Shown one piece after another: positions 1-64,000 of a stretch of DNA of 64,000 bases. The translations under genes and the position numbers were made by a program. The stretch spans positions 1 to 64,000 of the forward strand of contig JANLSU010000054.1 in NCBI GenBank assembly GCA_031362565.1. Reading direction: 5' to 3'. This DNA is from a bacterium (GTDB lineage: Bacteria; Krumholzibacteriota; Krumholzibacteriia; G020349025). Positions within the stretch are counted from its first letter, which is position 1, and every line of letters starts with the position of its first letter. The notes beneath the pieces are model-generated. The model had not been told where the DNA came from and did not search any database. It saw only the letters and a program-made list of their open reading frames with translations.

Positions 1-180
1 GAAACCGACAACCCTTTCAACGTGCTCTTGACCGAACACGAGGAAGGGCTCCCCTTCGCTGCTCTGTCTTACGTGCATCGCACCCATGAACGCTACAAGG
101 TGCTCGTCGAGCAGGGACGCGCCGCACTTGGACATGCCACAAGTGATCTTGCTTCGATGTTGCCGCCGCTCGACGCGTGA
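1..180 (+). CDS. 3' end of an unidentified CDS truncated by the window edge
   Basis: Frame 1 is open from base 1 (ETDNPFNVLLTEHEEGLPFAALSYVHRTHERYKVLVEQGRAALGHATSDLASMLPPLDA) to TGA at 178-180 and converges on the next gene. Confidence 0.5.
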   Translation, partial: ETDNPFNVLLTEHEEGLPFAALSYVHRTHERYKVLVEQGRAALGHATSDLASMLPPLDA

Positions 181-188
181 CGGCGGCG

Positions 189-1049
189 CTACGTTCCCGA
201 GCCACCGGCAGGCGGGGGCGCGGCGGTTGCCTGCGCGCCGCTTCGGCCCATGAGGTTGGCGATCCAAAACGTCGCGATGAAGAACGGCAAGCCGATGAAC
301 AGCATGATGCCGACTGGAAAGCGGCGCCACGCTTCGCGACTGCGTTCGGCGAGCGCGTCGGCAAGACGCACCGGCTCGTAGATCCCGGTGTACCCCTTAC
401 CGCTCTCGAGGTATGTGATCCGGTTCCGGCCCCCACCGGCATGACCCACCAGCGCCGCCTCGCCCGCATGCATCACCAAACGCAATCCCGCCCGTTGTTT
501 CGGCCGCAATCGCAACCCTTGTAAGAGCGCCATCTCGACCTGGCCGGGATTGCCGCCGAATGACCGGTCGAGCGCCAAGTGCTCGAGCGCCGCAATGACT
601 TGGCCGGGAACCCGGAAACAGAAGTGGTGCCGCGCCCGGCCATCGCCGTCGGCGCGAAGCGCGATGGTGAAAGGGAGGTGTTCGAGACCGGAAGGCAAGT
701 GCGCGGCGAGAGCATCGAGGTCGGGCCGGCGCACGGCGGGCGGAAAGATCGCGATCGTGCACGGCGCGATGCGGCCCGCGTCGCGGGCTTCAAGCAAAGC
801 GCCGACATTGGCCACCAGGGCCGTGCCGTTCGGGGCCCCGTCGGCGCCGACCTCAGCCGTCGCGGCACCGATCGCAGTGCCCGGATACACGAGGGCGCGC
901 GCGCCGGTCAGGGCCGCGGCGTTCAGAGCCGCCAAGACCCGCAGCCGCAAGGGCAGCGTCCACCAATAGAGCGTCGGCACGCGGTGCGAGCGCTCGACTG
1001 CAATGAATTTGGTGAGCACGCCCGGTCCGGACTGCGACGGAGGATTCAC
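189..1049 (-). CDS. Hypothetical protein with a C-terminal transmembrane helix
   Basis: 286-aa ORF with GTG start and protein-like composition; hydrophobic segment FPVGIMLFIGLPFFIATFWIANL near the C-terminus; co-oriented downstream of clpS. Confidence 0.6.
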   Translation of the reverse strand: MNPPSQSGPGVLTKFIAVERSHRVPTLYWWTLPLRLRVLAALNAAALTGARALVYPGTAIGAATAEVGADGAPNGTALVANVGALLEARDAGRIAPCTIAIFPPAVRRPDLDALAAHLPSGLEHLPFTIALRADGDGRARHHFCFRVPGQVIAALEHLALDRSFGGNPGQVEMALLQGLRLRPKQRAGLRLVMHAGEAALVGHAGGGRNRITYLESGKGYTGIYEPVRLADALAERSREAWRRFPVGIMLFIGLPFFIATFWIANLMGRSGAQATAAPPPAGGSGT

Positions 1050-1097
1050 GCGTTCTCCAAGGGCGGTGCGGCGGCCGGCACCGGCATCGTTCGGCCG

Positions 1098-1436
1098 TCA
1101 GCCGCTGTACGGCTCGAGCGCCCGCTGCAGCTGCTCGATGTCCGGCGGCGCGCCCTGATTGAGCCCATCCACGAAGTGGGCGATGACCTGTTTGGCTTCC
1201 ACCTTGTCCAAATCGCGAATGAAACCGTCGAAGACATGCTCGCCGGCCATGGCGCGGCCGATTTCCGTTTCCTTGTCATGTTCACCAAGCTCGGTGAAAT
1301 ACACGACCCGGTAGAGGCGGCCGTAGGTCGCTTCGCGATAGATCTCGAACATGGTGCGGTCGGCGATCACGCAGGGCTCCAAAGAATCCGGACCTTGGGT
1401 TGGCGGCGCCGGCCAGTATAACGTGCCGGCGCTCAA
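1098..1436 (-). CDS. Hypothetical small soluble protein coupled to clpS
   Basis: 112 aa, globular-looking (MFEIYRE...LYRVVYFTELGEH...DGFI); its TTG start overlaps the clpS TGA stop (TTGA). Confidence 0.7.
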   Translation of the reverse strand: MSAGTLYWPAPPTQGPDSLEPCVIADRTMFEIYREATYGRLYRVVYFTELGEHDKETEIGRAMAGEHVFDGFIRDLDKVEAKQVIAHFVDGLNQGAPPDIEQLQRALEPYSG

Positions 1437-1774
1437 GCCGCGAGCGGCTCGACGATGGCGTGCATCGACCCGATGGAGTTCGGCATCAAGGGGTCGGGGC
1501 CGAAAGACTTGATTTCATCGCGCTTGCGCCGCGCCGTGTCGCGATCCGTGGAGTGCACGATGACCCGGCCATCGGCGTCGACCGCGCAGGCCATCATGTA
1601 GGCCATCTCGAATCCGACCCCGAACAACGTGCACAGCATGGCGACGACATACTGGTACGTGTGGTCGTCGTCATCGATGAGCACGACGTTGTACATCGAT
1701 TCGAACTTGGGGCCCGCCTGGACGGTGGACTCGTCTTCGCGCACCGGCGCCGGCAGTGTTTCGGTCCTGGTCAT
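1433..1774 (-). CDS. clpS: ATP-dependent Clp protease adaptor ClpS
   Basis: YNVVLIDDDDHTYQYVVAMLCTLF...AVDADGRVIV matches the ClpS core pattern; 113 aa with an unstructured N-terminal tail. Confidence 0.9.
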   Translation of the reverse strand: MTRTETLPAPVREDESTVQAGPKFESMYNVVLIDDDDHTYQYVVAMLCTLFGVGFEMAYMMACAVDADGRVIVHSTDRDTARRKRDEIKSFGPDPLMPNSIGSMHAIVEPLAA

Positions 1775-1780
1775 GCCTCA

Positions 1781-1810
1781 GGTTTAGCGCACACCCCGCG
1801 GCCGCGGCAA
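1781..1810 (-). promoter_or_regulatory. Candidate sigma70 promoter for clpS (leaderless geometry)
   Basis: TTGCCG-18 nt-TAAACC, ending 6 nt before the ATG at 1774. Confidence 0.35.
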
Positions 1811-1910
1811 GGTGGTCGCGGATGCCGGCGGTCCCGTACAATGCCGCGGCCGCGCGCGCCTCGGGGCGTGCGGCAAACCGCCTCGTGCCGCAGGCCGGAA
1901 GTGAGCCCTC

Positions 1911-2684
1911 GTGAAGGTCGCGACCTGGAACGTCAACTCGATTCGCTCCCGCCAGGAGCGGGTCGAGCGTTGGATCACCGAGCACCGGCCCGACATTCTC
2001 TGCCTGCAAGAAACCAAGGTCGAAGACGCCAAGTTCCCCGCCGAACCGTTTCGCGCTCTGGGATACGAAGTGGCGTTCCACGGCCAAAAATCCTACAACG
2101 GAGTCGCGGTGCTGGCGCGCCAGCCGATTGAAGACCCACGCCCGGGCTTCGATGACGGCGAGGACGAGGACGGGGCGCGGCTGCTCGCCGTACGCACCGG
2201 CGGCGTGCATGTGTACTCCGCCTACGTGCCGAACGGCCAGGTGGTGGGCAGTTCGCAGTGGCTGGTGAAAATGCGCTGGTTCGAGCGCCTGCGACGCGGG
2301 CTCGAATTGCGCCATGCGCCCGGTGAACGAGTTCTCGTCTGCGGTGACTTCAACGTCGCACCCGAGCCGCGCGACGTGTACGACCCGGATTTCTGGCAGA
2401 CAACGGTGCTCTTCCACCCGCAGGCACGCGCCGCGTTGCGGCAACTCTTCGAAGCCGGATTCGTCGACACGTTCCGGCTGCACCACGCGGCCGCCGGCCT
2501 CTACTCTTGGTGGGACTACCGCGGGCTGGCGTTCCCGCGCAACCTCGGGCTGCGCATCGACCTCGTTTTGGCATCACCGGCGCTCGCCGCCTGTTGCACG
2601 GCCGCCGCCATCGACCGTGAGGCCCGCAAAGGCACCGGCACCTCGGACCACACGCCGGTCGTGGCCGAATTCGATCTCGGCTGA
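1911..2684 (+). CDS. xth: Exodeoxyribonuclease III / AP endonuclease
   Basis: ATWNVNS, LCLQETK, YNGVA, YVPNG, CGDFNVA, YSWWDYR, GLRID and SDH motifs. Confidence 0.96.
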   Translation: MKVATWNVNSIRSRQERVERWITEHRPDILCLQETKVEDAKFPAEPFRALGYEVAFHGQKSYNGVAVLARQPIEDPRPGFDDGEDEDGARLLAVRTGGVHVYSAYVPNGQVVGSSQWLVKMRWFERLRRGLELRHAPGERVLVCGDFNVAPEPRDVYDPDFWQTTVLFHPQARAALRQLFEAGFVDTFRLHHAAAGLYSWWDYRGLAFPRNLGLRIDLVLASPALAACCTAAAIDREARKGTGTSDHTPVVAEFDLG

Positions 2685-2757
2685 AAATCGCGCTGAATGC
2701 ATTCCCGACATTGGGCGCCGGGTGGCGCAAGACTCCCCGAACGGCCGCGTGTGGCCG

Positions 2758-2773
2758 CGGCACGGGTTCTGCT
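2758..2773 (+). promoter_or_regulatory. Candidate sigma54 (-24/-12) promoter
   Basis: CGGCACG-GGTT-CTGCT with exact GG-N10-GC spacing, intergenic, upstream of the membrane-protein/PilZ pair. Confidence 0.5.
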
Positions 2774-2801
2774 TGTCTACACTGGTTTCCATTCACAGCC
2801 G

Positions 2802-3314
2802 ATGTCTGGAGCTTGGGCGGGGGTGAGCAACGTGAAATTGCGTGGGATGCGCGGCGGCAGCGAGCCCGGCGGCGCGGCGCCGGCCGTGGCCGAGCGCCCG
2901 TTCCTCGAGGAAATGCGCGCCGTCGAGAAGCTCTTGCCCATCTCCCCGGACGAAATCAACCGGCGCGTGTTGGGCTCGCACCTCGCGGAGGCGGACCTCG
3001 ACGCAGCCGAGCGGCTGAACGAAATGAACCTGCGTTACTACGACGCAGTCGTGCGCCCAGTCCTCGACGAATGGACGCGCGAGGTGCGTTCACGCCGCGC
3101 CGGTCAAGCGTGGGGCTTCGTTGTGGCGTGCGCGGCGCTCGTTGCCGGCTGTTTCCGGGAAAATACCGCCGCCTACGTCCTGTTTTTTGTCGGTACGTTC
3201 GGATTCTGCACCGCGCTGACAGCGTGGTTCGGAACGTCGGCCGCGAACGTCGGGGCGCAACTCGCGTCGCGTTTCGCGCGCCGGCTCCCGTCAGACCGCG
3301 GAGGTGCTTCGTGA
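2802..3314 (+). CDS. Hypothetical membrane protein (two C-terminal TM helices); start uncertain (2802, 2832 or 2847)
   Basis: Helical N-terminal region, then AWGFVVACAALVAGCF and YVLFFVGTFGFCTALTAWF; stop overlaps the next GTG start. Confidence 0.65.
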   Translation: MSGAWAGVSNVKLRGMRGGSEPGGAAPAVAERPFLEEMRAVEKLLPISPDEINRRVLGSHLAEADLDAAERLNEMNLRYYDAVVRPVLDEWTREVRSRRAGQAWGFVVACAALVAGCFRENTAAYVLFFVGTFGFCTALTAWFGTSAANVGAQLASRFARRLPSDRGGAS

Positions 3315-3832
3315 GACCGCTCGCGTGGAGTTCGCTGGTCACCGGTGTTGCAGCCGGGCTGTTCTTGGTGATGGGACATGGTTCGTCGGATTCCAACCTG
3401 CGCCGGCTGGGCGCAGCCGGGGGCGCAGCCTTGGCGCTCGGCGGTGCGGCTTTGGGCGTCTGCCGCCGCGATTCGCGGGTCCACTGGGACGAGGCTTCGA
3501 TCACGGCACCCGCGCCACGGTTTTTTCTCGAGCGCCGGCGCGCGCCGCGCCATGCGGTCCATTCGCCGGTCCGTCTGTCGGTGAACGGCACCTCGTGTTC
3601 GGCGACATTGCTCAGCGTCAGCGCCTCGGGAGCGCTGTTGCGGTTACGCAACCTGCCGGGCTCGTCGCTCGACGCACACGTCGGCGAACCGGTGCGCATC
3701 GAAGACTATCCCGCCGGCACGTTGGCTCGGATCGGCACGCACGGCGTGTATGTCGATTTTGCGGTCACCTTCGACCACGGCACGCGGGCGGCCGAGGAAT
3801 TGGCGCTCACCTCGAGCGCGACGGGAACCTGA
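3311..3832 (+). CDS. Membrane-anchored PilZ-domain protein
   Basis: GTG start with GGAGG RBS; two hydrophobic N-terminal segments; ERRRAPR (RxxxR) followed by LLSVSASGALL (a D/NxSxxG variant). This is the 3' part of track ORF 2711..3832. Confidence 0.75.
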   Translation: MRPLAWSSLVTGVAAGLFLVMGHGSSDSNLRRLGAAGGAALALGGAALGVCRRDSRVHWDEASITAPAPRFFLERRRAPRHAVHSPVRLSVNGTSCSATLLSVSASGALLRLRNLPGSSLDAHVGEPVRIEDYPAGTLARIGTHGVYVDFAVTFDHGTRAAEELALTSSATGT

Positions 3833-3839
3833 GGCGGCG

Positions 3840-4205
3840 CTACTTGGAACTGATCACGAACTGATTGCCGTCCGGATCCTTAAAGGTCGCAAACGTCCCC
3901 CACGGCTGCTTGGCCGGCTCGCCGGTGAACTCCACGCCGCGTTCGCGCAGCTCCGCATAGGTCTTCTCGACGTCATCCGATTGAAACGCGCCGTTGAACG
4001 CCGACCCGATGCGGTCCGCTTGGCCATCGGCGGTGAACAGCACGACGCGCGTATCGGCGCCCGGAATCTGCAGCTCGATCCAACGTTGGCTGGGGCTGAA
4101 CGGTTGATCGGTCATGACTTTGAAACCCAACTTCTCGGTGTAGAACTCCAGAGCGCGATCCTGGTCGCGAGTCGGGATGCTGACGAATTTCAATTTGCGA
4201 ATCAT
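3840..4205 (-). CDS. VOC family (glyoxalase/bleomycin resistance) protein
   Basis: FVSIPTRDQDRALEFYTEKLGF...PWGTFATFKDPDGN; ATG at 4205 preceded by AGGGAG. Confidence 0.92.
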   Translation of the reverse strand: MIRKLKFVSIPTRDQDRALEFYTEKLGFKVMTDQPFSPSQRWIELQIPGADTRVVLFTADGQADRIGSAFNGAFQSDDVEKTYAELRERGVEFTGEPAKQPWGTFATFKDPDGNQFVISSK

Positions 4206-4305
4206 GGCCTGTAGCTCCCTTGGTCGAGAACGAAACCGGTTGTGGCAAATCGGCATTGCCCAAACGCTAGCGAATGGCGCTACGCGGCGTCAACGGACAA
4301 ACCGC

Positions 4306-4340
4306 TTGACTTTTATTCACTATAGCAATAATCACTGTAG
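4306..4340 (+). promoter_or_regulatory. AT-rich promoter/operator of the HTH gene
   Basis: TTGACT at 4306-4311, AATAAT at 4327-4332, and repeat TCACTATAG (4317-4325) / TCACTGTAG (4332-4340). Confidence 0.5.
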
Positions 4341-4341
4341 G

Positions 4342-4650
4342 ATGGATTCGATCCGAATCGATCGTTATGTCATCGAGGTGCTGATGCGCGACCTCGTGGG
4401 TCACGACAAGCGGCCGTCGGCGTTTCTCGTCTACTTGCATCTGTGGGCCCGGGCCACCGGACGGCGCGAGCGCCGGGCCAGGGCCAGCCTGCAGCAGATC
4501 GCCGAAGACACCGGGCTCTCGAAGAGCGCCGTGCAAGATGGCCTCCGCCGGCTCACGAAAAGGCGCCTGCTGCGTGCCGAGCGGGCCCACCCGACGGCCG
4601 TTCCGGAGTACCTTCTGCTCCGTCCTTGGGTACGCGCGAGCCGCGGCTGA
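4342..4650 (+). CDS. Small winged helix-turn-helix protein
   Basis: SLQQIAEDTGLSKSAVQDGLRRL HTH signature; 102 aa from ATG 4342. Confidence 0.85.
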   Translation: MDSIRIDRYVIEVLMRDLVGHDKRPSAFLVYLHLWARATGRRERRARASLQQIAEDTGLSKSAVQDGLRRLTKRRLLRAERAHPTAVPEYLLLRPWVRASRG

Positions 4651-4713
4651 CGCCCTTGCAATGCAGTGTTGCCATGGGTGTGGGCTCCGGAATCAAACCT
4701 CGGGAGGACGCCC

Positions 4714-5106
4714 GTGAGTTCGAATTTCGATCGCTGGGCGGCGGCATTCACGAGCCGCCGACGCTTCGTGCAGTGGATCGGCGCCACGGCAGCGGTGGGG
4801 CCATGGGCCGGGGTGATGACGGGCCGCGCGGTGGCGCAGGCGCCGGCTTCCCCGCCGGCAACGGCGCCGGCAACACCAACGCCGCCGCCGGCAGACCCCG
4901 CCGATGCCGGCCTGCTGGCGGATGCGCATTCGCTCGGTGAGATCATCGAGCGGCGCTTCGGCAGCCGGCTCACTCCGGAGCAGCTCGCAGCGGTGCGCGA
5001 CGATATCCGCGGCAACCTGCAAGCGGGCCGCACGTTGCGCAGTCTCTGCGCCAGCAACGCCAGCGAACCGGCTGTCACCTTCCGCGCCCGGCCCTTGGAG
5101 GATTGA
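4714..5106 (+). CDS. Small Tat-signal protein, probable amidase partner subunit
   Basis: GTG start after GGGAGG; SRRRFVQW twin-arginine motif, hydrophobic stretch, AVA-QA cleavage-like site, Pro/Ala linker, helical C-terminal domain ending NASEPAVTF. Confidence 0.75.
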   Translation: MSSNFDRWAAAFTSRRRFVQWIGATAAVGPWAGVMTGRAVAQAPASPPATAPATPTPPPADPADAGLLADAHSLGEIIERRFGSRLTPEQLAAVRDDIRGNLQAGRTLRSLCASNASEPAVTFRARPLED

Positions 5107-5108
5107 CC

Positions 5109-6515
5109 ATGCTGTCGCATGAGACGTTTTTCATGCCGGCCCGCGAGTTGGGCCGCCGGCTGCGGGCCGGCGAATTTTCGTCGCTCGAATTGACACGCGG
5201 TTACATCGAGCGGCTGCGGAGCGTCGGCGCGAGCTTGAACGCCGTCGTGACGGTGTGCGAGGCGCGCGCTTTGGAAGAGGCCCGGGCGGCCGATCACGCA
5301 TTGCGCTCGGGAAAGGCCCGCGGACCGCTGCTCGGCGTACCGTACGGTGTGAAGGATCTTTTGGCGGCGCGCGGCGCACCGACGACGTGGGGCGCCGAAC
5401 CGTACCGCGAGCAGGTCTTCGATTTCGATGCTACCGTGGTGGCGCGCCTGCACGACGCGGGCTGCGTTCTGGTCGCCAAGCTGGCGATGGTGGAACTCGC
5501 CGGCGGCATGGGTTACGACGAAGCGGACGCGTCGTTCACCGGTCCGGGACTGACACCGTGGAACACCGGCTTTTGGAGCGGTGGCTCGTCGAGCGGACCC
5601 GGCGCCGCGGTCGCCGCGGGGTGCGTGGGATTCGCGATTGGTTCCGAGACCTCGGGATCGATTCTAACGCCGTCCGCGTTCTGTGGCGTTTCGGGCCTGC
5701 GTCCGACTTACGGACTCGTGAGCCGGCATGGCGCGATGGCGTTGTCATGGACGCTCGACAAGCTGGGCCCCATGTGCCGTACCGCCGACGATTGCGGCCT
5801 CGTGCTCGAGGCGATTGCCGGCCAAGACCCCGCCGACCCAACGTCGGTGGAGCACCGCTTCCACTGGAATGTCGCGGCGCAGAGTGGACGCAAGCTGCGC
5901 CTGGCGGTTCCCAAAGGCTGCACGGAAAAAGTTCAGCCGGCGGTGCGTGACAACTTCGAAGCCAGCCTGCGCGCCATGGCCGATTGGCTGACGATCGAGC
6001 GCGACGTCGACTGGCCCGACTTCCCCTGGGGGCCGGCCGTCGGCACGATCGTCAACGCCGAAGGCGCCGCCGCATTCTTGCAACTCATCGAATCCGGTGA
6101 GGTGCACAAGCTACGCTCTGCTGCCGATCAAATCGGCGGCTACGGCGGCCTGCAGACCTTCGCGGTCGACTACATTCAGGCCCTGCGGGTCCGGGCGCCG
6201 ATGCAGTACGCCGTCAACAGGGTCCTCGCGAAGTACGACGCCATCGTGTCGCCGGCCCGCGCCAGTGTCTCCTACCCCTTGGGCAAGAAGTTCGGGGACG
6301 CATACCCGGATGTGCGCGGTGGGCCGGGCCTCATTCCCGCCGGCAACCTGTGCGGCCTGCCCGCCGTTTGTGTCCCCAACGGCTTCGGCGACAACAACCT
6401 GCCGACGTCGATCGCCTTCATGGGAGCGGCGTTCAGCGAATCGCGGCTTCTCGAACTGGCGACGGTGCATCAGCAAACCACCGACTGGCATCGCAAGGTG
6501 CCGCCGGTCCACTGA
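5109..6515 (+). CDS. Amidase-signature (GatA-like) family amidase
   Basis: GVPYGVKD (Lys), SGGSSSG and GSETSGSI (Ser-cisSer-Lys triad). Alternative TTG start at 5103 overlaps the upstream stop. Confidence 0.93.
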   Translation: MLSHETFFMPARELGRRLRAGEFSSLELTRGYIERLRSVGASLNAVVTVCEARALEEARAADHALRSGKARGPLLGVPYGVKDLLAARGAPTTWGAEPYREQVFDFDATVVARLHDAGCVLVAKLAMVELAGGMGYDEADASFTGPGLTPWNTGFWSGGSSSGPGAAVAAGCVGFAIGSETSGSILTPSAFCGVSGLRPTYGLVSRHGAMALSWTLDKLGPMCRTADDCGLVLEAIAGQDPADPTSVEHRFHWNVAAQSGRKLRLAVPKGCTEKVQPAVRDNFEASLRAMADWLTIERDVDWPDFPWGPAVGTIVNAEGAAAFLQLIESGEVHKLRSAADQIGGYGGLQTFAVDYIQALRVRAPMQYAVNRVLAKYDAIVSPARASVSYPLGKKFGDAYPDVRGGPGLIPAGNLCGLPAVCVPNGFGDNNLPTSIAFMGAAFSESRLLELATVHQQTTDWHRKVPPVH

Positions 6516-6605
6516 CGTCGCAACCCGATCGCGGCCAAACGCAAGCCGCCCCTCGGTTCAGGGGAACCAAGGGGCGGCAGGCGAGATACGCTGTGGCGCA
6601 GAGCC

Positions 6606-9600
6606 TCAGCGCATCAAAGTCACGCGCACCGTGCGGTCGAATGTGCCCGCTTGCATGCGGACGAAGTACACACCCGAAGCCACCCGTTGCCCATCCATCG
6701 TCCGGCCATCCCAGCCCAGCGGGTGATAACCGGGCGCCACCGCGCGGCTCACCAAGTTCCGGACGACCGTTCCTCTGACGTTGTAGACGCGCACTCTGAC
6801 GTCCGATGCCTTGGGAATCGCCATCATGAACCGCGGCGCGCCGTGGGTCGGGTTGCCGCTCGCGAGCGCCAGACCAAACGCCACCGGTGCACTGGCTTCG
6901 GCGTCGGTCGGCGTGTTCACCTGCAAGGTCACCGGAATGTTGACGGAAGCTTCATCCGGGTCGTTGCTGGCGATGTGGATGTTCCCCAAGTAGGTGCCCG
7001 GGGTGAGATCCGTGCTGTTGTACGTGACGGTGAGATCCGTGTAGAGCTGGCCGCCGATCGAGCCGCTCGTCGGCGTCACGCTCAGCCATTCCGGCGTCTT
7101 CTGGATCCGCACCGCCAGGTTGTTGTGCACGTAGTTGGCGTTGAACACCATCTGCAGACCGACCGAACGCGCCGCGTTCTGAATGCCGATCGTGCATGAG
7201 TTCAACAGCAACGGAATGTTCAGGTACTGGTATTCGATCTTGCCGCTCGGGTACAGCATGATCTCGAACGTGTACGGACCGCCCGGACCGCTGGTCGCGT
7301 AGTGCGGCACGTCCTTGTACTCGATGATGAGCCGCGTGCCGTCGTAGTAACGATACGCGGTACCGGAGCCCGACGCCGGCCGGAAGTCGAGATCGTCCCA
7401 GAACGGTGCGATCAGGTTCTCGGGGGCCGTGGTGCCGCCGGTCGGGAGCGCCGCGTTGGTGAACGCCGTCGCCGTGCTGGTGAACGACAGCCAGCCGTTC
7501 GAGCAGACGTTCAGGGTCGTGAAGTTGGTGCCGTAGAACGGGAAGCTGAAGCCGATCGGAATTCCGCTGATCGTCTGGTCGTCGCCGTTCAACGCGATCG
7601 GCGTGCCGATGCCGCTGATGTCGACCCAGTTGAACACCGGCCCACCGGCTTCGTCGCTGTCCTTGAACCGGTACCCGAACGCATCGGGCCCGCCCGACGC
7701 CTCGGTGCGCGGCTGTCCTTGGCGCGGATCCGCCTCGTCCTTGCCCAACTCGAGATAACCCTGCTCGGGCCGTCCGACGAAGAGATTCGCCTTCGAAATG
7801 CTGGCGCCGACCGTGATGTCGAGGTTCGCAGCGGTGTAGGTCGCCGTATTGCTGACCCGCAATACCTGCGACTCCGACGAGTTCGTCAGCATGCGCGCGC
7901 CCATCGACGATTGCGACTCCGCAATGTCCGGAGCGTCGTTCGAGGACCCGGCCAGCCCAAGCACCGTCGGGTTTTCGTCCGGATCGTCACTGACGATCGT
8001 CAGCGATGATACGAGCGTTGCCGGCGCGGTGGGTGCGTACGTGAGGATGACGTTCTGCGTGCCGCCGGGGGCAAGCGAGAACGACGTCAAGTTTGGCGTC
8101 ACGTGCGCATCACCGGACGTGACATTTGTCACACTGAGCTGGCCCGTGCCGTTGTTCGACACCGTGACCGTGCGGTTGCGAGTCTGACCCACGAAGACGA
8201 GGCCGAAGTCCGTACCGGCCGGGCCCGCCGTGATGTCCGGCACGCCGTTCACCAGCAGTTGGGCCGGCAGATTGGCATTCGTGGGTGCATTCGTGAGCAC
8301 ACTCAAGAGTGCGTCATGCATCCCGCCGGTCAAGCCTGCCGAGTCGTAGTGCAGGCCGATGTCGATGGACTGGCCCGCGGTCAGGCGGCCGGAGTTCGGC
8401 CCCGCCGTCAGCCACTGCGGAATCGTGGCGTATTTGACCGCCAGATTCGCATGCGTGTAGACCGTGTTAAAGGCGGTCTGCATCGCCACCGTACCGGTCG
8501 CGTTCTGGATGCCGACGGTGGCGCTGTTGTTCGGCGCATTGATGGCCAAATACTGGTAACGAATCTCGCCCGAGGGATACAGGATGGCTTCGAACGTGTA
8601 GGGGCCGGGGGCCGAACCGTCACCGATATAGTGCGGCGCATTCACCCACGCCACGATGAACCGGCTGCCGTCGTTGTAGTAGTAGGCCTGGCCGCCGGTC
8701 GCGAAGTTGAGGTCGTCCCACATCGGGGCGACGAGATTTGGCGGTGTTGCCGTCGGCAGCGTCTGGTTGGTGAACGTCGTCGCGGTGCTGGTAAAAGACA
8801 GCCAGCCGTTCGTGCAGACGCGCACCGTGCTGAACGAACCGCCGTAGAACGGGAAACCGAAGCCGATCGGAAACGGTCCCAGGTTTTGATCGTCGCCGGT
8901 GAAAGCAATCGGCGTGCCGACGCCCGAGATATCGACCCAACCGAAGGCCGGTCCGCCCGGCGAATCGCTGTCGATCCAGCGGTAGCCGAACGCATCGGGG
9001 CCGCCGCTTGCTTCGATCACCGGGTCGCCGTGGCGCGGATCGACTTGGCCCTTGGCGACGACGAATGGCGCCACGACCGGCTGGCTCTTGCGCTGGATCG
9101 GCGTCGTGGCGCTTTGAATCGCCACCGTCGGAATGGTCCAGTCGAGCGTTCCGAGGCCGCTATTCGTCACCGTCAACGTGCGGTCCGTGGTTTGATTCGG
9201 ATCGAGCGTCACCAAGCTGATCGACGTCGTCGTCAACGCCGGTGCGTCCAACGTGGTGCCGGTCGGCAGGTTCGACAGCGCACCAGCGTTGCCGAATTCG
9301 TCGAACGCTTTGATCGCGAAGAAGTACGTCGTCGCGTACCCGAGGCCGCTCACCGACGCCGCTTGGGCGGTGCCGGCCGGATCCGGGTTGCCGGTCGGGA
9401 TGAGAGTTGCCGCGGCGAAGTTGCCGTCGTCGATAGCGGCCGACGAATACCGCAGTTCGGTGCGCGACGCACGTCCGGTGTTGCCGTCGTCACCGGTCGC
9501 GGTCCACGTCAAGTCCATCGTCGTCGAGCCGGGGTTCGAAGTTGCCAGGTCGGTGATCGCACCGGGAGCGATCGAATCGGGATCGGCGATCGCCATGAAC

Positions 9601-10853
9601 ACGTTCAACCGCGCCCCCGTGACACACCGGCCGGTCAGCGACGGAATCGGATCGGCGAAGTTCATGATGCGGTCCTTGACCTGCTGGTACGTCATAGCCG
9701 GGAAACGGCCCCAGACCATGCCGCAGGCACCGGCGACGTGCGGCGTCGCCATGGACGTTCCGGACAGGAGCTGGTACGCGGCGCCCGGCTGGCACGACAA
9801 GATGTCGACACCGGGAGCGCCTAGATCGACGGTCGTGAGACCGAAGTTGGAGAACGATGCCATCCCGTCGTTCGAGTCGGTCGCCGCGACCGCGATGATG
9901 TTCGGCGAGGTGTAGCTCGCGGGGTAACTCGCCGTTACATCGTTGTTCGAGCCGGCGTTGCCGGCGGCGGCGACGAAGAGCTGGCCGGCGGTGCCGGCGG
10001 CGTCGATCGCATCTTTCAGAGCCTGCGAGAAGCCGCCGCCGCCCCACGAATTGCTCGTCAGCCGGCAACCGATGGTGACCGCGTACTGCACGCTCAGAAT
10101 GGCGTTGGCAGTGCTTCCGGAGCCGCCGGAGTCCAGGAACTTGATGCCGGCGATCTTGACGTTCCAATTGACGCCCACGACACCGACGCCGTTGTTGCCG
10201 ACGCCACCGATCGTGCCGGAGCAGTGCGTGCCGTGAAAGTGGTCGTCCATCGGGTTGCCGTCGTTGTTCACGAAGTCGTAGCCGTGCACGTCGTCGATGA
10301 AACCGTTGTTGTCGTCGTCGATGCCGTTGGCGGGAATTTCACCCGGGTTCGTCCAAGCATTGGCGGCAAGATCCGGGTGCGTGTAGTCGATCCCGGTGTC
10401 GATGACGCCGATCAGCAGGTTGGGATCGCCAGTGTACACATCCCAGGCGCTCGGGGCGCTGATCTTCGCCATGCCATAGAGCTCGTTGTAGCGCGGGTCG
10501 TTCGGGATGAGGTCGACGAGCGGCGACGGTTTGATGTCGTCCGCCTTCCAGATGAAATCCGGTTCCGCGTACACCACGTTCGGGTTGGCCTTCGCGACCG
10601 CCAGGGCCTGCTCCACGCTGAAGGCCGGCTTCACCTTCACCAGTTCGCCGTTGATGATCGGGAGATCCTTCAACCGGGGCCCGCCGAGCGTGTTGCGCAA
10701 GGACACGCGCTCACTGGCCTGGGTGCCGTTCTTGTATTTGATGATGATCTGGCCGGAGACGTATGGCGGCGCACCAAAACTCACGGCGGGCACGCTCAGG
10801 AGAGCAACCGCGGCAAGCGTGACGAGGCTGCGCAGCGTGGAGCGAAGAATCAT
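6606..10853 (-). CDS. Secreted multidomain S8 subtilase with FlgD-Ig-like C-terminal domain (paralog 1)
   Basis: Signal peptide, prodomain, VIDTG / HGTH / AAAGN / GTSMATP, FN3-like domain, two GGPDAFGYR...FPFYG...WDDL modules, Ig-like spacers, C-terminal WDGR...SGVYFVRM. Confidence 0.95.
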   Translation of the reverse strand: MILRSTLRSLVTLAAVALLSVPAVSFGAPPYVSGQIIIKYKNGTQASERVSLRNTLGGPRLKDLPIINGELVKVKPAFSVEQALAVAKANPNVVYAEPDFIWKADDIKPSPLVDLIPNDPRYNELYGMAKISAPSAWDVYTGDPNLLIGVIDTGIDYTHPDLAANAWTNPGEIPANGIDDDNNGFIDDVHGYDFVNNDGNPMDDHFHGTHCSGTIGGVGNNGVGVVGVNWNVKIAGIKFLDSGGSGSTANAILSVQYAVTIGCRLTSNSWGGGGFSQALKDAIDAAGTAGQLFVAAAGNAGSNNDVTASYPASYTSPNIIAVAATDSNDGMASFSNFGLTTVDLGAPGVDILSCQPGAAYQLLSGTSMATPHVAGACGMVWGRFPAMTYQQVKDRIMNFADPIPSLTGRCVTGARLNVFMAIADPDSIAPGAITDLATSNPGSTTMDLTWTATGDDGNTGRASRTELRYSSAAIDDGNFAAATLIPTGNPDPAGTAQAASVSGLGYATTYFFAIKAFDEFGNAGALSNLPTGTTLDAPALTTTSISLVTLDPNQTTDRTLTVTNSGLGTLDWTIPTVAIQSATTPIQRKSQPVVAPFVVAKGQVDPRHGDPVIEASGGPDAFGYRWIDSDSPGGPAFGWVDISGVGTPIAFTGDDQNLGPFPIGFGFPFYGGSFSTVRVCTNGWLSFTSTATTFTNQTLPTATPPNLVAPMWDDLNFATGGQAYYYNDGSRFIVAWVNAPHYIGDGSAPGPYTFEAILYPSGEIRYQYLAINAPNNSATVGIQNATGTVAMQTAFNTVYTHANLAVKYATIPQWLTAGPNSGRLTAGQSIDIGLHYDSAGLTGGMHDALLSVLTNAPTNANLPAQLLVNGVPDITAGPAGTDFGLVFVGQTRNRTVTVSNNGTGQLSVTNVTSGDAHVTPNLTSFSLAPGGTQNVILTYAPTAPATLVSSLTIVSDDPDENPTVLGLAGSSNDAPDIAESQSSMGARMLTNSSESQVLRVSNTATYTAANLDITVGASISKANLFVGRPEQGYLELGKDEADPRQGQPRTEASGGPDAFGYRFKDSDEAGGPVFNWVDISGIGTPIALNGDDQTISGIPIGFSFPFYGTNFTTLNVCSNGWLSFTSTATAFTNAALPTGGTTAPENLIAPFWDDLDFRPASGSGTAYRYYDGTRLIIEYKDVPHYATSGPGGPYTFEIMLYPSGKIEYQYLNIPLLLNSCTIGIQNAARSVGLQMVFNANYVHNNLAVRIQKTPEWLSVTPTSGSIGGQLYTDLTVTYNSTDLTPGTYLGNIHIASNDPDEASVNIPVTLQVNTPTDAEASAPVAFGLALASGNPTHGAPRFMMAIPKASDVRVRVYNVRGTVVRNLVSRAVAPGYHPLGWDGRTMDGQRVASGVYFVRMQAGTFDRTVRVTLMR

Positions 10854-11042
10854 GCTTCACACTCCTCAGGGCGGTTTCAGGAAATACCAAGGAACCGACG
10901 TCGCCCATGGCAGCGGCGCCTCGAGAGGCACGCCAGTGCGCAGGGGTGCGTCAGCCGTTGACGAACCGGTCCGGGTCGAGCCGGGGCCCCGCGGCGGTGT
11001 GTGCGGAACTCGGCAAACCTACGAGCAACTTCAGGTTGCATA

Positions 11043-11072
11043 GGTATACCGGATTTCCCGACAGGCTGTCAA
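11043..11072 (-). promoter_or_regulatory. sigma70-type promoter for S8 paralog 1
   Basis: TTGACA (11072-11067)-18 nt-TATACC (11048-11043), about 190 nt upstream of the ATG, which has a GAGGAG RBS. Confidence 0.6.
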
Positions 11073-11108
11073 CAATCGGTCTGGAGAACCCGGCGCGGCG
11101 GAGCGCGG

Positions 11109-11969
11109 CTAGGCCTCGGCTCCGGCGGCGGCTTCGACCTCGCACCAGAGGGGTTTGTGATCCGATCCGGTGGCCCGTTCCTCGACCCCGGCGCTCAGGA
11201 TGCGGGCGTGTCGCACATAGATATGATCGAGCCGCAATTTGATGCCACCGAGCGCCCAGGTGCGCGGCCCCGGGGGTGCCGGTTCGAAACCACCGCGCCG
11301 GAGAACATCGTGCGGCGCGCCGCGTTGACAGTTGAAATCACCGATGATGACTGCCGGGCGCTGAATGCTCTGCGGCAGGGCATCGATGGCCGCCAGCACG
11401 GCGGCCGACTGGGCGAGGCGCGCTGCGGCACCGGGAGGCCACACTTCGAGGTGCAGGGTGGCCACGATCCATGGCCCGATCTCGGCAACGATCGCGGTGC
11501 GCCGCCATGGCGACCACCAGGCCTGCGGCAATCGGACATCGTGAAAGACCGCCGGCCAGCGGCAGAGGATTGCGACGCCCCAGAGTCCGCCGCCGTGGGG
11601 GACGCCGTTGAAGGCCGATTGGCGGGGGTGCGGTATTTGACCCGCGGGCGCACCGGGCGCCGGCGCGACACCAGACCGCGCCGTGCCGCGATCGAATGCC
11701 GGCCAGTGCATGGCGGCGCCGAGGGTGGCGACGGTGTCGATTGCGGGCGCGTGCGGCTCTCGTCCGCGCGGCCGCGTGAAGGCTTCCTGGAGCGCGAGCA
11801 CGTCGGCGTCGTGGAGCGTCGGGTAGAGATTGAAATCACGCTCTAGATCGTGGCGACGGGGACGGATTGCGGCGCCGCCGGGCGGCGTCGCGACTGCATA
11901 CCGCGCTTTGAACACGTTGTAACTCGCGACGCGCAAGCGGCGCGGTACGGGCGACGGCTGCACGGTCAA
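11109..11969 (-). CDS. Endonuclease/exonuclease/phosphatase (EEP) family protein
   Basis: VASYNV, LALQE, TLHL, IGDFN, RLDHIY and GSDHKP motifs. Confidence 0.88.
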   Translation of the reverse strand: MTVQPSPVPRRLRVASYNVFKARYAVATPPGGAAIRPRRHDLERDFNLYPTLHDADVLALQEAFTRPRGREPHAPAIDTVATLGAAMHWPAFDRGTARSGVAPAPGAPAGQIPHPRQSAFNGVPHGGGLWGVAILCRWPAVFHDVRLPQAWWSPWRRTAIVAEIGPWIVATLHLEVWPPGAAARLAQSAAVLAAIDALPQSIQRPAVIIGDFNCQRGAPHDVLRRGGFEPAPPGPRTWALGGIKLRLDHIYVRHARILSAGVEERATGSDHKPLWCEVEAAAGAEA

Positions 11970-14900
11970 TCCTCGGTGAAGCTCCGCGGGTAGACCGCAC
12001 TGCCCTCTGATTCCCAGAAGAACTTGGCGCGCGGCTTCGGGTGATTGGCGATCTCGTCCATCTTCATGGCGTCGTAGACCCGCCCGTTCACCACGGTCCA
12101 GCGAATCGATTCCGAGTTGCGAATGTCTTCGAGCGGATTCTTGTCGAGCACGATGAGGTCGGCGAGCTTGCCGGGTTCGAGAGACCCGATGTCATGATCG
12201 AGCCCGATGTAACGTGCACCGCCCATGGTCGCGCAGCGCAGCGCCTCGAGCGGCGTCATGCCGCCTTGCTGCAACATCCAGAGTTCCCAGTGCACACCCA
12301 AGCCTTCGCGCTGGCCGTGGGCGCCCAACTGCACCGCGACGCCGGCATCGTGCAGCTTCTTCACCAGGCGGGCGTTGTTCTGGTAGTTCCACTCCTCGTC
12401 GGGCGCCGTCGGCGGCCGGCGCGAACGCGCATCGATGATGGCACGCGGCGTGAAATGCAGCAGGCGCTCGTCCTCCCAGACGTGTGTCTTGGCATACCAG
12501 TAGTTTTCGCCCCACAGGCCGCCGTAGCCGACGATCAGCGTCGGCGTATAGCCGGTGCGGCTCTGACTCCAGAGTTGAACCATGTCGGCATAGCCCTGCG
12601 CGATCGGCACGGAGTGTTCCACACCGGTGTGGCCGTCGATGACCATGGTCATGTTGTGCTGCCAGAGCGAGCCCCCCTCGGGCACCACCATCATCTGCAG
12701 TTCGCGCGCCGCCGCGATGACTTGCTGGCGCTGGTCGCGCCGCGGCTGGTTGTAGCTCTTGACGCTGAAGGCGCCGGCCGCCTTCATCCGCTTCAAATGG
12801 AAGCGTGCGTCTCCGATACTGTCGACTTCGCATTTGAAGTCGCCCTTGGCGCCATACAAAATAGTGCCGGTCGAAAAGATACGCGGCGCCACGATGAGTC
12901 CGGCGCGCTGCATTTCGGCCGACGAGAACACCTCGTGCGTGTCGTTCGAAGGGTCGTGCAGCGTCGTCAGCCCAAATGCGAGCGACGAATACAGCACCCA
13001 GTTCTGCTGCGGTTGAATCTGTTCGCCGGCCATCGCGCCATGCCAGTGCACGTCGACCAAACCTGGCAGAATCGTCGTCCCGGACGCATCCATCACCTTG
13101 GCGCCCGGTGGCACGCTCACTTGGGCGCGCGGCCCGACGGCCACGATGCGGTTGCCGTTCACGACTACCGTGCCATCGGGAATGATTTCGTCGCCGTGCA
13201 TGGTGATGATGCGCGCCCCGACGAAAGCGACACTGCCCGACGGCACGTCGGTCGGCACGTCGAAGCCGATGTCGATCCCGTGTTCCGGCACCGGCGGCAA
13301 GGAATCCGGCGCGCCGGCCACCCAGTTGAACGAATTCTTGACCTCTTGCTGAAACAGCTCCGGGCCGAGCGACCAGTAGAGGCGCTGGCCGTCCCCCGAC
13401 CATTGCAAGTTCTCGCTCGCATCACGCGACAAGCGTTTGACCGGCACGGCGCTGGCACTCGGGCCGACGTCTTCGCCAAGCCCGCTCGCCACGAGCGGCG
13501 TCAGATAGGCGTTGAATTTTTCCGCGAACGCCACCCACTTGTCGTCGGGCGACACATGCACTTCGGTGAAGTAGACACCTTTCGCATGCTTGCGTTCGTT
13601 CGCACCGGTGAGATCGATGCTGGAGAGCGACCGCTCGTCGTCATCGGCGCCCGCCGACTCGGCGAAATAGACCCGGTCGTTCGCGGCGCCGAACTGCGGC
13701 GCGAAGCCACGCTTGAGGATCAGGTGCGGCGCGCCGCCCGCCGCCGGGATCCAATACAATCCCTGGGCGCGCGACCATTCGGCCGAGCGCAAGAACCCGT
13801 CGCCGCTCGTGCGGTAGACGATCGTGCTGCCGTCCGGCGAGAACACCGGCTCGTGATAGTGGCCCGGCTTGGGAGTGACGACGCGCCCTTCGCTGCCGCG
13901 TGCTGCGGCGACGCGAACGCTTCCCAGTTTGATATCATCCCACGTCGTGTAAGCGATCGACTTGCCGTCACGCGACCACGTTGGATAGAACTCGAAGTGA
14001 TCGCTCTGCTTGGTGAGCCGGCGCGGCGTGCCGCCCGGCAGGTCGCGCACCCAGATCTTGCCGAGCGTTTGATACGCGACCCGGTCACCCTGCGGGCTCA
14101 CCCGGACCCAGCGCAGCATCTTGGTGTGGAACTTGGCCGGTGACACCTCGACCGGAAAGCGCACCGCTTCGGTGATGCGGCGTGTATCGCGAATGTGAAA
14201 CGGAATCGTCGTGACATTCTTGGTCGCGATATCGATCCGGTGAATCTTGCCCGCCGCCCAAAAGACGATCGACTTGGCGTCCGGCGTCCAGGCGATGCCC
14301 GGATACGTGCCGTGCATCGCCCACGTCTCTTGCAGGTCGCGCTCCATCCCATCGTAGAGCGGGCGTTGCGCTCCCGACTCGACGTCGGCCAGGAACAGGA
14401 TTGTTTTGGCGCGAATGCGGCGCAGGAATGCCACCGACTTGCCGTCCGGCGACGGTGTCGGGCGCAGCGAACCACCGTTGCCGGTGATGTAACGCTCCGT
14501 CTCACCAGTGGTGCGATCGAGGCGCTGAATCACGTAGATCTCGCCGTTTGAATCCTTGTTGTACTGAAAGGTGCTGCCGGGGGTCACGTCCTGGCTGTAG
14601 TAAACGTAGCGCCCGTCGGGTGAAAAGGCCGGCTCGCCGAGATCCTTCTGATCGTTGGGGCGCTTGTTCATCTGCAAGCCGTCGCCGCCGGAGCGGTGGT
14701 AGAGCCAGATCTCGCCGGCGCCCGCCGAGCGCGTCGACGTGAAGTGCTTGCGCGCCGCAATGTAGTCACTCCCCGGCTCCCAGGCCGGGCTGTTCAGCAG
14801 GCGGAACTTCTCGCTGGTCACGGCCTTCGGAGTCGAACCGTCGCGGTTCATCACCCAAATGTTGTCGCCGCCGCCGCGGTCGCTGGTGAACGCCAGCCGC

Positions 14901-15283
14901 TTGCCGTCCGGGCTGTAGCGTGGCTGTTCGTCCCACGCCATGCCACTCGTGAGTGATTTCGCGTCGCCGCCCGTGATCGGCATCGTGTACAGGTCGCCCA
15001 ACAGGTCGAAGACGATTTCCTTGCCGTCGGGGCTCACGTCGACGCTCATCCAGGTGCCCTCATCGGTTTCGATCTTCGCCTCGGTCGACGGTCCCGGCGG
15101 ATTGTCGACGTCCCACTTCTTGGGCTTCTCTGCCGCCGCCGCGGTTTTCGCTTTGGCGGTGTCGGCGGGCGCCTGAGCGGACGACCGGGCGCCGAATGAG
15201 GTCACGAGGATGAACACGATAGCGATGGCGGCGCGGACGCGCGTAGCGTCCCAGCCGCGTGCACGTAGGCAACGCGACGGCAT
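11966..15283 (-). CDS. Secreted amidohydrolase with N-terminal TolB/PD40 beta-propeller repeats; start approximate
   Basis: Signal-like IAIVFILVTSFGA; repeated SPDG/PD40 motifs; PGLVDVHWH, EHS, GSLEPGKLADLIVLD. Confidence 0.92.
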   Translation of the reverse strand: MPSRCLRARGWDATRVRAAIAIVFILVTSFGARSSAQAPADTAKAKTAAAAEKPKKWDVDNPPGPSTEAKIETDEGTWMSVDVSPDGKEIVFDLLGDLYTMPITGGDAKSLTSGMAWDEQPRYSPDGKRLAFTSDRGGGDNIWVMNRDGSTPKAVTSEKFRLLNSPAWEPGSDYIAARKHFTSTRSAGAGEIWLYHRSGGDGLQMNKRPNDQKDLGEPAFSPDGRYVYYSQDVTPGSTFQYNKDSNGEIYVIQRLDRTTGETERYITGNGGSLRPTPSPDGKSVAFLRRIRAKTILFLADVESGAQRPLYDGMERDLQETWAMHGTYPGIAWTPDAKSIVFWAAGKIHRIDIATKNVTTIPFHIRDTRRITEAVRFPVEVSPAKFHTKMLRWVRVSPQGDRVAYQTLGKIWVRDLPGGTPRRLTKQSDHFEFYPTWSRDGKSIAYTTWDDIKLGSVRVAAARGSEGRVVTPKPGHYHEPVFSPDGSTIVYRTSGDGFLRSAEWSRAQGLYWIPAAGGAPHLILKRGFAPQFGAANDRVYFAESAGADDDERSLSSIDLTGANERKHAKGVYFTEVHVSPDDKWVAFAEKFNAYLTPLVASGLGEDVGPSASAVPVKRLSRDASENLQWSGDGQRLYWSLGPELFQQEVKNSFNWVAGAPDSLPPVPEHGIDIGFDVPTDVPSGSVAFVGARIITMHGDEIIPDGTVVVNGNRIVAVGPRAQVSVPPGAKVMDASGTTILPGLVDVHWHGAMAGEQIQPQQNWVLYSSLAFGLTTLHDPSNDTHEVFSSAEMQRAGLIVAPRIFSTGTILYGAKGDFKCEVDSIGDARFHLKRMKAAGAFSVKSYNQPRRDQRQQVIAAARELQMMVVPEGGSLWQHNMTMVIDGHTGVEHSVPIAQGYADMVQLWSQSRTGYTPTLIVGYGGLWGENYWYAKTHVWEDERLLHFTPRAIIDARSRRPPTAPDEEWNYQNNARLVKKLHDAGVAVQLGAHGQREGLGVHWELWMLQQGGMTPLEALRCATMGGARYIGLDHDIGSLEPGKLADLIVLDKNPLEDIRNSESIRWTVVNGRVYDAMKMDEIANHPKPRAKFFWESEGSAVYPRSFTED

Positions 15284-15379
15284 GCGATCCTGGCTCCCTT
15301 GCTGCGGGCGAGGTCGAGGTGAATACGCGGCCGCGGCGAGCGGCCAGCGCCGCGCACGATACCACAAAGAGACGGCGAA

Positions 15380-18300
15380 CTAGCGCACGAGGACAATGCG
15401 GGCGCGAAGGGTCCGGCCGTGAACGGTGGCGCGCGCGAAATAGAGCCCGGCGGCGACGGGATGTCCGGCGGCATCACGCCCGTCCCAGGCAATTTCGTGC
15501 CAGCCGGCGGATTGCGCCCCGGCGGCAAGGCGCCTGACGAGTGCGCCGCGCACGTCGTACAAGGCGATGTCCGGCGACGCGGCTGACGGCAAGGCAAGCT
15601 CGAGCCTGGCACTGCCGCTTGCCGGGTTGCCGCCCGCGACGCGCAGCCGCCATTCGTGCGGCAGCGACGCATCCACGTCGGTCGGACCGGCGACGACGAT
15701 CGTCACCGGAAGCTGAACGGCCCCTTCGTCCGGATCGTTGGTCTCCATCGACACGACACCCGCATAGCGGCCGAGTGCCAGCTCACGCGCGTCGAGTTGC
15801 ACGATGACATCGGTCTCTGCCCCGGGCAGCAACACACCGCTTCGGGTGCTCGGTCGCAACCAGTCGTCGCCGGGGCGAATCTCGACTGCGAATCCGGCCC
15901 GCGCGAAGTTGGTGTTGTATGCCACGAGGAGCCCGTCGCCACCCGTGTCGTCTTGCATGCCGATCGTCGGGCTACTGCCGCTCGCCGGCACGTGCAGGTA
16001 CTGAAACACGATGCGCCCATCGGGATAGAGGATCGCTTCGAAGGTCGCGGGTTGGCCGGTAATGAAGTGAAAGGCGCTGATCCACGCGACGATGAAGCGG
16101 CCGGGTTCGGAACGCACATAGGCCGAGCCTCCGGACGCGAAACTGTAGTCGTCCCAGAGCGGTGCGACGAGAGCGCGCGGCACGCGTGGACCGTTGCTCG
16201 GCAGCGGTTGGTTCGAGTACGAACTGTCGGTGCTCGCGAACGACAGCCAGCCATTCGTGCAGATGCTGACGCTGCGCATCGTGGCACCGTAGAACGGGAA
16301 GTCGAAACCGATGGCGATCCCGGCCTGCGTTTGATCGTCGCGCGTCAAGTTGAGCCGCGTGCCGTCGGTCGTCACATCGACCCAGTCGAACACCGGACCG
16401 CCGGGACTCGTGCTGTCGCGCCAGCGATTGCCATAGCCGTCGGGCCCGCCGCCGCCCTGAATCCCGGGCCGCGGATCCGTGGCTTGCTTCCCGAGTTCGA
16501 GCCCACCGGACGCCGGCGCCGGCCCGCCGCCCGCACCACGCACCGCCCGCGCCGCCGTGGCGCTGCCGCCGACCGGCACGCCGCGCGCCCGAACCGTGAG
16601 CGCGAACTCGAGCGGGCTCGCGCCGGCATTGCGCACCGTGAGCGTTCGCGCCACCGATGCACCGGGCGGAATGCGGGCCGTAAGCAGCGACGCCCCATCC
16701 ACCACGACGTCCGGCGGTACGCGTCCGGTACCGCGCAGCGCGATGGAGGCGTTGGGTTGATCGGGATCGTTACTGCGCACGAAAAGGATTTCTTGATACT
16801 CGCGCGCCGCCGCGGGCGCAAAGCGGACGTCGACGAGGGCGCGGCCAAAAGGCGGCACCGCGAGCGTATTGGTGCGCGGTGCAAACGCCGCCTCGGCGGT
16901 TTCGATTTGGCGCACGAAGAGCGGCTCGGCACCCGGGTTGCGAATGACGAGCTGCCGCACTTGTGGGAATCCCAGGTCCACGACCCCGAAGTCGAGTGTG
17001 TCGGGGGTCGCAACGAGGTCCGGCGCGCCGGTGACCGACAGTTGCGCCGGCACGTGGAAAACCGGCAGGCGCGGATCGTTGCCCGCGAGCCGCAGCGCGG
17101 CGTGATAGGTGCCGGCGAGCAGATTCGCCGCATCGAAACGCAGCCGCAGATCCAAGAAACCGCCGGGCGCGATCGTGCCGCCGGCCGGCGCCAACGTCAA
17201 GAATCGCGCCGGAGGTGTAAAGCGCACTGCCAGCCCGTCATGCACGTAGTCGGTGTTGAATGCCACCTGCAGTCCGACATCACGGACGGCGTTTTGAATG
17301 CCGACCGTGGCGCTCGTGCGGTACGCGGCCCCGACCGCCGCGTACTGGTACACGATCCGGCCATCGGGATACAACACGATCTCGAAACGGTTGAGGGCGG
17401 TCTCACCATAGCGCACGACATCCTGGAACTGCACGACGAGCTTGGTGCCGTCGTAGAGATAGAAGGCACTGCCCCCGAGGCTGAAATCGAAATCATCCCA
17501 GAACACTGCCAGCAGGTTTTCGGGTGACGAGGGCGACCGCGCCGGCAGTGCCGCGTTGGCGAACGTCGCACTCGAACTCGTCAGCGACACGAAGCCATTG
17601 GTGCAGATCCGGAAGGCGTTGAAGCTGGCCCCATAGAATGGAAACGGAAACCCGGTCGGGAACGGACCGAGGTTTTCGTCGTCGTTGCCGAACGGCACGC
17701 GGGTGCCAGCTGCCGCAATATTGATCCAGTCGAAGGCCGCGCCATCCGGCTCGTCGCTGTCGGTGTAGCGATACCCGAAGCGGTCGGGGCCGCCGCTGCG
17801 CGCCGGCACTGGCCCATGATCGCGGTCCGCGGCACCCTTGACGGCCGGCGGTTGCGGTGCGAGTCCGGCCTTGTCGGCGCCGGGTTCGGGCACCGTGCCG
17901 GCGGCGGTGCCGGCATCCAAGACAGCTCCGGCCGTGAAGACGAACGGACTGCCGCCGCCATTCGTGACGCGCAGGGTGCGAGTCGCAACCGCGTTGCTCG
18001 TCAGATCGATCGCGAAGGAATTGGCGTCGAGACTGAAACTCGGCGCCGGAATGGCGCGTCCGGCGAGGCGCACGTGGCTCTCGGCAGCGTCGGGATCGTC
18101 GCTCGCGACGATGATGTCGCCGGCCAGAGCGCCGACCGCGCCCGGCGCATAGGTCACCAACACGTCCTGTGACGCGCCGGGATCGAGCCCCAAAGTCTGG
18201 GTGGCGTAGCTCAGGAAGGGCGGCCCGCTGATACCGCTCACATGCAACGGCGCCGAGCCTTCGTTCGAAATACGCAGGATGCGCGCCGCGGTCGCGCCGA

Positions 18301-20908
18301 CGAAGACCGAACCGAAATCCACCGGGCGCGGAATCGCCACCAGGTCGGGCGCCGGTGTCACCGTGAGCACGACCGGCACGTTCAACAGCGGCGCGTCGAT
18401 GTCGTTGGTGCGAATCGCCAGCGCGCTGTGATAGACGCCGGGCACGATGCGCGCCGCATTGAAATGCAGGTCGATGTCGCGGCTCTGGCCGGCTTCAATA
18501 CGCCCCGAGTGCGTCGAGATGTCGAGCCACTGGCGCAGCGGCACGATGCGCAGCGCGAGCCCCGGCCGCAGGTACGGTTCGTTCGAGACGACAGTCAGGC
18601 CGATCGTCCGGTCTTGATTCTGCACGCCCACGGTGGCACCCGTCGCCGCATCGCCGAGCCGCTGATACTGGAAGCGTATTTCGCCGCTCGGATACAGCAC
18701 GACTTGGAACGTGTTGTCGCCCGGAGTCCGGAAGCGCTGCGCATTCTCCCACGTCACGACGAAACGATCGGCGGTCGCCTCGAGATGCATGGTGCGCGGG
18801 ACGAGATCATCCCAATACGGCGCGATGAGGTTCGCCGAAGCATCGGCCGACGGCAGGTGGACGTTGTTGAACCGTACCGCCGGGTCGGTGAATGACAAGT
18901 AACCATTCGAGCACACCCGCACGCGTTGAAACGCCTGGCCGTAGAACGGAAACGCGAAGGGCAACGCCACCTGGGCCGACATCGCTTCGTCGCCGCTCAC
19001 CAGATTCCCAACCGTCGGTGCATCGATCCAAGCGTAGGACGGCCCGTCCGGCAGGTCGCTATCGATCCAGCGGTACCCGAAGGCGTCGGGGCCGCCTTCA
19101 CCCGCGATCAGCGCACCGGCGGCCGTGTTCGGCGCGATGCGCGGTTGAGGAATTTCGAAATCGAGGCGGCCCTGGCCGTCGTTCCGCAGCGTCACCGTAC
19201 GCGCACTGGCGAGGCCCGTCGGCAGCGAGATCTGGACGTCCGGCGGACTCGCGGCGGCATGCGGCGCGGCGCGCGTCGTGGCGCTCGTGACGTTCGAGAT
19301 CGCGCTCGTGTTGTTGTCGTCGTCGATGGCGCGGAGCGCGAACCAATAGGTCGTCGAGTAGGCGAGATCGCGGACCGTCAAATGCTGTTTCTCGCCGACC
19401 AGCGCGGCGCGCGGCGCTTCGAGACGCTGGGCGCGCGTCGAGAACGTCGCCGCCGTGATGGGCTGGGTGTCGTAGCGGATGTCGTAGGTCCAGACGTTGC
19501 CTTCGCGACCGTCGTCGCCAGTGGCGGTCCAGGTCAATTCCAAAGCCGTGGACCCGACGTCGCCGGTGGCGACGTCGGTGACTTGAGCCGGTGCGGTGGT
19601 GTCGTTGCGCACCAGAGCGCGATACGCGTTCAGGCGTCCCCCACTCAGGCACAGGCCCGCCAGAGTCGGCTGCGGGTCGACCGTCGTCAGAATGCGGTTC
19701 TTGACCTGCAAGATGTCGAGATCCGGAAAGCGCCCGGCAACGAGTGCCGCGACGCCGGTGACGTGCGGCGCCGCCATCGATGTGCCGGCCAAATAGATGT
19801 AGCCGCCGCCCGTATGCAACGACAAGATCGCCTCGCCCGGCGCCGCGAGGTCGACGGACGTCGTTCCGAAGTTGGAGAATTCCGCCAAGTCATCGTACTG
19901 GTTCGTGGCCGCGACGCTGATGACGTACGGCGTATCGAATCCCGCTGGATAGAATGGATGCGCGTCGGTGTCGTCATGCTCGTTGCCGGCCGCCGCCACG
20001 AACAGCACACCGGCCCGGCCCGCCGCCTCGATGGCATCGAGCCAGGCTTGCGAAAATTCGCCGCCGCCATACGAGTTGTTGGTCACCCGGCAACCGACCT
20101 TGACGGCATACTGCAGGCCGGCGATCGCGCCACCAACGTCGCCCCGGCCGCTGCCGCTCAAGAACTTGATGCCGACGATCTTGCACTGCCACGCGACTCC
20201 GGTGATGCCGATACCGTTGTTACCGACGGCGCCGATCGTGCCGGCAACGTGGACGCCATGCCCATAGTCATCAAAGGGGTCGCCGTCATGGTTCGCGAAA
20301 TCGTAGCCGTGCACGTCGTCGACGTAGCCGTTGTTGTCGTCATCGAGATGGTTGCCGGGAATCTCGCCGGGATTCGTCCACACGTTGGCCGCGAGGTCGG
20401 GATGATTGGCGTCGATACCGGTATCGATGACGCCGATTTTCAGATCCGGATCGCCGGTGAACAAATCCCAGGCTTCGGGCGCCTTGATATCGGCGCCCGG
20501 AAAGCCCTCGAATTGACCGGTATTGTGCAGGCCGTAAAGCTCCGGGAAGCGCGGATCGTTCGGCAGCACCGCGACGGAAAGTTCGAAGTCCGGCTCCGCG
20601 TAGGCCACGGCGGGGTCGCGCCGGGCGCGCTCGATCGCTTGTTCCACCGTGATGCCATCGAGCTGCAACACTTGCGCATCGATGATCGCGAGTTCCTGGA
20701 CGGAGCGCGCGCCGAGCGCCGTGCACGTCGCGGCGCGCTTCTGCGGGCCAGCGCCGGCACGATATTTGACAATGATGCGATCGGCGCGATACGACGCCGC
20801 GGCGCGGCTCGGCCAGAGCCCCAACGCCAGACACACCAGAACGCCGGCACTCAGCCATGCCGCGCGTGGCGCCAGGTGGTGCGAATCGCGCCCCGGACGC
20901 TCCTTCAT
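15380..20908 (-). CDS. Secreted multidomain S8 subtilase with FlgD-Ig-like C-terminal domain (paralog 2)
   Basis: Probable start ATG 20908 (ATGA overlap with upstream stop); VIDTG / HGVH / GTSMAAP; three GGPD.(F/Y)G.R modules; C-terminal WDGRD...AGLYF. Confidence 0.94.
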   Translation of the reverse strand: MKERPGRDSHHLAPRAAWLSAGVLVCLALGLWPSRAAASYRADRIIVKYRAGAGPQKRAATCTALGARSVQELAIIDAQVLQLDGITVEQAIERARRDPAVAYAEPDFELSVAVLPNDPRFPELYGLHNTGQFEGFPGADIKAPEAWDLFTGDPDLKIGVIDTGIDANHPDLAANVWTNPGEIPGNHLDDDNNGYVDDVHGYDFANHDGDPFDDYGHGVHVAGTIGAVGNNGIGITGVAWQCKIVGIKFLSGSGRGDVGGAIAGLQYAVKVGCRVTNNSYGGGEFSQAWLDAIEAAGRAGVLFVAAAGNEHDDTDAHPFYPAGFDTPYVISVAATNQYDDLAEFSNFGTTSVDLAAPGEAILSLHTGGGYIYLAGTSMAAPHVTGVAALVAGRFPDLDILQVKNRILTTVDPQPTLAGLCLSGGRLNAYRALVRNDTTAPAQVTDVATGDVGSTALELTWTATGDDGREGNVWTYDIRYDTQPITAATFSTRAQRLEAPRAALVGEKQHLTVRDLAYSTTYWFALRAIDDDNNTSAISNVTSATTRAAPHAAASPPDVQISLPTGLASARTVTLRNDGQGRLDFEIPQPRIAPNTAAGALIAGEGGPDAFGYRWIDSDLPDGPSYAWIDAPTVGNLVSGDEAMSAQVALPFAFPFYGQAFQRVRVCSNGYLSFTDPAVRFNNVHLPSADASANLIAPYWDDLVPRTMHLEATADRFVVTWENAQRFRTPGDNTFQVVLYPSGEIRFQYQRLGDAATGATVGVQNQDRTIGLTVVSNEPYLRPGLALRIVPLRQWLDISTHSGRIEAGQSRDIDLHFNAARIVPGVYHSALAIRTNDIDAPLLNVPVVLTVTPAPDLVAIPRPVDFGSVFVGATAARILRISNEGSAPLHVSGISGPPFLSYATQTLGLDPGASQDVLVTYAPGAVGALAGDIIVASDDPDAAESHVRLAGRAIPAPSFSLDANSFAIDLTSNAVATRTLRVTNGGGSPFVFTAGAVLDAGTAAGTVPEPGADKAGLAPQPPAVKGAADRDHGPVPARSGGPDRFGYRYTDSDEPDGAAFDWINIAAAGTRVPFGNDDENLGPFPTGFPFPFYGASFNAFRICTNGFVSLTSSSATFANAALPARSPSSPENLLAVFWDDFDFSLGGSAFYLYDGTKLVVQFQDVVRYGETALNRFEIVLYPDGRIVYQYAAVGAAYRTSATVGIQNAVRDVGLQVAFNTDYVHDGLAVRFTPPARFLTLAPAGGTIAPGGFLDLRLRFDAANLLAGTYHAALRLAGNDPRLPVFHVPAQLSVTGAPDLVATPDTLDFGVVDLGFPQVRQLVIRNPGAEPLFVRQIETAEAAFAPRTNTLAVPPFGRALVDVRFAPAAAREYQEILFVRSNDPDQPNASIALRGTGRVPPDVVVDGASLLTARIPPGASVARTLTVRNAGASPLEFALTVRARGVPVGGSATAARAVRGAGGGPAPASGGLELGKQATDPRPGIQGGGGPDGYGNRWRDSTSPGGPVFDWVDVTTDGTRLNLTRDDQTQAGIAIGFDFPFYGATMRSVSICTNGWLSFASTDSSYSNQPLPSNGPRVPRALVAPLWDDYSFASGGSAYVRSEPGRFIVAWISAFHFITGQPATFEAILYPDGRIVFQYLHVPASGSSPTIGMQDDTGGDGLLVAYNTNFARAGFAVEIRPGDDWLRPSTRSGVLLPGAETDVIVQLDARELALGRYAGVVSMETNDPDEGAVQLPVTIVVAGPTDVDASLPHEWRLRVAGGNPASGSARLELALPSAASPDIALYDVRGALVRRLAAGAQSAGWHEIAWDGRDAAGHPVAAGLYFARATVHGRTLRARIVLVR

Positions 20909-23643
20909 GAATGCACCAGAATGACTTTGCGCACGAACTGTCGCCCACCCGTTTCCAAACGCACGAAATAAGCCCCGCGCACCGCCCGCCCGCCGGCCAC
21001 ATCGCGCCGGTCCCATGCCACCAAGTGTTGGCCCGGTGCCGCAACGCGCCTCCAGCGCCACAGCGCCCGGCCGCGCACGTCGAACGCCGTCAGGTGCGCT
21101 TCCTGCGCCTGGGCGAGTGTGAAAGCGATGTCGACGCTGCCGTCGGCATGTTCGCCCACCGCATCCAAACCGGCGTGCACGATTGCCGCGCGCACGCCAA
21201 GCGGTGCCGACGCGCTGGCACTGCCGTCCTTGCCGACGAGCCGCAACCGGTACCAAAGGTCGCCGTCCGCACCCACGGTCGCGTCGCGGTAGTGCATGCC
21301 GGTTGCAGGTTCGAGCTGGGCGAGGGTTGCCCATGGGCCGGCGGCGGCCGGCGACCGTTCGACGTCGACGCGCGCCAGGCGCTCCATCGCGGCGGGCGCC
21401 AGGCGCCAGACCAGATCGCAAGCGGATGCCTGGCGCTCGACCGCGAAATCCTCGACGCTGACCGGAGTGAGCGGGGTCACATTGTGCAGCACGACGACGG
21501 AGCCGATCACCGCATCCGTGTACAGCAAGTCGGGCAATCCATCGCCGTTTGCATCGGCGATGACGACACTGCTGACATCGCCGGTGCCGATGTCGACGCG
21601 CCGGTCCCAGGCGAGTAGCGGTCCGCCGGGCACGACAACAACCTGGCCGGCCGGCGCGCGAACGACCGCGACATCGATGCGGCCATCCGCATCGAAATCG
21701 TGCGCCGCCACGAAGCGCGCCGAGCCGTCGGTCACAACGCGGTAGTCTACCGCGAGCGCGCCACCTACGGCACGCAGCACCGTGACGCCCGACCGTCCCG
21801 AATGCGCCACGACAAATTCATCACGGCCATCGCCATCCAGATCGGCGGCTGCCACGGATGCAAGGTGATCGCCGACCGCGGTGGTCCGCGCCGGTTGAAA
21901 CGTGGCGTCGCCATTGCCGCGCAACGCTGCGACGACCCCGGCGTCGTAACACCCCGCGACCAGATCGCGCACGCCATCGCCATCGTAGTCGGTCACCGCG
22001 ACGCTGGCGGCACCGCTCGGCAGTTCAAAAGCATACGGCGCAGCGAACGAACCGTCGCCGCGCCCGCGCAGCACGCTCAGGATGTGCAGCGCACCTTCGG
22101 CACCGCCCGGTTCGCTCGTGATGACATCGAGATGGCCATCCGCGTCGAGGTCGGCGAGCCAGACAAGCGTCGGGTGTCCGGCAACGGGCGCCGCATTCGG
22201 TGCGCCGAACGTGCCATCGCCGGCTCCCAGGCAGGTGTCGATGCGCTCCGCCACGGGATCCACGTAGATCAAATCCGGGCGCGTGTCGCCGTTCACATCA
22301 CCCAACGCCATACTGGCGGGCGCGCCGCCCAGGTGCTGGGTGCGGCGCGCCGCGAATACGCCACCGCTCGCACCCAGGCGCACCGCAATGTCTCCGACTG
22401 CAGGATGCAGGGTGACAAGATCGGCGCTGCCATCGCCATTCAGATCGGCGCTCGCAAGCCCGGTGGGATCGGGTCCCATTTCGAGCGGCGCGTTCACTCC
22501 AAGCCCCGGGCCGCGATTGAGCAGCACGGCCACCGTGCGCGCGCCGGAATTCGGGACCGCGGCATCGATGCGCCCATCCGCATCGAAGTCGGCGAGCGCA
22601 ATCCCCAGAGGTGCGCTGCCGGCAAACGCGCGACCGGTGCGCGCGAACACCCCGTTGCCCTGCGCACCCAAGACGTCGATGCGGTTGGCCGCCTGGCGGA
22701 CGACGACAAGATCGAGGCTGCCGTCACCGTTCGCGTCGCTCGTGGCGATCGAAGTCACCGGGAAGTCCGCCCCGGCGTCGCGCCACCCGGCGTTGACGCC
22801 GCCGTCGATGGTTCCCATCAACACCGTGACGCGCCCGCTGTCGCCGCCCATCGCCAGATCGGCGGCGCCATCGCCATTCCAATCCCCGGTGACGACTGGA
22901 CCGGCGTCGCGGCCGAACTGCAGCCGCTGCCCGACTCCAAACGTGCCGTCACCGCGCCCGAACAGCACCACGAGCTGGCCATCGCCCGACGCCGCGATAT
23001 CGAGCGCTCCATCTGCATCGAAATCGCCGGCCGCCGCGAAGCCGATCGACAAGTTGAAATCGCTGCTCAATGGCGGCGCAAACTGCGCGCCACCCGAGCC
23101 GCGCCAAAACGACGCGCGCCCCAAGAGTCCCGCCTGTTCCATGACGACGAAATCGAGCTGGCGGTCGCCGTTGAAGTCCCCGACGACGAGATCGCGGCGA
23201 TCCGAAAAATCGCCCGTCAGATCGCGGCTCGTGAACTGATGGGCGCGCCCGGTGCCGGTGTTGTGGAAGACGCGCAAACGGGTCGCACCGGCGACAATGA
23301 GATCCATCCGTCCATCGGCATCGAAATCGGCGCTGCGGAGCGCGCGCGCATATGTCTCGATAGGATACTGGCCCGCCACCTCGAACCGCCCCGGCGCGGC
23401 GCCAGCGAGCAGTGTCACCGTCCCGGGATCGAAAGTCGTGACGGCAACGTCGAGGCGTGAGTCGGCGTCGAAATCGGCGCTCACTGCGAAGCGCGGCTGC
23501 GACCCGACCGTGTAAGTCTCGAAGAGGCTTTCGAAGACGGGCGCCGCGGGCGCCGCCGGCGCCGCAACGATCGCCACGAGCGCCGTGACCGCCGCCGGGA
23601 GTTGCAAGCGTGCAAGACGTGGCCGAACGCACTTGAAGGCCAT
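20905..23643 (-). CDS. FG-GAP/VCBS repeat secreted protein with FlgD-like C-terminal domain
   Basis: Signal peptide; many (A/G)D(F/L)(D/N)xDGxxD repeats with GxGDGTF; C-terminal WDRRD...GAYFVRLE. Confidence 0.92.
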   Translation of the reverse strand: MAFKCVRPRLARLQLPAAVTALVAIVAAPAAPAAPVFESLFETYTVGSQPRFAVSADFDADSRLDVAVTTFDPGTVTLLAGAAPGRFEVAGQYPIETYARALRSADFDADGRMDLIVAGATRLRVFHNTGTGRAHQFTSRDLTGDFSDRRDLVVGDFNGDRQLDFVVMEQAGLLGRASFWRGSGGAQFAPPLSSDFNLSIGFAAAGDFDADGALDIAASGDGQLVVLFGRGDGTFGVGQRLQFGRDAGPVVTGDWNGDGAADLAMGGDSGRVTVLMGTIDGGVNAGWRDAGADFPVTSIATSDANGDGSLDLVVVRQAANRIDVLGAQGNGVFARTGRAFAGSAPLGIALADFDADGRIDAAVPNSGARTVAVLLNRGPGLGVNAPLEMGPDPTGLASADLNGDGSADLVTLHPAVGDIAVRLGASGGVFAARRTQHLGGAPASMALGDVNGDTRPDLIYVDPVAERIDTCLGAGDGTFGAPNAAPVAGHPTLVWLADLDADGHLDVITSEPGGAEGALHILSVLRGRGDGSFAAPYAFELPSGAASVAVTDYDGDGVRDLVAGCYDAGVVAALRGNGDATFQPARTTAVGDHLASVAAADLDGDGRDEFVVAHSGRSGVTVLRAVGGALAVDYRVVTDGSARFVAAHDFDADGRIDVAVVRAPAGQVVVVPGGPLLAWDRRVDIGTGDVSSVVIADANGDGLPDLLYTDAVIGSVVVLHNVTPLTPVSVEDFAVERQASACDLVWRLAPAAMERLARVDVERSPAAAGPWATLAQLEPATGMHYRDATVGADGDLWYRLRLVGKDGSASASAPLGVRAAIVHAGLDAVGEHADGSVDIAFTLAQAQEAHLTAFDVRGRALWRWRRVAAPGQHLVAWDRRDVAGGRAVRGAYFVRLETGGRQFVRKVILVHS

Positions 23644-23661
23644 GGTTCGACGATCACCCCT

Positions 23662-26600
23662 CTACTGTTCGGCCAGCACGAGGCGGCGGCTCCGCCGCGT
23701 CGCGCCATTTTCCAACCGCACGACATACACACCGCGCGCCACCCGCGCGCCAGCCGCATCGCGCCGGTCCCAGACCGCGACGTGCAATCCCGCCCCTTGC
23801 TCGCCGGACGACACAACGCGCAAGCACCGGCCGCGCACATCGAAGATGGCGAGCGATGCCGGCCCGGCGTGCGCCAACCGGTAGCGGAGGGTCACCGGTG
23901 CGCCGGCGTGCGGCCAGGCGATGGGATCGAGAGCGACGGCGCGCGTGCCGATGATTCCCACAACTTCGACGGCGGGCGAAAAAAGTTGTTCGCCGGTTGC
24001 AGTGTGTAGAACGACCCGGAACCAGGCATGCGCGCCGGCCGCCAGCGGCCCGTCGACGAACTGCATCGTGGCAGCCGGCAGGAGGCGTTCGGCGGCGCAG
24101 TCCTGCCACGGACCGGCCGGCTGATTGGCGCGCTCCACCTGCACCGTTACAGTACGCGCCACCGCTTCGGCGCTTAGCCGCCACGCGAGTGTGACGCCGG
24201 CGTCGTCGCTCTGTGCTTCGAGTCCCTCGACGGTGACCGGAACCGGCGTCGTCCGGTTTTTCAGAATCGAGATCGTGCCCGAGGCCGCGTTCGCGACCGC
24301 GACGTCCAGGGAACGGTCGCCGTCCAAGTCGACCAAGAGAAGATCACTCGGGTTGTCGCCGGTGCCGTAATCCATCCGCGCGCCGAAACGTCCGTCGCCG
24401 CTGCCGAGCAGGATCGAAACCGTTCCGGCGCCGCTGTTCGCAACGACCAGGTCCGGATCGCCGTCGCGATTCATGTCCCCGCACGCGACCGCGAGCGGCT
24501 GCAATCCGCAGGCCACATCGGCAACGGATCGGAAGGTGCCATCGCCGCGTCCCATGCGAATCGACACACTGCTCGAGTCGGAGTTGGCGACAACGAGATC
24601 GAGCCGTCCGTCCGAATCGAGATCGGCACATGCCAGTGCCGCGGGGCCGGCCCCGACGCCGACACTTGGCAGCGTTTCAAACGTGCCATTGCCGGTGCCG
24701 AGAAACACCGACACGGAGCCCGCCCCCGAGTTTGCGGCGACGAAGTCCGGGCGTCCGTCACCGTTCAAGTCACCGGTCGCGGTCGCCGTCGGTCGTGACT
24801 CCGTGGCGAGCAGAGGCGACGATACGAATCCACCCTCCCGCCCGTACAGGATCGACACGACACCGTCGGTCAGGTGATTCGCGAACACGAGATCGGTATG
24901 GCCGTCGCCGTTCAGGTCGCCCGGCACGACATCCGCCACGGCGGTTTCGACGGCGATATCGGCCCGCGGCGCGAACGCGCGCCGTCCGAGGTTGCGGAAC
25001 ACGTGCACGACTCCGGTCCGTGACGCCACCAGGAGATCCAAGCGCCCGTCACCATCGGCATCGAGCGTCGTGACCCGAACGGGTTCGCTGGCCGTTGGCA
25101 GCAGGAGCGGCGGGTCGAATCCGACGCTGCGTCCGAACAACACCGCGAGCGAACTCGAGCCGCTGCAAGTCACGGCCAATTCCGCCTTCGCGTCGCCGTT
25201 CAGTTCGGCGATCACGACCGACGTCGGCCCGGCGCCGACCGCGTAGGTGTTCGCAGCGCCGAGACGCCCCGTGCCGTCACCGGGGAGCACCACCACGTCG
25301 TTGGTGCCTTCGCGGCCGAGGGCGATCTCCGGCCAGCCGTCCCCGTTCAGGTCGCCAACCGCCGCGCAGGTTGCACCGGGCACCGCGTACTCGACCGGCG
25401 GCGCGAAGAAGCCATGCGCGATGACGATGAAAACGGTGACTCCCATGCCCTCGCGGACAACCACGAGATCGTTCTTTCGGTCGCCGTTCAAGTCGGTGAC
25501 GAGGACGGCCACCGGACGGCTGATGCCCTCCAGAACCATTTGATTCTGAAAAGCGCCGAGGGCGTCGCCCCACGCCAAAGTCACGGTGTTGCTCGCCCAA
25601 TTGGGGATGACGAGGTCGTTGTAGCGATCTTCATTGATGTTGGCGATGACGACGCCGCGCGGCCTGCCGCCGGCTTGCAGTTGAACCGTGCTGCGAAACA
25701 AGCCGTCGCCGAGGCCGAGCAGCACCGAAACGTTGTTGTCGCCCTCGGTCGCAACCGCCAGGTCGACCTTGCCGTCGCCGTTCAGTTCACCGAGCGCGAC
25801 ACCGACCGGCAAGCTGCCGGTCGCGAAGCTCGGGCGCGATGCGTTGGAGAATTCACCGTCACCGTGGCCCTGGAGCAACGTCGCATAGTCCGAACCGCGG
25901 CACGCCACAACCAGGTCCGTAAAACGGTCGGCGTTGGCGTCGAGCGCGACGATGCCGGCGGGATCGCGCCCCACGGCGACCGTCGCCGTGGGCACGAAGG
26001 AACCATCGCCTTGGCCACCGAGGATCGTGACCCGCGACCCTGCGAGTGAGACGACCGCATCCGGCACGTTGTCGCCGTCCAAGTCGCCGACCAGCAAGTC
26101 CGTTTGCGACACCGCGAGCGCCGTAGTGCGATTCGTGAACGTGCCGCCGAGCGTCGCGAGGAACGACACGATGCCGCCTTGCTCCGTCGTCGCCACGATG
26201 TCGGGCCGGCCGTCGCGATTCAAATCGGCACTCGCCAGGCGCCCGGGCCGCGCGACGTGCAATTCGTTGCGGGTACCGAAGGTGCCGGTGCCGGACCCGA
26301 GCGCCACCGCGACGAGACTTTGATTCTCGTGCAAGGTGAGAAGATCGAACCGCCCGTCGCCGTTCACGTCGGCAAGCGTCGGCGCCGATGGTGCGCCGGC
26401 GGTGTGCAACGCGGCGAGCGGCGAGAATCCGCCGGCGGGGCTGCCGAGCGCGACCGTGACGTCGCTGCCACTCACCAAAGCCAGATCGACCCGGCCGTCG
26501 CCGTTCACATCCCGTGATGTCCATTCGCGATACGCCGGCAACGGCGCGACGGTGCGCGTAAAATCACCGTGACTGTTGACGAAGCAATCGACGGACGTGC

Positions 26601-27450
26601 TGTTGAGGCCGAAGACCAGAATGTCGGGCGCGGCATCGGCGTGAGTATTCTCGACCAGAATGCCATGCGGATCTTGAGTCACGGGATACGTGACGGTGCG
26701 TCCCGTGAACGCCCCGGATCCGTCGCGCTCGAGAACGGCGAGGAGTCCGGCGCCCCGCAATGCGACGACGAGGTCGGCGTGTCCGTTGGCATCGAGATCG
26801 GCGACGCCGACCGCCGCGGGGTAACCGGGAACAGTCCAATCTTCGCGTGCCGCGAACGTGCCGGCGCCGAGACCCCGAAACAGCGACACGCGTCGCGAAC
26901 CGAAGTTGCCGACGATCAGGTCCGGGATGCCATCGTCGGTCAGGTCCTTGGCGACGAGCGAGGACGGCGTCACATCCGTGGCGAGGTTGGCGGCGGCGCG
27001 AAATGTGCCGTCCCCGTTGCCGGCGCAGACCACGACGCGATTGGCCGCGAGCGTCGCCACGAGATCGAGACGGCCATCGCGATCGATGTCGGCACTCGTG
27101 AACACGAGCGGATCGGCGAGCGGATAGGGCGAACTCGGCGTGTATTGGGTCAGGCCGCGGTTCAGGAAGGCGCGTACTTCACCGTCAGAGGCGAGAACAA
27201 AGTCCGTGGCGCCGTCGGCGTCGAAGTCGCCGGCGACTACAAAGCGCGGCCTGAGCGTGGCCTGCAAGGCCACGAACGGAGCGTCGAATGCAACGTCCGG
27301 CGGCACGCCCCAGAGGAGGGCCGGCACCGCCACGATGGCGAGAACCGCGGCCGCCGCGAGCCTGGTTCGCGGCCGGCGCGGGTCGAAACCCACCGGCGAC
27401 GTCCAAGCACCCGGGCAACGGCTGCCACGGCACGCCCGCGCGCTGGCCAT
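23662..27450 (-). CDS. Larger FG-GAP/VCBS repeat protein with FlgD-like C-terminal domain; start uncertain (27450-27480)
   Basis: Repeated DLNGDGxxDL motifs; C-terminal ~190 aa visibly homologous to the neighbouring FG-GAP protein. Confidence 0.92.
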   Translation of the reverse strand: MASARACRGSRCPGAWTSPVGFDPRRPRTRLAAAAVLAIVAVPALLWGVPPDVAFDAPFVALQATLRPRFVVAGDFDADGATDFVLASDGEVRAFLNRGLTQYTPSSPYPLADPLVFTSADIDRDGRLDLVATLAANRVVVCAGNGDGTFRAAANLATDVTPSSLVAKDLTDDGIPDLIVGNFGSRRVSLFRGLGAGTFAAREDWTVPGYPAAVGVADLDANGHADLVVALRGAGLLAVLERDGSGAFTGRTVTYPVTQDPHGILVENTHADAAPDILVFGLNSTSVDCFVNSHGDFTRTVAPLPAYREWTSRDVNGDGRVDLALVSGSDVTVALGSPAGGFSPLAALHTAGAPSAPTLADVNGDGRFDLLTLHENQSLVAVALGSGTGTFGTRNELHVARPGRLASADLNRDGRPDIVATTEQGGIVSFLATLGGTFTNRTTALAVSQTDLLVGDLDGDNVPDAVVSLAGSRVTILGGQGDGSFVPTATVAVGRDPAGIVALDANADRFTDLVVACRGSDYATLLQGHGDGEFSNASRPSFATGSLPVGVALGELNGDGKVDLAVATEGDNNVSVLLGLGDGLFRSTVQLQAGGRPRGVVIANINEDRYNDLVIPNWASNTVTLAWGDALGAFQNQMVLEGISRPVAVLVTDLNGDRKNDLVVVREGMGVTVFIVIAHGFFAPPVEYAVPGATCAAVGDLNGDGWPEIALGREGTNDVVVLPGDGTGRLGAANTYAVGAGPTSVVIAELNGDAKAELAVTCSGSSSLAVLFGRSVGFDPPLLLPTASEPVRVTTLDADGDGRLDLLVASRTGVVHVFRNLGRRAFAPRADIAVETAVADVVPGDLNGDGHTDLVFANHLTDGVVSILYGREGGFVSSPLLATESRPTATATGDLNGDGRPDFVAANSGAGSVSVFLGTGNGTFETLPSVGVGAGPAALACADLDSDGRLDLVVANSDSSSVSIRMGRGDGTFRSVADVACGLQPLAVACGDMNRDGDPDLVVANSGAGTVSILLGSGDGRFGARMDYGTGDNPSDLLLVDLDGDRSLDVAVANAASGTISILKNRTTPVPVTVEGLEAQSDDAGVTLAWRLSAEAVARTVTVQVERANQPAGPWQDCAAERLLPAATMQFVDGPLAAGAHAWFRVVLHTATGEQLFSPAVEVVGIIGTRAVALDPIAWPHAGAPVTLRYRLAHAGPASLAIFDVRGRCLRVVSSGEQGAGLHVAVWDRRDAAGARVARGVYVVRLENGATRRSRRLVLAEQ

Positions 27451-27551
27451 GAAGCGCCTCCAGACGCGGGAAACTCGCAACGGCGAGATTGCAACTTCAC
27501 GCTAACACCCGACCTAGAGCCGGTCAAGGCGCGCGCCCCCCCCAAGGTGGG

Positions 27552-27992
27552 TCAGGTGGTCGTGGAGCGCAGGCGCATGTAGGTGAGGCCGCTGACTGCG
27601 AACCGGGTGCCGGTCGATTTCCCCACCAGGTCCACCTCGCCGGTCAACAGAGTCTTGCCGGCCTTCACGACGCGCGAACGCGCCACGACCGTTTCGCGGC
27701 AGGGGGCCAGGAATCGAATGTTGAATTCGATCGTGGTGAGCCGGGACTCGGGGCCCGCCAGGGTGAGCATGGCGAAGGCAACGGCGCTGTCGGCGAGGGT
27801 GGCCAGAATACCGCCGTGCAGGCACGCGAAGATGCCGTCCAGATCACGGCGATCCGCGAGTTCGAGATCACACTCACCGCGCTCGAGACGCGTCAGGCGG
27901 ACTCCCAACGTCTGGGCCAGCGGAATGGCATCGAAACGCGCTTCGATCCGGCGCCGCTCCTCGGGCGTGAGCGGCACGACGGCTGCAGTCAT
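27552..27992 (-). CDS. PaaI family (hotdog-fold) thioesterase
   Basis: LHGGILATLADSA, TTIEFNIRFLAP; 146 aa from ATG 27992. Confidence 0.92.
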   Translation of the reverse strand: MTAAVVPLTPEERRRIEARFDAIPLAQTLGVRLTRLERGECDLELADRRDLDGIFACLHGGILATLADSAVAFAMLTLAGPESRLTTIEFNIRFLAPCRETVVARSRVVKAGKTLLTGEVDLVGKSTGTRFAVSGLTYMRLRSTTT

Positions 27993-28000
27993 GGGACGCG

Positions 28001-30124
28001 CTACTTCTTGCGCGCGTCGGCGGCCATTTCGCCGAGCGCGCGCTCTGTCGCGACCAAGAGCGCGTCCGGCCCCACCGGGGCGCCGGTTGCATTCGTCATC
28101 CACAGGTCGGGCACGACGCTGCCGCAGCGCGCCATGCGTTCGAACTCGGGGCCGATGGCGCCCGCCTTGCGCATCTGCTCTTCGACTTGGAACGCGATGA
28201 GATGTCCGATCGGATAGTCGGGCAAATACATCGTGTACGAAATCATGTGCGAGTAAATGGCGAGCAGCGTCACGTCCTTCTTCTTGAAGACCGGCGCATA
28301 GAAGCGGTTCCAGGTGTTGCGGGCGATCTGCAGGGTCGCTTCCTTGAGCTGCGCCGGCGTCGCATCCGGGTGGTCGTACATCCAGTGCCACACGTCCATG
28401 TCGACCAGTGCCACGCCGGCAATCTCGTACGTGCCCCAGAAATCGTTCAGGGTTTTCAGCGCTTCGCTGCGCGGCGACGGCGTCGCCAGGCCCAACAGTT
28501 CCAGGTCGTGGCCCTGGAAGACGAAGGCGAGCGCTTCGGTGAAGGCGTTGTTCGGCACGCCGTTCAGCAACCAGTGGTCGATCGTGTTGAGCGAGAAGGT
28601 CTGTTCGACATTGTGGCCCATCTCGTGGACTGCGATGTTGTAACCCTTGTAGTCCATGCCATCCTTGCCGACCCGGGTGCGCAGGTGTGCCGGCGCTTGC
28701 CGCATCTGCGCGCCCAACGCGTGGCCGGAGCCGCGGGCCGGATCCACGACGATATTGTCGGCCAGGAAATGCGCCCGCTCGGTCGAGAAGCCCAGCTTTT
28801 GCAGCATGTTGGGAATGTCGGCCTTGTAGGCTTCCGGGGTCGGATAGCGTTTCCGGCAAATGGCGTCGAGTTCGCCTTCCGTGTACTTACCGCGCTCCTT
28901 GAATCCGTTGTACCAGATATCGAACGGCTCCAGCTTGCGGCCGAGCCGCTTCTCGATGAGCTTGGCCACCTGGGGCACGTGCGGCGAAGTCAGCACCTGT
29001 TCGAGCATCGACCGCACGCGCGTTTCCGGGATTTCACGATTTTCGTCGAAGCGGCGCGCGATCAGGGTCGGCGCTGTGGGTGAGTACGGGTCGACCTTGC
29101 GCTCGGCGAGAAAGTTGTCGAGCAACCGCGCGTAGCGCGTGTCGGGCTCCGGCGCATTGGAAACGCTCAAGTCGCCGGGCGCCGGGGCATCCGCGTCTTG
29201 CACGGCGGCGCGCCGGACAGCGTTGGTGTACGGGTTCCAATCCAAATACGGGCTGTCGATGACGGCGGCCGGGATCGTCTGCGTGACGATGCGGTCCATG
29301 ACTTGCTGCATCAAACGCTGTTTGGGAAGCGCTGCCTTGCCTTCGGAATAGTCGGCTTTGATCTGGTCGCGCAGGTTCCAGTGCGAGAGCAGGCGCATCT
29401 TGGGCGGAAACAGCCGCTTGCCGCTGCGATCCAGCACATGGTGCATCCAAATGTTGTAACCGGAAATGTATTGCTCCCCGATCGACGACGCGCGCGATAC
29501 TTCCTGGTTGACGTCTGCGGGGACGCGGCGCGCGAAAGAGTGCGCCAGGCGCGTTTCGGCCCACTGGAGGCGCGTCCAGGCCGGCCCCTGGGTGACGCGT
29601 TCATCGAGCGTCGTCAGCGGAAAATTGAGCAGCACGACGAGCGCCAGCTTGTTGCCGAAGAAATCGTCGCTCAAGTGCGCGCCGGGGTCGTAGGCGGCGA
29701 AGATCTCGTCGAACGGCAGAATCGGGCCAATGTCCAAGTCGGATTGCGAGCGGCATTCGCGGCCGATTTCCTGCAGATGGCCGTTCAATTGCTCGAGCAA
29801 ATGCTCGAAGCGGTCGAACATCGCGGTGTGTGTGGCCGGGTCACCGGCGTAGTTCGTGCGCACGAAGTCTTCGAAGACGGAGGCATCGCCGTCGGTGGCC
29901 CGCCAGTAGTTGCCGGTTTGATCGATGCCCTTCTCGATCCGCGCCCTCTGTCCGCTGCCGTATTTCGTTGCGAGTTCGTCGGCCAGCTTGGCGCGACTCG
30001 TCCCGAACCAGTCCGGGCGCACGGCATCGGCATGCACACGGCACGCTCCTGCAAGAGTGGTGAGAGCGAAGATGAGAACGACGGTTCCGAGCCTGCATGA
30101 CGCAGGCAGCGTCAGTGTTTTCAT
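28001..30124 (-). CDS. Secreted HEXXH protein, gluzincin/M3-like metallopeptidase candidate
   Basis: Signal peptide; VHEMGH followed ~25 aa later by NAFTEALA; late HMISYTMYLPDY. Confidence 0.75.
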   Translation of the reverse strand: MKTLTLPASCRLGTVVLIFALTTLAGACRVHADAVRPDWFGTSRAKLADELATKYGSGQRARIEKGIDQTGNYWRATDGDASVFEDFVRTNYAGDPATHTAMFDRFEHLLEQLNGHLQEIGRECRSQSDLDIGPILPFDEIFAAYDPGAHLSDDFFGNKLALVVLLNFPLTTLDERVTQGPAWTRLQWAETRLAHSFARRVPADVNQEVSRASSIGEQYISGYNIWMHHVLDRSGKRLFPPKMRLLSHWNLRDQIKADYSEGKAALPKQRLMQQVMDRIVTQTIPAAVIDSPYLDWNPYTNAVRRAAVQDADAPAPGDLSVSNAPEPDTRYARLLDNFLAERKVDPYSPTAPTLIARRFDENREIPETRVRSMLEQVLTSPHVPQVAKLIEKRLGRKLEPFDIWYNGFKERGKYTEGELDAICRKRYPTPEAYKADIPNMLQKLGFSTERAHFLADNIVVDPARGSGHALGAQMRQAPAHLRTRVGKDGMDYKGYNIAVHEMGHNVEQTFSLNTIDHWLLNGVPNNAFTEALAFVFQGHDLELLGLATPSPRSEALKTLNDFWGTYEIAGVALVDMDVWHWMYDHPDATPAQLKEATLQIARNTWNRFYAPVFKKKDVTLLAIYSHMISYTMYLPDYPIGHLIAFQVEEQMRKAGAIGPEFERMARCGSVVPDLWMTNATGAPVGPDALLVATERALGEMAADARKK

Positions 30125-30131
30125 GCCGGGC

Positions 30132-30160
30132 AGACTACCGAGACCCGGGCGGAGGTGCAA
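30132..30160 (-). promoter_or_regulatory. sigma70 promoter giving a leaderless mRNA for the HEXXH gene
   Basis: TTGCAC-17 nt-TAGTCT-7 nt-ATG (30124); no SD sequence. Confidence 0.6.
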
Positions 30161-30167
30161 GTAAGTT

Positions 30168-30188
30168 ACGCGCGCCGAAGGCGCGCGT
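30168..30188 (-). terminator. GC hairpin after the LamG gene (probable terminator)
   Basis: ACGCGCGCC-TTC-GGCGCGCGT, a 9-bp perfect stem followed by AACTTACTT on the minus strand; the U-tract is weak. Confidence 0.5.
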
Positions 30189-30215
30189 CGGTGCGGGGTG
30201 GCGGGGCCAGGCGCC

Positions 30216-33200
30216 CTACCGCACCATCACCGCCTTCGTATGCACGACCTTCCCATCCGCCGCCAGCCGCACCATATAAACCCCGCTCGCAAGCGGCGTC
30301 GCCCCCGGCGGCGTCACCGGCACCCGATGCACCCCGGCCGGCAAGGAACCCCGGAACAACGTCGCCACGTGCCGCCCCAGCACGTCGTAAATCGCCACGT
30401 CCACCGGCCCCGCATGGTCGAGCCGGAAACTTACGACCGCACTCGGATTGAACGGATTCGGCGCGAGCCGCAGCGCCGGTCCAGGCACGAGCGGCGGGCC
30501 GTCGGACCCGGCATCGGTGGGGACCTCAATCGTCTCATCCAGCGGGTTCGAGGCCGCGCCTTCGACGCTCGCCGAATTGCGCGCCTTGACGGTGTAGCGA
30601 TAGGTATCCCCCACAAGGATCGTCCAGTCCTGGATGCTGAACTGGGTCGCGGGTACCGTGTTGAGGAGGGTGTTGGCGCCGGCGGGCAACAGCTGGCGGT
30701 ACACGCGGTAGTCATTCGGCAAACCGGTGGGCGGCAAGGCCCAGGACAACGTGCCGATCGGCTTTTTCGGCCCGCCATGCAGCAGGTCCGGCGGCGTGAA
30801 GGAACCGGTGTAGCGGACGCCGTTCGTGATCCGCACCAGATCGATGTCGCCGCTCAGTGGATCCGAGATGGCGCCGCCGCCACTGCTCGAACCACGCGCC
30901 CCAAAGCGCACCGGCTCTGGCCCCGTGTAGGGCGTGCCGGCCGTCGACGCCGACACCGATTGCACGCCGTCCACGAAGACGCGGCTCTGAGCCGCCGCGG
31001 CATCGTAGACGCACGCCACATGGTGCCACACATTGTCGGTGATCGCCGCCGTGGACGTCGCCTTGCGCGTCTGGCCCCCGATGTCGCGCCACGAGAATTC
31101 GATCGTGCCGTTGGTGTTGAGGAGCGCCAAGTAGTTGCGCTTCGCCGATCCTTCGTCCTTGGCGATGATGCTTTGCAGGACGCCGAGTGTCCCGCGCTTC
31201 ACCCATGCCTCGATGGTGAAGGAGCCGGTGAAACGCAGTTCCGGGCTGTCAGGCACCTGCACATAGTCGTTGGAGCCGTCGAAATGCAGCGCTTTGCCGC
31301 TGACGCCGTAAACGCGGGTCGGTTCGGCGTTGTCGCCGGCCGTAACCGAACCCAAGTAGGCGTTGTGACCAAGGCCGGTGGCATCGGCCGTCGTCGGGCC
31401 GCTCGCCTCGTCCATCTCCCACGCCGGGGCCGCATCGGCCGGCACGATCATGGTGCTCCACCCGAGGGCCTGCGGCGCACTCGGCACCGCGGGCGGCGTG
31501 TTTTCGAACGGCGACGGCACACTCCACGCATACAGCCCGGGCTGCAACAAGCCATCGACCGCTTGCACGCCGTACTCCACCATGCCATCGGGCGCCGTCA
31601 GATCCGCGTACCAGGGAGTCGGCGGCAAGGCGGTGTTCAGGACCGTCGTCGCGCCGCCATTGACCTTGCGTTCAACGCCGTAGCCATTGATGCCCGCCGG
31701 GCTCACCGGCGGTGTCCACGCCACCAGCATGTACTTGGTGCTGGCCGCCGGATACAAGAGCGGCGGGATGAAGTTACTGCTGTACAGCGCCGAATTCGTG
31801 ATCGCCAGATTGTCGAGACTGCCGGTGAATTGCTTGTCGATCAAACCGTGATTCAGCAAGCCGCCGACCTGCAACTGGAACGATCCGCCGTAGGTCGCAG
31901 TCCCCAGCGATTTGGATGCGACTTGTTGGCCGTCGACGTAGATCCGCCCCTTGCCCGCCGACTTGTCCCACACCGCCGCCAGGTGATGCCACAACCCATC
32001 GCGCAGCGATTTGTTGGCGTTGACGGAAGTCGAACTGGTGTCGCTGTTCGACCAGCTGAATTCGATGTTGGGGTCCGCGATCAAGAGCCGGAATGTCCAG
32101 TGCAACGTGTCACCGCGCGTCGCGATCATCATCGAGCCGGCGGCGTTCGTCAGGTCCTCTTTGAGCCAGGTCTCGATCGTGTAGCTCGTGTTGGTGTAAG
32201 CGAAGGAGCTGCCGCTCGCGGTGACGATGTCGTCGCCGTCGAAATACAAGCCGTTGCCGACCAACCCGGCGCCCCAATGCGGTGCCGCGATACCGGCGCC
32301 GAAGGTCCCGGTGTGATTGTGTCCGGTCGCGTCCGTGACGCTGGTTCCCGTCGTCGCGTCCATCCTCCACAGCATGACGCGCGACTGTACGCCTTCGGTC
32401 ACCGATTGCGCGCTCGGATCCGTAGGCGCCGGCGGTGGCGGCGGGAACCCGGCGCTCGGCGGTGTCCCACCGATGTTCGAGACCGGCCCCCAGCCGTGCC
32501 AGTACGCCTTGCTGTTGAGTGGGGCATCACAGAGCACCGCCAACGAACCGGCGGGCAGGAGGTCCTTCGTGCCACTGATGTTGTTCATGGAGAGGTTGTT
32601 GGCGCTGATGAACACCGTCGGCAGCGTGAAGAGCAAGTTGTCGAGATCCGCCTCGCGTTCCTCGATGGCGTGATTGCCCGTGCTGACGCACGTTCCCCAC
32701 CGGGTGTAGAACACATAGAGTTTGTTGACCGATTCGTCGATTTGAAGAAGCGGGCGCGTACCGCAGTCGAGCCCGCTGGCGGTCGTCGTCACCGTCCAGG
32801 TCGCGTCGACGTTGCGCCTTGCGACATACACCCCATCGAAGAAATCCTTGCCGGCGATGAAAACCCGGCCCTGTGAATCGGCCTTCATGTTGAGGTGGTC
32901 GTCGACGTTGCCGAAGCCCGAGCGCACGACCTCCGCCGGCTGCCAGGTGCCGGGCGAATCACTGTCGTTGCGCCAGCGGAATGCCACTTGGTTGCCGACT
33001 TGGTCCGACCACAGGACGCCGATCTTGTTACCGCCGAAGGCGACGATGGTCGAAATGTCATCGGGATCGACGGTGCCGGAGAGCGCCAGCGCACTCGACC
33101 AGCTCTTGTGATCGGCGGTCGTGGTGTACAGGACTTGCGCGCGGTTGTTGCCTTCGTACGTCGCGAAGATTCGCCCGGTCGAATCCTTGGCGATGACGAT

Positions 33201-33668
33201 GGTCTCGGTCCCGGGCAGCGACGGAATGTTGACCGGAAAACCCGACAGGAGCGCAAAATTGTCGGTGCCGGCGTTGTACGAGAACTTGTAGAGCTTGGGC
33301 GTGGCGGCGTCCCACGTTGCAATGAACAGATTCGTTCCATCCCACAGCACGTCATTCGTGCCGCCCTCGTCGAAGGGCACGATCGCGTTCACGACATCGA
33401 GCTTTTTGGTCCAGGTCGCCGCACTGAGCTTGTAGATGGAGAGCTTGGTCAGGTTGTTGACGCACGCCCACCACGAGTCGTTCAGCACAAAGAGCTTGGA
33501 CTGCGGTTTGTCGCTCGTTCCCTTCGAGTCGAACAACAAGCTGCCTTGGGCGTGCGCTGCACGCGGCAACGTGGCAACCCCAAAGGCCAGCATCAGGGCC
33601 GGGAACGCGGCGCGCAGAAAAGCGCCGAAAGCACGGCGAAAGCGAGCTCGAACAGCAATGGATGACAT
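30216..33668 (-). CDS. Secreted protein: unknown N-terminal beta-rich domain, two LamG/ConA-like domains, FN3 and FlgD/T9SS-like C-terminal domain
   Basis: Signal ending AHA-Q; two copies of FDG.D...TIE.W...WHH.A.V...(I/V)(Y/F)VDG; PNPFNP...SGVYMVRL; ATG 33668 with GGAG RBS. Confidence 0.88.
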   Translation of the reverse strand: MSSIAVRARFRRAFGAFLRAAFPALMLAFGVATLPRAAHAQGSLLFDSKGTSDKPQSKLFVLNDSWWACVNNLTKLSIYKLSAATWTKKLDVVNAIVPFDEGGTNDVLWDGTNLFIATWDAATPKLYKFSYNAGTDNFALLSGFPVNIPSLPGTETIVIAKDSTGRIFATYEGNNRAQVLYTTTADHKSWSSALALSGTVDPDDISTIVAFGGNKIGVLWSDQVGNQVAFRWRNDSDSPGTWQPAEVVRSGFGNVDDHLNMKADSQGRVFIAGKDFFDGVYVARRNVDATWTVTTTASGLDCGTRPLLQIDESVNKLYVFYTRWGTCVSTGNHAIEEREADLDNLLFTLPTVFISANNLSMNNISGTKDLLPAGSLAVLCDAPLNSKAYWHGWGPVSNIGGTPPSAGFPPPPPAPTDPSAQSVTEGVQSRVMLWRMDATTGTSVTDATGHNHTGTFGAGIAAPHWGAGLVGNGLYFDGDDIVTASGSSFAYTNTSYTIETWLKEDLTNAAGSMMIATRGDTLHWTFRLLIADPNIEFSWSNSDTSSTSVNANKSLRDGLWHHLAAVWDKSAGKGRIYVDGQQVASKSLGTATYGGSFQLQVGGLLNHGLIDKQFTGSLDNLAITNSALYSSNFIPPLLYPAASTKYMLVAWTPPVSPAGINGYGVERKVNGGATTVLNTALPPTPWYADLTAPDGMVEYGVQAVDGLLQPGLYAWSVPSPFENTPPAVPSAPQALGWSTMIVPADAAPAWEMDEASGPTTADATGLGHNAYLGSVTAGDNAEPTRVYGVSGKALHFDGSNDYVQVPDSPELRFTGSFTIEAWVKRGTLGVLQSIIAKDEGSAKRNYLALLNTNGTIEFSWRDIGGQTRKATSTAAITDNVWHHVACVYDAAAAQSRVFVDGVQSVSASTAGTPYTGPEPVRFGARGSSSGGGAISDPLSGDIDLVRITNGVRYTGSFTPPDLLHGGPKKPIGTLSWALPPTGLPNDYRVYRQLLPAGANTLLNTVPATQFSIQDWTILVGDTYRYTVKARNSASVEGAASNPLDETIEVPTDAGSDGPPLVPGPALRLAPNPFNPSAVVSFRLDHAGPVDVAIYDVLGRHVATLFRGSLPAGVHRVPVTPPGATPLASGVYMVRLAADGKVVHTKAVMVR

Positions 33669-33826
33669 GGAGTGATGCTCCGACGTGCTTGGGTTCCAGG
33701 GGGGCTGGACGCTTAGTGTAACGAATCGAAACCCCTGGGCGCTATGAAGAACGACGCGAGAATCCACGCCCGGAGCGGAGTTCCGGGCATTGTGCCGAAT
33801 GCCCCAATTGCCGGCCCCGGGGGATT

Positions 33827-35254
<1,428 letters not shown>

Positions 35255-35496
35255 TGCACCCCTCCAGACCCATTGGGAAGGCCCTACGGCGGCGATTTCG
35301 TTCGAGACACTAGCGCGGATCGACGTGCGCAGCCAGAAGATGGGTGAATTTCGCGCGCCCGCCGGGCGGTGCCTGGAAGCGGCGCGGGAGCGCGGCGGGT
35401 AGCGCACCGGGCGGGGCCGAGCGCCGGGACCAAGCGGGGACAAGTGCCCGGCGCCGCGGGGCTCGACGCCGGGCATACGAAACATTAACTCCGGGT

Positions 35497-35512
35497 GGGC
35501 AGGACGTTTGCT
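35497..35512 (+). promoter_or_regulatory. Candidate sigma54 promoter of the amine-catabolism operon
   Basis: GGGCAGG-ACGT-TTGCT with GG-N10-GC spacing, ~100 nt before ATG 35611, preceded by an AT-rich patch (ATACGAAACATTAA). Confidence 0.55.
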
Positions 35513-35610
35513 GTTTGATGGGGGCGCCCTTGGGCCCTCAAACGGGCTCCGGCGTGGGGTCCGGGGGCAAATGGGCAAACGGGGGCCCGACCTTACGGGC
35601 GAACGGAAGG

Positions 35611-37845
35611 ATGCCGTTGAAAGAGTTCTCCGCGGCGCTCGAGCGCGCCCAGGAATTTCTGCGTGCAGTCCACGAGATGAACGCGCGCTACCGTGCGGGC
35701 GAAGTGCGCGTGCACGTGCCCGCGGCGCTGCTCGATCACGCCCGGCCGCTCGACGATCTGGTCGCCGAGTCCTTGCCGGCGTCCAACGCCGCACTCGCCG
35801 CCGCGTCGCAGAGCCTCTTCTATTCGCTGCCGGTCGCTTTCGACCCCTCGGCCTCCATTGGCCCGTACCTGGCGACCGTGGATCGCGACGCGACCGGCGC
35901 CCCCTACCGCTTCCTCGACATGGGAGCGCTCATCGCAACGCACGCCTTCGGCGAGAATGACCCGGCCATCGTCGCGGCTGTCCTCGCGCAGTTGCCCTAT
36001 GTGGTCGCGCGCTATGCCCATTCGGAATATCAGACCGTGCTGTCGCTGCGCATGAAAGCGGCGCTTGGGCGCATCGCGCCGGCCGGCACACCGCGGCATT
36101 TCGTCGTCAATACCGGCGCCGAAGCGGTCGAAAACGCCATCAAGTCGGTGCTCCTGAATCGCGTTCGCACGGCCGGCGAGGGGGATGGCGGCTTCATCAT
36201 TTCGTTCGATGGCGCTTTCCACGGCCGCACCCTCGGCAGCCTGGCGGTCACGCATCGCAAGAAAGCCCGCTTGGGTTTTCCGACCTTCGACTGGCCGCAT
36301 GCGCCGTTCCCCGCCGAAGAGCCCGGCGCACCGAAGGAGACACTGCGGCGCGAGGAGCGCAGCCTGTGGCGCATTTGGGAACTGCTGGTCTCCGGGCGGC
36401 TGCCGAACGCGGTCAAGAGCCGCGAGCAGTTCCGGCGTGAACTGGATGCGATCGATGCGTTTCTGGCAGCGCCCAGCGATGCCGCGGCATTCATCGCCGA
36501 GCAGCGCGCCGCACTCACCGCCGATGTCGTGCGCCGGGCGCGGCGCGTTGCGGCCGTACTCGTCGAGCCTATCCAGGGCGAAGGCGGCGTTCGTTCGACG
36601 ACCCCGCGCTTCATGCAACGCCTGCGTTTGCTGACCCGCATCTATGATGTGCCGCTGGTGTTCGACGAAGTGCAGACCGGCTGGGGTACGACGGGCCGGT
36701 TGTGGGCCCACGAACACTTCGAATTGCCGGTGCCGCCGGATGTGGTCATTTGGGCCAAGAAGGCGCAGAACGGCGTGCTCTTCGTGAGCGACGAACTGGC
36801 GACATTCTTCCAGGAAGAAAAGAAGTTCAACACGACCTGGGAAGGCGATTCGACCGGCATGGTGCGTCTCTTGGCACTCCTCGACAAGCTCGACCTCGAC
36901 GATGTGCGCCGCACGAGCGATCATGCGCGCGCCGGACTCGAAGCTTTGGCGCGTGAGTACAGCGGCTTCTTGAAGGGAGTACGCGGCGCCGGTGTCATGC
37001 TGGCCTTCGATGTCGTCCGCACCGACTGGCGCGATGCGTTGCGCGAGCGCGCTTTCCGGCGCGGCCTCATCTTGCTGCCGGCCGGCGAACGCACCCTGCG
37101 CTTCTATCCGCGCCACGACACCGAGCCGTCGGCAATCGACGAAGGCTTGGCCATCCTGCGCGCCGGTGTCGAAGACGTGCTGGGTGGGCGCGTGACGCTC
37201 TCGCCGAGCCCCGGGCCCAACATTCGCGTCGGCCAATTCGAGTGCCCCATCGAAGCAGTCGAGATCGTTGATGTGACGCCGGCCAATCTCGAAGCGTGGC
37301 AGGTGCAGATCGCGACCGTCGAACAGGAACGCTACGGCGACATCGCGGCTTACCCGCCCGGCGTCCTGCGCGACGGGCAGCGGCCGCTCCTGCAACTACC
37401 AATCGATGCGTTGGAATCGACGGTGATGAATCCGCAGTCGGTGGCTATTGCGGTGCGTGACCGGGTTTCGGACCGCGTCGTCGGGTACGCGCTCGGCAGC
37501 CCGCTCGAGAACTACGACGAGGAAGGGGTCGCGAGCGACCCGCACCAGGGCGAAGGCAATACGTTCTACCTGCATGCGATGGCGATTCTGCCGTCGGTCC
37601 AGAATCAAACCGAGATCGAGAATCTGCTGCTGGAAGGCATTCGCAGCCGCGTCCAGGCGGCGGGATTCGAGTACTTGTCGACGCTCATCGAAGAGCGCAT
37701 TTTTGCCGCCGGGCCGGCGTGGCTGCGCGAGGCACCAGTGCTGCTCGGCATCGACAGCTATCTGCAGAGCGGGCTGCGCTTCGTGTACGTGGCGGCGCCG
37801 GTGGAAGATCCGCTCGGGGCACCGGCCCCTGCCGCGGTTTCGTAA
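35611..37845 (+). CDS. Class III aminotransferase (L-lysine 6-transaminase-like) fused to a C-terminal GNAT-like domain
   Basis: NTGAEAVENAIK, AFHGRT, EPIQGEGG, FDEVQTG, WAKKAQ (PLP Lys), NTTWEG; extra ~200 aa with VVGYALG...FYLHAMAILP. Confidence 0.85.
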   Translation: MPLKEFSAALERAQEFLRAVHEMNARYRAGEVRVHVPAALLDHARPLDDLVAESLPASNAALAAASQSLFYSLPVAFDPSASIGPYLATVDRDATGAPYRFLDMGALIATHAFGENDPAIVAAVLAQLPYVVARYAHSEYQTVLSLRMKAALGRIAPAGTPRHFVVNTGAEAVENAIKSVLLNRVRTAGEGDGGFIISFDGAFHGRTLGSLAVTHRKKARLGFPTFDWPHAPFPAEEPGAPKETLRREERSLWRIWELLVSGRLPNAVKSREQFRRELDAIDAFLAAPSDAAAFIAEQRAALTADVVRRARRVAAVLVEPIQGEGGVRSTTPRFMQRLRLLTRIYDVPLVFDEVQTGWGTTGRLWAHEHFELPVPPDVVIWAKKAQNGVLFVSDELATFFQEEKKFNTTWEGDSTGMVRLLALLDKLDLDDVRRTSDHARAGLEALAREYSGFLKGVRGAGVMLAFDVVRTDWRDALRERAFRRGLILLPAGERTLRFYPRHDTEPSAIDEGLAILRAGVEDVLGGRVTLSPSPGPNIRVGQFECPIEAVEIVDVTPANLEAWQVQIATVEQERYGDIAAYPPGVLRDGQRPLLQLPIDALESTVMNPQSVAIAVRDRVSDRVVGYALGSPLENYDEEGVASDPHQGEGNTFYLHAMAILPSVQNQTEIENLLLEGIRSRVQAAGFEYLSTLIEERIFAAGPAWLREAPVLLGIDSYLQSGLRFVYVAAPVEDPLGAPAPAAVS

Positions 37846-37865
37846 CGCCCCAAGGGGAGGCAGCG

Positions 37866-39356
37866 ATGATCGACGCGCCGAACGGCATCGCCAAGATGTG
37901 GATCGGACACCGCGCCGTGGATGCTGTGAGCGGCGCGACGCTGGCGGTGGAGAATCCGGCGACGGAAGAGACGATCGCCACGGTGCCAAGGGGAGGCGCT
38001 GAGGATGTCGATCGGGCCGTACAGGCAGCGCGCGGCGCGCTGGCGGCTTGGCGGCGCGTTCCCGGTTTGGACAAAGCCAAGGTCCTGCACGAAATCGCGG
38101 CGCGCATTCGCGCCCGGTCGCACGAACTGGCGACGCTTCTGACGCGCGAGGGCGGCAAGCCGCTGATCGAGAATCTGGACGAGATCGAGTGGACGACGGC
38201 CTGCTTCGACTACTACGCGGAGATTGGCCGGCAGTCGCGCGGCAACTCGATCCCGCCGTCGTTCGAGCATCAGGTCAATTTCACGATCAAAGAACCATAC
38301 GGTGTCGTGGGTGCCATCGTGCCCTTCAACTATCCCCTGCTCTTGATGGCATGGAAGGTGGCGCCGGCACTCGCGGCCGGCAACACGGTCGTCCTGAAGC
38401 CCGCCGATCTGACGCCGCTGGCGACGCTGGCGCTGGCGGACGCTTTCGCCGTATTGCCGCCGGGTGTCGTCAATATCATCACGGGCATTGGCGCCGAATG
38501 CGGCGAGGCACTCGTCACGCACCGCGACGTCGACATGATCGCCTTCACCGGTTCGACGGCGGTCGGCAAACGCATCATGCGCTTGGCCGCCGACACTCTC
38601 AAGCCGGTCAATCTCGAGACGAGCGGCATCGATCCATTCATCGTCTGCGAGGATGCGGATGTCGAGATTGCGGCGCGCGGTGCGGTGTGGGCGCGGTATC
38701 TGAACGCCGGACAGGTATGCACCTCGGCCAAACGTTTCTATATCGTGGATGCCATCGCCGACCGGTTCGTCGAGCGCTTCGTGGAGTTGGCGCGCGAGGT
38801 GCGGGTCGGCGATCCGTTGCGTCCTGAAACCGACATGGGGCCGCTCATTTCGCGCCCGGCGCTCGAACGCGTCCAGGCGGCGGTGGCAACCGCGGTCGGC
38901 GAAGGCGCGCGTTTGTTGGCCGGCGGCGGCCGGATGCCCGGCATGGCGCGCGGGCATTTCTTTGCGCCGACGGTGCTGGACGGGGTGCTGCACGGCAGTT
39001 CAACGACGCGCGAAGAGATTTTCGGCCCGGTGGCCGCGATCGTCCGGGTGCGCAACGTCGAAGAGGCGATCGCTTGCGCCAACGACAGTCTGTACGGCTT
39101 GGGCGCCAATATTTATACCAAGAGCTTGCAATACGTGATGCAGGCCATGGAAGAGATCAAGGCCGGCACCTTCTGGGCGAATGACCCGTTGACGGACAAC
39201 GAGGCGGGCCCCTTCGGCGGCATGCGCCAGAGCGGCTTTGGACGTGAACTCGGCGAAGAAGGTCTCGATGCGTTCCGTGAGCCCAAGCACGTGCACATCG
39301 ACTGGCTGCAAGAGCGCAAGAGCTACTGGTTCCCGTACGCCGATCGCAAGGCGTAG
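37866..39356 (+). CDS. Aldehyde dehydrogenase with atypical LETSGIDP motif
   Basis: IVPFNYP, FTGST, GQVCTS, EEIFGP; ATG after GGGGAGG. Confidence 0.93.
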   Translation: MIDAPNGIAKMWIGHRAVDAVSGATLAVENPATEETIATVPRGGAEDVDRAVQAARGALAAWRRVPGLDKAKVLHEIAARIRARSHELATLLTREGGKPLIENLDEIEWTTACFDYYAEIGRQSRGNSIPPSFEHQVNFTIKEPYGVVGAIVPFNYPLLLMAWKVAPALAAGNTVVLKPADLTPLATLALADAFAVLPPGVVNIITGIGAECGEALVTHRDVDMIAFTGSTAVGKRIMRLAADTLKPVNLETSGIDPFIVCEDADVEIAARGAVWARYLNAGQVCTSAKRFYIVDAIADRFVERFVELAREVRVGDPLRPETDMGPLISRPALERVQAAVATAVGEGARLLAGGGRMPGMARGHFFAPTVLDGVLHGSSTTREEIFGPVAAIVRVRNVEEAIACANDSLYGLGANIYTKSLQYVMQAMEEIKAGTFWANDPLTDNEAGPFGGMRQSGFGRELGEEGLDAFREPKHVHIDWLQERKSYWFPYADRKA

Positions 39357-39378
39357 GACTTCCGAACGGAGGACGCGC

Positions 39379-40851
39379 ATGACGACGCTCCCCATGTATA
39401 TCGATGGGCAGTTCGTGACCGGCAGCGACGTGTCGCAGGACATCGTGAATCCGGCGACAGGTAAAGTCGTCGCGCGCGCCGCGCGCGCGACTGCCGGCGA
39501 AACCGCCGCCGCCATCGACGCCGCCCGCCGCGCCTTCGATTCCGGCCCGTGGCCGGCCGCCACCGCCATGAAACGCGGCCAAGTTCTGCTCGAGATTGCC
39601 CGGCGCATCCGCGACAACGCCGTCGAGCTGGCGCGGCTCGAATCCGAAAACATGGGCAAGCCGATCGTCGAATCGGAGTTCGACGTCGCCGATACCGCGA
39701 CGTGCTTCGAGTACTACGGCGGGCTCGCGACCAAGATCACCGGCGACGTGAACCCCGTGCCCGACGATGCTCTGTCGCTCACCCTCAAGGAGCCGGTGGG
39801 TGTCTGCGGCCAGATCATCCCGTGGAACTATCCGCTCTTGATGGCGGCGTGGAAGATCGCGCCGGCCTTGTGCGCCGGCTGCACGGTCGTGCTCAAGCCG
39901 GCGGAAGCGACCCCCATGACGGTGCTCGCGTTGGGGCGCATTCTCGATTCGATCGAGGATTTGCCCAAGGGTGTCGTCAATATCGTCACCGGCGATGGAC
40001 CGGTCGTGGGCGCCGCGTTGGCTTCGAGCCCGCGCGTCGACAAAGTCGCCTTCACGGGGTCAACGGCGACGGGACGCACGATCCTGCGCGCCGCGGCCGA
40101 TTCGAATCTCAAGAAGGTGACGTTGGAGCTGGGCGGCAAGTCGCCGAACATCTTCTTTGCCGACGCCGGCTGGGAAGCGGCCGTTGATGGCGCCCTGTTC
40201 GGCGTGTTCATCAATCAAGGTGAAGTGTGCTCGGCCGGATCGCGCATTTTGGTCGAGCGTTCGATCCATGCCCGGTTCGTGGAAGCCTTGGTCGAGAAAG
40301 CGCGCACGATCCGGCTGGGCGACCCGATGGATCGCGCCACCAAGATGGGCCCGCTCGTGACGGCGGCGCATCGCGCCCGGGTTCAGGGCTACGTCGAGCA
40401 GGGCAAGCGCGAAGGCGCCCGCATGGTGTTGGGTGGCAGCGGCACGTTCCCCGGCGGTGCCTTCGAACACGGTGCTTGGATGCTGCCGACGATCTTCGAC
40501 GGCGTGACGCCGGAGATGAAGATCGCCCAAGAGGAAATCTTCGGGCCGGTGGTGAGCGTGTTGCCGTTCGATGATGAAGAAGACGCGATCGCGCTCGGCA
40601 ATGCCACGGCCTACGGTTTGGCGGCCGCGGTGTGGACGCGCGACATTTTCCGCGCTTTCCGCGTCGTGCGGCGCTTACGGGCCGGCGTCGTGTGGGTGAA
40701 CCACATGCAGCCGACGTATGTCGAAGCGCCGTGGGGCGGCATGAAGATGAGCGGCGTCGGCCGCGAACTCGGCCGCTACGGCATCGAGGGCTATCTCGAG
40801 CTGAAGCAAGTGCACGTGAATTTGAGCGAAACACCGATCGGCTGGTATTGA
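39379..40851 (+). CDS. Aldehyde dehydrogenase (aminoaldehyde/betaine-aldehyde dehydrogenase-like)
   Basis: IIPWNYP, FTGST, LELGGKSP, GEVCSAG, EEIFGP; ATG after GGAGG. Confidence 0.94.
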   Translation: MTTLPMYIDGQFVTGSDVSQDIVNPATGKVVARAARATAGETAAAIDAARRAFDSGPWPAATAMKRGQVLLEIARRIRDNAVELARLESENMGKPIVESEFDVADTATCFEYYGGLATKITGDVNPVPDDALSLTLKEPVGVCGQIIPWNYPLLMAAWKIAPALCAGCTVVLKPAEATPMTVLALGRILDSIEDLPKGVVNIVTGDGPVVGAALASSPRVDKVAFTGSTATGRTILRAAADSNLKKVTLELGGKSPNIFFADAGWEAAVDGALFGVFINQGEVCSAGSRILVERSIHARFVEALVEKARTIRLGDPMDRATKMGPLVTAAHRARVQGYVEQGKREGARMVLGGSGTFPGGAFEHGAWMLPTIFDGVTPEMKIAQEEIFGPVVSVLPFDDEEDAIALGNATAYGLAAAVWTRDIFRAFRVVRRLRAGVVWVNHMQPTYVEAPWGGMKMSGVGRELGRYGIEGYLELKQVHVNLSETPIGWY

Positions 40852-40852
40852 G

Positions 40853-42184
40853 ATGAGGGCGATTCGACTCGTGACGCCGGTCCCCGGGCCCCGAAGCCAG
40901 CAACTGCTGGCGGCGCGCCGCCAGTGGGTGTCGGCCGGGGTGTCGGAAGCGCGGCACGGGGTGTTTTTCGCGCGCGGTCAGGGCGCGCGACTCGAAGACG
41001 TGGACGGCAACGTGTTTTTGGATTTCGCGGGTGGCATCGGCTGCATGAACGCCGGCCATTCGGCGCCGCGGGTCGTCGAGCGCGCCCGCGCCCAAATGGA
41101 TGCATTGCAGCATGCGTGCTTCATGGTGGCGCCGTACGAACCGTACGTGGCGTTGGCAGCCAAACTCTGCGCCATTGCACCGGGCGTGGGACCGAAAAAG
41201 GCGGCGCTTTTCACCAGTGGCGCGGAAGCGGTCGAAAACGCCGTCAAGATTGCGCGCCGTGCCACGGGCCGTCCGGCGGTGCTCGCCTTCGACCCCGGCT
41301 TCCACGGCCGCACACTGCTCGCCATGACGCTCACCAGCAAGACGACGCCGTATCGCGACGGTTTCGGCCCGTTCGCGCCGGAAGTCTATCGCTTCCCGGT
41401 TCCCGATCTCTTGCGGCGGCCGCGCGGCATGTCGGAAGACGAATGTATTGCGCGCGGCAGCGCCGATCTCCAGCGCTTCTTGAAAAGCAACGTGAATCCC
41501 GCCTCGATCGCCTGCGCCATCATCGAACCGGTTTTGGGCGAGGGCGGCTTCATCGTGCCACCGGCGGAATTCTTGCGGGGGTTGCAAGCGCTTTGTCGCG
41601 AACACGGAATTCTATTCGTCGCGGACGAAGTGCAAAGTGGGTTCGGGCGTACGGGTGCGATGTTCGCCTGCGAGCATCTCGGACTCGAACCCGATCTTGT
41701 GACGCTTGCGAAATCGCTCTCGAACGGCTTCCCGCTCGGCGCCGTCGTCGGGCGCGCCGAAGTCATGGACGCCGTTCAACCGGGCGGGTTGGGCGGCACG
41801 TTCGGCGGCAATCCGGTGGCTTGCGCGGCGGCACTCGGCGCCATCGAAACGATCGAGCAGGAAGGCCTGGTCGCTCGCGCCCAAGTCATCGGCGAAGTCG
41901 TTGGCGCACGCTTCGCCGCCTGGCGGGACCGTTTCGCATTCATCGGCGACGTGCGTGGGGTCGGCGCCATGCGCGCCCTCGAGATCGTGCGCGACCGCGA
42001 CAGCCTCGAGCCCGACAAGGCGCGCACCGAGCGCGTTGTGGATGGAGCCGCGCGCCGCGGCCTGCTGATGGTCACGGCCGGCCTGTATGGCAACGTGATT
42101 CGAACCCTCATGCCGCTCGGCATCGCGGATGATGAACTGCGCGAGGGCCTCGATGTCCTCGAAGCGTGTTTGGCGGAGGCATGA
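40853..42184 (+). CDS. gabT: 4-aminobutyrate (5-aminovalerate):2-oxoglutarate aminotransferase
   Basis: DVDGNVFLDFAGGIG, SGAEAVENAVKIAR, EPVLGEGG, DEVQSGFGRTG, LAKSL, GGTFGGNP. Confidence 0.9.
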   Translation: MRAIRLVTPVPGPRSQQLLAARRQWVSAGVSEARHGVFFARGQGARLEDVDGNVFLDFAGGIGCMNAGHSAPRVVERARAQMDALQHACFMVAPYEPYVALAAKLCAIAPGVGPKKAALFTSGAEAVENAVKIARRATGRPAVLAFDPGFHGRTLLAMTLTSKTTPYRDGFGPFAPEVYRFPVPDLLRRPRGMSEDECIARGSADLQRFLKSNVNPASIACAIIEPVLGEGGFIVPPAEFLRGLQALCREHGILFVADEVQSGFGRTGAMFACEHLGLEPDLVTLAKSLSNGFPLGAVVGRAEVMDAVQPGGLGGTFGGNPVACAAALGAIETIEQEGLVARAQVIGEVVGARFAAWRDRFAFIGDVRGVGAMRALEIVRDRDSLEPDKARTERVVDGAARRGLLMVTAGLYGNVIRTLMPLGIADDELREGLDVLEACLAEA

Positions 42185-43428
42185 GCGCGCCGCGCCAGAA
42201 ACAAATCACGCGCCGCGTCGTGATCTTGGGCGGCGCCGGTGCGATGGGGCGCATTACGATCCGCGACTTCCTGCGTACGGCGCGCGGCCGGATCGAAGTC
42301 GTGGTCGGCGATCGCGACGCGGAGGCGGCGCGCGATCTTGGCGTTGCGACGGTTGCGGTCGACGTCAACGACCCGGCCAGTTTGCGCCGGGCGCTCGACG
42401 GCGCCTTCGCGGTCATTGCGTCGCTGCCCTATCGCTTCAACGAAGCGGCGATGCAGGGCGCGCTCGCGGCGGGTGCACACTACGTCGACTTGGGCGGGCT
42501 GTTCCATATCACGCGGCGGCAATTCGCGCTGGCGCGCGACTTCGAATCCGCCGGGCTGATGGCGATTCTCGGCATGGGGTCGGCGCCGGGCATCTTGAAC
42601 ATCCTCGCCGTGCGCGGGGCCGAGGGCCTGGATCGCGTCCACGAGATTCATTGCATGGTGGGAGCCGTCGATCACACGCGTTATCGCAACGTCCCGCCAC
42701 TCGGATTCGGCTACTCGCCCGACACGCTTCTCGATGAATTCCTGATGGAGTCCGCCGTCTTTCGCGCCGGTAAGTTCCGGATGGTGCCGGCGCTCGATCC
42801 CGGCGAGCAAGTCGCGGAGCGGTTTCCCGCGCCCGTTGGCCGCGTGATGCTGCACTCGACGCTGCATTCGGAAGTCGCGATGCTGCCGCTGTCGTTTGCG
42901 GCGCGTGGCGTGCGCGAAGTGACGTTCCGGCAGGGTTTCGAACCCGAGACACTGGAACGACTGCAATTTGTCGTGCGGATGGGTCTCGCCGACACCGAGC
43001 CACTCGTGCTCGGCGCCGGCCGCGGCGGGGCACGCGGCGTAGATGCAGCCGGCGCCCCCGTCAGCCGCCGCGTCATTCCACGCGATGTGTTGAACGCGCT
43101 ATTGGCGCGCTTCCCAGCGCCCGAGCCGGTCGGCAAACAAAGCCGCTATGAAATCCTGCGCACCCGCGTCGTCGGTCTGCAAAAGGGCCGCAAGGTGTCC
43201 GTCGTCGCCGATTGTCACGCCGGCCCGCGCGCCGGTTGGGGCATCGGCCCGGATATCGATACCGGCGCGCCGCCTTCGATCGCCGTGCAGCTCTTGGCTT
43301 CCGGCGAGATGCCGGTGCGTCCCGGAGTGTGGGCCTGCGAACAAGTCGTGCCCGCCGCCCCCTTCATTCGCGAACTCGAACGCCGCGGCATGCAAGTCAA
43401 GGTGCGCCGCGAAGCCAAGCCGCGCTAA
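42181..43428 (+). CDS. Saccharopine dehydrogenase-like oxidoreductase (lysine 6-dehydrogenase / carboxynorspermidine synthase family)
   Basis: GGAGAMG Rossmann motif, HYVDLGG, GMGSAPG, HSEV, PGVWACE; ATGA overlap with gabT. Confidence 0.88.
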   Translation: MSAPRQKQITRRVVILGGAGAMGRITIRDFLRTARGRIEVVVGDRDAEAARDLGVATVAVDVNDPASLRRALDGAFAVIASLPYRFNEAAMQGALAAGAHYVDLGGLFHITRRQFALARDFESAGLMAILGMGSAPGILNILAVRGAEGLDRVHEIHCMVGAVDHTRYRNVPPLGFGYSPDTLLDEFLMESAVFRAGKFRMVPALDPGEQVAERFPAPVGRVMLHSTLHSEVAMLPLSFAARGVREVTFRQGFEPETLERLQFVVRMGLADTEPLVLGAGRGGARGVDAAGAPVSRRVIPRDVLNALLARFPAPEPVGKQSRYEILRTRVVGLQKGRKVSVVADCHAGPRAGWGIGPDIDTGAPPSIAVQLLASGEMPVRPGVWACEQVVPAAPFIRELERRGMQVKVRREAKPR

Positions 43429-43471
43429 GGCGTTGCTCTGGCCGCCATCGGGCGCGAGTTCCACCGCCTTA
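43426..43471. terminator. Long imperfect hairpin at the end of the operon
   Basis: TAAGGCG (43426-43432) pairs with CGCCTTA (43465-43471), with further internal pairing; no U-tract. Confidence 0.35.
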
Positions 43472-43582
43472 ACGCGCGTTTCGACTGCCAAGCCACCACA
43501 GGCCGCGCCGAAGCTCCGGCTTCAGTGCCCCGCAAGACGGAAAACGTCGAGACACTCTCTCGTGCCCCGATTGCCCCGCACA

Positions 43583-43707
43583 GCATTCGCCCCAGACGAG
43601 TCCGCCCTCGCCACCGGCATTGTTGTCTTGCAAGCACTCGTTCCAGAACGAGTCCGCTTCCGGTGTCGAACCTGTTGTTCTTTCCTGGGCTCGTCGGGCG
43701 AGTACAC
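43583..43707. repeat. Degenerate ~52-bp tandem repeat (about 2.5-3 units), each with a palindromic core
   Basis: GCATTCG/GCACTCG/GGGCTCG at 43583/43634/43687; CGAGTCCGC/CGAGTCCGC/CGAGTACAC at 43597/43649/43699; TGTTGT at 43621/43673. Confidence 0.6.
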
Positions 43708-43830
43708 ATCGCTTTTGGGCAAGGGCGTGCCATGACTGGGGGTGAGTCGAGAGGCTTCTGTCTCGCTTCACGGAGAGGCTGGCCACAGTGCCACGTTCGG
43801 CTTTCGCAGTGGGACCGCCGCGTGTCGGTG

Positions 43831-43843
43831 GTTTTCAAAGAGC
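43831..43843 (-). promoter_or_regulatory. boxA-like antitermination motif
   Basis: GCTCTTTGAAAAC on the minus strand, just 3' of hairpin CGGCGC-CCTGGA-GCGCCG (43865-43848). Confidence 0.55.
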
Positions 43844-43890
43844 GCGCCGGCGCTCCAGGGCGCCGATGGCTTGGCAATCGCACCGCGCTT

Positions 43891-43906
43891 CGCATTCGAC
43901 GTGCCA
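43891..43906 (-). promoter_or_regulatory. Candidate sigma54 promoter pointing into the noncoding region
   Basis: TGGCACG-TCGA-ATGCG: perfect -24 element with GG-N10-GC spacing. Confidence 0.55.
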
Positions 43907-44151
43907 TGAGTGTTGCTCGAGGAAAACGGGGCTACACCCCGGTTTGTCGAAACCTCGCGCCCGTGAATTGTCTACGGGAGAGATGGGCATCCGTCCACGA
44001 CGTTGACACGGGCACGGAGCACGAGGCGATGCCGCGGGCTCGCCACAATCAGAGCTCCGCGGGAAGTCGCTGGCCCTGCGGGCGAGGTGCTGCGACGCGA
44101 CCCGATGGACTTCCGAGGCGCCTGCAACGATGCTGCGGGCTGGGAGGCGGG

Positions 44152-45084
44152 ATGCGCTCGTCCGGGCAATGGCGTCGGTTCTTGGCTCGTCACCGGGCCA
44201 TCTCGACCGCGAGCGGGCTCGTGGTCGCGGTCGGCATCGTGGCCTTCGTGCGGCTGCCCGAGGCGTCCGGTTTTCGCGGCGCCGGCGCCGCTGCCGCTCA
44301 GCCGCTCTTGCCGCTCGCGGTCCTCGCGCACAGGCCAGCAGCACCACCCGGAAAGGTCGTCGCTTTGAGTGGCATCCGGATGTACTACGAAGAGCACGGC
44401 ACGGGTGCGGCGCTCGTGCTCTTGCACGGCGGGGCCGGCAACGGCATGCAATTCGAAAAGCAGTTGCCCGACTTCATTCCACACTATCGGTGCATCGTGC
44501 CGGATCTAACAGGCCAAGGCCGGACCACGGACCGGCCCGGGCCGCTCACGTACCACGCCATGGCGGACGACGTCGTGGCGCTGCTCGACAAACTGCATGT
44601 CGAAACCGCGGATCTCATGGGGTGGAGCGACGGCGGCGTCGTCGGCATCGACATCGCCATTCATCATCCGGAGCGGTTGCGGCATCTCGTGACGTTCGGA
44701 GCCAATTTCGCGCCCGATGGCCTGAACGCACCGGACGTCCATTGGAACCAGACGGCGACCGCCGACAGCTTCGGCCCCGGCATGCGCGAGGGTTATCAAC
44801 GGCTTTCCCCGGAACCCGCCAACTACGAACAAGTCATGAACAAGATCATTGCGCTGTGGCGCGATCAGCCGAATTTCACGCTCGAAGAGTTGCGCTCGAT
44901 TCGCACCCCGGCGCTGATCGCCGCCGGCGAACACGATGTCGTCCGCACCGACCATACCCAGGCGCTCGCGGCAGCGATTCCCGGCGCCCGCCTGTGGATC
45001 GTGCCTGGCGCCTCGCATAGCGCGATGCAAGAACAGCCGGTGCTCGTCAACAAGACGGTGCTCGAGTTCCTCGCCACGCCTTGA
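44152..45084 (+). CDS. Exported alpha/beta hydrolase
   Basis: LLHGG, GQGRT, GWSDG nucleophile elbow, GEHD, PGASH; ATG 44152 after GGGAGG; N-terminal WRRFL followed by a hydrophobic segment. Confidence 0.9.
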   Translation: MRSSGQWRRFLARHRAISTASGLVVAVGIVAFVRLPEASGFRGAGAAAAQPLLPLAVLAHRPAAPPGKVVALSGIRMYYEEHGTGAALVLLHGGAGNGMQFEKQLPDFIPHYRCIVPDLTGQGRTTDRPGPLTYHAMADDVVALLDKLHVETADLMGWSDGGVVGIDIAIHHPERLRHLVTFGANFAPDGLNAPDVHWNQTATADSFGPGMREGYQRLSPEPANYEQVMNKIIALWRDQPNFTLEELRSIRTPALIAAGEHDVVRTDHTQALAAAIPGARLWIVPGASHSAMQEQPVLVNKTVLEFLATP

Positions 45085-45090
45085 AGCGAA

Positions 45091-46209
<1,119 letters not shown>

Positions 46210-46354
46210 GAGGTCCCCTCTCGCCAAAGCGTGAGCAACGCTGGATCATAGCCTAAATCAGCTCGATCGCGGCGACCGCCTTGCGGTCCAAGGGCGCGAT
46301 GCTCAAGTATGGAGAGCGCAGTCCGCGCATCTTGCCCTGTCAACCAGTCACGGG

Positions 46355-47860
46355 GTGATAGTGAAACAAGCTCTGGCGCGAATGGCGCGACGGCCGGCGT
46401 TTCTCTGGATCGCGCTGCTCGTCCTCACGCTCTGCCACTGCGGGCGTCCCGACGCCGCGCTGCAGCGGACCGCAGTCGAGGCACCTGCAAACGCGGCCCC
46501 GAATCAGGCGTCGCCGGCGCTCGGCGCCGCCGAGATTGCATTCCTCGACACTCTCGAAGCACGCACGTTTCAATTTTTCTGGGATTGCAGTGACCCGCGC
46601 TCCGGGCTCACGCCCGACCGTTGGCCGACGCAATCGTTCGCGAGCGTCAGCGCGACGGGTTTCGCACTGACTGCATACCCCATTGGCGTCGAGCGTGGTT
46701 ATGTGTCGCGCGGCCAGGCGCGGTCGCGCGTCTTGAATACGCTGCGCTTCTTCTGGACGGCACCGCAGGACACGGCGCGGACCGGTGTACTCGGCTACCG
46801 CGGCTTCTTCTACCATTTTGTCGACCCGGCAACGGGACATCGTTTCGAGACGGTCGAGTTGTCGACCGTCGATACGGCGCTCTTCTTGGCGGGCGCGCTC
46901 TTCTGCCAGTCGTACTTCGACGGCCCGGAAGCAACCGAAGTGGCGATTCGCGCCATCACGGATTCGTTGGTGGGGCGTGCCGACTGGCAATGGGCGCAGG
47001 TGCGGCCGCCGGCGATCGGGCACGGCTGGTCGCCGGAACAAGGGGCGCTGCCCTACGACTGGCGCGGCTACAACGAAGCCACCTTGTTGTATCTGTTGGC
47101 CCTCGGTTCACCGACTCATCCGGTCGGCATCGACGCTTGGCACGAATACACCTCGCGCTACAAATGGGGCACGTTCGAGGGCCAGGAACATGTCGGCTTT
47201 GCGCCGCTTTTTGGACATCAGTACTCGCATGCGTGGATCGACTTCCGCGGCATCCAAGATGAGTTCATGCGCGGACGCGGCATCGACTATTTCGAGAATT
47301 CACGCCGCGCGACGCTGGCGCAGCGCGCTTACGGCCTGGCCAACCCGGGGAAGTGGGTGGGCTATGGGCCGAAGTTGTGGGGCCTGACGGCTTGTGACGG
47401 TCCACTAGACGGCACGCTCACGATCGCGGGGCGAGCGCGGGAATTCCACACCTATTGGGCGCGCGGCGCGTCCTTCACCGAAGTTCACGACGATGGCACC
47501 GTGTCGCCGGCAGCGGCCGGTGGCTCGATCCCGTTCGCACCGGAGGTCACGATCCCGGTGCTCATGGCCATGCGCGCGACCTACGGCGAGCACGTCTTCG
47601 GGAAGTACGGCTTCGTTGATGCACTCAATCCAACGATCGTCGACCCCACGGCGACGCACCACGGCCAAGTCGTGAAGGGGCTCGGGTGGTTCGACATCGA
47701 CTACTTGGGGATCGACCAAGGTCCAATTTTGATCATGGCGGAAAACTATCGGACCGGCCTTGTCTGGCGCACGATGCAGCGCAATCCGCATATTGTGCGT
47801 GGGCTGCGTGCGGCCGGCTTCACGGGCGGCTGGCTCGACACCGCGCCGGAGAAGCGCTGA
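46355..47860 (+). CDS. Glucoamylase-family (GH144-like) glycoside hydrolase, probable exported endo-beta-1,2-glucanase
   Basis: GLTPDR, ASVSATGF, GFFYHF, ELSTVDTA, YNEA, LFGHQYSH, WGLTACDGP, YGFVDA, YLGIDQGP, ENYR. Confidence 0.85.
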   Translation: MIVKQALARMARRPAFLWIALLVLTLCHCGRPDAALQRTAVEAPANAAPNQASPALGAAEIAFLDTLEARTFQFFWDCSDPRSGLTPDRWPTQSFASVSATGFALTAYPIGVERGYVSRGQARSRVLNTLRFFWTAPQDTARTGVLGYRGFFYHFVDPATGHRFETVELSTVDTALFLAGALFCQSYFDGPEATEVAIRAITDSLVGRADWQWAQVRPPAIGHGWSPEQGALPYDWRGYNEATLLYLLALGSPTHPVGIDAWHEYTSRYKWGTFEGQEHVGFAPLFGHQYSHAWIDFRGIQDEFMRGRGIDYFENSRRATLAQRAYGLANPGKWVGYGPKLWGLTACDGPLDGTLTIAGRAREFHTYWARGASFTEVHDDGTVSPAAAGGSIPFAPEVTIPVLMAMRATYGEHVFGKYGFVDALNPTIVDPTATHHGQVVKGLGWFDIDYLGIDQGPILIMAENYRTGLVWRTMQRNPHIVRGLRAAGFTGGWLDTAPEKR

Positions 47861-49182
47861 TGCAGCGGCGAGTGCGTCGCGGGGCGGCGGTCGCGGCGCT
47901 AGCGTCGGCACTGCTGGTTTGCGGGACACTCGTTACCGGATGCCGTGAAGACAGCAACTCGCTGCAGCTTTGGGCCATGGGGCGCGAGGGTGAAGTCGTG
48001 CAGGAACTCGTGCACGACTTCGAACGCCTGCATCCAGGCATCCACGTGCGGGTGCAGCAGATTCCATGGTCGGCGGCGCATGAGAAACTGCTGACGGCGT
48101 ACGTCGGGCGATCGACACCGGATGTGGCCCAGCTCGGCAACACGTGGGTGTCGGAGTTCTCGGCGCTGAACGCCCTCGAGCCGCTCGACCCATGGGTCGC
48201 GCGCTCGACCACAGTCGCGCGTACGGACTTCTTCGACGGCATTTGGGATACCAACGTCATCGACAACGTGCTGTATGGCGTGCCGTGGTACGTCGATACG
48301 CGCGTTCTCTTCTATCGCAAGGATCTACTGACCAAGGCCGGCTGGGATTCCTTGCCGTCCACGTGGCCCGAGTGGAAGCGCGCCATGCAGGCCGTAAAGC
48401 GAGCCGCGGGACCAGGCAAGTTTGCGATCTTGTTGCCGGTGAACGAGTGGCCTCCGGCCATCATCCTGGGTCTGCAGGCGGGTTCCAAGTTGTTGCGCGA
48501 CAGCGACACGCGCGGTGCCTTCTCCGAGCCGGAGTTTCGCACCGCCTTCGATTTCTACCTGGATCTCTTCCGGAGCGGCCTCGCGCCGCCCGTCACCAAC
48601 AACGACATCGCCAACGTCTACAACGAATTCGCCAAGGGCTATTTCTCGATGTACATCACCGGGCCGTGGAACTTGGGAGAATTCGCGCGGCGTCTGCCGC
48701 CCGAGCTGCAGAATGCCTGGGCCACGGCGCCGATCCCGGGAATGGACGCGGCACACCCCGGCGTTTCGTTGGCAGGCGGATCGAGTCTGGTTCTGTTCCG
48801 CAGCTCGCACCGCAAAGAGGCGGCCTGGCAACTCGTCGAGTACTTGTCACAGCCCGAAGTGCAGTTGCGCTTCTACCGCTCGGTCGGCGATCTGCCGGCG
48901 CGTGTCGAAGCCTGGCGCGACACGTCGCTCTCGGGCGATGCGCGCATCCGCGCTTTTGGGAAGCAACTCGAACACGTCGTCTCGACGCCCAAGATTCCGG
49001 AGTGGGAATTGATCACGACTCGCGTTCAGGAGCGCACCGAACTCGCGGTGCGCGGCGGGGCTTCGGCGGATTCGGCGCTGGCTCTCCTGGACCGTGACGT
49101 GAATCGAATGCTGGAGAAACGCCGCTGGCTCATCCAGCGCGCGCATGCCGCGGCGCACACTGCCGGCGCAGGAGGGCCATGA
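47860..49182 (+). CDS. Sugar ABC transporter substrate-binding lipoprotein
   Basis: TGATG overlap; LVTGC lipobox; PDVAQLG, YGVPWYVD, LFYRKD, GPW. Confidence 0.93.
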   Translation: MQRRVRRGAAVAALASALLVCGTLVTGCREDSNSLQLWAMGREGEVVQELVHDFERLHPGIHVRVQQIPWSAAHEKLLTAYVGRSTPDVAQLGNTWVSEFSALNALEPLDPWVARSTTVARTDFFDGIWDTNVIDNVLYGVPWYVDTRVLFYRKDLLTKAGWDSLPSTWPEWKRAMQAVKRAAGPGKFAILLPVNEWPPAIILGLQAGSKLLRDSDTRGAFSEPEFRTAFDFYLDLFRSGLAPPVTNNDIANVYNEFAKGYFSMYITGPWNLGEFARRLPPELQNAWATAPIPGMDAAHPGVSLAGGSSLVLFRSSHRKEAAWQLVEYLSQPEVQLRFYRSVGDLPARVEAWRDTSLSGDARIRAFGKQLEHVVSTPKIPEWELITTRVQERTELAVRGGASADSALALLDRDVNRMLEKRRWLIQRAHAAAHTAGAGGP

Positions 49183-50069
49183 GGAACGCCCTCGAACGCC
49201 AGCAGTCGCGCGCCGCGTGGTTCTTCGTGGGACCGGCGTTGACGCTCATCGCGGTGTTTTTCTTCATCCCGGTGCTGGGCGGGTTTGTGCTCAGCCTGAC
49301 GGATTTCGATTTATATGCGGTTGGAGCGCCGGGCACGGCGCGCTTCGTCGGCTTGCGGAACTACGTGCAAACGATTTCGAACCCGCTCTTCCTGGGGGCG
49401 CTGCGCAACACGTTCTATTTTGTATTGGTGGGCGGGCCGCTGTCGGTCTTGGCGTCGCTCTTGTCGGCTTTGCTCTTGAGTTCGAAGCTGGTGCGGGGGC
49501 GCGCCTTGTTTCGCACCGTGTACTTCGCGCCGCAGGTGACGGCACTCGTTGCCGTCGCCATTGTCTGGCGCTACATGTATCACCCGCGCTACGGGCTTCT
49601 CAATCATTTGCTGGGTGTCTTTCACATTGCGCCGATCGACTGGTTGGGCAATCCGCATTGGGCGATGCCGGCCATTATCTTGCTCGCGGTGTGGAAGAAC
49701 TTCGGCTACAACATGCTCATCTTTGTCGCCGGCCTGCAGAGCATTCCCGAAGAGTTGTACGAAGCGGCGGCCGTTGATGGCGCGAGCCCGTGGCATCGCT
49801 TCGTACACGTGACCTTGCCAGGGCTTGCGCCGACTTTCTTGTTCGTCGGCATCACGACCATGATCGGGCAGTTCCAGCTCTTCTCGGAGCCGTATGTCAT
49901 GACCCAGGGCGGGCCGCTCCGCGCTACGACCAGCTTGGTCCTCCTCATGTACGAAGAAGGCTTCCGGTGGTGGCGCATGGGCGTCGCCGCCACCATTGCG
50001 TTCATTCTGTTCGCGATCACGCTGGCGGGAACTCTGCTGCAGATGCGCCTGCAGGCGAGGCACAAATGA
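49179..50069 (+). CDS. Sugar ABC permease (MalF-like)
   Basis: FVGLRNY, EAA loop ELYEAAAVDGA, multiple TM helices. Confidence 0.95.
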   Translation: MRNALERQQSRAAWFFVGPALTLIAVFFFIPVLGGFVLSLTDFDLYAVGAPGTARFVGLRNYVQTISNPLFLGALRNTFYFVLVGGPLSVLASLLSALLLSSKLVRGRALFRTVYFAPQVTALVAVAIVWRYMYHPRYGLLNHLLGVFHIAPIDWLGNPHWAMPAIILLAVWKNFGYNMLIFVAGLQSIPEELYEAAAVDGASPWHRFVHVTLPGLAPTFLFVGITTMIGQFQLFSEPYVMTQGGPLRATTSLVLLMYEEGFRWWRMGVAATIAFILFAITLAGTLLQMRLQARHK

Positions 50070-50890
50070 AGCGCCCGAGCGGCCGGTCGATCGTCCTGCA
50101 TGTGGTGCTGGCAATCGGCGCCTTGGCGACCGCGGCGCCGCTCCTGTGGATGGTTTCGGCGTCGTTGATGGCGCCAGGTGAAGCGACGACGGTGCCAATC
50201 CGGCTCGTGCCGCATCACGTGACGTTCGAGCACTATGTCGCGCTCTTTACGCGCCTCAGCCTGGCGCGCCACTTCCTGAGCAGCGTGATCGTGACCGTGT
50301 CGGCGACGATCCTTTCGGTGCTGATCAATGGCTTCGCGGGCTACGCTTTTGCCAAGCTGCATTTCCGCGGCCGTGACCGGTTGTTCCGGACGCTGACACT
50401 GGCGCTTGTCATCCCGGCGCAAGTCGGCATGCTGCCGCTCTTTCTCATGCTGCGCGAGTTGGGGTTCGTGAACACGTACGCGGGCGTCATCATTCCGTAT
50501 TTGGGCAGCGTCATCGGCATCTTCATGATTCGCCAGTACGTGCTTGGCGTGCCGGACGACTTGCTGCACGCCGCCCGGATCGATGGCGCCGGTGAACTGC
50601 GGATCTTCTGGACCGTCGTCGTGCCCGTTATCCGCCCGATCCTGGTGACGCTTGCAACCTTCATTTTCCTGAGTGCTTGGAACGACTTTATGTGGCCGCT
50701 CATCATTCTGAGCGATGATCGCAACTACACCTTGCCGGTGGCACTCGCGAATTTGGTGGGCGAGCACGTGCTGGACATCGAACTCATGATGGCGGGCTCG
50801 GTGCTCACTATTCTGCCGGCCATGGTGGTCTTCATGACCTTCCAACGGGCCTACGTACGCGGCATTTTGGCCGGCAGCGTCAAGGGCTGA
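50066..50890 (+). CDS. Sugar ABC permease (MalG-like)
   Basis: ATGA overlap; AGYAFAKL, AARIDGA, WNDFMWP. Confidence 0.95.
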   Translation: MKRPSGRSIVLHVVLAIGALATAAPLLWMVSASLMAPGEATTVPIRLVPHHVTFEHYVALFTRLSLARHFLSSVIVTVSATILSVLINGFAGYAFAKLHFRGRDRLFRTLTLALVIPAQVGMLPLFLMLRELGFVNTYAGVIIPYLGSVIGIFMIRQYVLGVPDDLLHAARIDGAGELRIFWTVVVPVIRPILVTLATFIFLSAWNDFMWPLIILSDDRNYTLPVALANLVGEHVLDIELMMAGSVLTILPAMVVFMTFQRAYVRGILAGSVKG

Positions 50891-50896
50891 CACGTG

Positions 50897-53800
50897 ATGA
50901 ATCGTTCCTATCTTGCGCCCTTGATGGTCCTGGCCGCTCTCGTGTCAACCACGAGCCACGCCGAGCCAACTCATATCATCGACGATTTCGAAAGCGTGAG
51001 CGCGTGGTCGGCCCATCCGGCGGACGGCGTGCAGCTCGATCTCGGATCGGCACCCGGAGCGCACGGGCGCGCCTTGGCGATGAACTTCCGCTTCACGGGC
51101 GGCGGCTACGCCATCGCACGCCGCCAAGTCGACTTGGATCTGCCGGCCAACTACGCCTTCTCCTTTCGGATTCGTGGTGACTCCCCTGTCAACACGCTCG
51201 AGTTCAAGCTCATCGACTCGACAAATGAGAACGTTTGGTGGTGCGTGCACCGCGACTTCACGTTTCCCAAGACGTGGCAGCCGATTGTCATCAAGAAACG
51301 CCACATCCAGTTCGCGTGGGGGCCGGTGAACGGCGGCGAGATCAAGCATGTGGCGGCGATCGAGATCGTGGTGACGGCGAGCCAGGGCGGCGGCGGCACT
51401 GTGTGGATCGATGACTTCGAGTTGCGGCCGTTGCCGGCGACGGATGCGACGCCTGCGACGCCGGTGGCGAGCGCCTCGGCGTCGGCTGCGGGCAGCGAAG
51501 CCGGATTCACCCTCGACGGCAATCCACAGACGGCTTGGCAAGCACCGGGCGGCGCGGCACACGCGGCGATCACCCTCGATTTCCAAGCGATGCGCGAGTA
51601 CGGCGGCCTGACGCTGCAGTGGCAGCCCGGGCGGCATGCAACAGAGTATGTAGTCGAGAGCTCGGAGAACGGCGCGGAGTGGGCGATTGCGCGCCATGTG
51701 CGTGGTGCGAACGGCGGCCGCGATGATCTATTTCTGCCCGAATCCGAGGCGCGGTATGTGCGCCTGCGAGTCGTCAAAGCGGCCTCGGCGGCGGGGATCG
51801 GGCTGGCGGAGATCGTCATGCGGCCGCTCGCGTGGTCAGCATCGCGCAATGCGTTCTTTCAATCCATTGCGTCGGACGCAGCGCGCGGATTGTATCCGCG
51901 CGCGACTGGCGGCGAGCAGCCATACTGGACCGTCGTCGGTGTCGACAACGACACACGCGAGGCACTGCTCGACGAAGACGGCCGCCTCGAGACGGGTATC
52001 GGGCGTTTCGCGATCGAACCGTTCCTGTTCACGGCCGGTCGCTTGATCACCTGGCACGATGCCGAAACCGAGCAGACGCTCAGCAACGGCGTGCTCCCCA
52101 TCCCAACGGTGCGCTGGTGTGCGGGAGACTTGACGCTTGCCGTGACCGCCCTTGGAGTGGGCGCGCCGGAATCGTCATCCGTCGTCGCGCGCTATCGCAT
52201 CACGAATCACGGCAGCGGACAGGCACGCGGCGCTCTCTTTCTCGCGGCGCGGCCGTTCCAAGTCAATCCGCCGGCGCAGTTTTTGAACACGACGGGCGGT
52301 TTTGCGCCGATCCGCAGCCTCGACGTCGCGGGACGCACGCTGCGCGTCAACGGCGAGCCGGCAGTCGTCGCGTTGACGCGCCCCCGGGCGTTTGGTGCGA
52401 CGACGTTCGACGGCGGCGACATCGCCGCCGATTACTTGAGCGCCGGCCGGTTGCCGAAGGCGACACGTGTTGTCGACGACCTCGAAGCAGCATCGGGTGC
52501 CTGTGAGTACCCCTTCGATCTCGCACCGGGCGCGGAGCGAGTCGTTGACATCCTCGTGCCGCTCCACGGCAAGGCCTCCATGCGCTTGGCGGCAGGCGCT
52601 CGATCGCCGGCTTGGGTCGACGCGCAACTCGAGCGCTGCCGGCAAGCGTGGGATGAGAAGACCGGCCGCGTCACGATTCGCTTGCCGGAGTCCGCCGGCC
52701 CGGTCGTTGAAACGCTCCGGAGTCAGATCGGCGACATCCTGGTCAATCGCGCCGGGCCCGCGATTCAGCCAGGGACGCGCTCGTACGCACGGTCCTGGAT
52801 TCGCGATGGCGCACTCACCTCGACGGCGCTCCTGCGCTGCGGGCACGAACAGGCCGTGCGCGAGTTCATCGAGTGGTTCGCGCCGCATCAATACCCCAGC
52901 GGCAAGATTCCGTGCGTCGTAGACCATCGCGGCGCCGACCCAGTGCCCGAGCACGACAGCTGCGGCGAGTTTATTTATTTGGTATGTGAGTACTACCGGT
53001 TCACGAATGACCGCGGGCTCGCTGAACGAATGTTCCCGCGCGTGCTCGCAGCAGCCACGTACTTGGATTCGTTACGCCAGCAACGGCGCACGAAGGAATT
53101 CCAAGCACCGGACACGAAGCACTTCTTCGGCCTCTTGCCGCCGTCGATCAGCCACGAGGGCTATTCGGCCAAGCCCATGCACTCGTACTGGGACGATTTC
53201 TGGGCCGTACGCGGCTTCCGCGACGCGGCGTTTTTGGCCGGCGAACTCGATCACCCCGCAGCGCAAATACAGTTGGAAGCATCCGCCACCGAGTTCGAAG
53301 AGGATGTCGCCGCTTCGGTGCAGGCGGCTGGGATCGTGCACAAGATCGACTATGTGCCCGGCTGCGCTGATTTGGGTGACTTCGATGCGACGTCGACGAC
53401 GATCGCCCTGTCGCCCACCGGCGCCGCCGCGCTTCTGCCGCGCGCCGTCGTCGAGCGTACGTTCGAGAAATACAATGAGTTCTTCACTGCGCGTCGCAAT
53501 GGCGCGCCGTGGGATGCCTTCACGCCGTATGAGATCCGCAACCTCGGCGCCTACGTGCACTTGGGCTGGCGCGATCGCGCCCAGGACTTACTTGCCTATT
53601 TCCTGGGAACGCAGCGCCCGACCGGCTGGCGGCAGTGGCCGGAAGTCGTCTGGCAGGACCTACGCGCACCGCATTTCCTAGGCGACCTGCCGCACACCTG
53701 GGTGGGTTCGGACTACATCCGCTCGGTGCTGGACATGCTGGCCTACGAACGCGAGTCGGACGATGCGCTCGTCGTCGCTGCCGGAGTACCGACAAGTTGG

Positions 53801-54064
53801 TTGCGGGGTTCCGGGGTCGACGTGCACGACCTCAGAACGCGCTACGGCAAGCTCAGCTACACGCTGCAGAGCGAGCAAGGTGCGATCGTCCTGCACATCG
53901 ATGCCGGCCTGCGTGTCCCCGAGGGCGGTATCGCCATCCGCGCCCCGCTGCCGACGAACGCCGCGCACGCCACAATCGACGGCAAACCCGCCACAGCGAA
54001 CCCTGACGGCGAATTCATCGTGCGCACTCTCCCAGCGACAGTAACCATCACGCCTTCCCGCTGA
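50897..54064 (+). CDS. Secreted CBM-like + discoidin (F5/8C) + (alpha/alpha)6 glycoside-hydrolase-like protein
   Basis: Signal peptide; LDGNPQTAW...LDF...ARYVRL discoidin motif; YARSWIRDG, EHDS.GE, SHEGY, YWDD, WPE, PHTW in the catalytic-type region. Confidence 0.85.
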   Translation: MNRSYLAPLMVLAALVSTTSHAEPTHIIDDFESVSAWSAHPADGVQLDLGSAPGAHGRALAMNFRFTGGGYAIARRQVDLDLPANYAFSFRIRGDSPVNTLEFKLIDSTNENVWWCVHRDFTFPKTWQPIVIKKRHIQFAWGPVNGGEIKHVAAIEIVVTASQGGGGTVWIDDFELRPLPATDATPATPVASASASAAGSEAGFTLDGNPQTAWQAPGGAAHAAITLDFQAMREYGGLTLQWQPGRHATEYVVESSENGAEWAIARHVRGANGGRDDLFLPESEARYVRLRVVKAASAAGIGLAEIVMRPLAWSASRNAFFQSIASDAARGLYPRATGGEQPYWTVVGVDNDTREALLDEDGRLETGIGRFAIEPFLFTAGRLITWHDAETEQTLSNGVLPIPTVRWCAGDLTLAVTALGVGAPESSSVVARYRITNHGSGQARGALFLAARPFQVNPPAQFLNTTGGFAPIRSLDVAGRTLRVNGEPAVVALTRPRAFGATTFDGGDIAADYLSAGRLPKATRVVDDLEAASGACEYPFDLAPGAERVVDILVPLHGKASMRLAAGARSPAWVDAQLERCRQAWDEKTGRVTIRLPESAGPVVETLRSQIGDILVNRAGPAIQPGTRSYARSWIRDGALTSTALLRCGHEQAVREFIEWFAPHQYPSGKIPCVVDHRGADPVPEHDSCGEFIYLVCEYYRFTNDRGLAERMFPRVLAAATYLDSLRQQRRTKEFQAPDTKHFFGLLPPSISHEGYSAKPMHSYWDDFWAVRGFRDAAFLAGELDHPAAQIQLEASATEFEEDVAASVQAAGIVHKIDYVPGCADLGDFDATSTTIALSPTGAAALLPRAVVERTFEKYNEFFTARRNGAPWDAFTPYEIRNLGAYVHLGWRDRAQDLLAYFLGTQRPTGWRQWPEVVWQDLRAPHFLGDLPHTWVGSDYIRSVLDMLAYERESDDALVVAAGVPTSWLRGSGVDVHDLRTRYGKLSYTLQSEQGAIVLHIDAGLRVPEGGIAIRAPLPTNAAHATIDGKPATANPDGEFIVRTLPATVTITPSR

Positions 54065-54065
54065 A

Positions 54066-54113
54066 ATGTGGGGCCGTGACGTCTGTACTTTGATCTGTCA
54101 TAATTCCCCACAT
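54066..54113 (+). promoter_or_regulatory. TA promoter framed by an inverted repeat; leaderless
   Basis: GTGACG-17 nt-CATAAT (with TGn extension)-7 nt-ATG; ATGTGGGG (54066-73) / CCCCACAT (54106-13) and inner GTGAC/GTCAT arms. Confidence 0.6.
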
Positions 54114-54333
54114 GAGTTCTCAACCTCTCGATATCAGTGGTTTGTCGCCGGAGGAGCAGCTCCGCCTCATTGAGCAACTGTGGGAGAGTCTCAGCCGCAA
54201 TCCAGAGCGCCTCCCACTGACGGAGGCTCAGCGACAAGAGCTCGACCGGCGCATTGCGGAGGCCGAGGCCGACGGTGGCACCGGCATTCCGTGGGACGAA
54301 GTGCAGCGCCGCATTCGGGAGCGCCGCCGGTGA
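54112..54333 (+). CDS. Addiction-module antitoxin (TIGR02574-like)
   Basis: LSPEEQLRLIEQLWESL...QRQELDRR...GIPWDEV; 73 aa. Confidence 0.92.
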   Translation: MSSQPLDISGLSPEEQLRLIEQLWESLSRNPERLPLTEAQRQELDRRIAEAEADGGTGIPWDEVQRRIRERRR

Positions 54334-54623
54334 GATCCCTCGAGCTTCGTCTCGCCGCGGTAGCGGACCTGGACGAAGCGCACTGGTGGTACGAAGGTCA
54401 GAAACCTGGCCTCGGCGATGAGTTTCTTGCGGCCATGTCCGAGTGTTTCGATTCCATCTGCGACCAGCCAGAGCAGTTTCCCATTGTTCATCGCGACCAG
54501 CGACGCGCGCTCGTTCATCGCTTTCCCTACCTGGTGTTCTTTCGCGCCCATTCCGAGTCGGTGGTCATTTTCGCGGTCTGTCACGCGGCGCGCGACCCCC
54601 GTCGTTGGCAAACGCGAGCATGA
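54330..54623 (+). CDS. Type II TA RelE/ParE-family toxin
   Basis: GTGA overlap; AVADLDEAHWWYE...GLGDEF...RRALVHRFPYLVFF...IFAVCHAARDP. Confidence 0.92.
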   Translation: MRSLELRLAAVADLDEAHWWYEGQKPGLGDEFLAAMSECFDSICDQPEQFPIVHRDQRRALVHRFPYLVFFRAHSESVVIFAVCHAARDPRRWQTRA

Positions 54624-54627
54624 TCTC

Positions 54628-54894
54628 TTATCGATAGAGGTGCTTGACCGCGCTCCAGTCGCTTGCACTGACCGCTTCGGCGTTCTCGCACACGGATAGA
54701 ATTACCGAATCCACTCCCGAATCATCTTCGACTGCGACTGCGATCCGGCCGTTGCGGATGGAATACAGAGCATTGAACGTCCCACCGGGAACTGGAAGCG
54801 CGTCAAGGTCGAGGCTGCGGTTCTTCCTGGGCGAATCCCAGTGGGTGGCGAACCGGCGGGCGTGGCCCTGAGAGGCTACCGGTAGATGTACGTC
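54628..54894 (-). pseudogene. Start-less 3' remnant of a secreted-protein gene ending ...SASDWSAVKHLYR*
   Basis: My translation gives 88 sense codons with no ATG, running from the helicase TAG to TAA at 54630-54628 and ending in a W-x-x-V-K-x-L-Y-R tail. It is absent from the ORF track. Confidence 0.6.
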
Positions 54895-57800
54895 CTACGG
54901 GATGAAGAGCCGGCCGCCGTTTCGTTGCACTAAGGCACCCTGTTGGACCATTTGCTCGATCTCGGCTTCGATGACGCGGCGGACGTCTTGGCCGGTGCGT
55001 TGGAAGCCGAGCATGCGGGCGACTTCGGTGATGGCGGCTTCGGGCTCGACGCCGACTTGATCGGCGACGACGCGGCGCAGGCCCCATTGCAGTTCCATCG
55101 GCGCGATCATGTCGGGCATTCGCAGCGTCAACGACACTGTCGCCGAGCGATCGCGCAATGGGTACTCGGGTTGCTCGCGGCGCATGTAGAAAGACCCGCG
55201 TGCGACGACCGCGCCGTCACGGAGCGCGCGCGCCAAACCATTCTGTGTCGCCGCTTGAATGCGCGATCCCGCGCGCTCGCGGCCGCAGACCATGGCATAG
55301 CGCCGCGCGATCTCGTCCTCGTGAATCGGTTCCTCGACCTCGATGATGCGCACCAGAATCGCGACGCGCCGCTGGAGCGGCACCTCGTGCGGCTCGACGC
55401 CGTGCGGTTCATGGAAATCGGCTTCGACGTAGGCCAGCACGGGAATGCGATCGTGCGTCAGCCGCTCCGTTGCTGCGCCGGACCCACCTCGACTCCTTGG
55501 TTCGACGTCGACGCTCTCCGTGGCATCGGCCTGCGGCGGTGCAGCCACCGGGAGCGCGACTGCCGCACGCGCCGCTTCGATCGCGGCGACCACGCGCCCC
55601 AGCTCCGCCTCCCGCCGGTGAAACCAATCCGTACTCCAGATCCGATGAATGCGCCATGCCCGATCCCGCAATACTTGCTCGCGCAGGCGATCGCGATCGC
55701 GTGCCGAGCGCGAACGATGATATGCGGCGCCGTCGCACTCGATTCCCAGTGTGTACACACCCGGCCGCTGCGGGTCGCCGATGGCCAGATCGACATAGAA
55801 GCCGGCGACGCCCACCTGGTAGCGCACGTCATAGCCGAGTCGCGCCAGCGCGCCGCCCACGTCGAGTTCGAAATCCGAGTCAGGGGCTTTGGCGGCGATT
55901 TCCGAACGATCGAGGATCCCGGTTGCGGCATAGTGCAGAAACGTCTTCAGGACCCGCACACCCACCGCGTCGCTGCGTTCGAGGTCGATATCCTCGGCGC
56001 CGATCGACGTGAACACTTCGCAACGGCGGCGCGCCCGGCTGATGAGCACGTTCAAGCGCCGCTCGCCACCGCTCGCCGACAAGGGGCCGAAGTTCATCGT
56101 GAAGGAGCCCTGCGCATCGTGCCCGTAGCCCACCGAGATCAAAATCACGTCGCGCTCGTCGCCCTGAATCGATTCCAAGTTCTTGACGAAGAAAGGCTCG
56201 TCCGCGTCCGGGTCGAAGAACTCCTCCAGGTCGGCCCGGCCCCGCAGCGCGACTTCCAGTTCATCCAGAATCGCATCGCGCTGCGCGACTGAAAACGTGC
56301 CGACTCCTAGAGACATGCCCGCCGGGAACCGCGCCGAGCGTTGGTACTGTTCCGCATGCTCGATTGCCGCCCGCACGACCGCCTGTGCTTCGATACGGTT
56401 CGTTGCACTGTGCCCGCGGTCATACACGCCTGCAATACGATGCAGCCGGAGCCCCAAGTCCTCGCTAGTCGCGCTCGGCACGATAAAGAGTTTTTTGTAG
56501 AACTCCAAATTCGAGACCGCTATGAGCGACTCGTGCTGGCTTCGGTAGTGCCAACGCAGCATGCGCGCCGGAATGCCCTGCGCCAAGCTGAGTCCCAGAA
56601 TACTCTCGACATCCGTGACCTGGAAGTCCTCGTCCTCCGCCGCTTCGCCGTCGTCCCCCGCCACCCGGTCGAAGAACGACGTCGGCGGCAATTGTTTTTC
56701 GTCGCCGACGACGACCATCTGACGGCCGCGTGCCACGGCGCCCAAAGCTTCGACGGGCCGCACTTGGCTCGCTTCGTCCATCACGATGAGGTCGAATTCC
56801 AGCGCCCCCGGCTCGACGTACTGTGCCAAGGACATCGGTGACATCATCCACACCGGCTTGATGTGCTGCATGGCGTGGCCGGCTTGCTGAATCAGTTTGC
56901 GAAGCGGCAGGTGGCGCATCTTCTTTTGCCACTCGTGCATGAGCACGCCCATCTCGCCGATCTCGGCCGTGCCCTGGGGCAGGTTGCGTGCATGCTGGTC
57001 GATGGTCTCCTGCCGCGCGAGCGCCATGCGGGCGCGATCGAGCGCCTTGAACTGATCCACGACGTGATCGTGAGCCCGGCCGTCGAAGCCTTGCAACTCG
57101 GGGAACTGCGCCAAGGCTTGCTGGACCAGCGCCTCGTGGCACGCGTAGCGGAAGAAATCGGCAAGGTGCGCCGGGGCAACGTGCCCAGCCGCGAGCTGCT
57201 CGACCGGCGCAGCAAGATCGACGGCGCGCGCGTCGTGGCTCCAGACCAGCCAGTCGCTCCAGGCGCGGAGCGCGGCGGGCGAAGCGGCTTGGGCCTGCAA
57301 ACGTGCGAGCAAGGCATCGACCGGCACGGCGTCGAGCGCCGGCGAGCCGAACGCCACGCTACAGTCGAACGCCAACTGCTCGCAGTACGCCGCGAGCGCC
57401 GTGAACACGCTCTCCAGATTCTGGCCGAAGAGCACCGTCTCGCGCCCAAACTCCGGCAGGTTCTCGATCGCTGCAAGCCACGCATGCCAGACTTCGGGCA
57501 CGCCCGCGTCCTGCGTTGCCTGCTCCCACGCCTCGATCGCGACCAGTTGATCCCAATCGGACTCGTCGCCGCGCCATGCCGTCCCGAACGCCGTGCGCCC
57601 GAGTGCATCGGCGGCACGAATCGAGTCGCGCGACATTCGTCCCACCGCGAGCGAGTCGAGAAGCTCCAGTTTGTCGGCGAGCGATTGCGGCGGCGCACCG
57701 GCGCAGAGTGCCGCCAGATCGCGCACCGAACGCCGATAGGTTCCGCCAAGGCGCCGGAACCACGAGGCACCATCCCGCGCCAGCACTTTTCGGAGCGCCG

Positions 57801-59655
57801 ATTGATCGTTGTCCCAGGCAGCCGGTAATACGACGGTAGCCAAACGCCGTTTGGCCGTAGCGTACCGTCGTCCCGCACTGACGAGATTGCCGATTTGCGT
57901 TCGCTCTTCTTGCCAAACACGCTGACCCAAGGCGATCGCATCGAGCGCCGGCGCACGCACGCACGCGTCGCCGAACCGCACCAGCCGCCGCGCGCCATCC
58001 ACCGTCGTCCAAGTCGCGTTCAGCCGGCGCGCGATGCCCTGCCCGGTTTCGACGCAATTTCCCAGATCGGCGGCGATACGGCCCGCCGCCTGAACGAGGC
58101 GCGTTGCATCCGCCGGCAAGCTCACTGGGGCGCGCGTTCCGCGCCAGGAATGTTCGCTGAATGGACCCATCGCGCCGGCATGTGCTGCCAGGCGCTCCAA
58201 GCGCCGCGCCCGCTCCTCGATCTCGAACGCACTCCAATCGGTCGCCTGCGGCATCTTGAAGTCCGGTGCGCTGGGCGCGGCGTCGCCGAGGCGTCCCAGT
58301 TTCGCGAAGGCCTGGAATGGCGTGATTCCGGAAGGCTCGAGTGGCGTATGCATCCGCCCCGCGTGCGCATTGAGCAGGTCACGCGCCGCCCGCAACTGCT
58401 GCTCCGGAATCGCCGTCTCCGGCGCGGCGCGAACTCCGGCCTCGAAGGTTTCCTGCAGGTCCTGCAGCACGGCCTTCTTGTTGGCCTTGTGGCTGTGCAG
58501 TTCCAGGCTCAGATGCCCAAGACCAATGCGATTCAAATTCTCGCGCACGACGTTGAGGGCGGCCATTTTCTCGGCGACGAAGAGCACGCGCCGGCCCTCG
58601 CGCACGGCAATCGCGATGAGATTCGTGATCGTCTGCGACTTGCCCGTCCCGGGAGGCCCTTGAATGACCAGATTCCGCCCCGCAAGCACTTCCTGGATCG
58701 CGACCATTTGGGAACTGTCAGCGTCCACGACGTGCCCGGCGGTCGCGACATCGATGACCGGATCCACGGCCGCATCGTCCGGAACGAACGGCTCAGCGGC
58801 GACGCCGAATCCATCCTCGAGCAAGCCTTTGATCAGGATATGGCGCCGAATCGAGTTCGCTTCGGGCCAGCGCTCCGGCTTCAAGTCCAGGAACATCATC
58901 AGCTTGGCGAACGAAAAAAGACCGAGGACGGCGACATCCGACCGCACTTCCCAGCGTTGCTTTCCGTCAATGGCGCGGGCGACGCTGGCGGCATAGGCCT
59001 GCGGCGAGAGTTCTTCCACATCCGGCAACGCCGGCAGCACGAGCCCGTCTTCCTTCAAGCGCTCGAGCAGCGACAGATTCGTGGCGATTTCGCCCCCGGA
59101 ATACTCGAGCTGAAATTCCCCGCTGCTCGCAACCCGGCGCAGGGTCGCCGGAAGCAGCAAGAGCGGCGCGTGGCGTGGCTTTTCGAGATCCTTGGAGTCG
59201 AACCATTGTAGAAAGCCGAGCGCCAGGTACAAGACGCTCACGCCGCGTTCGTCTTCGAACTCCTGCGCGTCGCGGGCAATCGACCGCAGCCGCCGGTGCA
59301 GCTTCGAAGCGGCGAGCGAAGTTTGGAAGTTGAACTGCGGATCGCGTCCGCCGCGGTACTCAGGCGCACCGGGCTCTTCCAGGTCTTCTGGTTGCAGATC
59401 GTGCGGCTGGTCAGCCGACCCGCGCACGCCCAAGAAGCGCGCCGCTTTGCCATCTCGAACAAGAATCCGAAACAAATCTTCCGAAGTGCGGCCGACGACT
59501 TCGAGAATATTGGCCCGGGCACTGCCCAGCGGCGCGCTCAGGAGACGCGAGCGCGTCGAGATCTCCAGAAGTTCCTTGCGCGCCAGCTCGAGTTTCCGGT
59601 CGATCCCGTGCTCATCGACCACCCGGGGCGCCTGCGGTCGCAGCGTCGTATCCAT
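54895..59655 (-). CDS. DUF4011 - SF1 helicase - Vsr/very-short-patch-like nuclease - DUF3320 protein (Hhe-type anti-phage candidate)
   Basis: LLEISTRSRLL / LYLALGFLQW / APLLLLP (DUF4011); GPPGTGKSQT, DEASQ, VGDEKQLPP, WHYRS, IQGDERD, RRLNVLISRAR; SDFE..V...VDLAI...IECDG..YH...RD..R; C-terminal EEPIH winged-helix region. Confidence 0.9.
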   Translation of the reverse strand: MDTTLRPQAPRVVDEHGIDRKLELARKELLEISTRSRLLSAPLGSARANILEVVGRTSEDLFRILVRDGKAARFLGVRGSADQPHDLQPEDLEEPGAPEYRGGRDPQFNFQTSLAASKLHRRLRSIARDAQEFEDERGVSVLYLALGFLQWFDSKDLEKPRHAPLLLLPATLRRVASSGEFQLEYSGGEIATNLSLLERLKEDGLVLPALPDVEELSPQAYAASVARAIDGKQRWEVRSDVAVLGLFSFAKLMMFLDLKPERWPEANSIRRHILIKGLLEDGFGVAAEPFVPDDAAVDPVIDVATAGHVVDADSSQMVAIQEVLAGRNLVIQGPPGTGKSQTITNLIAIAVREGRRVLFVAEKMAALNVVRENLNRIGLGHLSLELHSHKANKKAVLQDLQETFEAGVRAAPETAIPEQQLRAARDLLNAHAGRMHTPLEPSGITPFQAFAKLGRLGDAAPSAPDFKMPQATDWSAFEIEERARRLERLAAHAGAMGPFSEHSWRGTRAPVSLPADATRLVQAAGRIAADLGNCVETGQGIARRLNATWTTVDGARRLVRFGDACVRAPALDAIALGQRVWQEERTQIGNLVSAGRRYATAKRRLATVVLPAAWDNDQSALRKVLARDGASWFRRLGGTYRRSVRDLAALCAGAPPQSLADKLELLDSLAVGRMSRDSIRAADALGRTAFGTAWRGDESDWDQLVAIEAWEQATQDAGVPEVWHAWLAAIENLPEFGRETVLFGQNLESVFTALAAYCEQLAFDCSVAFGSPALDAVPVDALLARLQAQAASPAALRAWSDWLVWSHDARAVDLAAPVEQLAAGHVAPAHLADFFRYACHEALVQQALAQFPELQGFDGRAHDHVVDQFKALDRARMALARQETIDQHARNLPQGTAEIGEMGVLMHEWQKKMRHLPLRKLIQQAGHAMQHIKPVWMMSPMSLAQYVEPGALEFDLIVMDEASQVRPVEALGAVARGRQMVVVGDEKQLPPTSFFDRVAGDDGEAAEDEDFQVTDVESILGLSLAQGIPARMLRWHYRSQHESLIAVSNLEFYKKLFIVPSATSEDLGLRLHRIAGVYDRGHSATNRIEAQAVVRAAIEHAEQYQRSARFPAGMSLGVGTFSVAQRDAILDELEVALRGRADLEEFFDPDADEPFFVKNLESIQGDERDVILISVGYGHDAQGSFTMNFGPLSASGGERRLNVLISRARRRCEVFTSIGAEDIDLERSDAVGVRVLKTFLHYAATGILDRSEIAAKAPDSDFELDVGGALARLGYDVRYQVGVAGFYVDLAIGDPQRPGVYTLGIECDGAAYHRSRSARDRDRLREQVLRDRAWRIHRIWSTDWFHRREAELGRVVAAIEAARAAVALPVAAPPQADATESVDVEPRSRGGSGAATERLTHDRIPVLAYVEADFHEPHGVEPHEVPLQRRVAILVRIIEVEEPIHEDEIARRYAMVCGRERAGSRIQAATQNGLARALRDGAVVARGSFYMRREQPEYPLRDRSATVSLTLRMPDMIAPMELQWGLRRVVADQVGVEPEAAITEVARMLGFQRTGQDVRRVIEAEIEQMVQQGALVQRNGGRLFIP

Positions 59656-59676
59656 AGGAAGGGCAGAATATCACAC

Positions 59677-60417
59677 TCAACCGCGGTCGTCGTACCAGTA
59701 CTGCCGCACTGCGGCGCCGCGGGCTTGCGGCCGGCGCACCACGGCCGCCGCCACGGGCGCTATCTTGGTCAACCAGTGCCAGTCGCCGTAGCGGTCGAAC
59801 TTGCGGGTCGAGAACACCGCCTTCGCGGCGCGCAAACGGGCGAGCCGCTGCCGGCGCGACCGGCCCAGGCGTTTCAAGCGCAGCAGAAAATCGACATCCT
59901 CGGCGCAGGAGCGCCGTTCATCGTAGCCGCCAATATCGAAGAAGGCTTGCCGGCGGCAAAAGGTCACACCCGCGTCGACCCTCGAGAGAGTCGCGAACGA
60001 CTCCAGCAGCCCGTAAACCATCGCGATGCCGGCGGACCACCGCTCCGGCACGATTCCGGTCGCGCCGCCGATGATCGATGGATCGGCGAGTGCCGCATCG
60101 ATCGCGTTGAACGTGTCGGGATGAACCTGCATGTCGGCGTCCACGAATGCCAGGATGGAGCCGGTCGCAGCCGCCGCACCGCCATTACGTACGGCGGCGA
60201 TCAAGCGCGGCGCAACCGGCACCACGCGGCAGCCGCGCGCCGCCGCGATCTCCGCAGTGCGATCGGTTGACGCATTGTCGGCGACGATCATTTCGACGGC
60301 ATCGCGCTCCGCGGCATACCTTGCCCGCGCGACGTCGATCGTATCGAGCAACCGCGGCAGCAGCAGCGCTTCGTTGTAGGCCGGAACAATGACACTCAGC
60401 CGCACCGAGGATTGCAT
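59677..60417 (-). CDS. Glycosyltransferase family 2
   Basis: SVIVPAYNE, ADNASTD, RNGGA, FVDAD, GGYDE, AEDVD, STRKF; ATG 60417 after GGGGAG. Confidence 0.93.
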   Translation of the reverse strand: MQSSVRLSVIVPAYNEALLLPRLLDTIDVARARYAAERDAVEMIVADNASTDRTAEIAAARGCRVVPVAPRLIAAVRNGGAAAATGSILAFVDADMQVHPDTFNAIDAALADPSIIGGATGIVPERWSAGIAMVYGLLESFATLSRVDAGVTFCRRQAFFDIGGYDERRSCAEDVDFLLRLKRLGRSRRQRLARLRAAKAVFSTRKFDRYGDWHWLTKIAPVAAAVVRRPQARGAAVRQYWYDDRG

Positions 60418-60527
60418 GACGACTCCCCACTTCGCACCCTTGCCCGCACGGCCAGTGTACATGACTCGCCGGCGCGACCCTGTGCTACCCTCCTGCGTCC
60501 CACGAACCAAGGATCCGGAGGCTTGCG

Positions 60528-63488
60528 ATGCGTGTCCGAGTTTGTGCCGCCCTGCTGGTCTTGCTGGCTGCGCCGTGTGTTTTCGCACAGGACACCCCGG
60601 CGCCTCGGCCGTCGCCGCTTCCGAATCTCGACTACCCGGACATGTTCTTCCCCGGTGCAACGTACGATGCGCAGGTGCCGACGCCGTCGTCGGTGCTGGG
60701 TTTCGCGGTCGGCTCGAAGCCTGCGAACCACGCGCAGATCGAAGCGGTCATCAAGGCCATCGCCGGTGCGAGCCCGCGCTGCAAGCTCTTCGAGTATGGC
60801 AAGACGCACGAGGGCCGCACGCTGTATGCATTGGCCATCGCCTCCGAAGCCAACATCGCCAGACTCGAGGCGCTGAAGGCCGATTGGGCCAAGCTGGCCG
60901 ACCCGCGCATCGCCTCCAAAGGCGAGACCGACCGCCTGGCGGCGACCCTGCCGGCCATGGCCTGGATGGCCTACTGCATTCATGGCGACGAGATGTCCGG
61001 CTCCGACGCATCGCTTGCCGTCGCGCATCACCTGGCGGCCTCGAACGATGCAGATGTCCGGACGTTGCTCGAGAACATCGTCGTCGTCATCGATCCACTC
61101 ATGAACCCGGATGGGCGCGACCGCTATCTCTCGATGCTGGCGCAGAACCGCACCGTGCAGCCGAGCGTCGACGACCAGTCGCTTTTGCACAACGGTTTCT
61201 GGCCTTCGGGCCGCATGAATCATTATCTCTTCGACATGAACCGCGATTGGATCTTCGCGACGCAGCCGGAGACGCGCGGCCGCATCCTGACGATCAATAC
61301 TTGGAATCCACAGTATTTCATGGAGAGCCACGAGATGGGCTCGCAGGATACGTTTCTCTTCATGCCGGGGCGCGAGGCACTGAATCCCAACTTGCCGGAG
61401 AACGTGCGCAAGTGGGAAGGCAAGTTTGCGGAAGATCAGGCGGCGGCTTTCGACGCGCGTGGGTGGCGTTACTACACGGGCGAATGGAACGATAATTGGT
61501 ACCCGGGGTACTCGTCGTCTTGGGCGGCGCTGCGCGGCACGGTCGAAAATCTCTACGAGCAGGCTGGGATCAGCACGGACGCTGTCCGGCGACCCGAAGG
61601 CACGCTGCACACGTATCGCGAAGCAGTGCACAAGCAACTTGTGAGCACGATGGCCAATCTCACTTTTCTCGGCAAGAATCGCCAGGAAGTCCTGGCGGAC
61701 TTCGTGGCCGAGAAGCGCAAGTGCGTCGGCCCCGGCGCCACGATTCCGGCTCGCACCTACGCCATCAGCGCCTCGGGCAACAAAACGCGCCTGCGGCGCT
61801 TTCAAGACCTCATGTCCGTCGAAGGCTTCGATGTGCGCATCGCCGGCAAAGCATTCAAGGCATCGGGGACGGATCGCTTGGGACGCGAGGTGCGCGATCA
61901 CGACTTCCCGGCCGGCACGCTGCTCGTGCCGGCCCGCCAGCCGCTCGCGCGCTTGCTACAAGCCATGCTCGAATTCGATCCGCGCATGCCGCCGCAGTTC
62001 CTGACCGACGAACGGCGCGACTTGTTGCGCTTCGGACGCTCGCGCATCTATGACACGACGGGGTGGAGCGTGCCGATGCTCTTCGACGTCGATGCGTTCG
62101 AACTGGCGGGCGAGCCGCCGGCCGCGGCCGACGCCGAGCCCGCGGCGGCCACCGCTGACACGGGGACTCCCCTGCCGCCGGCGGTCACCAACACCGAGAC
62201 AACCGTCGCCTTCGTCATCGACGGTGCCGACGATGCCAGCATCGCCGCCGCGGGCCGTTTGATGGAACGCGGCGTGTGGGTGCGGGTCGCCGACAAGCCG
62301 TTTCAATTCGACGGTCAGGACTTCCCGCATGGCAGCCTGCTCGTAACCCGCAAGGACAACACAAACTTCCCGGGCGACCTGGCGGCCACGGTGCGGCAAG
62401 TGTGCGAAGAGTTGCAGACGACAGCCACCGGCGTCCGCACCGGCTGGGGGCCCGGCGACCTCCCCGACTTGGGCGGCGAACACTTCATTCTCCTGCATGC
62501 GCCGCGCATTGCAATTCTCGGGCGCGAACCGATTCGTCCGTACGGGTACGGCGAAGCGTGGTACCTCATCGATCATGTGCTCGGACTGCGCGCCTCTTAC
62601 ATCGACGCACACGATCTCGCACGCGCCGACTTGCGCCGCTACAACGTGCTCGTGATCCCGGAAGGCGGCAGTTCGGTCGTCAAAGACAACATGGAATTAC
62701 TCAAGACCTGGACGACATCCGGCGGCACACTCGTCGCCGTCGGCTCCTCGGCCGGGGCGATTGCGAAAGAGAAGGACGGCATCGGCGGCACGCGCCAACT
62801 CGGCGATGTGCTCGGCAAGATGGACGACTATCGCCAAGCGATCGTGCGCGAATGGGAAGGCCGCCGCGCCACCCCCGATCCCACTCAAGTGTGGTCGTTC
62901 TTGCCGCCGGCAGAAGTCGTCTATCCGTGGCTCATCGGTCCCGGCGGCGACAAACCGAACGACGACGAGTTGAAGCGCCAAGATGCATGGCGGGACATCT
63001 TCATGCCGCAGGGCACTCTGCTGGCGGGACGTGTCGACGATCGCAGTTGGCTGACAGGCGGCTTGGGCGACTACGTGCCGGTTCTCTACGCGAGTGACAC
63101 GGTGCTCATGGCGCCGCCGGCAGTCCAAGTGCCGGTGCGGCTTGGCGTATTCAGTTCGGCGTCGGCGCGGTCGGAACCGGCAAAGGCCGATCCCGGAAAG
63201 ACCAAAAACGCCAAGAGCGACGAAAAAGACAAACCGGCGCCCGGCTGGAGCATCGCGCCACCCGGCTACGAAATGCGCCTGCGCATGAGCGGCCTGCTGT
63301 GGCCGGAAGCCGCGAACCGGCTGGCGAATGCCGCGTACGTGACGCGCGAATCGGTTGGTTCGGGGCAGATTATTCTGTTTGCGAGTGATCCGACGTTTCG
63401 GGCGGCAGCGCTCGGCACGATGCGGATTTTCGCCAACGCCGTCGTCTGCGGGCCGGGCATGGGCGCGTCACAGCCGATCGAACCCTAG
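60528..63488 (+). CDS. Secreted M14-family zinc carboxypeptidase-like protein with C-terminal GATase-like region
   Basis: Signal peptide; YGKTHEGR, IHGDE, NPDG, DMNRD, ESHEM; late LVIPEG...GGTLVAVG. Confidence 0.9.
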   Translation: MRVRVCAALLVLLAAPCVFAQDTPAPRPSPLPNLDYPDMFFPGATYDAQVPTPSSVLGFAVGSKPANHAQIEAVIKAIAGASPRCKLFEYGKTHEGRTLYALAIASEANIARLEALKADWAKLADPRIASKGETDRLAATLPAMAWMAYCIHGDEMSGSDASLAVAHHLAASNDADVRTLLENIVVVIDPLMNPDGRDRYLSMLAQNRTVQPSVDDQSLLHNGFWPSGRMNHYLFDMNRDWIFATQPETRGRILTINTWNPQYFMESHEMGSQDTFLFMPGREALNPNLPENVRKWEGKFAEDQAAAFDARGWRYYTGEWNDNWYPGYSSSWAALRGTVENLYEQAGISTDAVRRPEGTLHTYREAVHKQLVSTMANLTFLGKNRQEVLADFVAEKRKCVGPGATIPARTYAISASGNKTRLRRFQDLMSVEGFDVRIAGKAFKASGTDRLGREVRDHDFPAGTLLVPARQPLARLLQAMLEFDPRMPPQFLTDERRDLLRFGRSRIYDTTGWSVPMLFDVDAFELAGEPPAAADAEPAAATADTGTPLPPAVTNTETTVAFVIDGADDASIAAAGRLMERGVWVRVADKPFQFDGQDFPHGSLLVTRKDNTNFPGDLAATVRQVCEELQTTATGVRTGWGPGDLPDLGGEHFILLHAPRIAILGREPIRPYGYGEAWYLIDHVLGLRASYIDAHDLARADLRRYNVLVIPEGGSSVVKDNMELLKTWTTSGGTLVAVGSSAGAIAKEKDGIGGTRQLGDVLGKMDDYRQAIVREWEGRRATPDPTQVWSFLPPAEVVYPWLIGPGGDKPNDDELKRQDAWRDIFMPQGTLLAGRVDDRSWLTGGLGDYVPVLYASDTVLMAPPAVQVPVRLGVFSSASARSEPAKADPGKTKNAKSDEKDKPAPGWSIAPPGYEMRLRMSGLLWPEAANRLANAAYVTRESVGSGQIILFASDPTFRAAALGTMRIFANAVVCGPGMGASQPIEP

Positions 63489-64000
63489 ACAGCCGGCACT
63501 GCGCCGGCGCTGCGCCGGCGCAGCACTACGATCGCGAGCCCGAGTGTCACCGCTTGGGGCACGCCGCTCAGCACCGCGAGCAGCCTGGGATCCATCACCC
63601 AGTCGAGCGGCCACATGAAATCCAACGCGAGCCACGTCAGGAGAATCGCGGCCAACGCCTTCGGCGTCGGAAACGACATCGCTCCCAGCAGCACGAGCAG
63701 GATCAGCGGCGGGAATGCCGCGTAGGCCTGGGGCAGAAACGGGCTCCGTAACGTCGCCAGAATCAAAATCGCCAGCCACAGGAGTGGCCGCTCGCCCGGC
63801 GGCGCCGCGCGTCTTCCCACCGCAAAGACCACCGCAGTAGCGATCACCGTGTAAATCCATGCGACGATCTTCGCCGCTGCGAAGTCCATTCCCGGCACCC
63901 CGAAGAGCTTGAGCTTGAAGATGAGCCCGGGCAGCGAATAGTTAATGGCGATCGCCATCGGATTGCGAAACGCCGGAAACGCCTCGCCGCCAACGAGTCC
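63485..64000 (-). CDS. 3' part of a polytopic membrane protein (possibly GT87/DUF2029-like), truncated by the window edge
   Basis: Several TM helices; NYSLPGL and SPFLPQAY segments; frame appears open to the window end; stop overlaps the M14 gene stop. Confidence 0.6.
   Translation of the reverse strand, partial: GLVGGEAFPAFRNPMAIAINYSLPGLIFKLKLFGVPGMDFAAAKIVAWIYTVIATAVVFAVGRRAAPPGERPLLWLAILILATLRSPFLPQAYAAFPPLILLVLLGAMSFPTPKALAAILLTWLALDFMWPLDWVMDPRLLAVLSGVPQAVTLGLAIVVLRRRSAGAVPAV

Follow-up and report, generated by a model that had tools for sequence, protein, structure and literature searches.

A Dispersed Family of Putative Sigma-54 Units with an rRNA-Type Antitermination Leader in One Metagenome-Assembled Genome

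Introduction

The 64,000-nt stretch of bacterial DNA analysed here (the window) contains a gap without coding signal that extends from 43429 to about 44151, between two plus-strand genes, and raises the question of what its minus strand might encode. A first-pass annotation of the window had proposed that positions 43430..43906 specify a single structured RNA, transcribed from a sigma-54 promoter, furnished with a boxA, acting as a sponge for Hfq and CsrA, and perhaps linked to the neighbouring amine-catabolism operon. The analysis reported here places the gap in a wider setting: the minus-strand segment from about 44010 to 43426 is one member of a dispersed family, not a single small-RNA gene. 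All of the evidence comes from one metagenome-assembled genome of an uncultured bacterium (133 contigs, 5.4 Mb, rated 100% complete).

The boxA element and the Nus factors have long been viewed as machinery of rRNA operons and phages. Leaders of CRISPR arrays also carry boxA, and to our knowledge the exceptions are few, comprising suhB, a handful of mRNAs, and these CRISPR leaders. Untranslated transcripts are otherwise stopped by Rho. Recruitment of NusB and S10 to boxA renders RNA polymerase resistant to Rho, as described for the systems treated in PMC10250234, PMC4807359 and PMC5725501; suhB and the handful of mRNAs are the targets outside rRNA described in the last of these (PMC5725501).

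Results

Locus and Coding Status

On one side the gap is bounded by a saccharopine-dehydrogenase-like gene (42166..43428, plus strand; Pfam PF03435 and PF16653), the last gene of a plus-strand operon, and on the other by an alpha/beta-hydrolase gene (44152..45084, plus strand). The Pfam matches of the hydrolase, PF12697 and PF00561, begin at residue 295 of the 43525-45084 frame, and we take its start to be the ATG at 44152. With respect to the minus-strand unit the hydrolase is divergent and the dehydrogenase-like gene convergent, so that the unit faces the end of the operon. The interval delimited by the first-pass annotation is indeed free of genes, but its extent was drawn too narrowly, since the gap is wider at 43429 to about 44151.

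That interval coincides with a 160-codon open reading frame (43425-43907). Its codon-position GC is flat (0.61/0.67/0.63), against 0.75/0.50/0.79 and 0.70/0.48/0.80 for the two flanking genes, the latter value being that of the hydrolase counted from 44152. The 160-residue product has no Pfam match, and none of 136 candidates proved to be a homolog. These results agree with the proposal that the gap is non-coding, and its short open reading frames likewise show flat codon-position GC and no coding signal. All of the sequences quoted in the first-pass annotation, including AAAGAACAACA, are found where they were placed, on the minus strand. At the far end of the segment a hairpin AAGGCG...CGCCTT (43426..43471), recognised from the sequence and a predicted fold, covers the stop codon of the convergent plus-strand gene. 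This hairpin may possibly mark the end of both converging transcripts; it showed no conservation among the paralogs described below.

Paralogous Copies

A DNA search of the genome found further occurrences of two parts of the region. A profile derived from the first matches detected 20 copies at E below 1e-3, and a covariance model of promoter and leader detected 18; the copy number is a lower bound, with several copies lying at contig ends. Alignment of the 20 copies (alignment A1) displays conserved blocks separated by randomised spacers, with a mean column identity of 48%. The blocks follow one another in the order of two palindromes, CCGTAGAGCCA with a T-run, the promoter, TTCGACCG, a hairpin, and GTGTTCTTTGAAAA. 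The window copy ranks eighth of the 20 by profile score. Because its upstream palindromes are imperfect, an A precedes the -12 GC where T is nearly invariant in the family, and it contains a single example of the body motif mA (see below), the window copy is diverged and may be weak or decaying.

Most copies are followed by 0.4-1.8 kb without a credible co-directional gene, and after the leader there is 0.3-1 kb in which no credible gene occurs. For 16 copies it was possible to identify the first gene downstream; 12 of these genes are convergent and 4 co-directional. As for the remaining copies, two precede another unit in tandem, one runs off its contig (C98), and one (C75) has no open reading frame that passes the filter. 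Since four copies precede co-directional genes, some of the units may instead be mRNA leaders. The 17 genes next to the paralogs have no functional relation to one another; they include those for an HlyD-type protein, a 5'-3' exonuclease, deoxyhypusine synthase, PntB, a protein kinase and a GAF protein, as well as the end of rpoC; no hydrolase neighbour is common to the paralogs. The convergent placement of the window unit relative to the amine-catabolism operon is therefore confirmed, but a specific functional link to that operon is unlikely, because the neighbours of the other copies have nothing in common with one another in function.

Promoter and Upstream Sites

The sigma-54 type promoter of the window copy, TGGCACGTCGAATGC (43892..43906, minus strand), reads TGGCACG-N4-ATGC from 43906 to 43892, with the GG at 43905-43904 and the GC at 43893-43892 separated by 10 bases, and resembles the sigma-54 pattern TGGCAC-N5-TTGC. 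Given the usual spacing of such promoters, about 12 nt from the GC, a transcript start is predicted near 43880 on the minus strand. Considered alone the match is unremarkable, since the sigma-54 pattern with at most one mismatch occurs three times in the window against 2.28 expected, and 39 of 100 shuffles reach 3. The significance of the promoter, as of the hairpin and the boxA that follow it, derives only from conservation in the 20 paralogs. In alignment A1 the GG at -24, the C next to it, and the TGC at -12 are invariant in 20 of 20 copies. The family consensus is TGGCCCG-N4-TTGCGA, and TTCGACCG forms a conserved block at the predicted start.

Two palindromes farther upstream are kept across most of the 20 copies. 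Palindrome 1, GTGTCAAC-GTCG-TGGACGG (43991..44009, minus strand), was delineated in alignment A1 and is a candidate enhancer site. Its family consensus, GTGTCAAC-N4-TCGACA, is centred at about -119 from the predicted start, and the window copy deviates from it in the right half. Palindrome 2, CCCATCTC-TCCC-GTAGACAA (43968..43987, minus strand), is degenerate in the window and constitutes the most diverged block of this copy; the family consensus is CCGTCAC-N5-GTTGACGA, with its centre at about -96 from the predicted start. A further conserved block, CGGGGTGTAGCCCCG-TTTTCC (43921..43941, minus strand), lies between enhancer and promoter and has the family form CCGTAGAGCCA plus a T-run. One might guess that it is a site of DNA bending. 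In the consensus scan the same block also registered as a hairpin resembling a terminator.

Judged from its sequence, the arrangement of promoter and upstream palindromes has the layout of an enhancer-dependent sigma-54 promoter of the classical kind. The genome encodes RpoN (213 bits) and contains 26 matches to PF00158, the signature of sigma-54 activators, 22 of them with E below 1e-60. The conservation of the GG and TGC elements in all 20 paralogs, the retention of the upstream palindromes, and the presence of rpoN together with 22 strong activator genes uphold the earlier assignment of a sigma-54 promoter. Genes upstream of the copies are not activators, and a loose palindrome scan of the genome was too noisy for defining a regulon. 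A role for LexA was considered and rejected, because the second lexA has a different palindrome of its own.

The Leader

The predicted promoter is followed by a boxB-like hairpin, CGGCGC-CCTGGA-GCGCCG (43848..43865, minus strand), for which the family consensus is CGGCGCC-NNCGAG-CGCCGG, with GTGTTCTTTGAAAA next. The two arms covary among the paralogs. Overall, 82.1% of 179 cells are paired, against 27-51% in slid controls, and both sides have changed in five of the nine pairs. Cells in which both sides have changed number 13, compared with 3.2 in shuffles, and this count was reached by one of 500 shuffles; the covariation was computed among paralogs within one metagenome-assembled genome.

The boxA itself, GCTCTTTGAAAAC (43831..43843, minus strand), is identical to the boxA in the organism's own 16S leader. 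Within the 5.4 Mb of the genome the exact 12-mer GCTCTTTGAAAA has just two occurrences, one in the 16S leader (C117:5898) and one in the window copy. A copy with one mismatch is found downstream of the 16S gene in the same orientation, presumably within the 16S-23S spacer. A boxA-like word with 0-3 mismatches occupies the corresponding position in all 12 of the 12 full copies that were aligned; those other than the window copy have variants with 1-3 mismatches there. The leader of the single assembled 16S gene consists of a sigma-70 type promoter, a hairpin, and then CTGCTCTTTGAAAACTGA, and the order of hairpin followed by boxA is thus common to the rRNA leader and the window leader. The identity of the word to the 16S-leader boxA, and the covarying hairpin upstream of it as in the rRNA leader, bear out the identification of a boxA at this locus. 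The gamma-proteobacterial consensus GYTCTTTAANA given in PMC5725501 is one position off the window word, and the apt yardstick is the organism's own rRNA boxA. A boxA-like word on another contig (C14) was discarded, as it sits within coding sequence. Both nusB and rho are present in the genome. Four genes had been named as bearing on the original proposal, and of these rpoN, csrA and nusB are present; hfq was not found.

Body of the Predicted RNA

The body contains an 18-bp palindrome, ACTCGTTCTGGAACGAGT, with a tail, GCTTGCAAGACAACAATG (43618..43653, minus strand); the palindrome proper, at 43653-43636, is ACTCGT-TCTGGA-ACGAGT. It had been interpreted as a GGA-loop hairpin (ACUCGU-UCUGGA-ACGAGU) followed by an A-rich linker. 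The palindrome has the consensus ACTCGTTCYRGAACGAGT with the fixed tail GCAAGATAACA and is found at 15 exact sites in the genome, at 11 of which the tail matches at least 8 of the 11 positions of GCAAGATAACA. The supposed linker is thus a fixed part of the element and not a spacer. The supposed loop is the centre of an 18-bp palindrome that is variable (TG, CG, CA, TA), so that GGA is present at only six of the 15 sites. With its two central bases, the palindrome resembles a DNA site for a protein more than a hairpin in RNA. It is upstream and divergent in four copies of the family and downstream in eight. Assembly graphs from three DNA runs break at the palindrome, and these runs gave no evidence on whether copies are polymorphic in presence or absence.

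Two related motifs, mA (ACTGTCCCGACGTNATCCGTC) and mB (AGCGCAGACGTTTTCC), recur in the non-coding bodies. The window copy has one palindrome and one mA, AGTGTCTCGACGTTTTCCGTC (43536..43556, minus strand). A loose pattern for mA finds 30 sites in the genome, and mB has 20. Of these, 18 and 13 respectively lie downstream of a family promoter in its own orientation, and neither motif occurs there in antisense. All 31 of the 31 motif sites near family promoters are therefore in the sense of the predicted transcript. The predicted 455-nt RNA of the window folds no better than shuffled sequences (z = -0.86), and no common structure was found for mB-mA modules.

Occurrences of mA extend to genes. On the sense strand, three HNH-endonuclease paralogs contain it internally, and an ImuA/RecA-like gene adjoining the second lexA has two occurrences at its 5' end. 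At one locus (C12) the remnant of an HNH gene is followed by a 45-nt tandem of mA; a tblastn search for HNH protein remnants at promoter-linked loci found none. Because the sites in genes are read in different frames, it appears that the nucleotide word has been kept and not a peptide. A peptide encoded by mA was rejected for frame a, in which many copies have a TGA or TAA stop, and for frame c, where T-ending codons are invariant despite the high third-position GC of the genome.

Distribution

Within the phylum the family appears confined to this genome. Searches with the motifs and with combined patterns did not find it in 207 other genomes of the phylum. Across the 208 genomes, this one included, mA has 19 sites here and one elsewhere, and a pattern combining sigma-54 promoter and boxA has seven matches here, compared with 0-2 chance-like single matches elsewhere. 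The palindrome with one mismatch allowed occurs 17 times here and 0-4 times elsewhere, which is about the control level. A DNA search of 40 relatives found no match to the region, and covariance model R1 did not find the family in 100 relatives. The DNA search returned a single 31-nt match in one relative (G011). An exact palindrome in a second (G006) lies in what reads as coding sequence, and a 25-bit covariance match in a third (G061) proved to be a repeat-protein gene; both were set aside. In broader collections, 185,579 species genomes yielded 44 single matches, about the number estimated for chance; JGI metagenome contigs yielded two, both lacking the promoter unit, and IMG/VR also yielded two.

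Comparison with Rfam gave no family for the whole window at gathering thresholds and no match for the region at E up to 5. For three paralogous loci at E up to 1 the sole match, to a viral hairpin, was spurious, scoring 25.8 bits where the threshold is 70. The segment is thus not a member of any known Rfam family, as the first-pass annotation had supposed. Of its expectation of conservation and covariation, the part concerning covariation holds, in that the leader hairpin covaries among the paralogs, but none of the relatives searched carries the element. A search of the literature on boxA, sigma-54 and non-coding RNA found no such family described.

Discussion

The interpretation that we favour, and consider somewhat more probable than all others together, is that the gap contains one of about 20 enhancer-dependent sigma-54 units, each with an rRNA-type antitermination leader, in a family seen in this genome only. 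Between copies only the functional blocks have been kept, and the spacers are randomised. On the basis of the promoter anatomy, a sigma-54 activator would bind the two upstream palindromes and open the -24/-12 promoter. The first 50 or so nucleotides of RNA would then form the boxB-like hairpin, followed by boxA, both of which are evident from sequence conservation and covariation. If boxA plays its known role here, NusB and S10 would load on it and protect RNA polymerase from Rho; nusB and rho are both present. An untranslated RNA of some length, about 0.45 kb for the window copy, could thereby be completed, since it is the Nus leader that would confer Rho resistance. Most likely, then, the family produces long non-coding RNAs. 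To speculate further, the likeliest function is that of a regulatory RNA whose body displays mA and mB as a decoy for a factor that recognises specific sequences.

Several other accounts of the locus must be weighed against this one. The model originally advanced, a sponge that combines features of CrcZ and CsrB, with A-rich linkers to titrate Hfq and GGA-loop hairpins to titrate CsrA, is largely refuted, and we now find it scarcely credible. In its apparent dependence on sigma-54 and its length, about 450 nt, the predicted RNA does recall CrcZ, csrA is present in the genome, and the window palindrome has GGA in its loop. However, no match to Hfq was found in a genome rated 100% complete, and no Rfam match appeared even at E up to 5. 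The motif counts in the predicted 455-nt RNA are at the level of chance: GGA occurs 8 times (9.4 expected), ANGGA not at all (1.9 expected), and the A-rich motif AANAANAA once (0.12 expected, with 49 of 500 shuffles reaching 1); among the genomic palindromes GGA is a minority form. It is also very unlikely that the segment acts purely as DNA to control the divergent alpha/beta-hydrolase gene, or that it conceals a small or decayed protein gene. The upstream palindromes are about 140 nt from the proposed hydrolase start, and the 160-codon frame spans the region exactly. Against these points, the paralogs have no hydrolase neighbour in common, the composition of the frame is flat and its product matches neither Pfam nor any homolog, and the covariation of the hairpin points to a minus-strand transcript.

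Two further alternatives accept the family and differ about its role. The copies might be antisense devices in which sigma-54 and boxA together drive Rho-resistant transcription into a convergent gene and silence it by interference or duplex formation. The preponderance of convergent genes would fit, as would the ability of boxA to shield an untranslated antisense RNA from Rho, which the organism possesses; in the window only a weak hairpin stands between the unit and the end of the saccharopine-dehydrogenase-like gene. Yet 12 of 16 exceeds an equal division only slightly (one-sided binomial about 0.04), the convergent genes have no common function, four copies face co-directional genes, and the conserved body motifs would be needless for such a mechanism, so that we think this role improbable. 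A better case can be made for a mosaic, dispersed selfish repeat of the BIME/REP, Correia or Rickettsia palindromic element type, with the window copy a decaying insertion that has no role in the cell. Copies are scattered between unrelated genes, mostly at their 3' ends, and their modules vary in order and orientation, as the two placements of the 18-bp palindrome illustrate. The contig ends at which several copies lie suggest that they break the assembly. Moreover, mA recurs in different frames in the HNH-endonuclease genes and at the 5' end of the ImuA-like gene, the tandem on C12 follows an HNH-gene remnant, and the family is confined to one genome among those searched. By the measures applied to MITE and REP families, the copies are many (20) and intergenic, but their similarity is restricted to blocks (48% identity) and is far from uniform. 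The randomised sequence between the blocks is unlike that of recently moved elements, and the parts retained are those that a working sigma-54 promoter and Nus site would need, including compensatory changes in the hairpin. A non-systematic inspection showed no terminal repeats or target duplications. On balance a selfish repeat is a real but minor possibility.

The preferred interpretation, a family of sigma-54 units with a Nus leader, can be compared with systems already described. As in rRNA and CRISPR arrays, the boxA of the family precedes untranslated sequence. The antitermination complex of rRNA operons assembles on a boxB-boxA-boxC leader and contains NusB, NusE, NusA and NusG together with SuhB, according to the accounts in PMC10250234 and PMC4807359. 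The family resembles such leaders in having a hairpin a few bases before boxA and, in the window, the very boxA of the organism's own 16S leader. It differs in having a sigma-54 promoter with enhancer sites in place of an rrn promoter of the sigma-70 type, in lacking downstream rRNA, and in its approximately 20 copies. Like the suhB leader described in PMC5725501, it places boxA on a non-ribosomal transcript; in that case, as presented there, the complex represses translation or promotes termination, whereas here boxA precedes untranslated sequence and belongs to a multi-copy sigma-54 family. The boxA survey reported in PMC5725501 excluded non-coding RNAs, by its authors' own statement. What would be new in the present family is the joining of a sigma-54 promoter and a boxA leader ahead of an untranslated, motif-bearing RNA in many copies; each of the parts is already known.

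Regulatory RNAs that depend on sigma-54 include CrcZ and CrcY of Pseudomonas, Qrr1-5 of Vibrio, and GlmY and GlmZ of enterobacteria. Like the Qrr RNAs, the family comprises several paralogs with one common type of upstream site and an enhancer-dependent promoter before a non-coding RNA, and like CrcZ it has repeated motifs in the RNA body. Unlike all of these RNAs, it has no Rfam match and occurs in a genome with no match to hfq; its motifs are 16-21 nt long instead of GGA or A-rich, it has a boxA leader, and its copies number about 20. With BIME/REP, Correia and Rickettsia palindromic elements the family has in common a dispersed, intergenic and lineage-restricted occurrence, a mosaic of short blocks, and the presence of one block within coding genes as well. 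Those repeats differ from it in that the family has a full enhancer, sigma-54 promoter and Nus site, with similarity in functional blocks only. Among systems treated in the literature consulted, GlmY/GlmZ-RapZ is covered in PMC7073468, and the Brt family of Bartonella is presented in PMC5387305 as a set of genus-specific multi-copy RNAs.

If the preferred interpretation is correct, bacteria can deploy boxA as a general module for making Rho-proof long non-coding RNAs in response to signals. All support for the family is computational to date and concerns a single metagenome-assembled genome, and the copies offer a natural test set with 20 variants of promoter, enhancer and boxB/boxA leader. 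A more specific proposal is that the roughly 20 sigma-54-activated, Nus-antiterminated RNAs, their bodies exhibiting arrays of a sense-strand motif of 16-21 nt with the core GACGTNNTCC, are inducible decoys for a sequence-specific RNA-binding regulator of the ImuA-like and HNH genes. We regard this as a long shot; were it true, the family would represent a new sponge system and the first regulatory RNAs built with the rRNA antitermination signal. In either case the family draws attention to a motif common to genes of SOS mutagenesis and HNH nucleases, and two of the gene-associated sites of this motif sit 10-20 nt before an ATG.

Variation among family copies

The contig that holds the window, C126, carries a second copy of the family beyond it, at C126:82790-83140. 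This copy is more diverged, with a CGGCCTG-N4-TTGC promoter, the 18-bp palindrome upstream in divergent orientation and no boxA, and is a close paralog of the copy at C75:21352. Family units stand in tandem at three sites in the source genome (C59:3558-4960, C16:12236-13147 and C128:18800-19345), where the paired promoters lie 0.4-0.9 kb apart; in the copy designated C16_13147, a 34-nt insertion separates the start region from the hairpin.

Within the predicted minus-strand transcript of the window are two additional TGGCAC words, ATGGCACGCCCTTGCC (43718-43733) and GTGGCACTGTGGCC (43780-43793), neither of which is conserved in the family paralogs. In the first, TTGC is one base too near for a sigma-54 promoter.

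Ahead of the 16S gene, the rRNA leader of the same genome (minus strand, C117:5733-6500) displays TTGACC-N17-TAGGGT, the hairpin GTCGTCCCCGCGAGGCGACG and the boxA CTGCTCTTTGAAAACTGA. A second boxA-like word, GCTCTTTGACAA, occurs at C117:3500 on the same strand as the 16S gene and 3' of it, and probably lies within the 16S-23S spacer.

Family motifs at other loci

The sense-strand motifs mA and mB of the non-coding bodies also occur in protein-coding sequence. Outside the window, the genome encodes four full-length paralogs of about 700-800 residues with an HNH-type motif at the C-terminal end (C60:27780-30203, C83:15153-17210 and C14:6599-8572, plus strand; C70:109715-111913, minus strand), none of which has a Pfam match at E ≤ 0.001. 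In two of the four, mA is read in frame as PTVPT(S/F)SV; one contains two mB copies, read in a different frame as SSADVF. At C12:38031-38175, a 5'-end remnant of an HNH-type gene is followed by three mA copies in a 45-nt tandem.

A second lexA-like locus, also outside the window (C89:62112-64010), stands back-to-back with a boxA-less copy of the family. The lexA-like gene there (C89:62326-62493) comes with a sigma-70-like promoter and an AAGACGCGCGTCTT palindrome of its own, and the ImuA/RecA-like reading frame 3' of this gene carries two mA copies at its 5' end, spaced by 72 nt.

The 18-bp palindrome may be an operator of a separate regulon. It is immediately adjoined by a CRP/FNR-type site, TGTGA-N6-TCACA, at three loci outside the window (C71:15390, C31:62031 and C112:21681), two of them with no sigma-54 unit close by.
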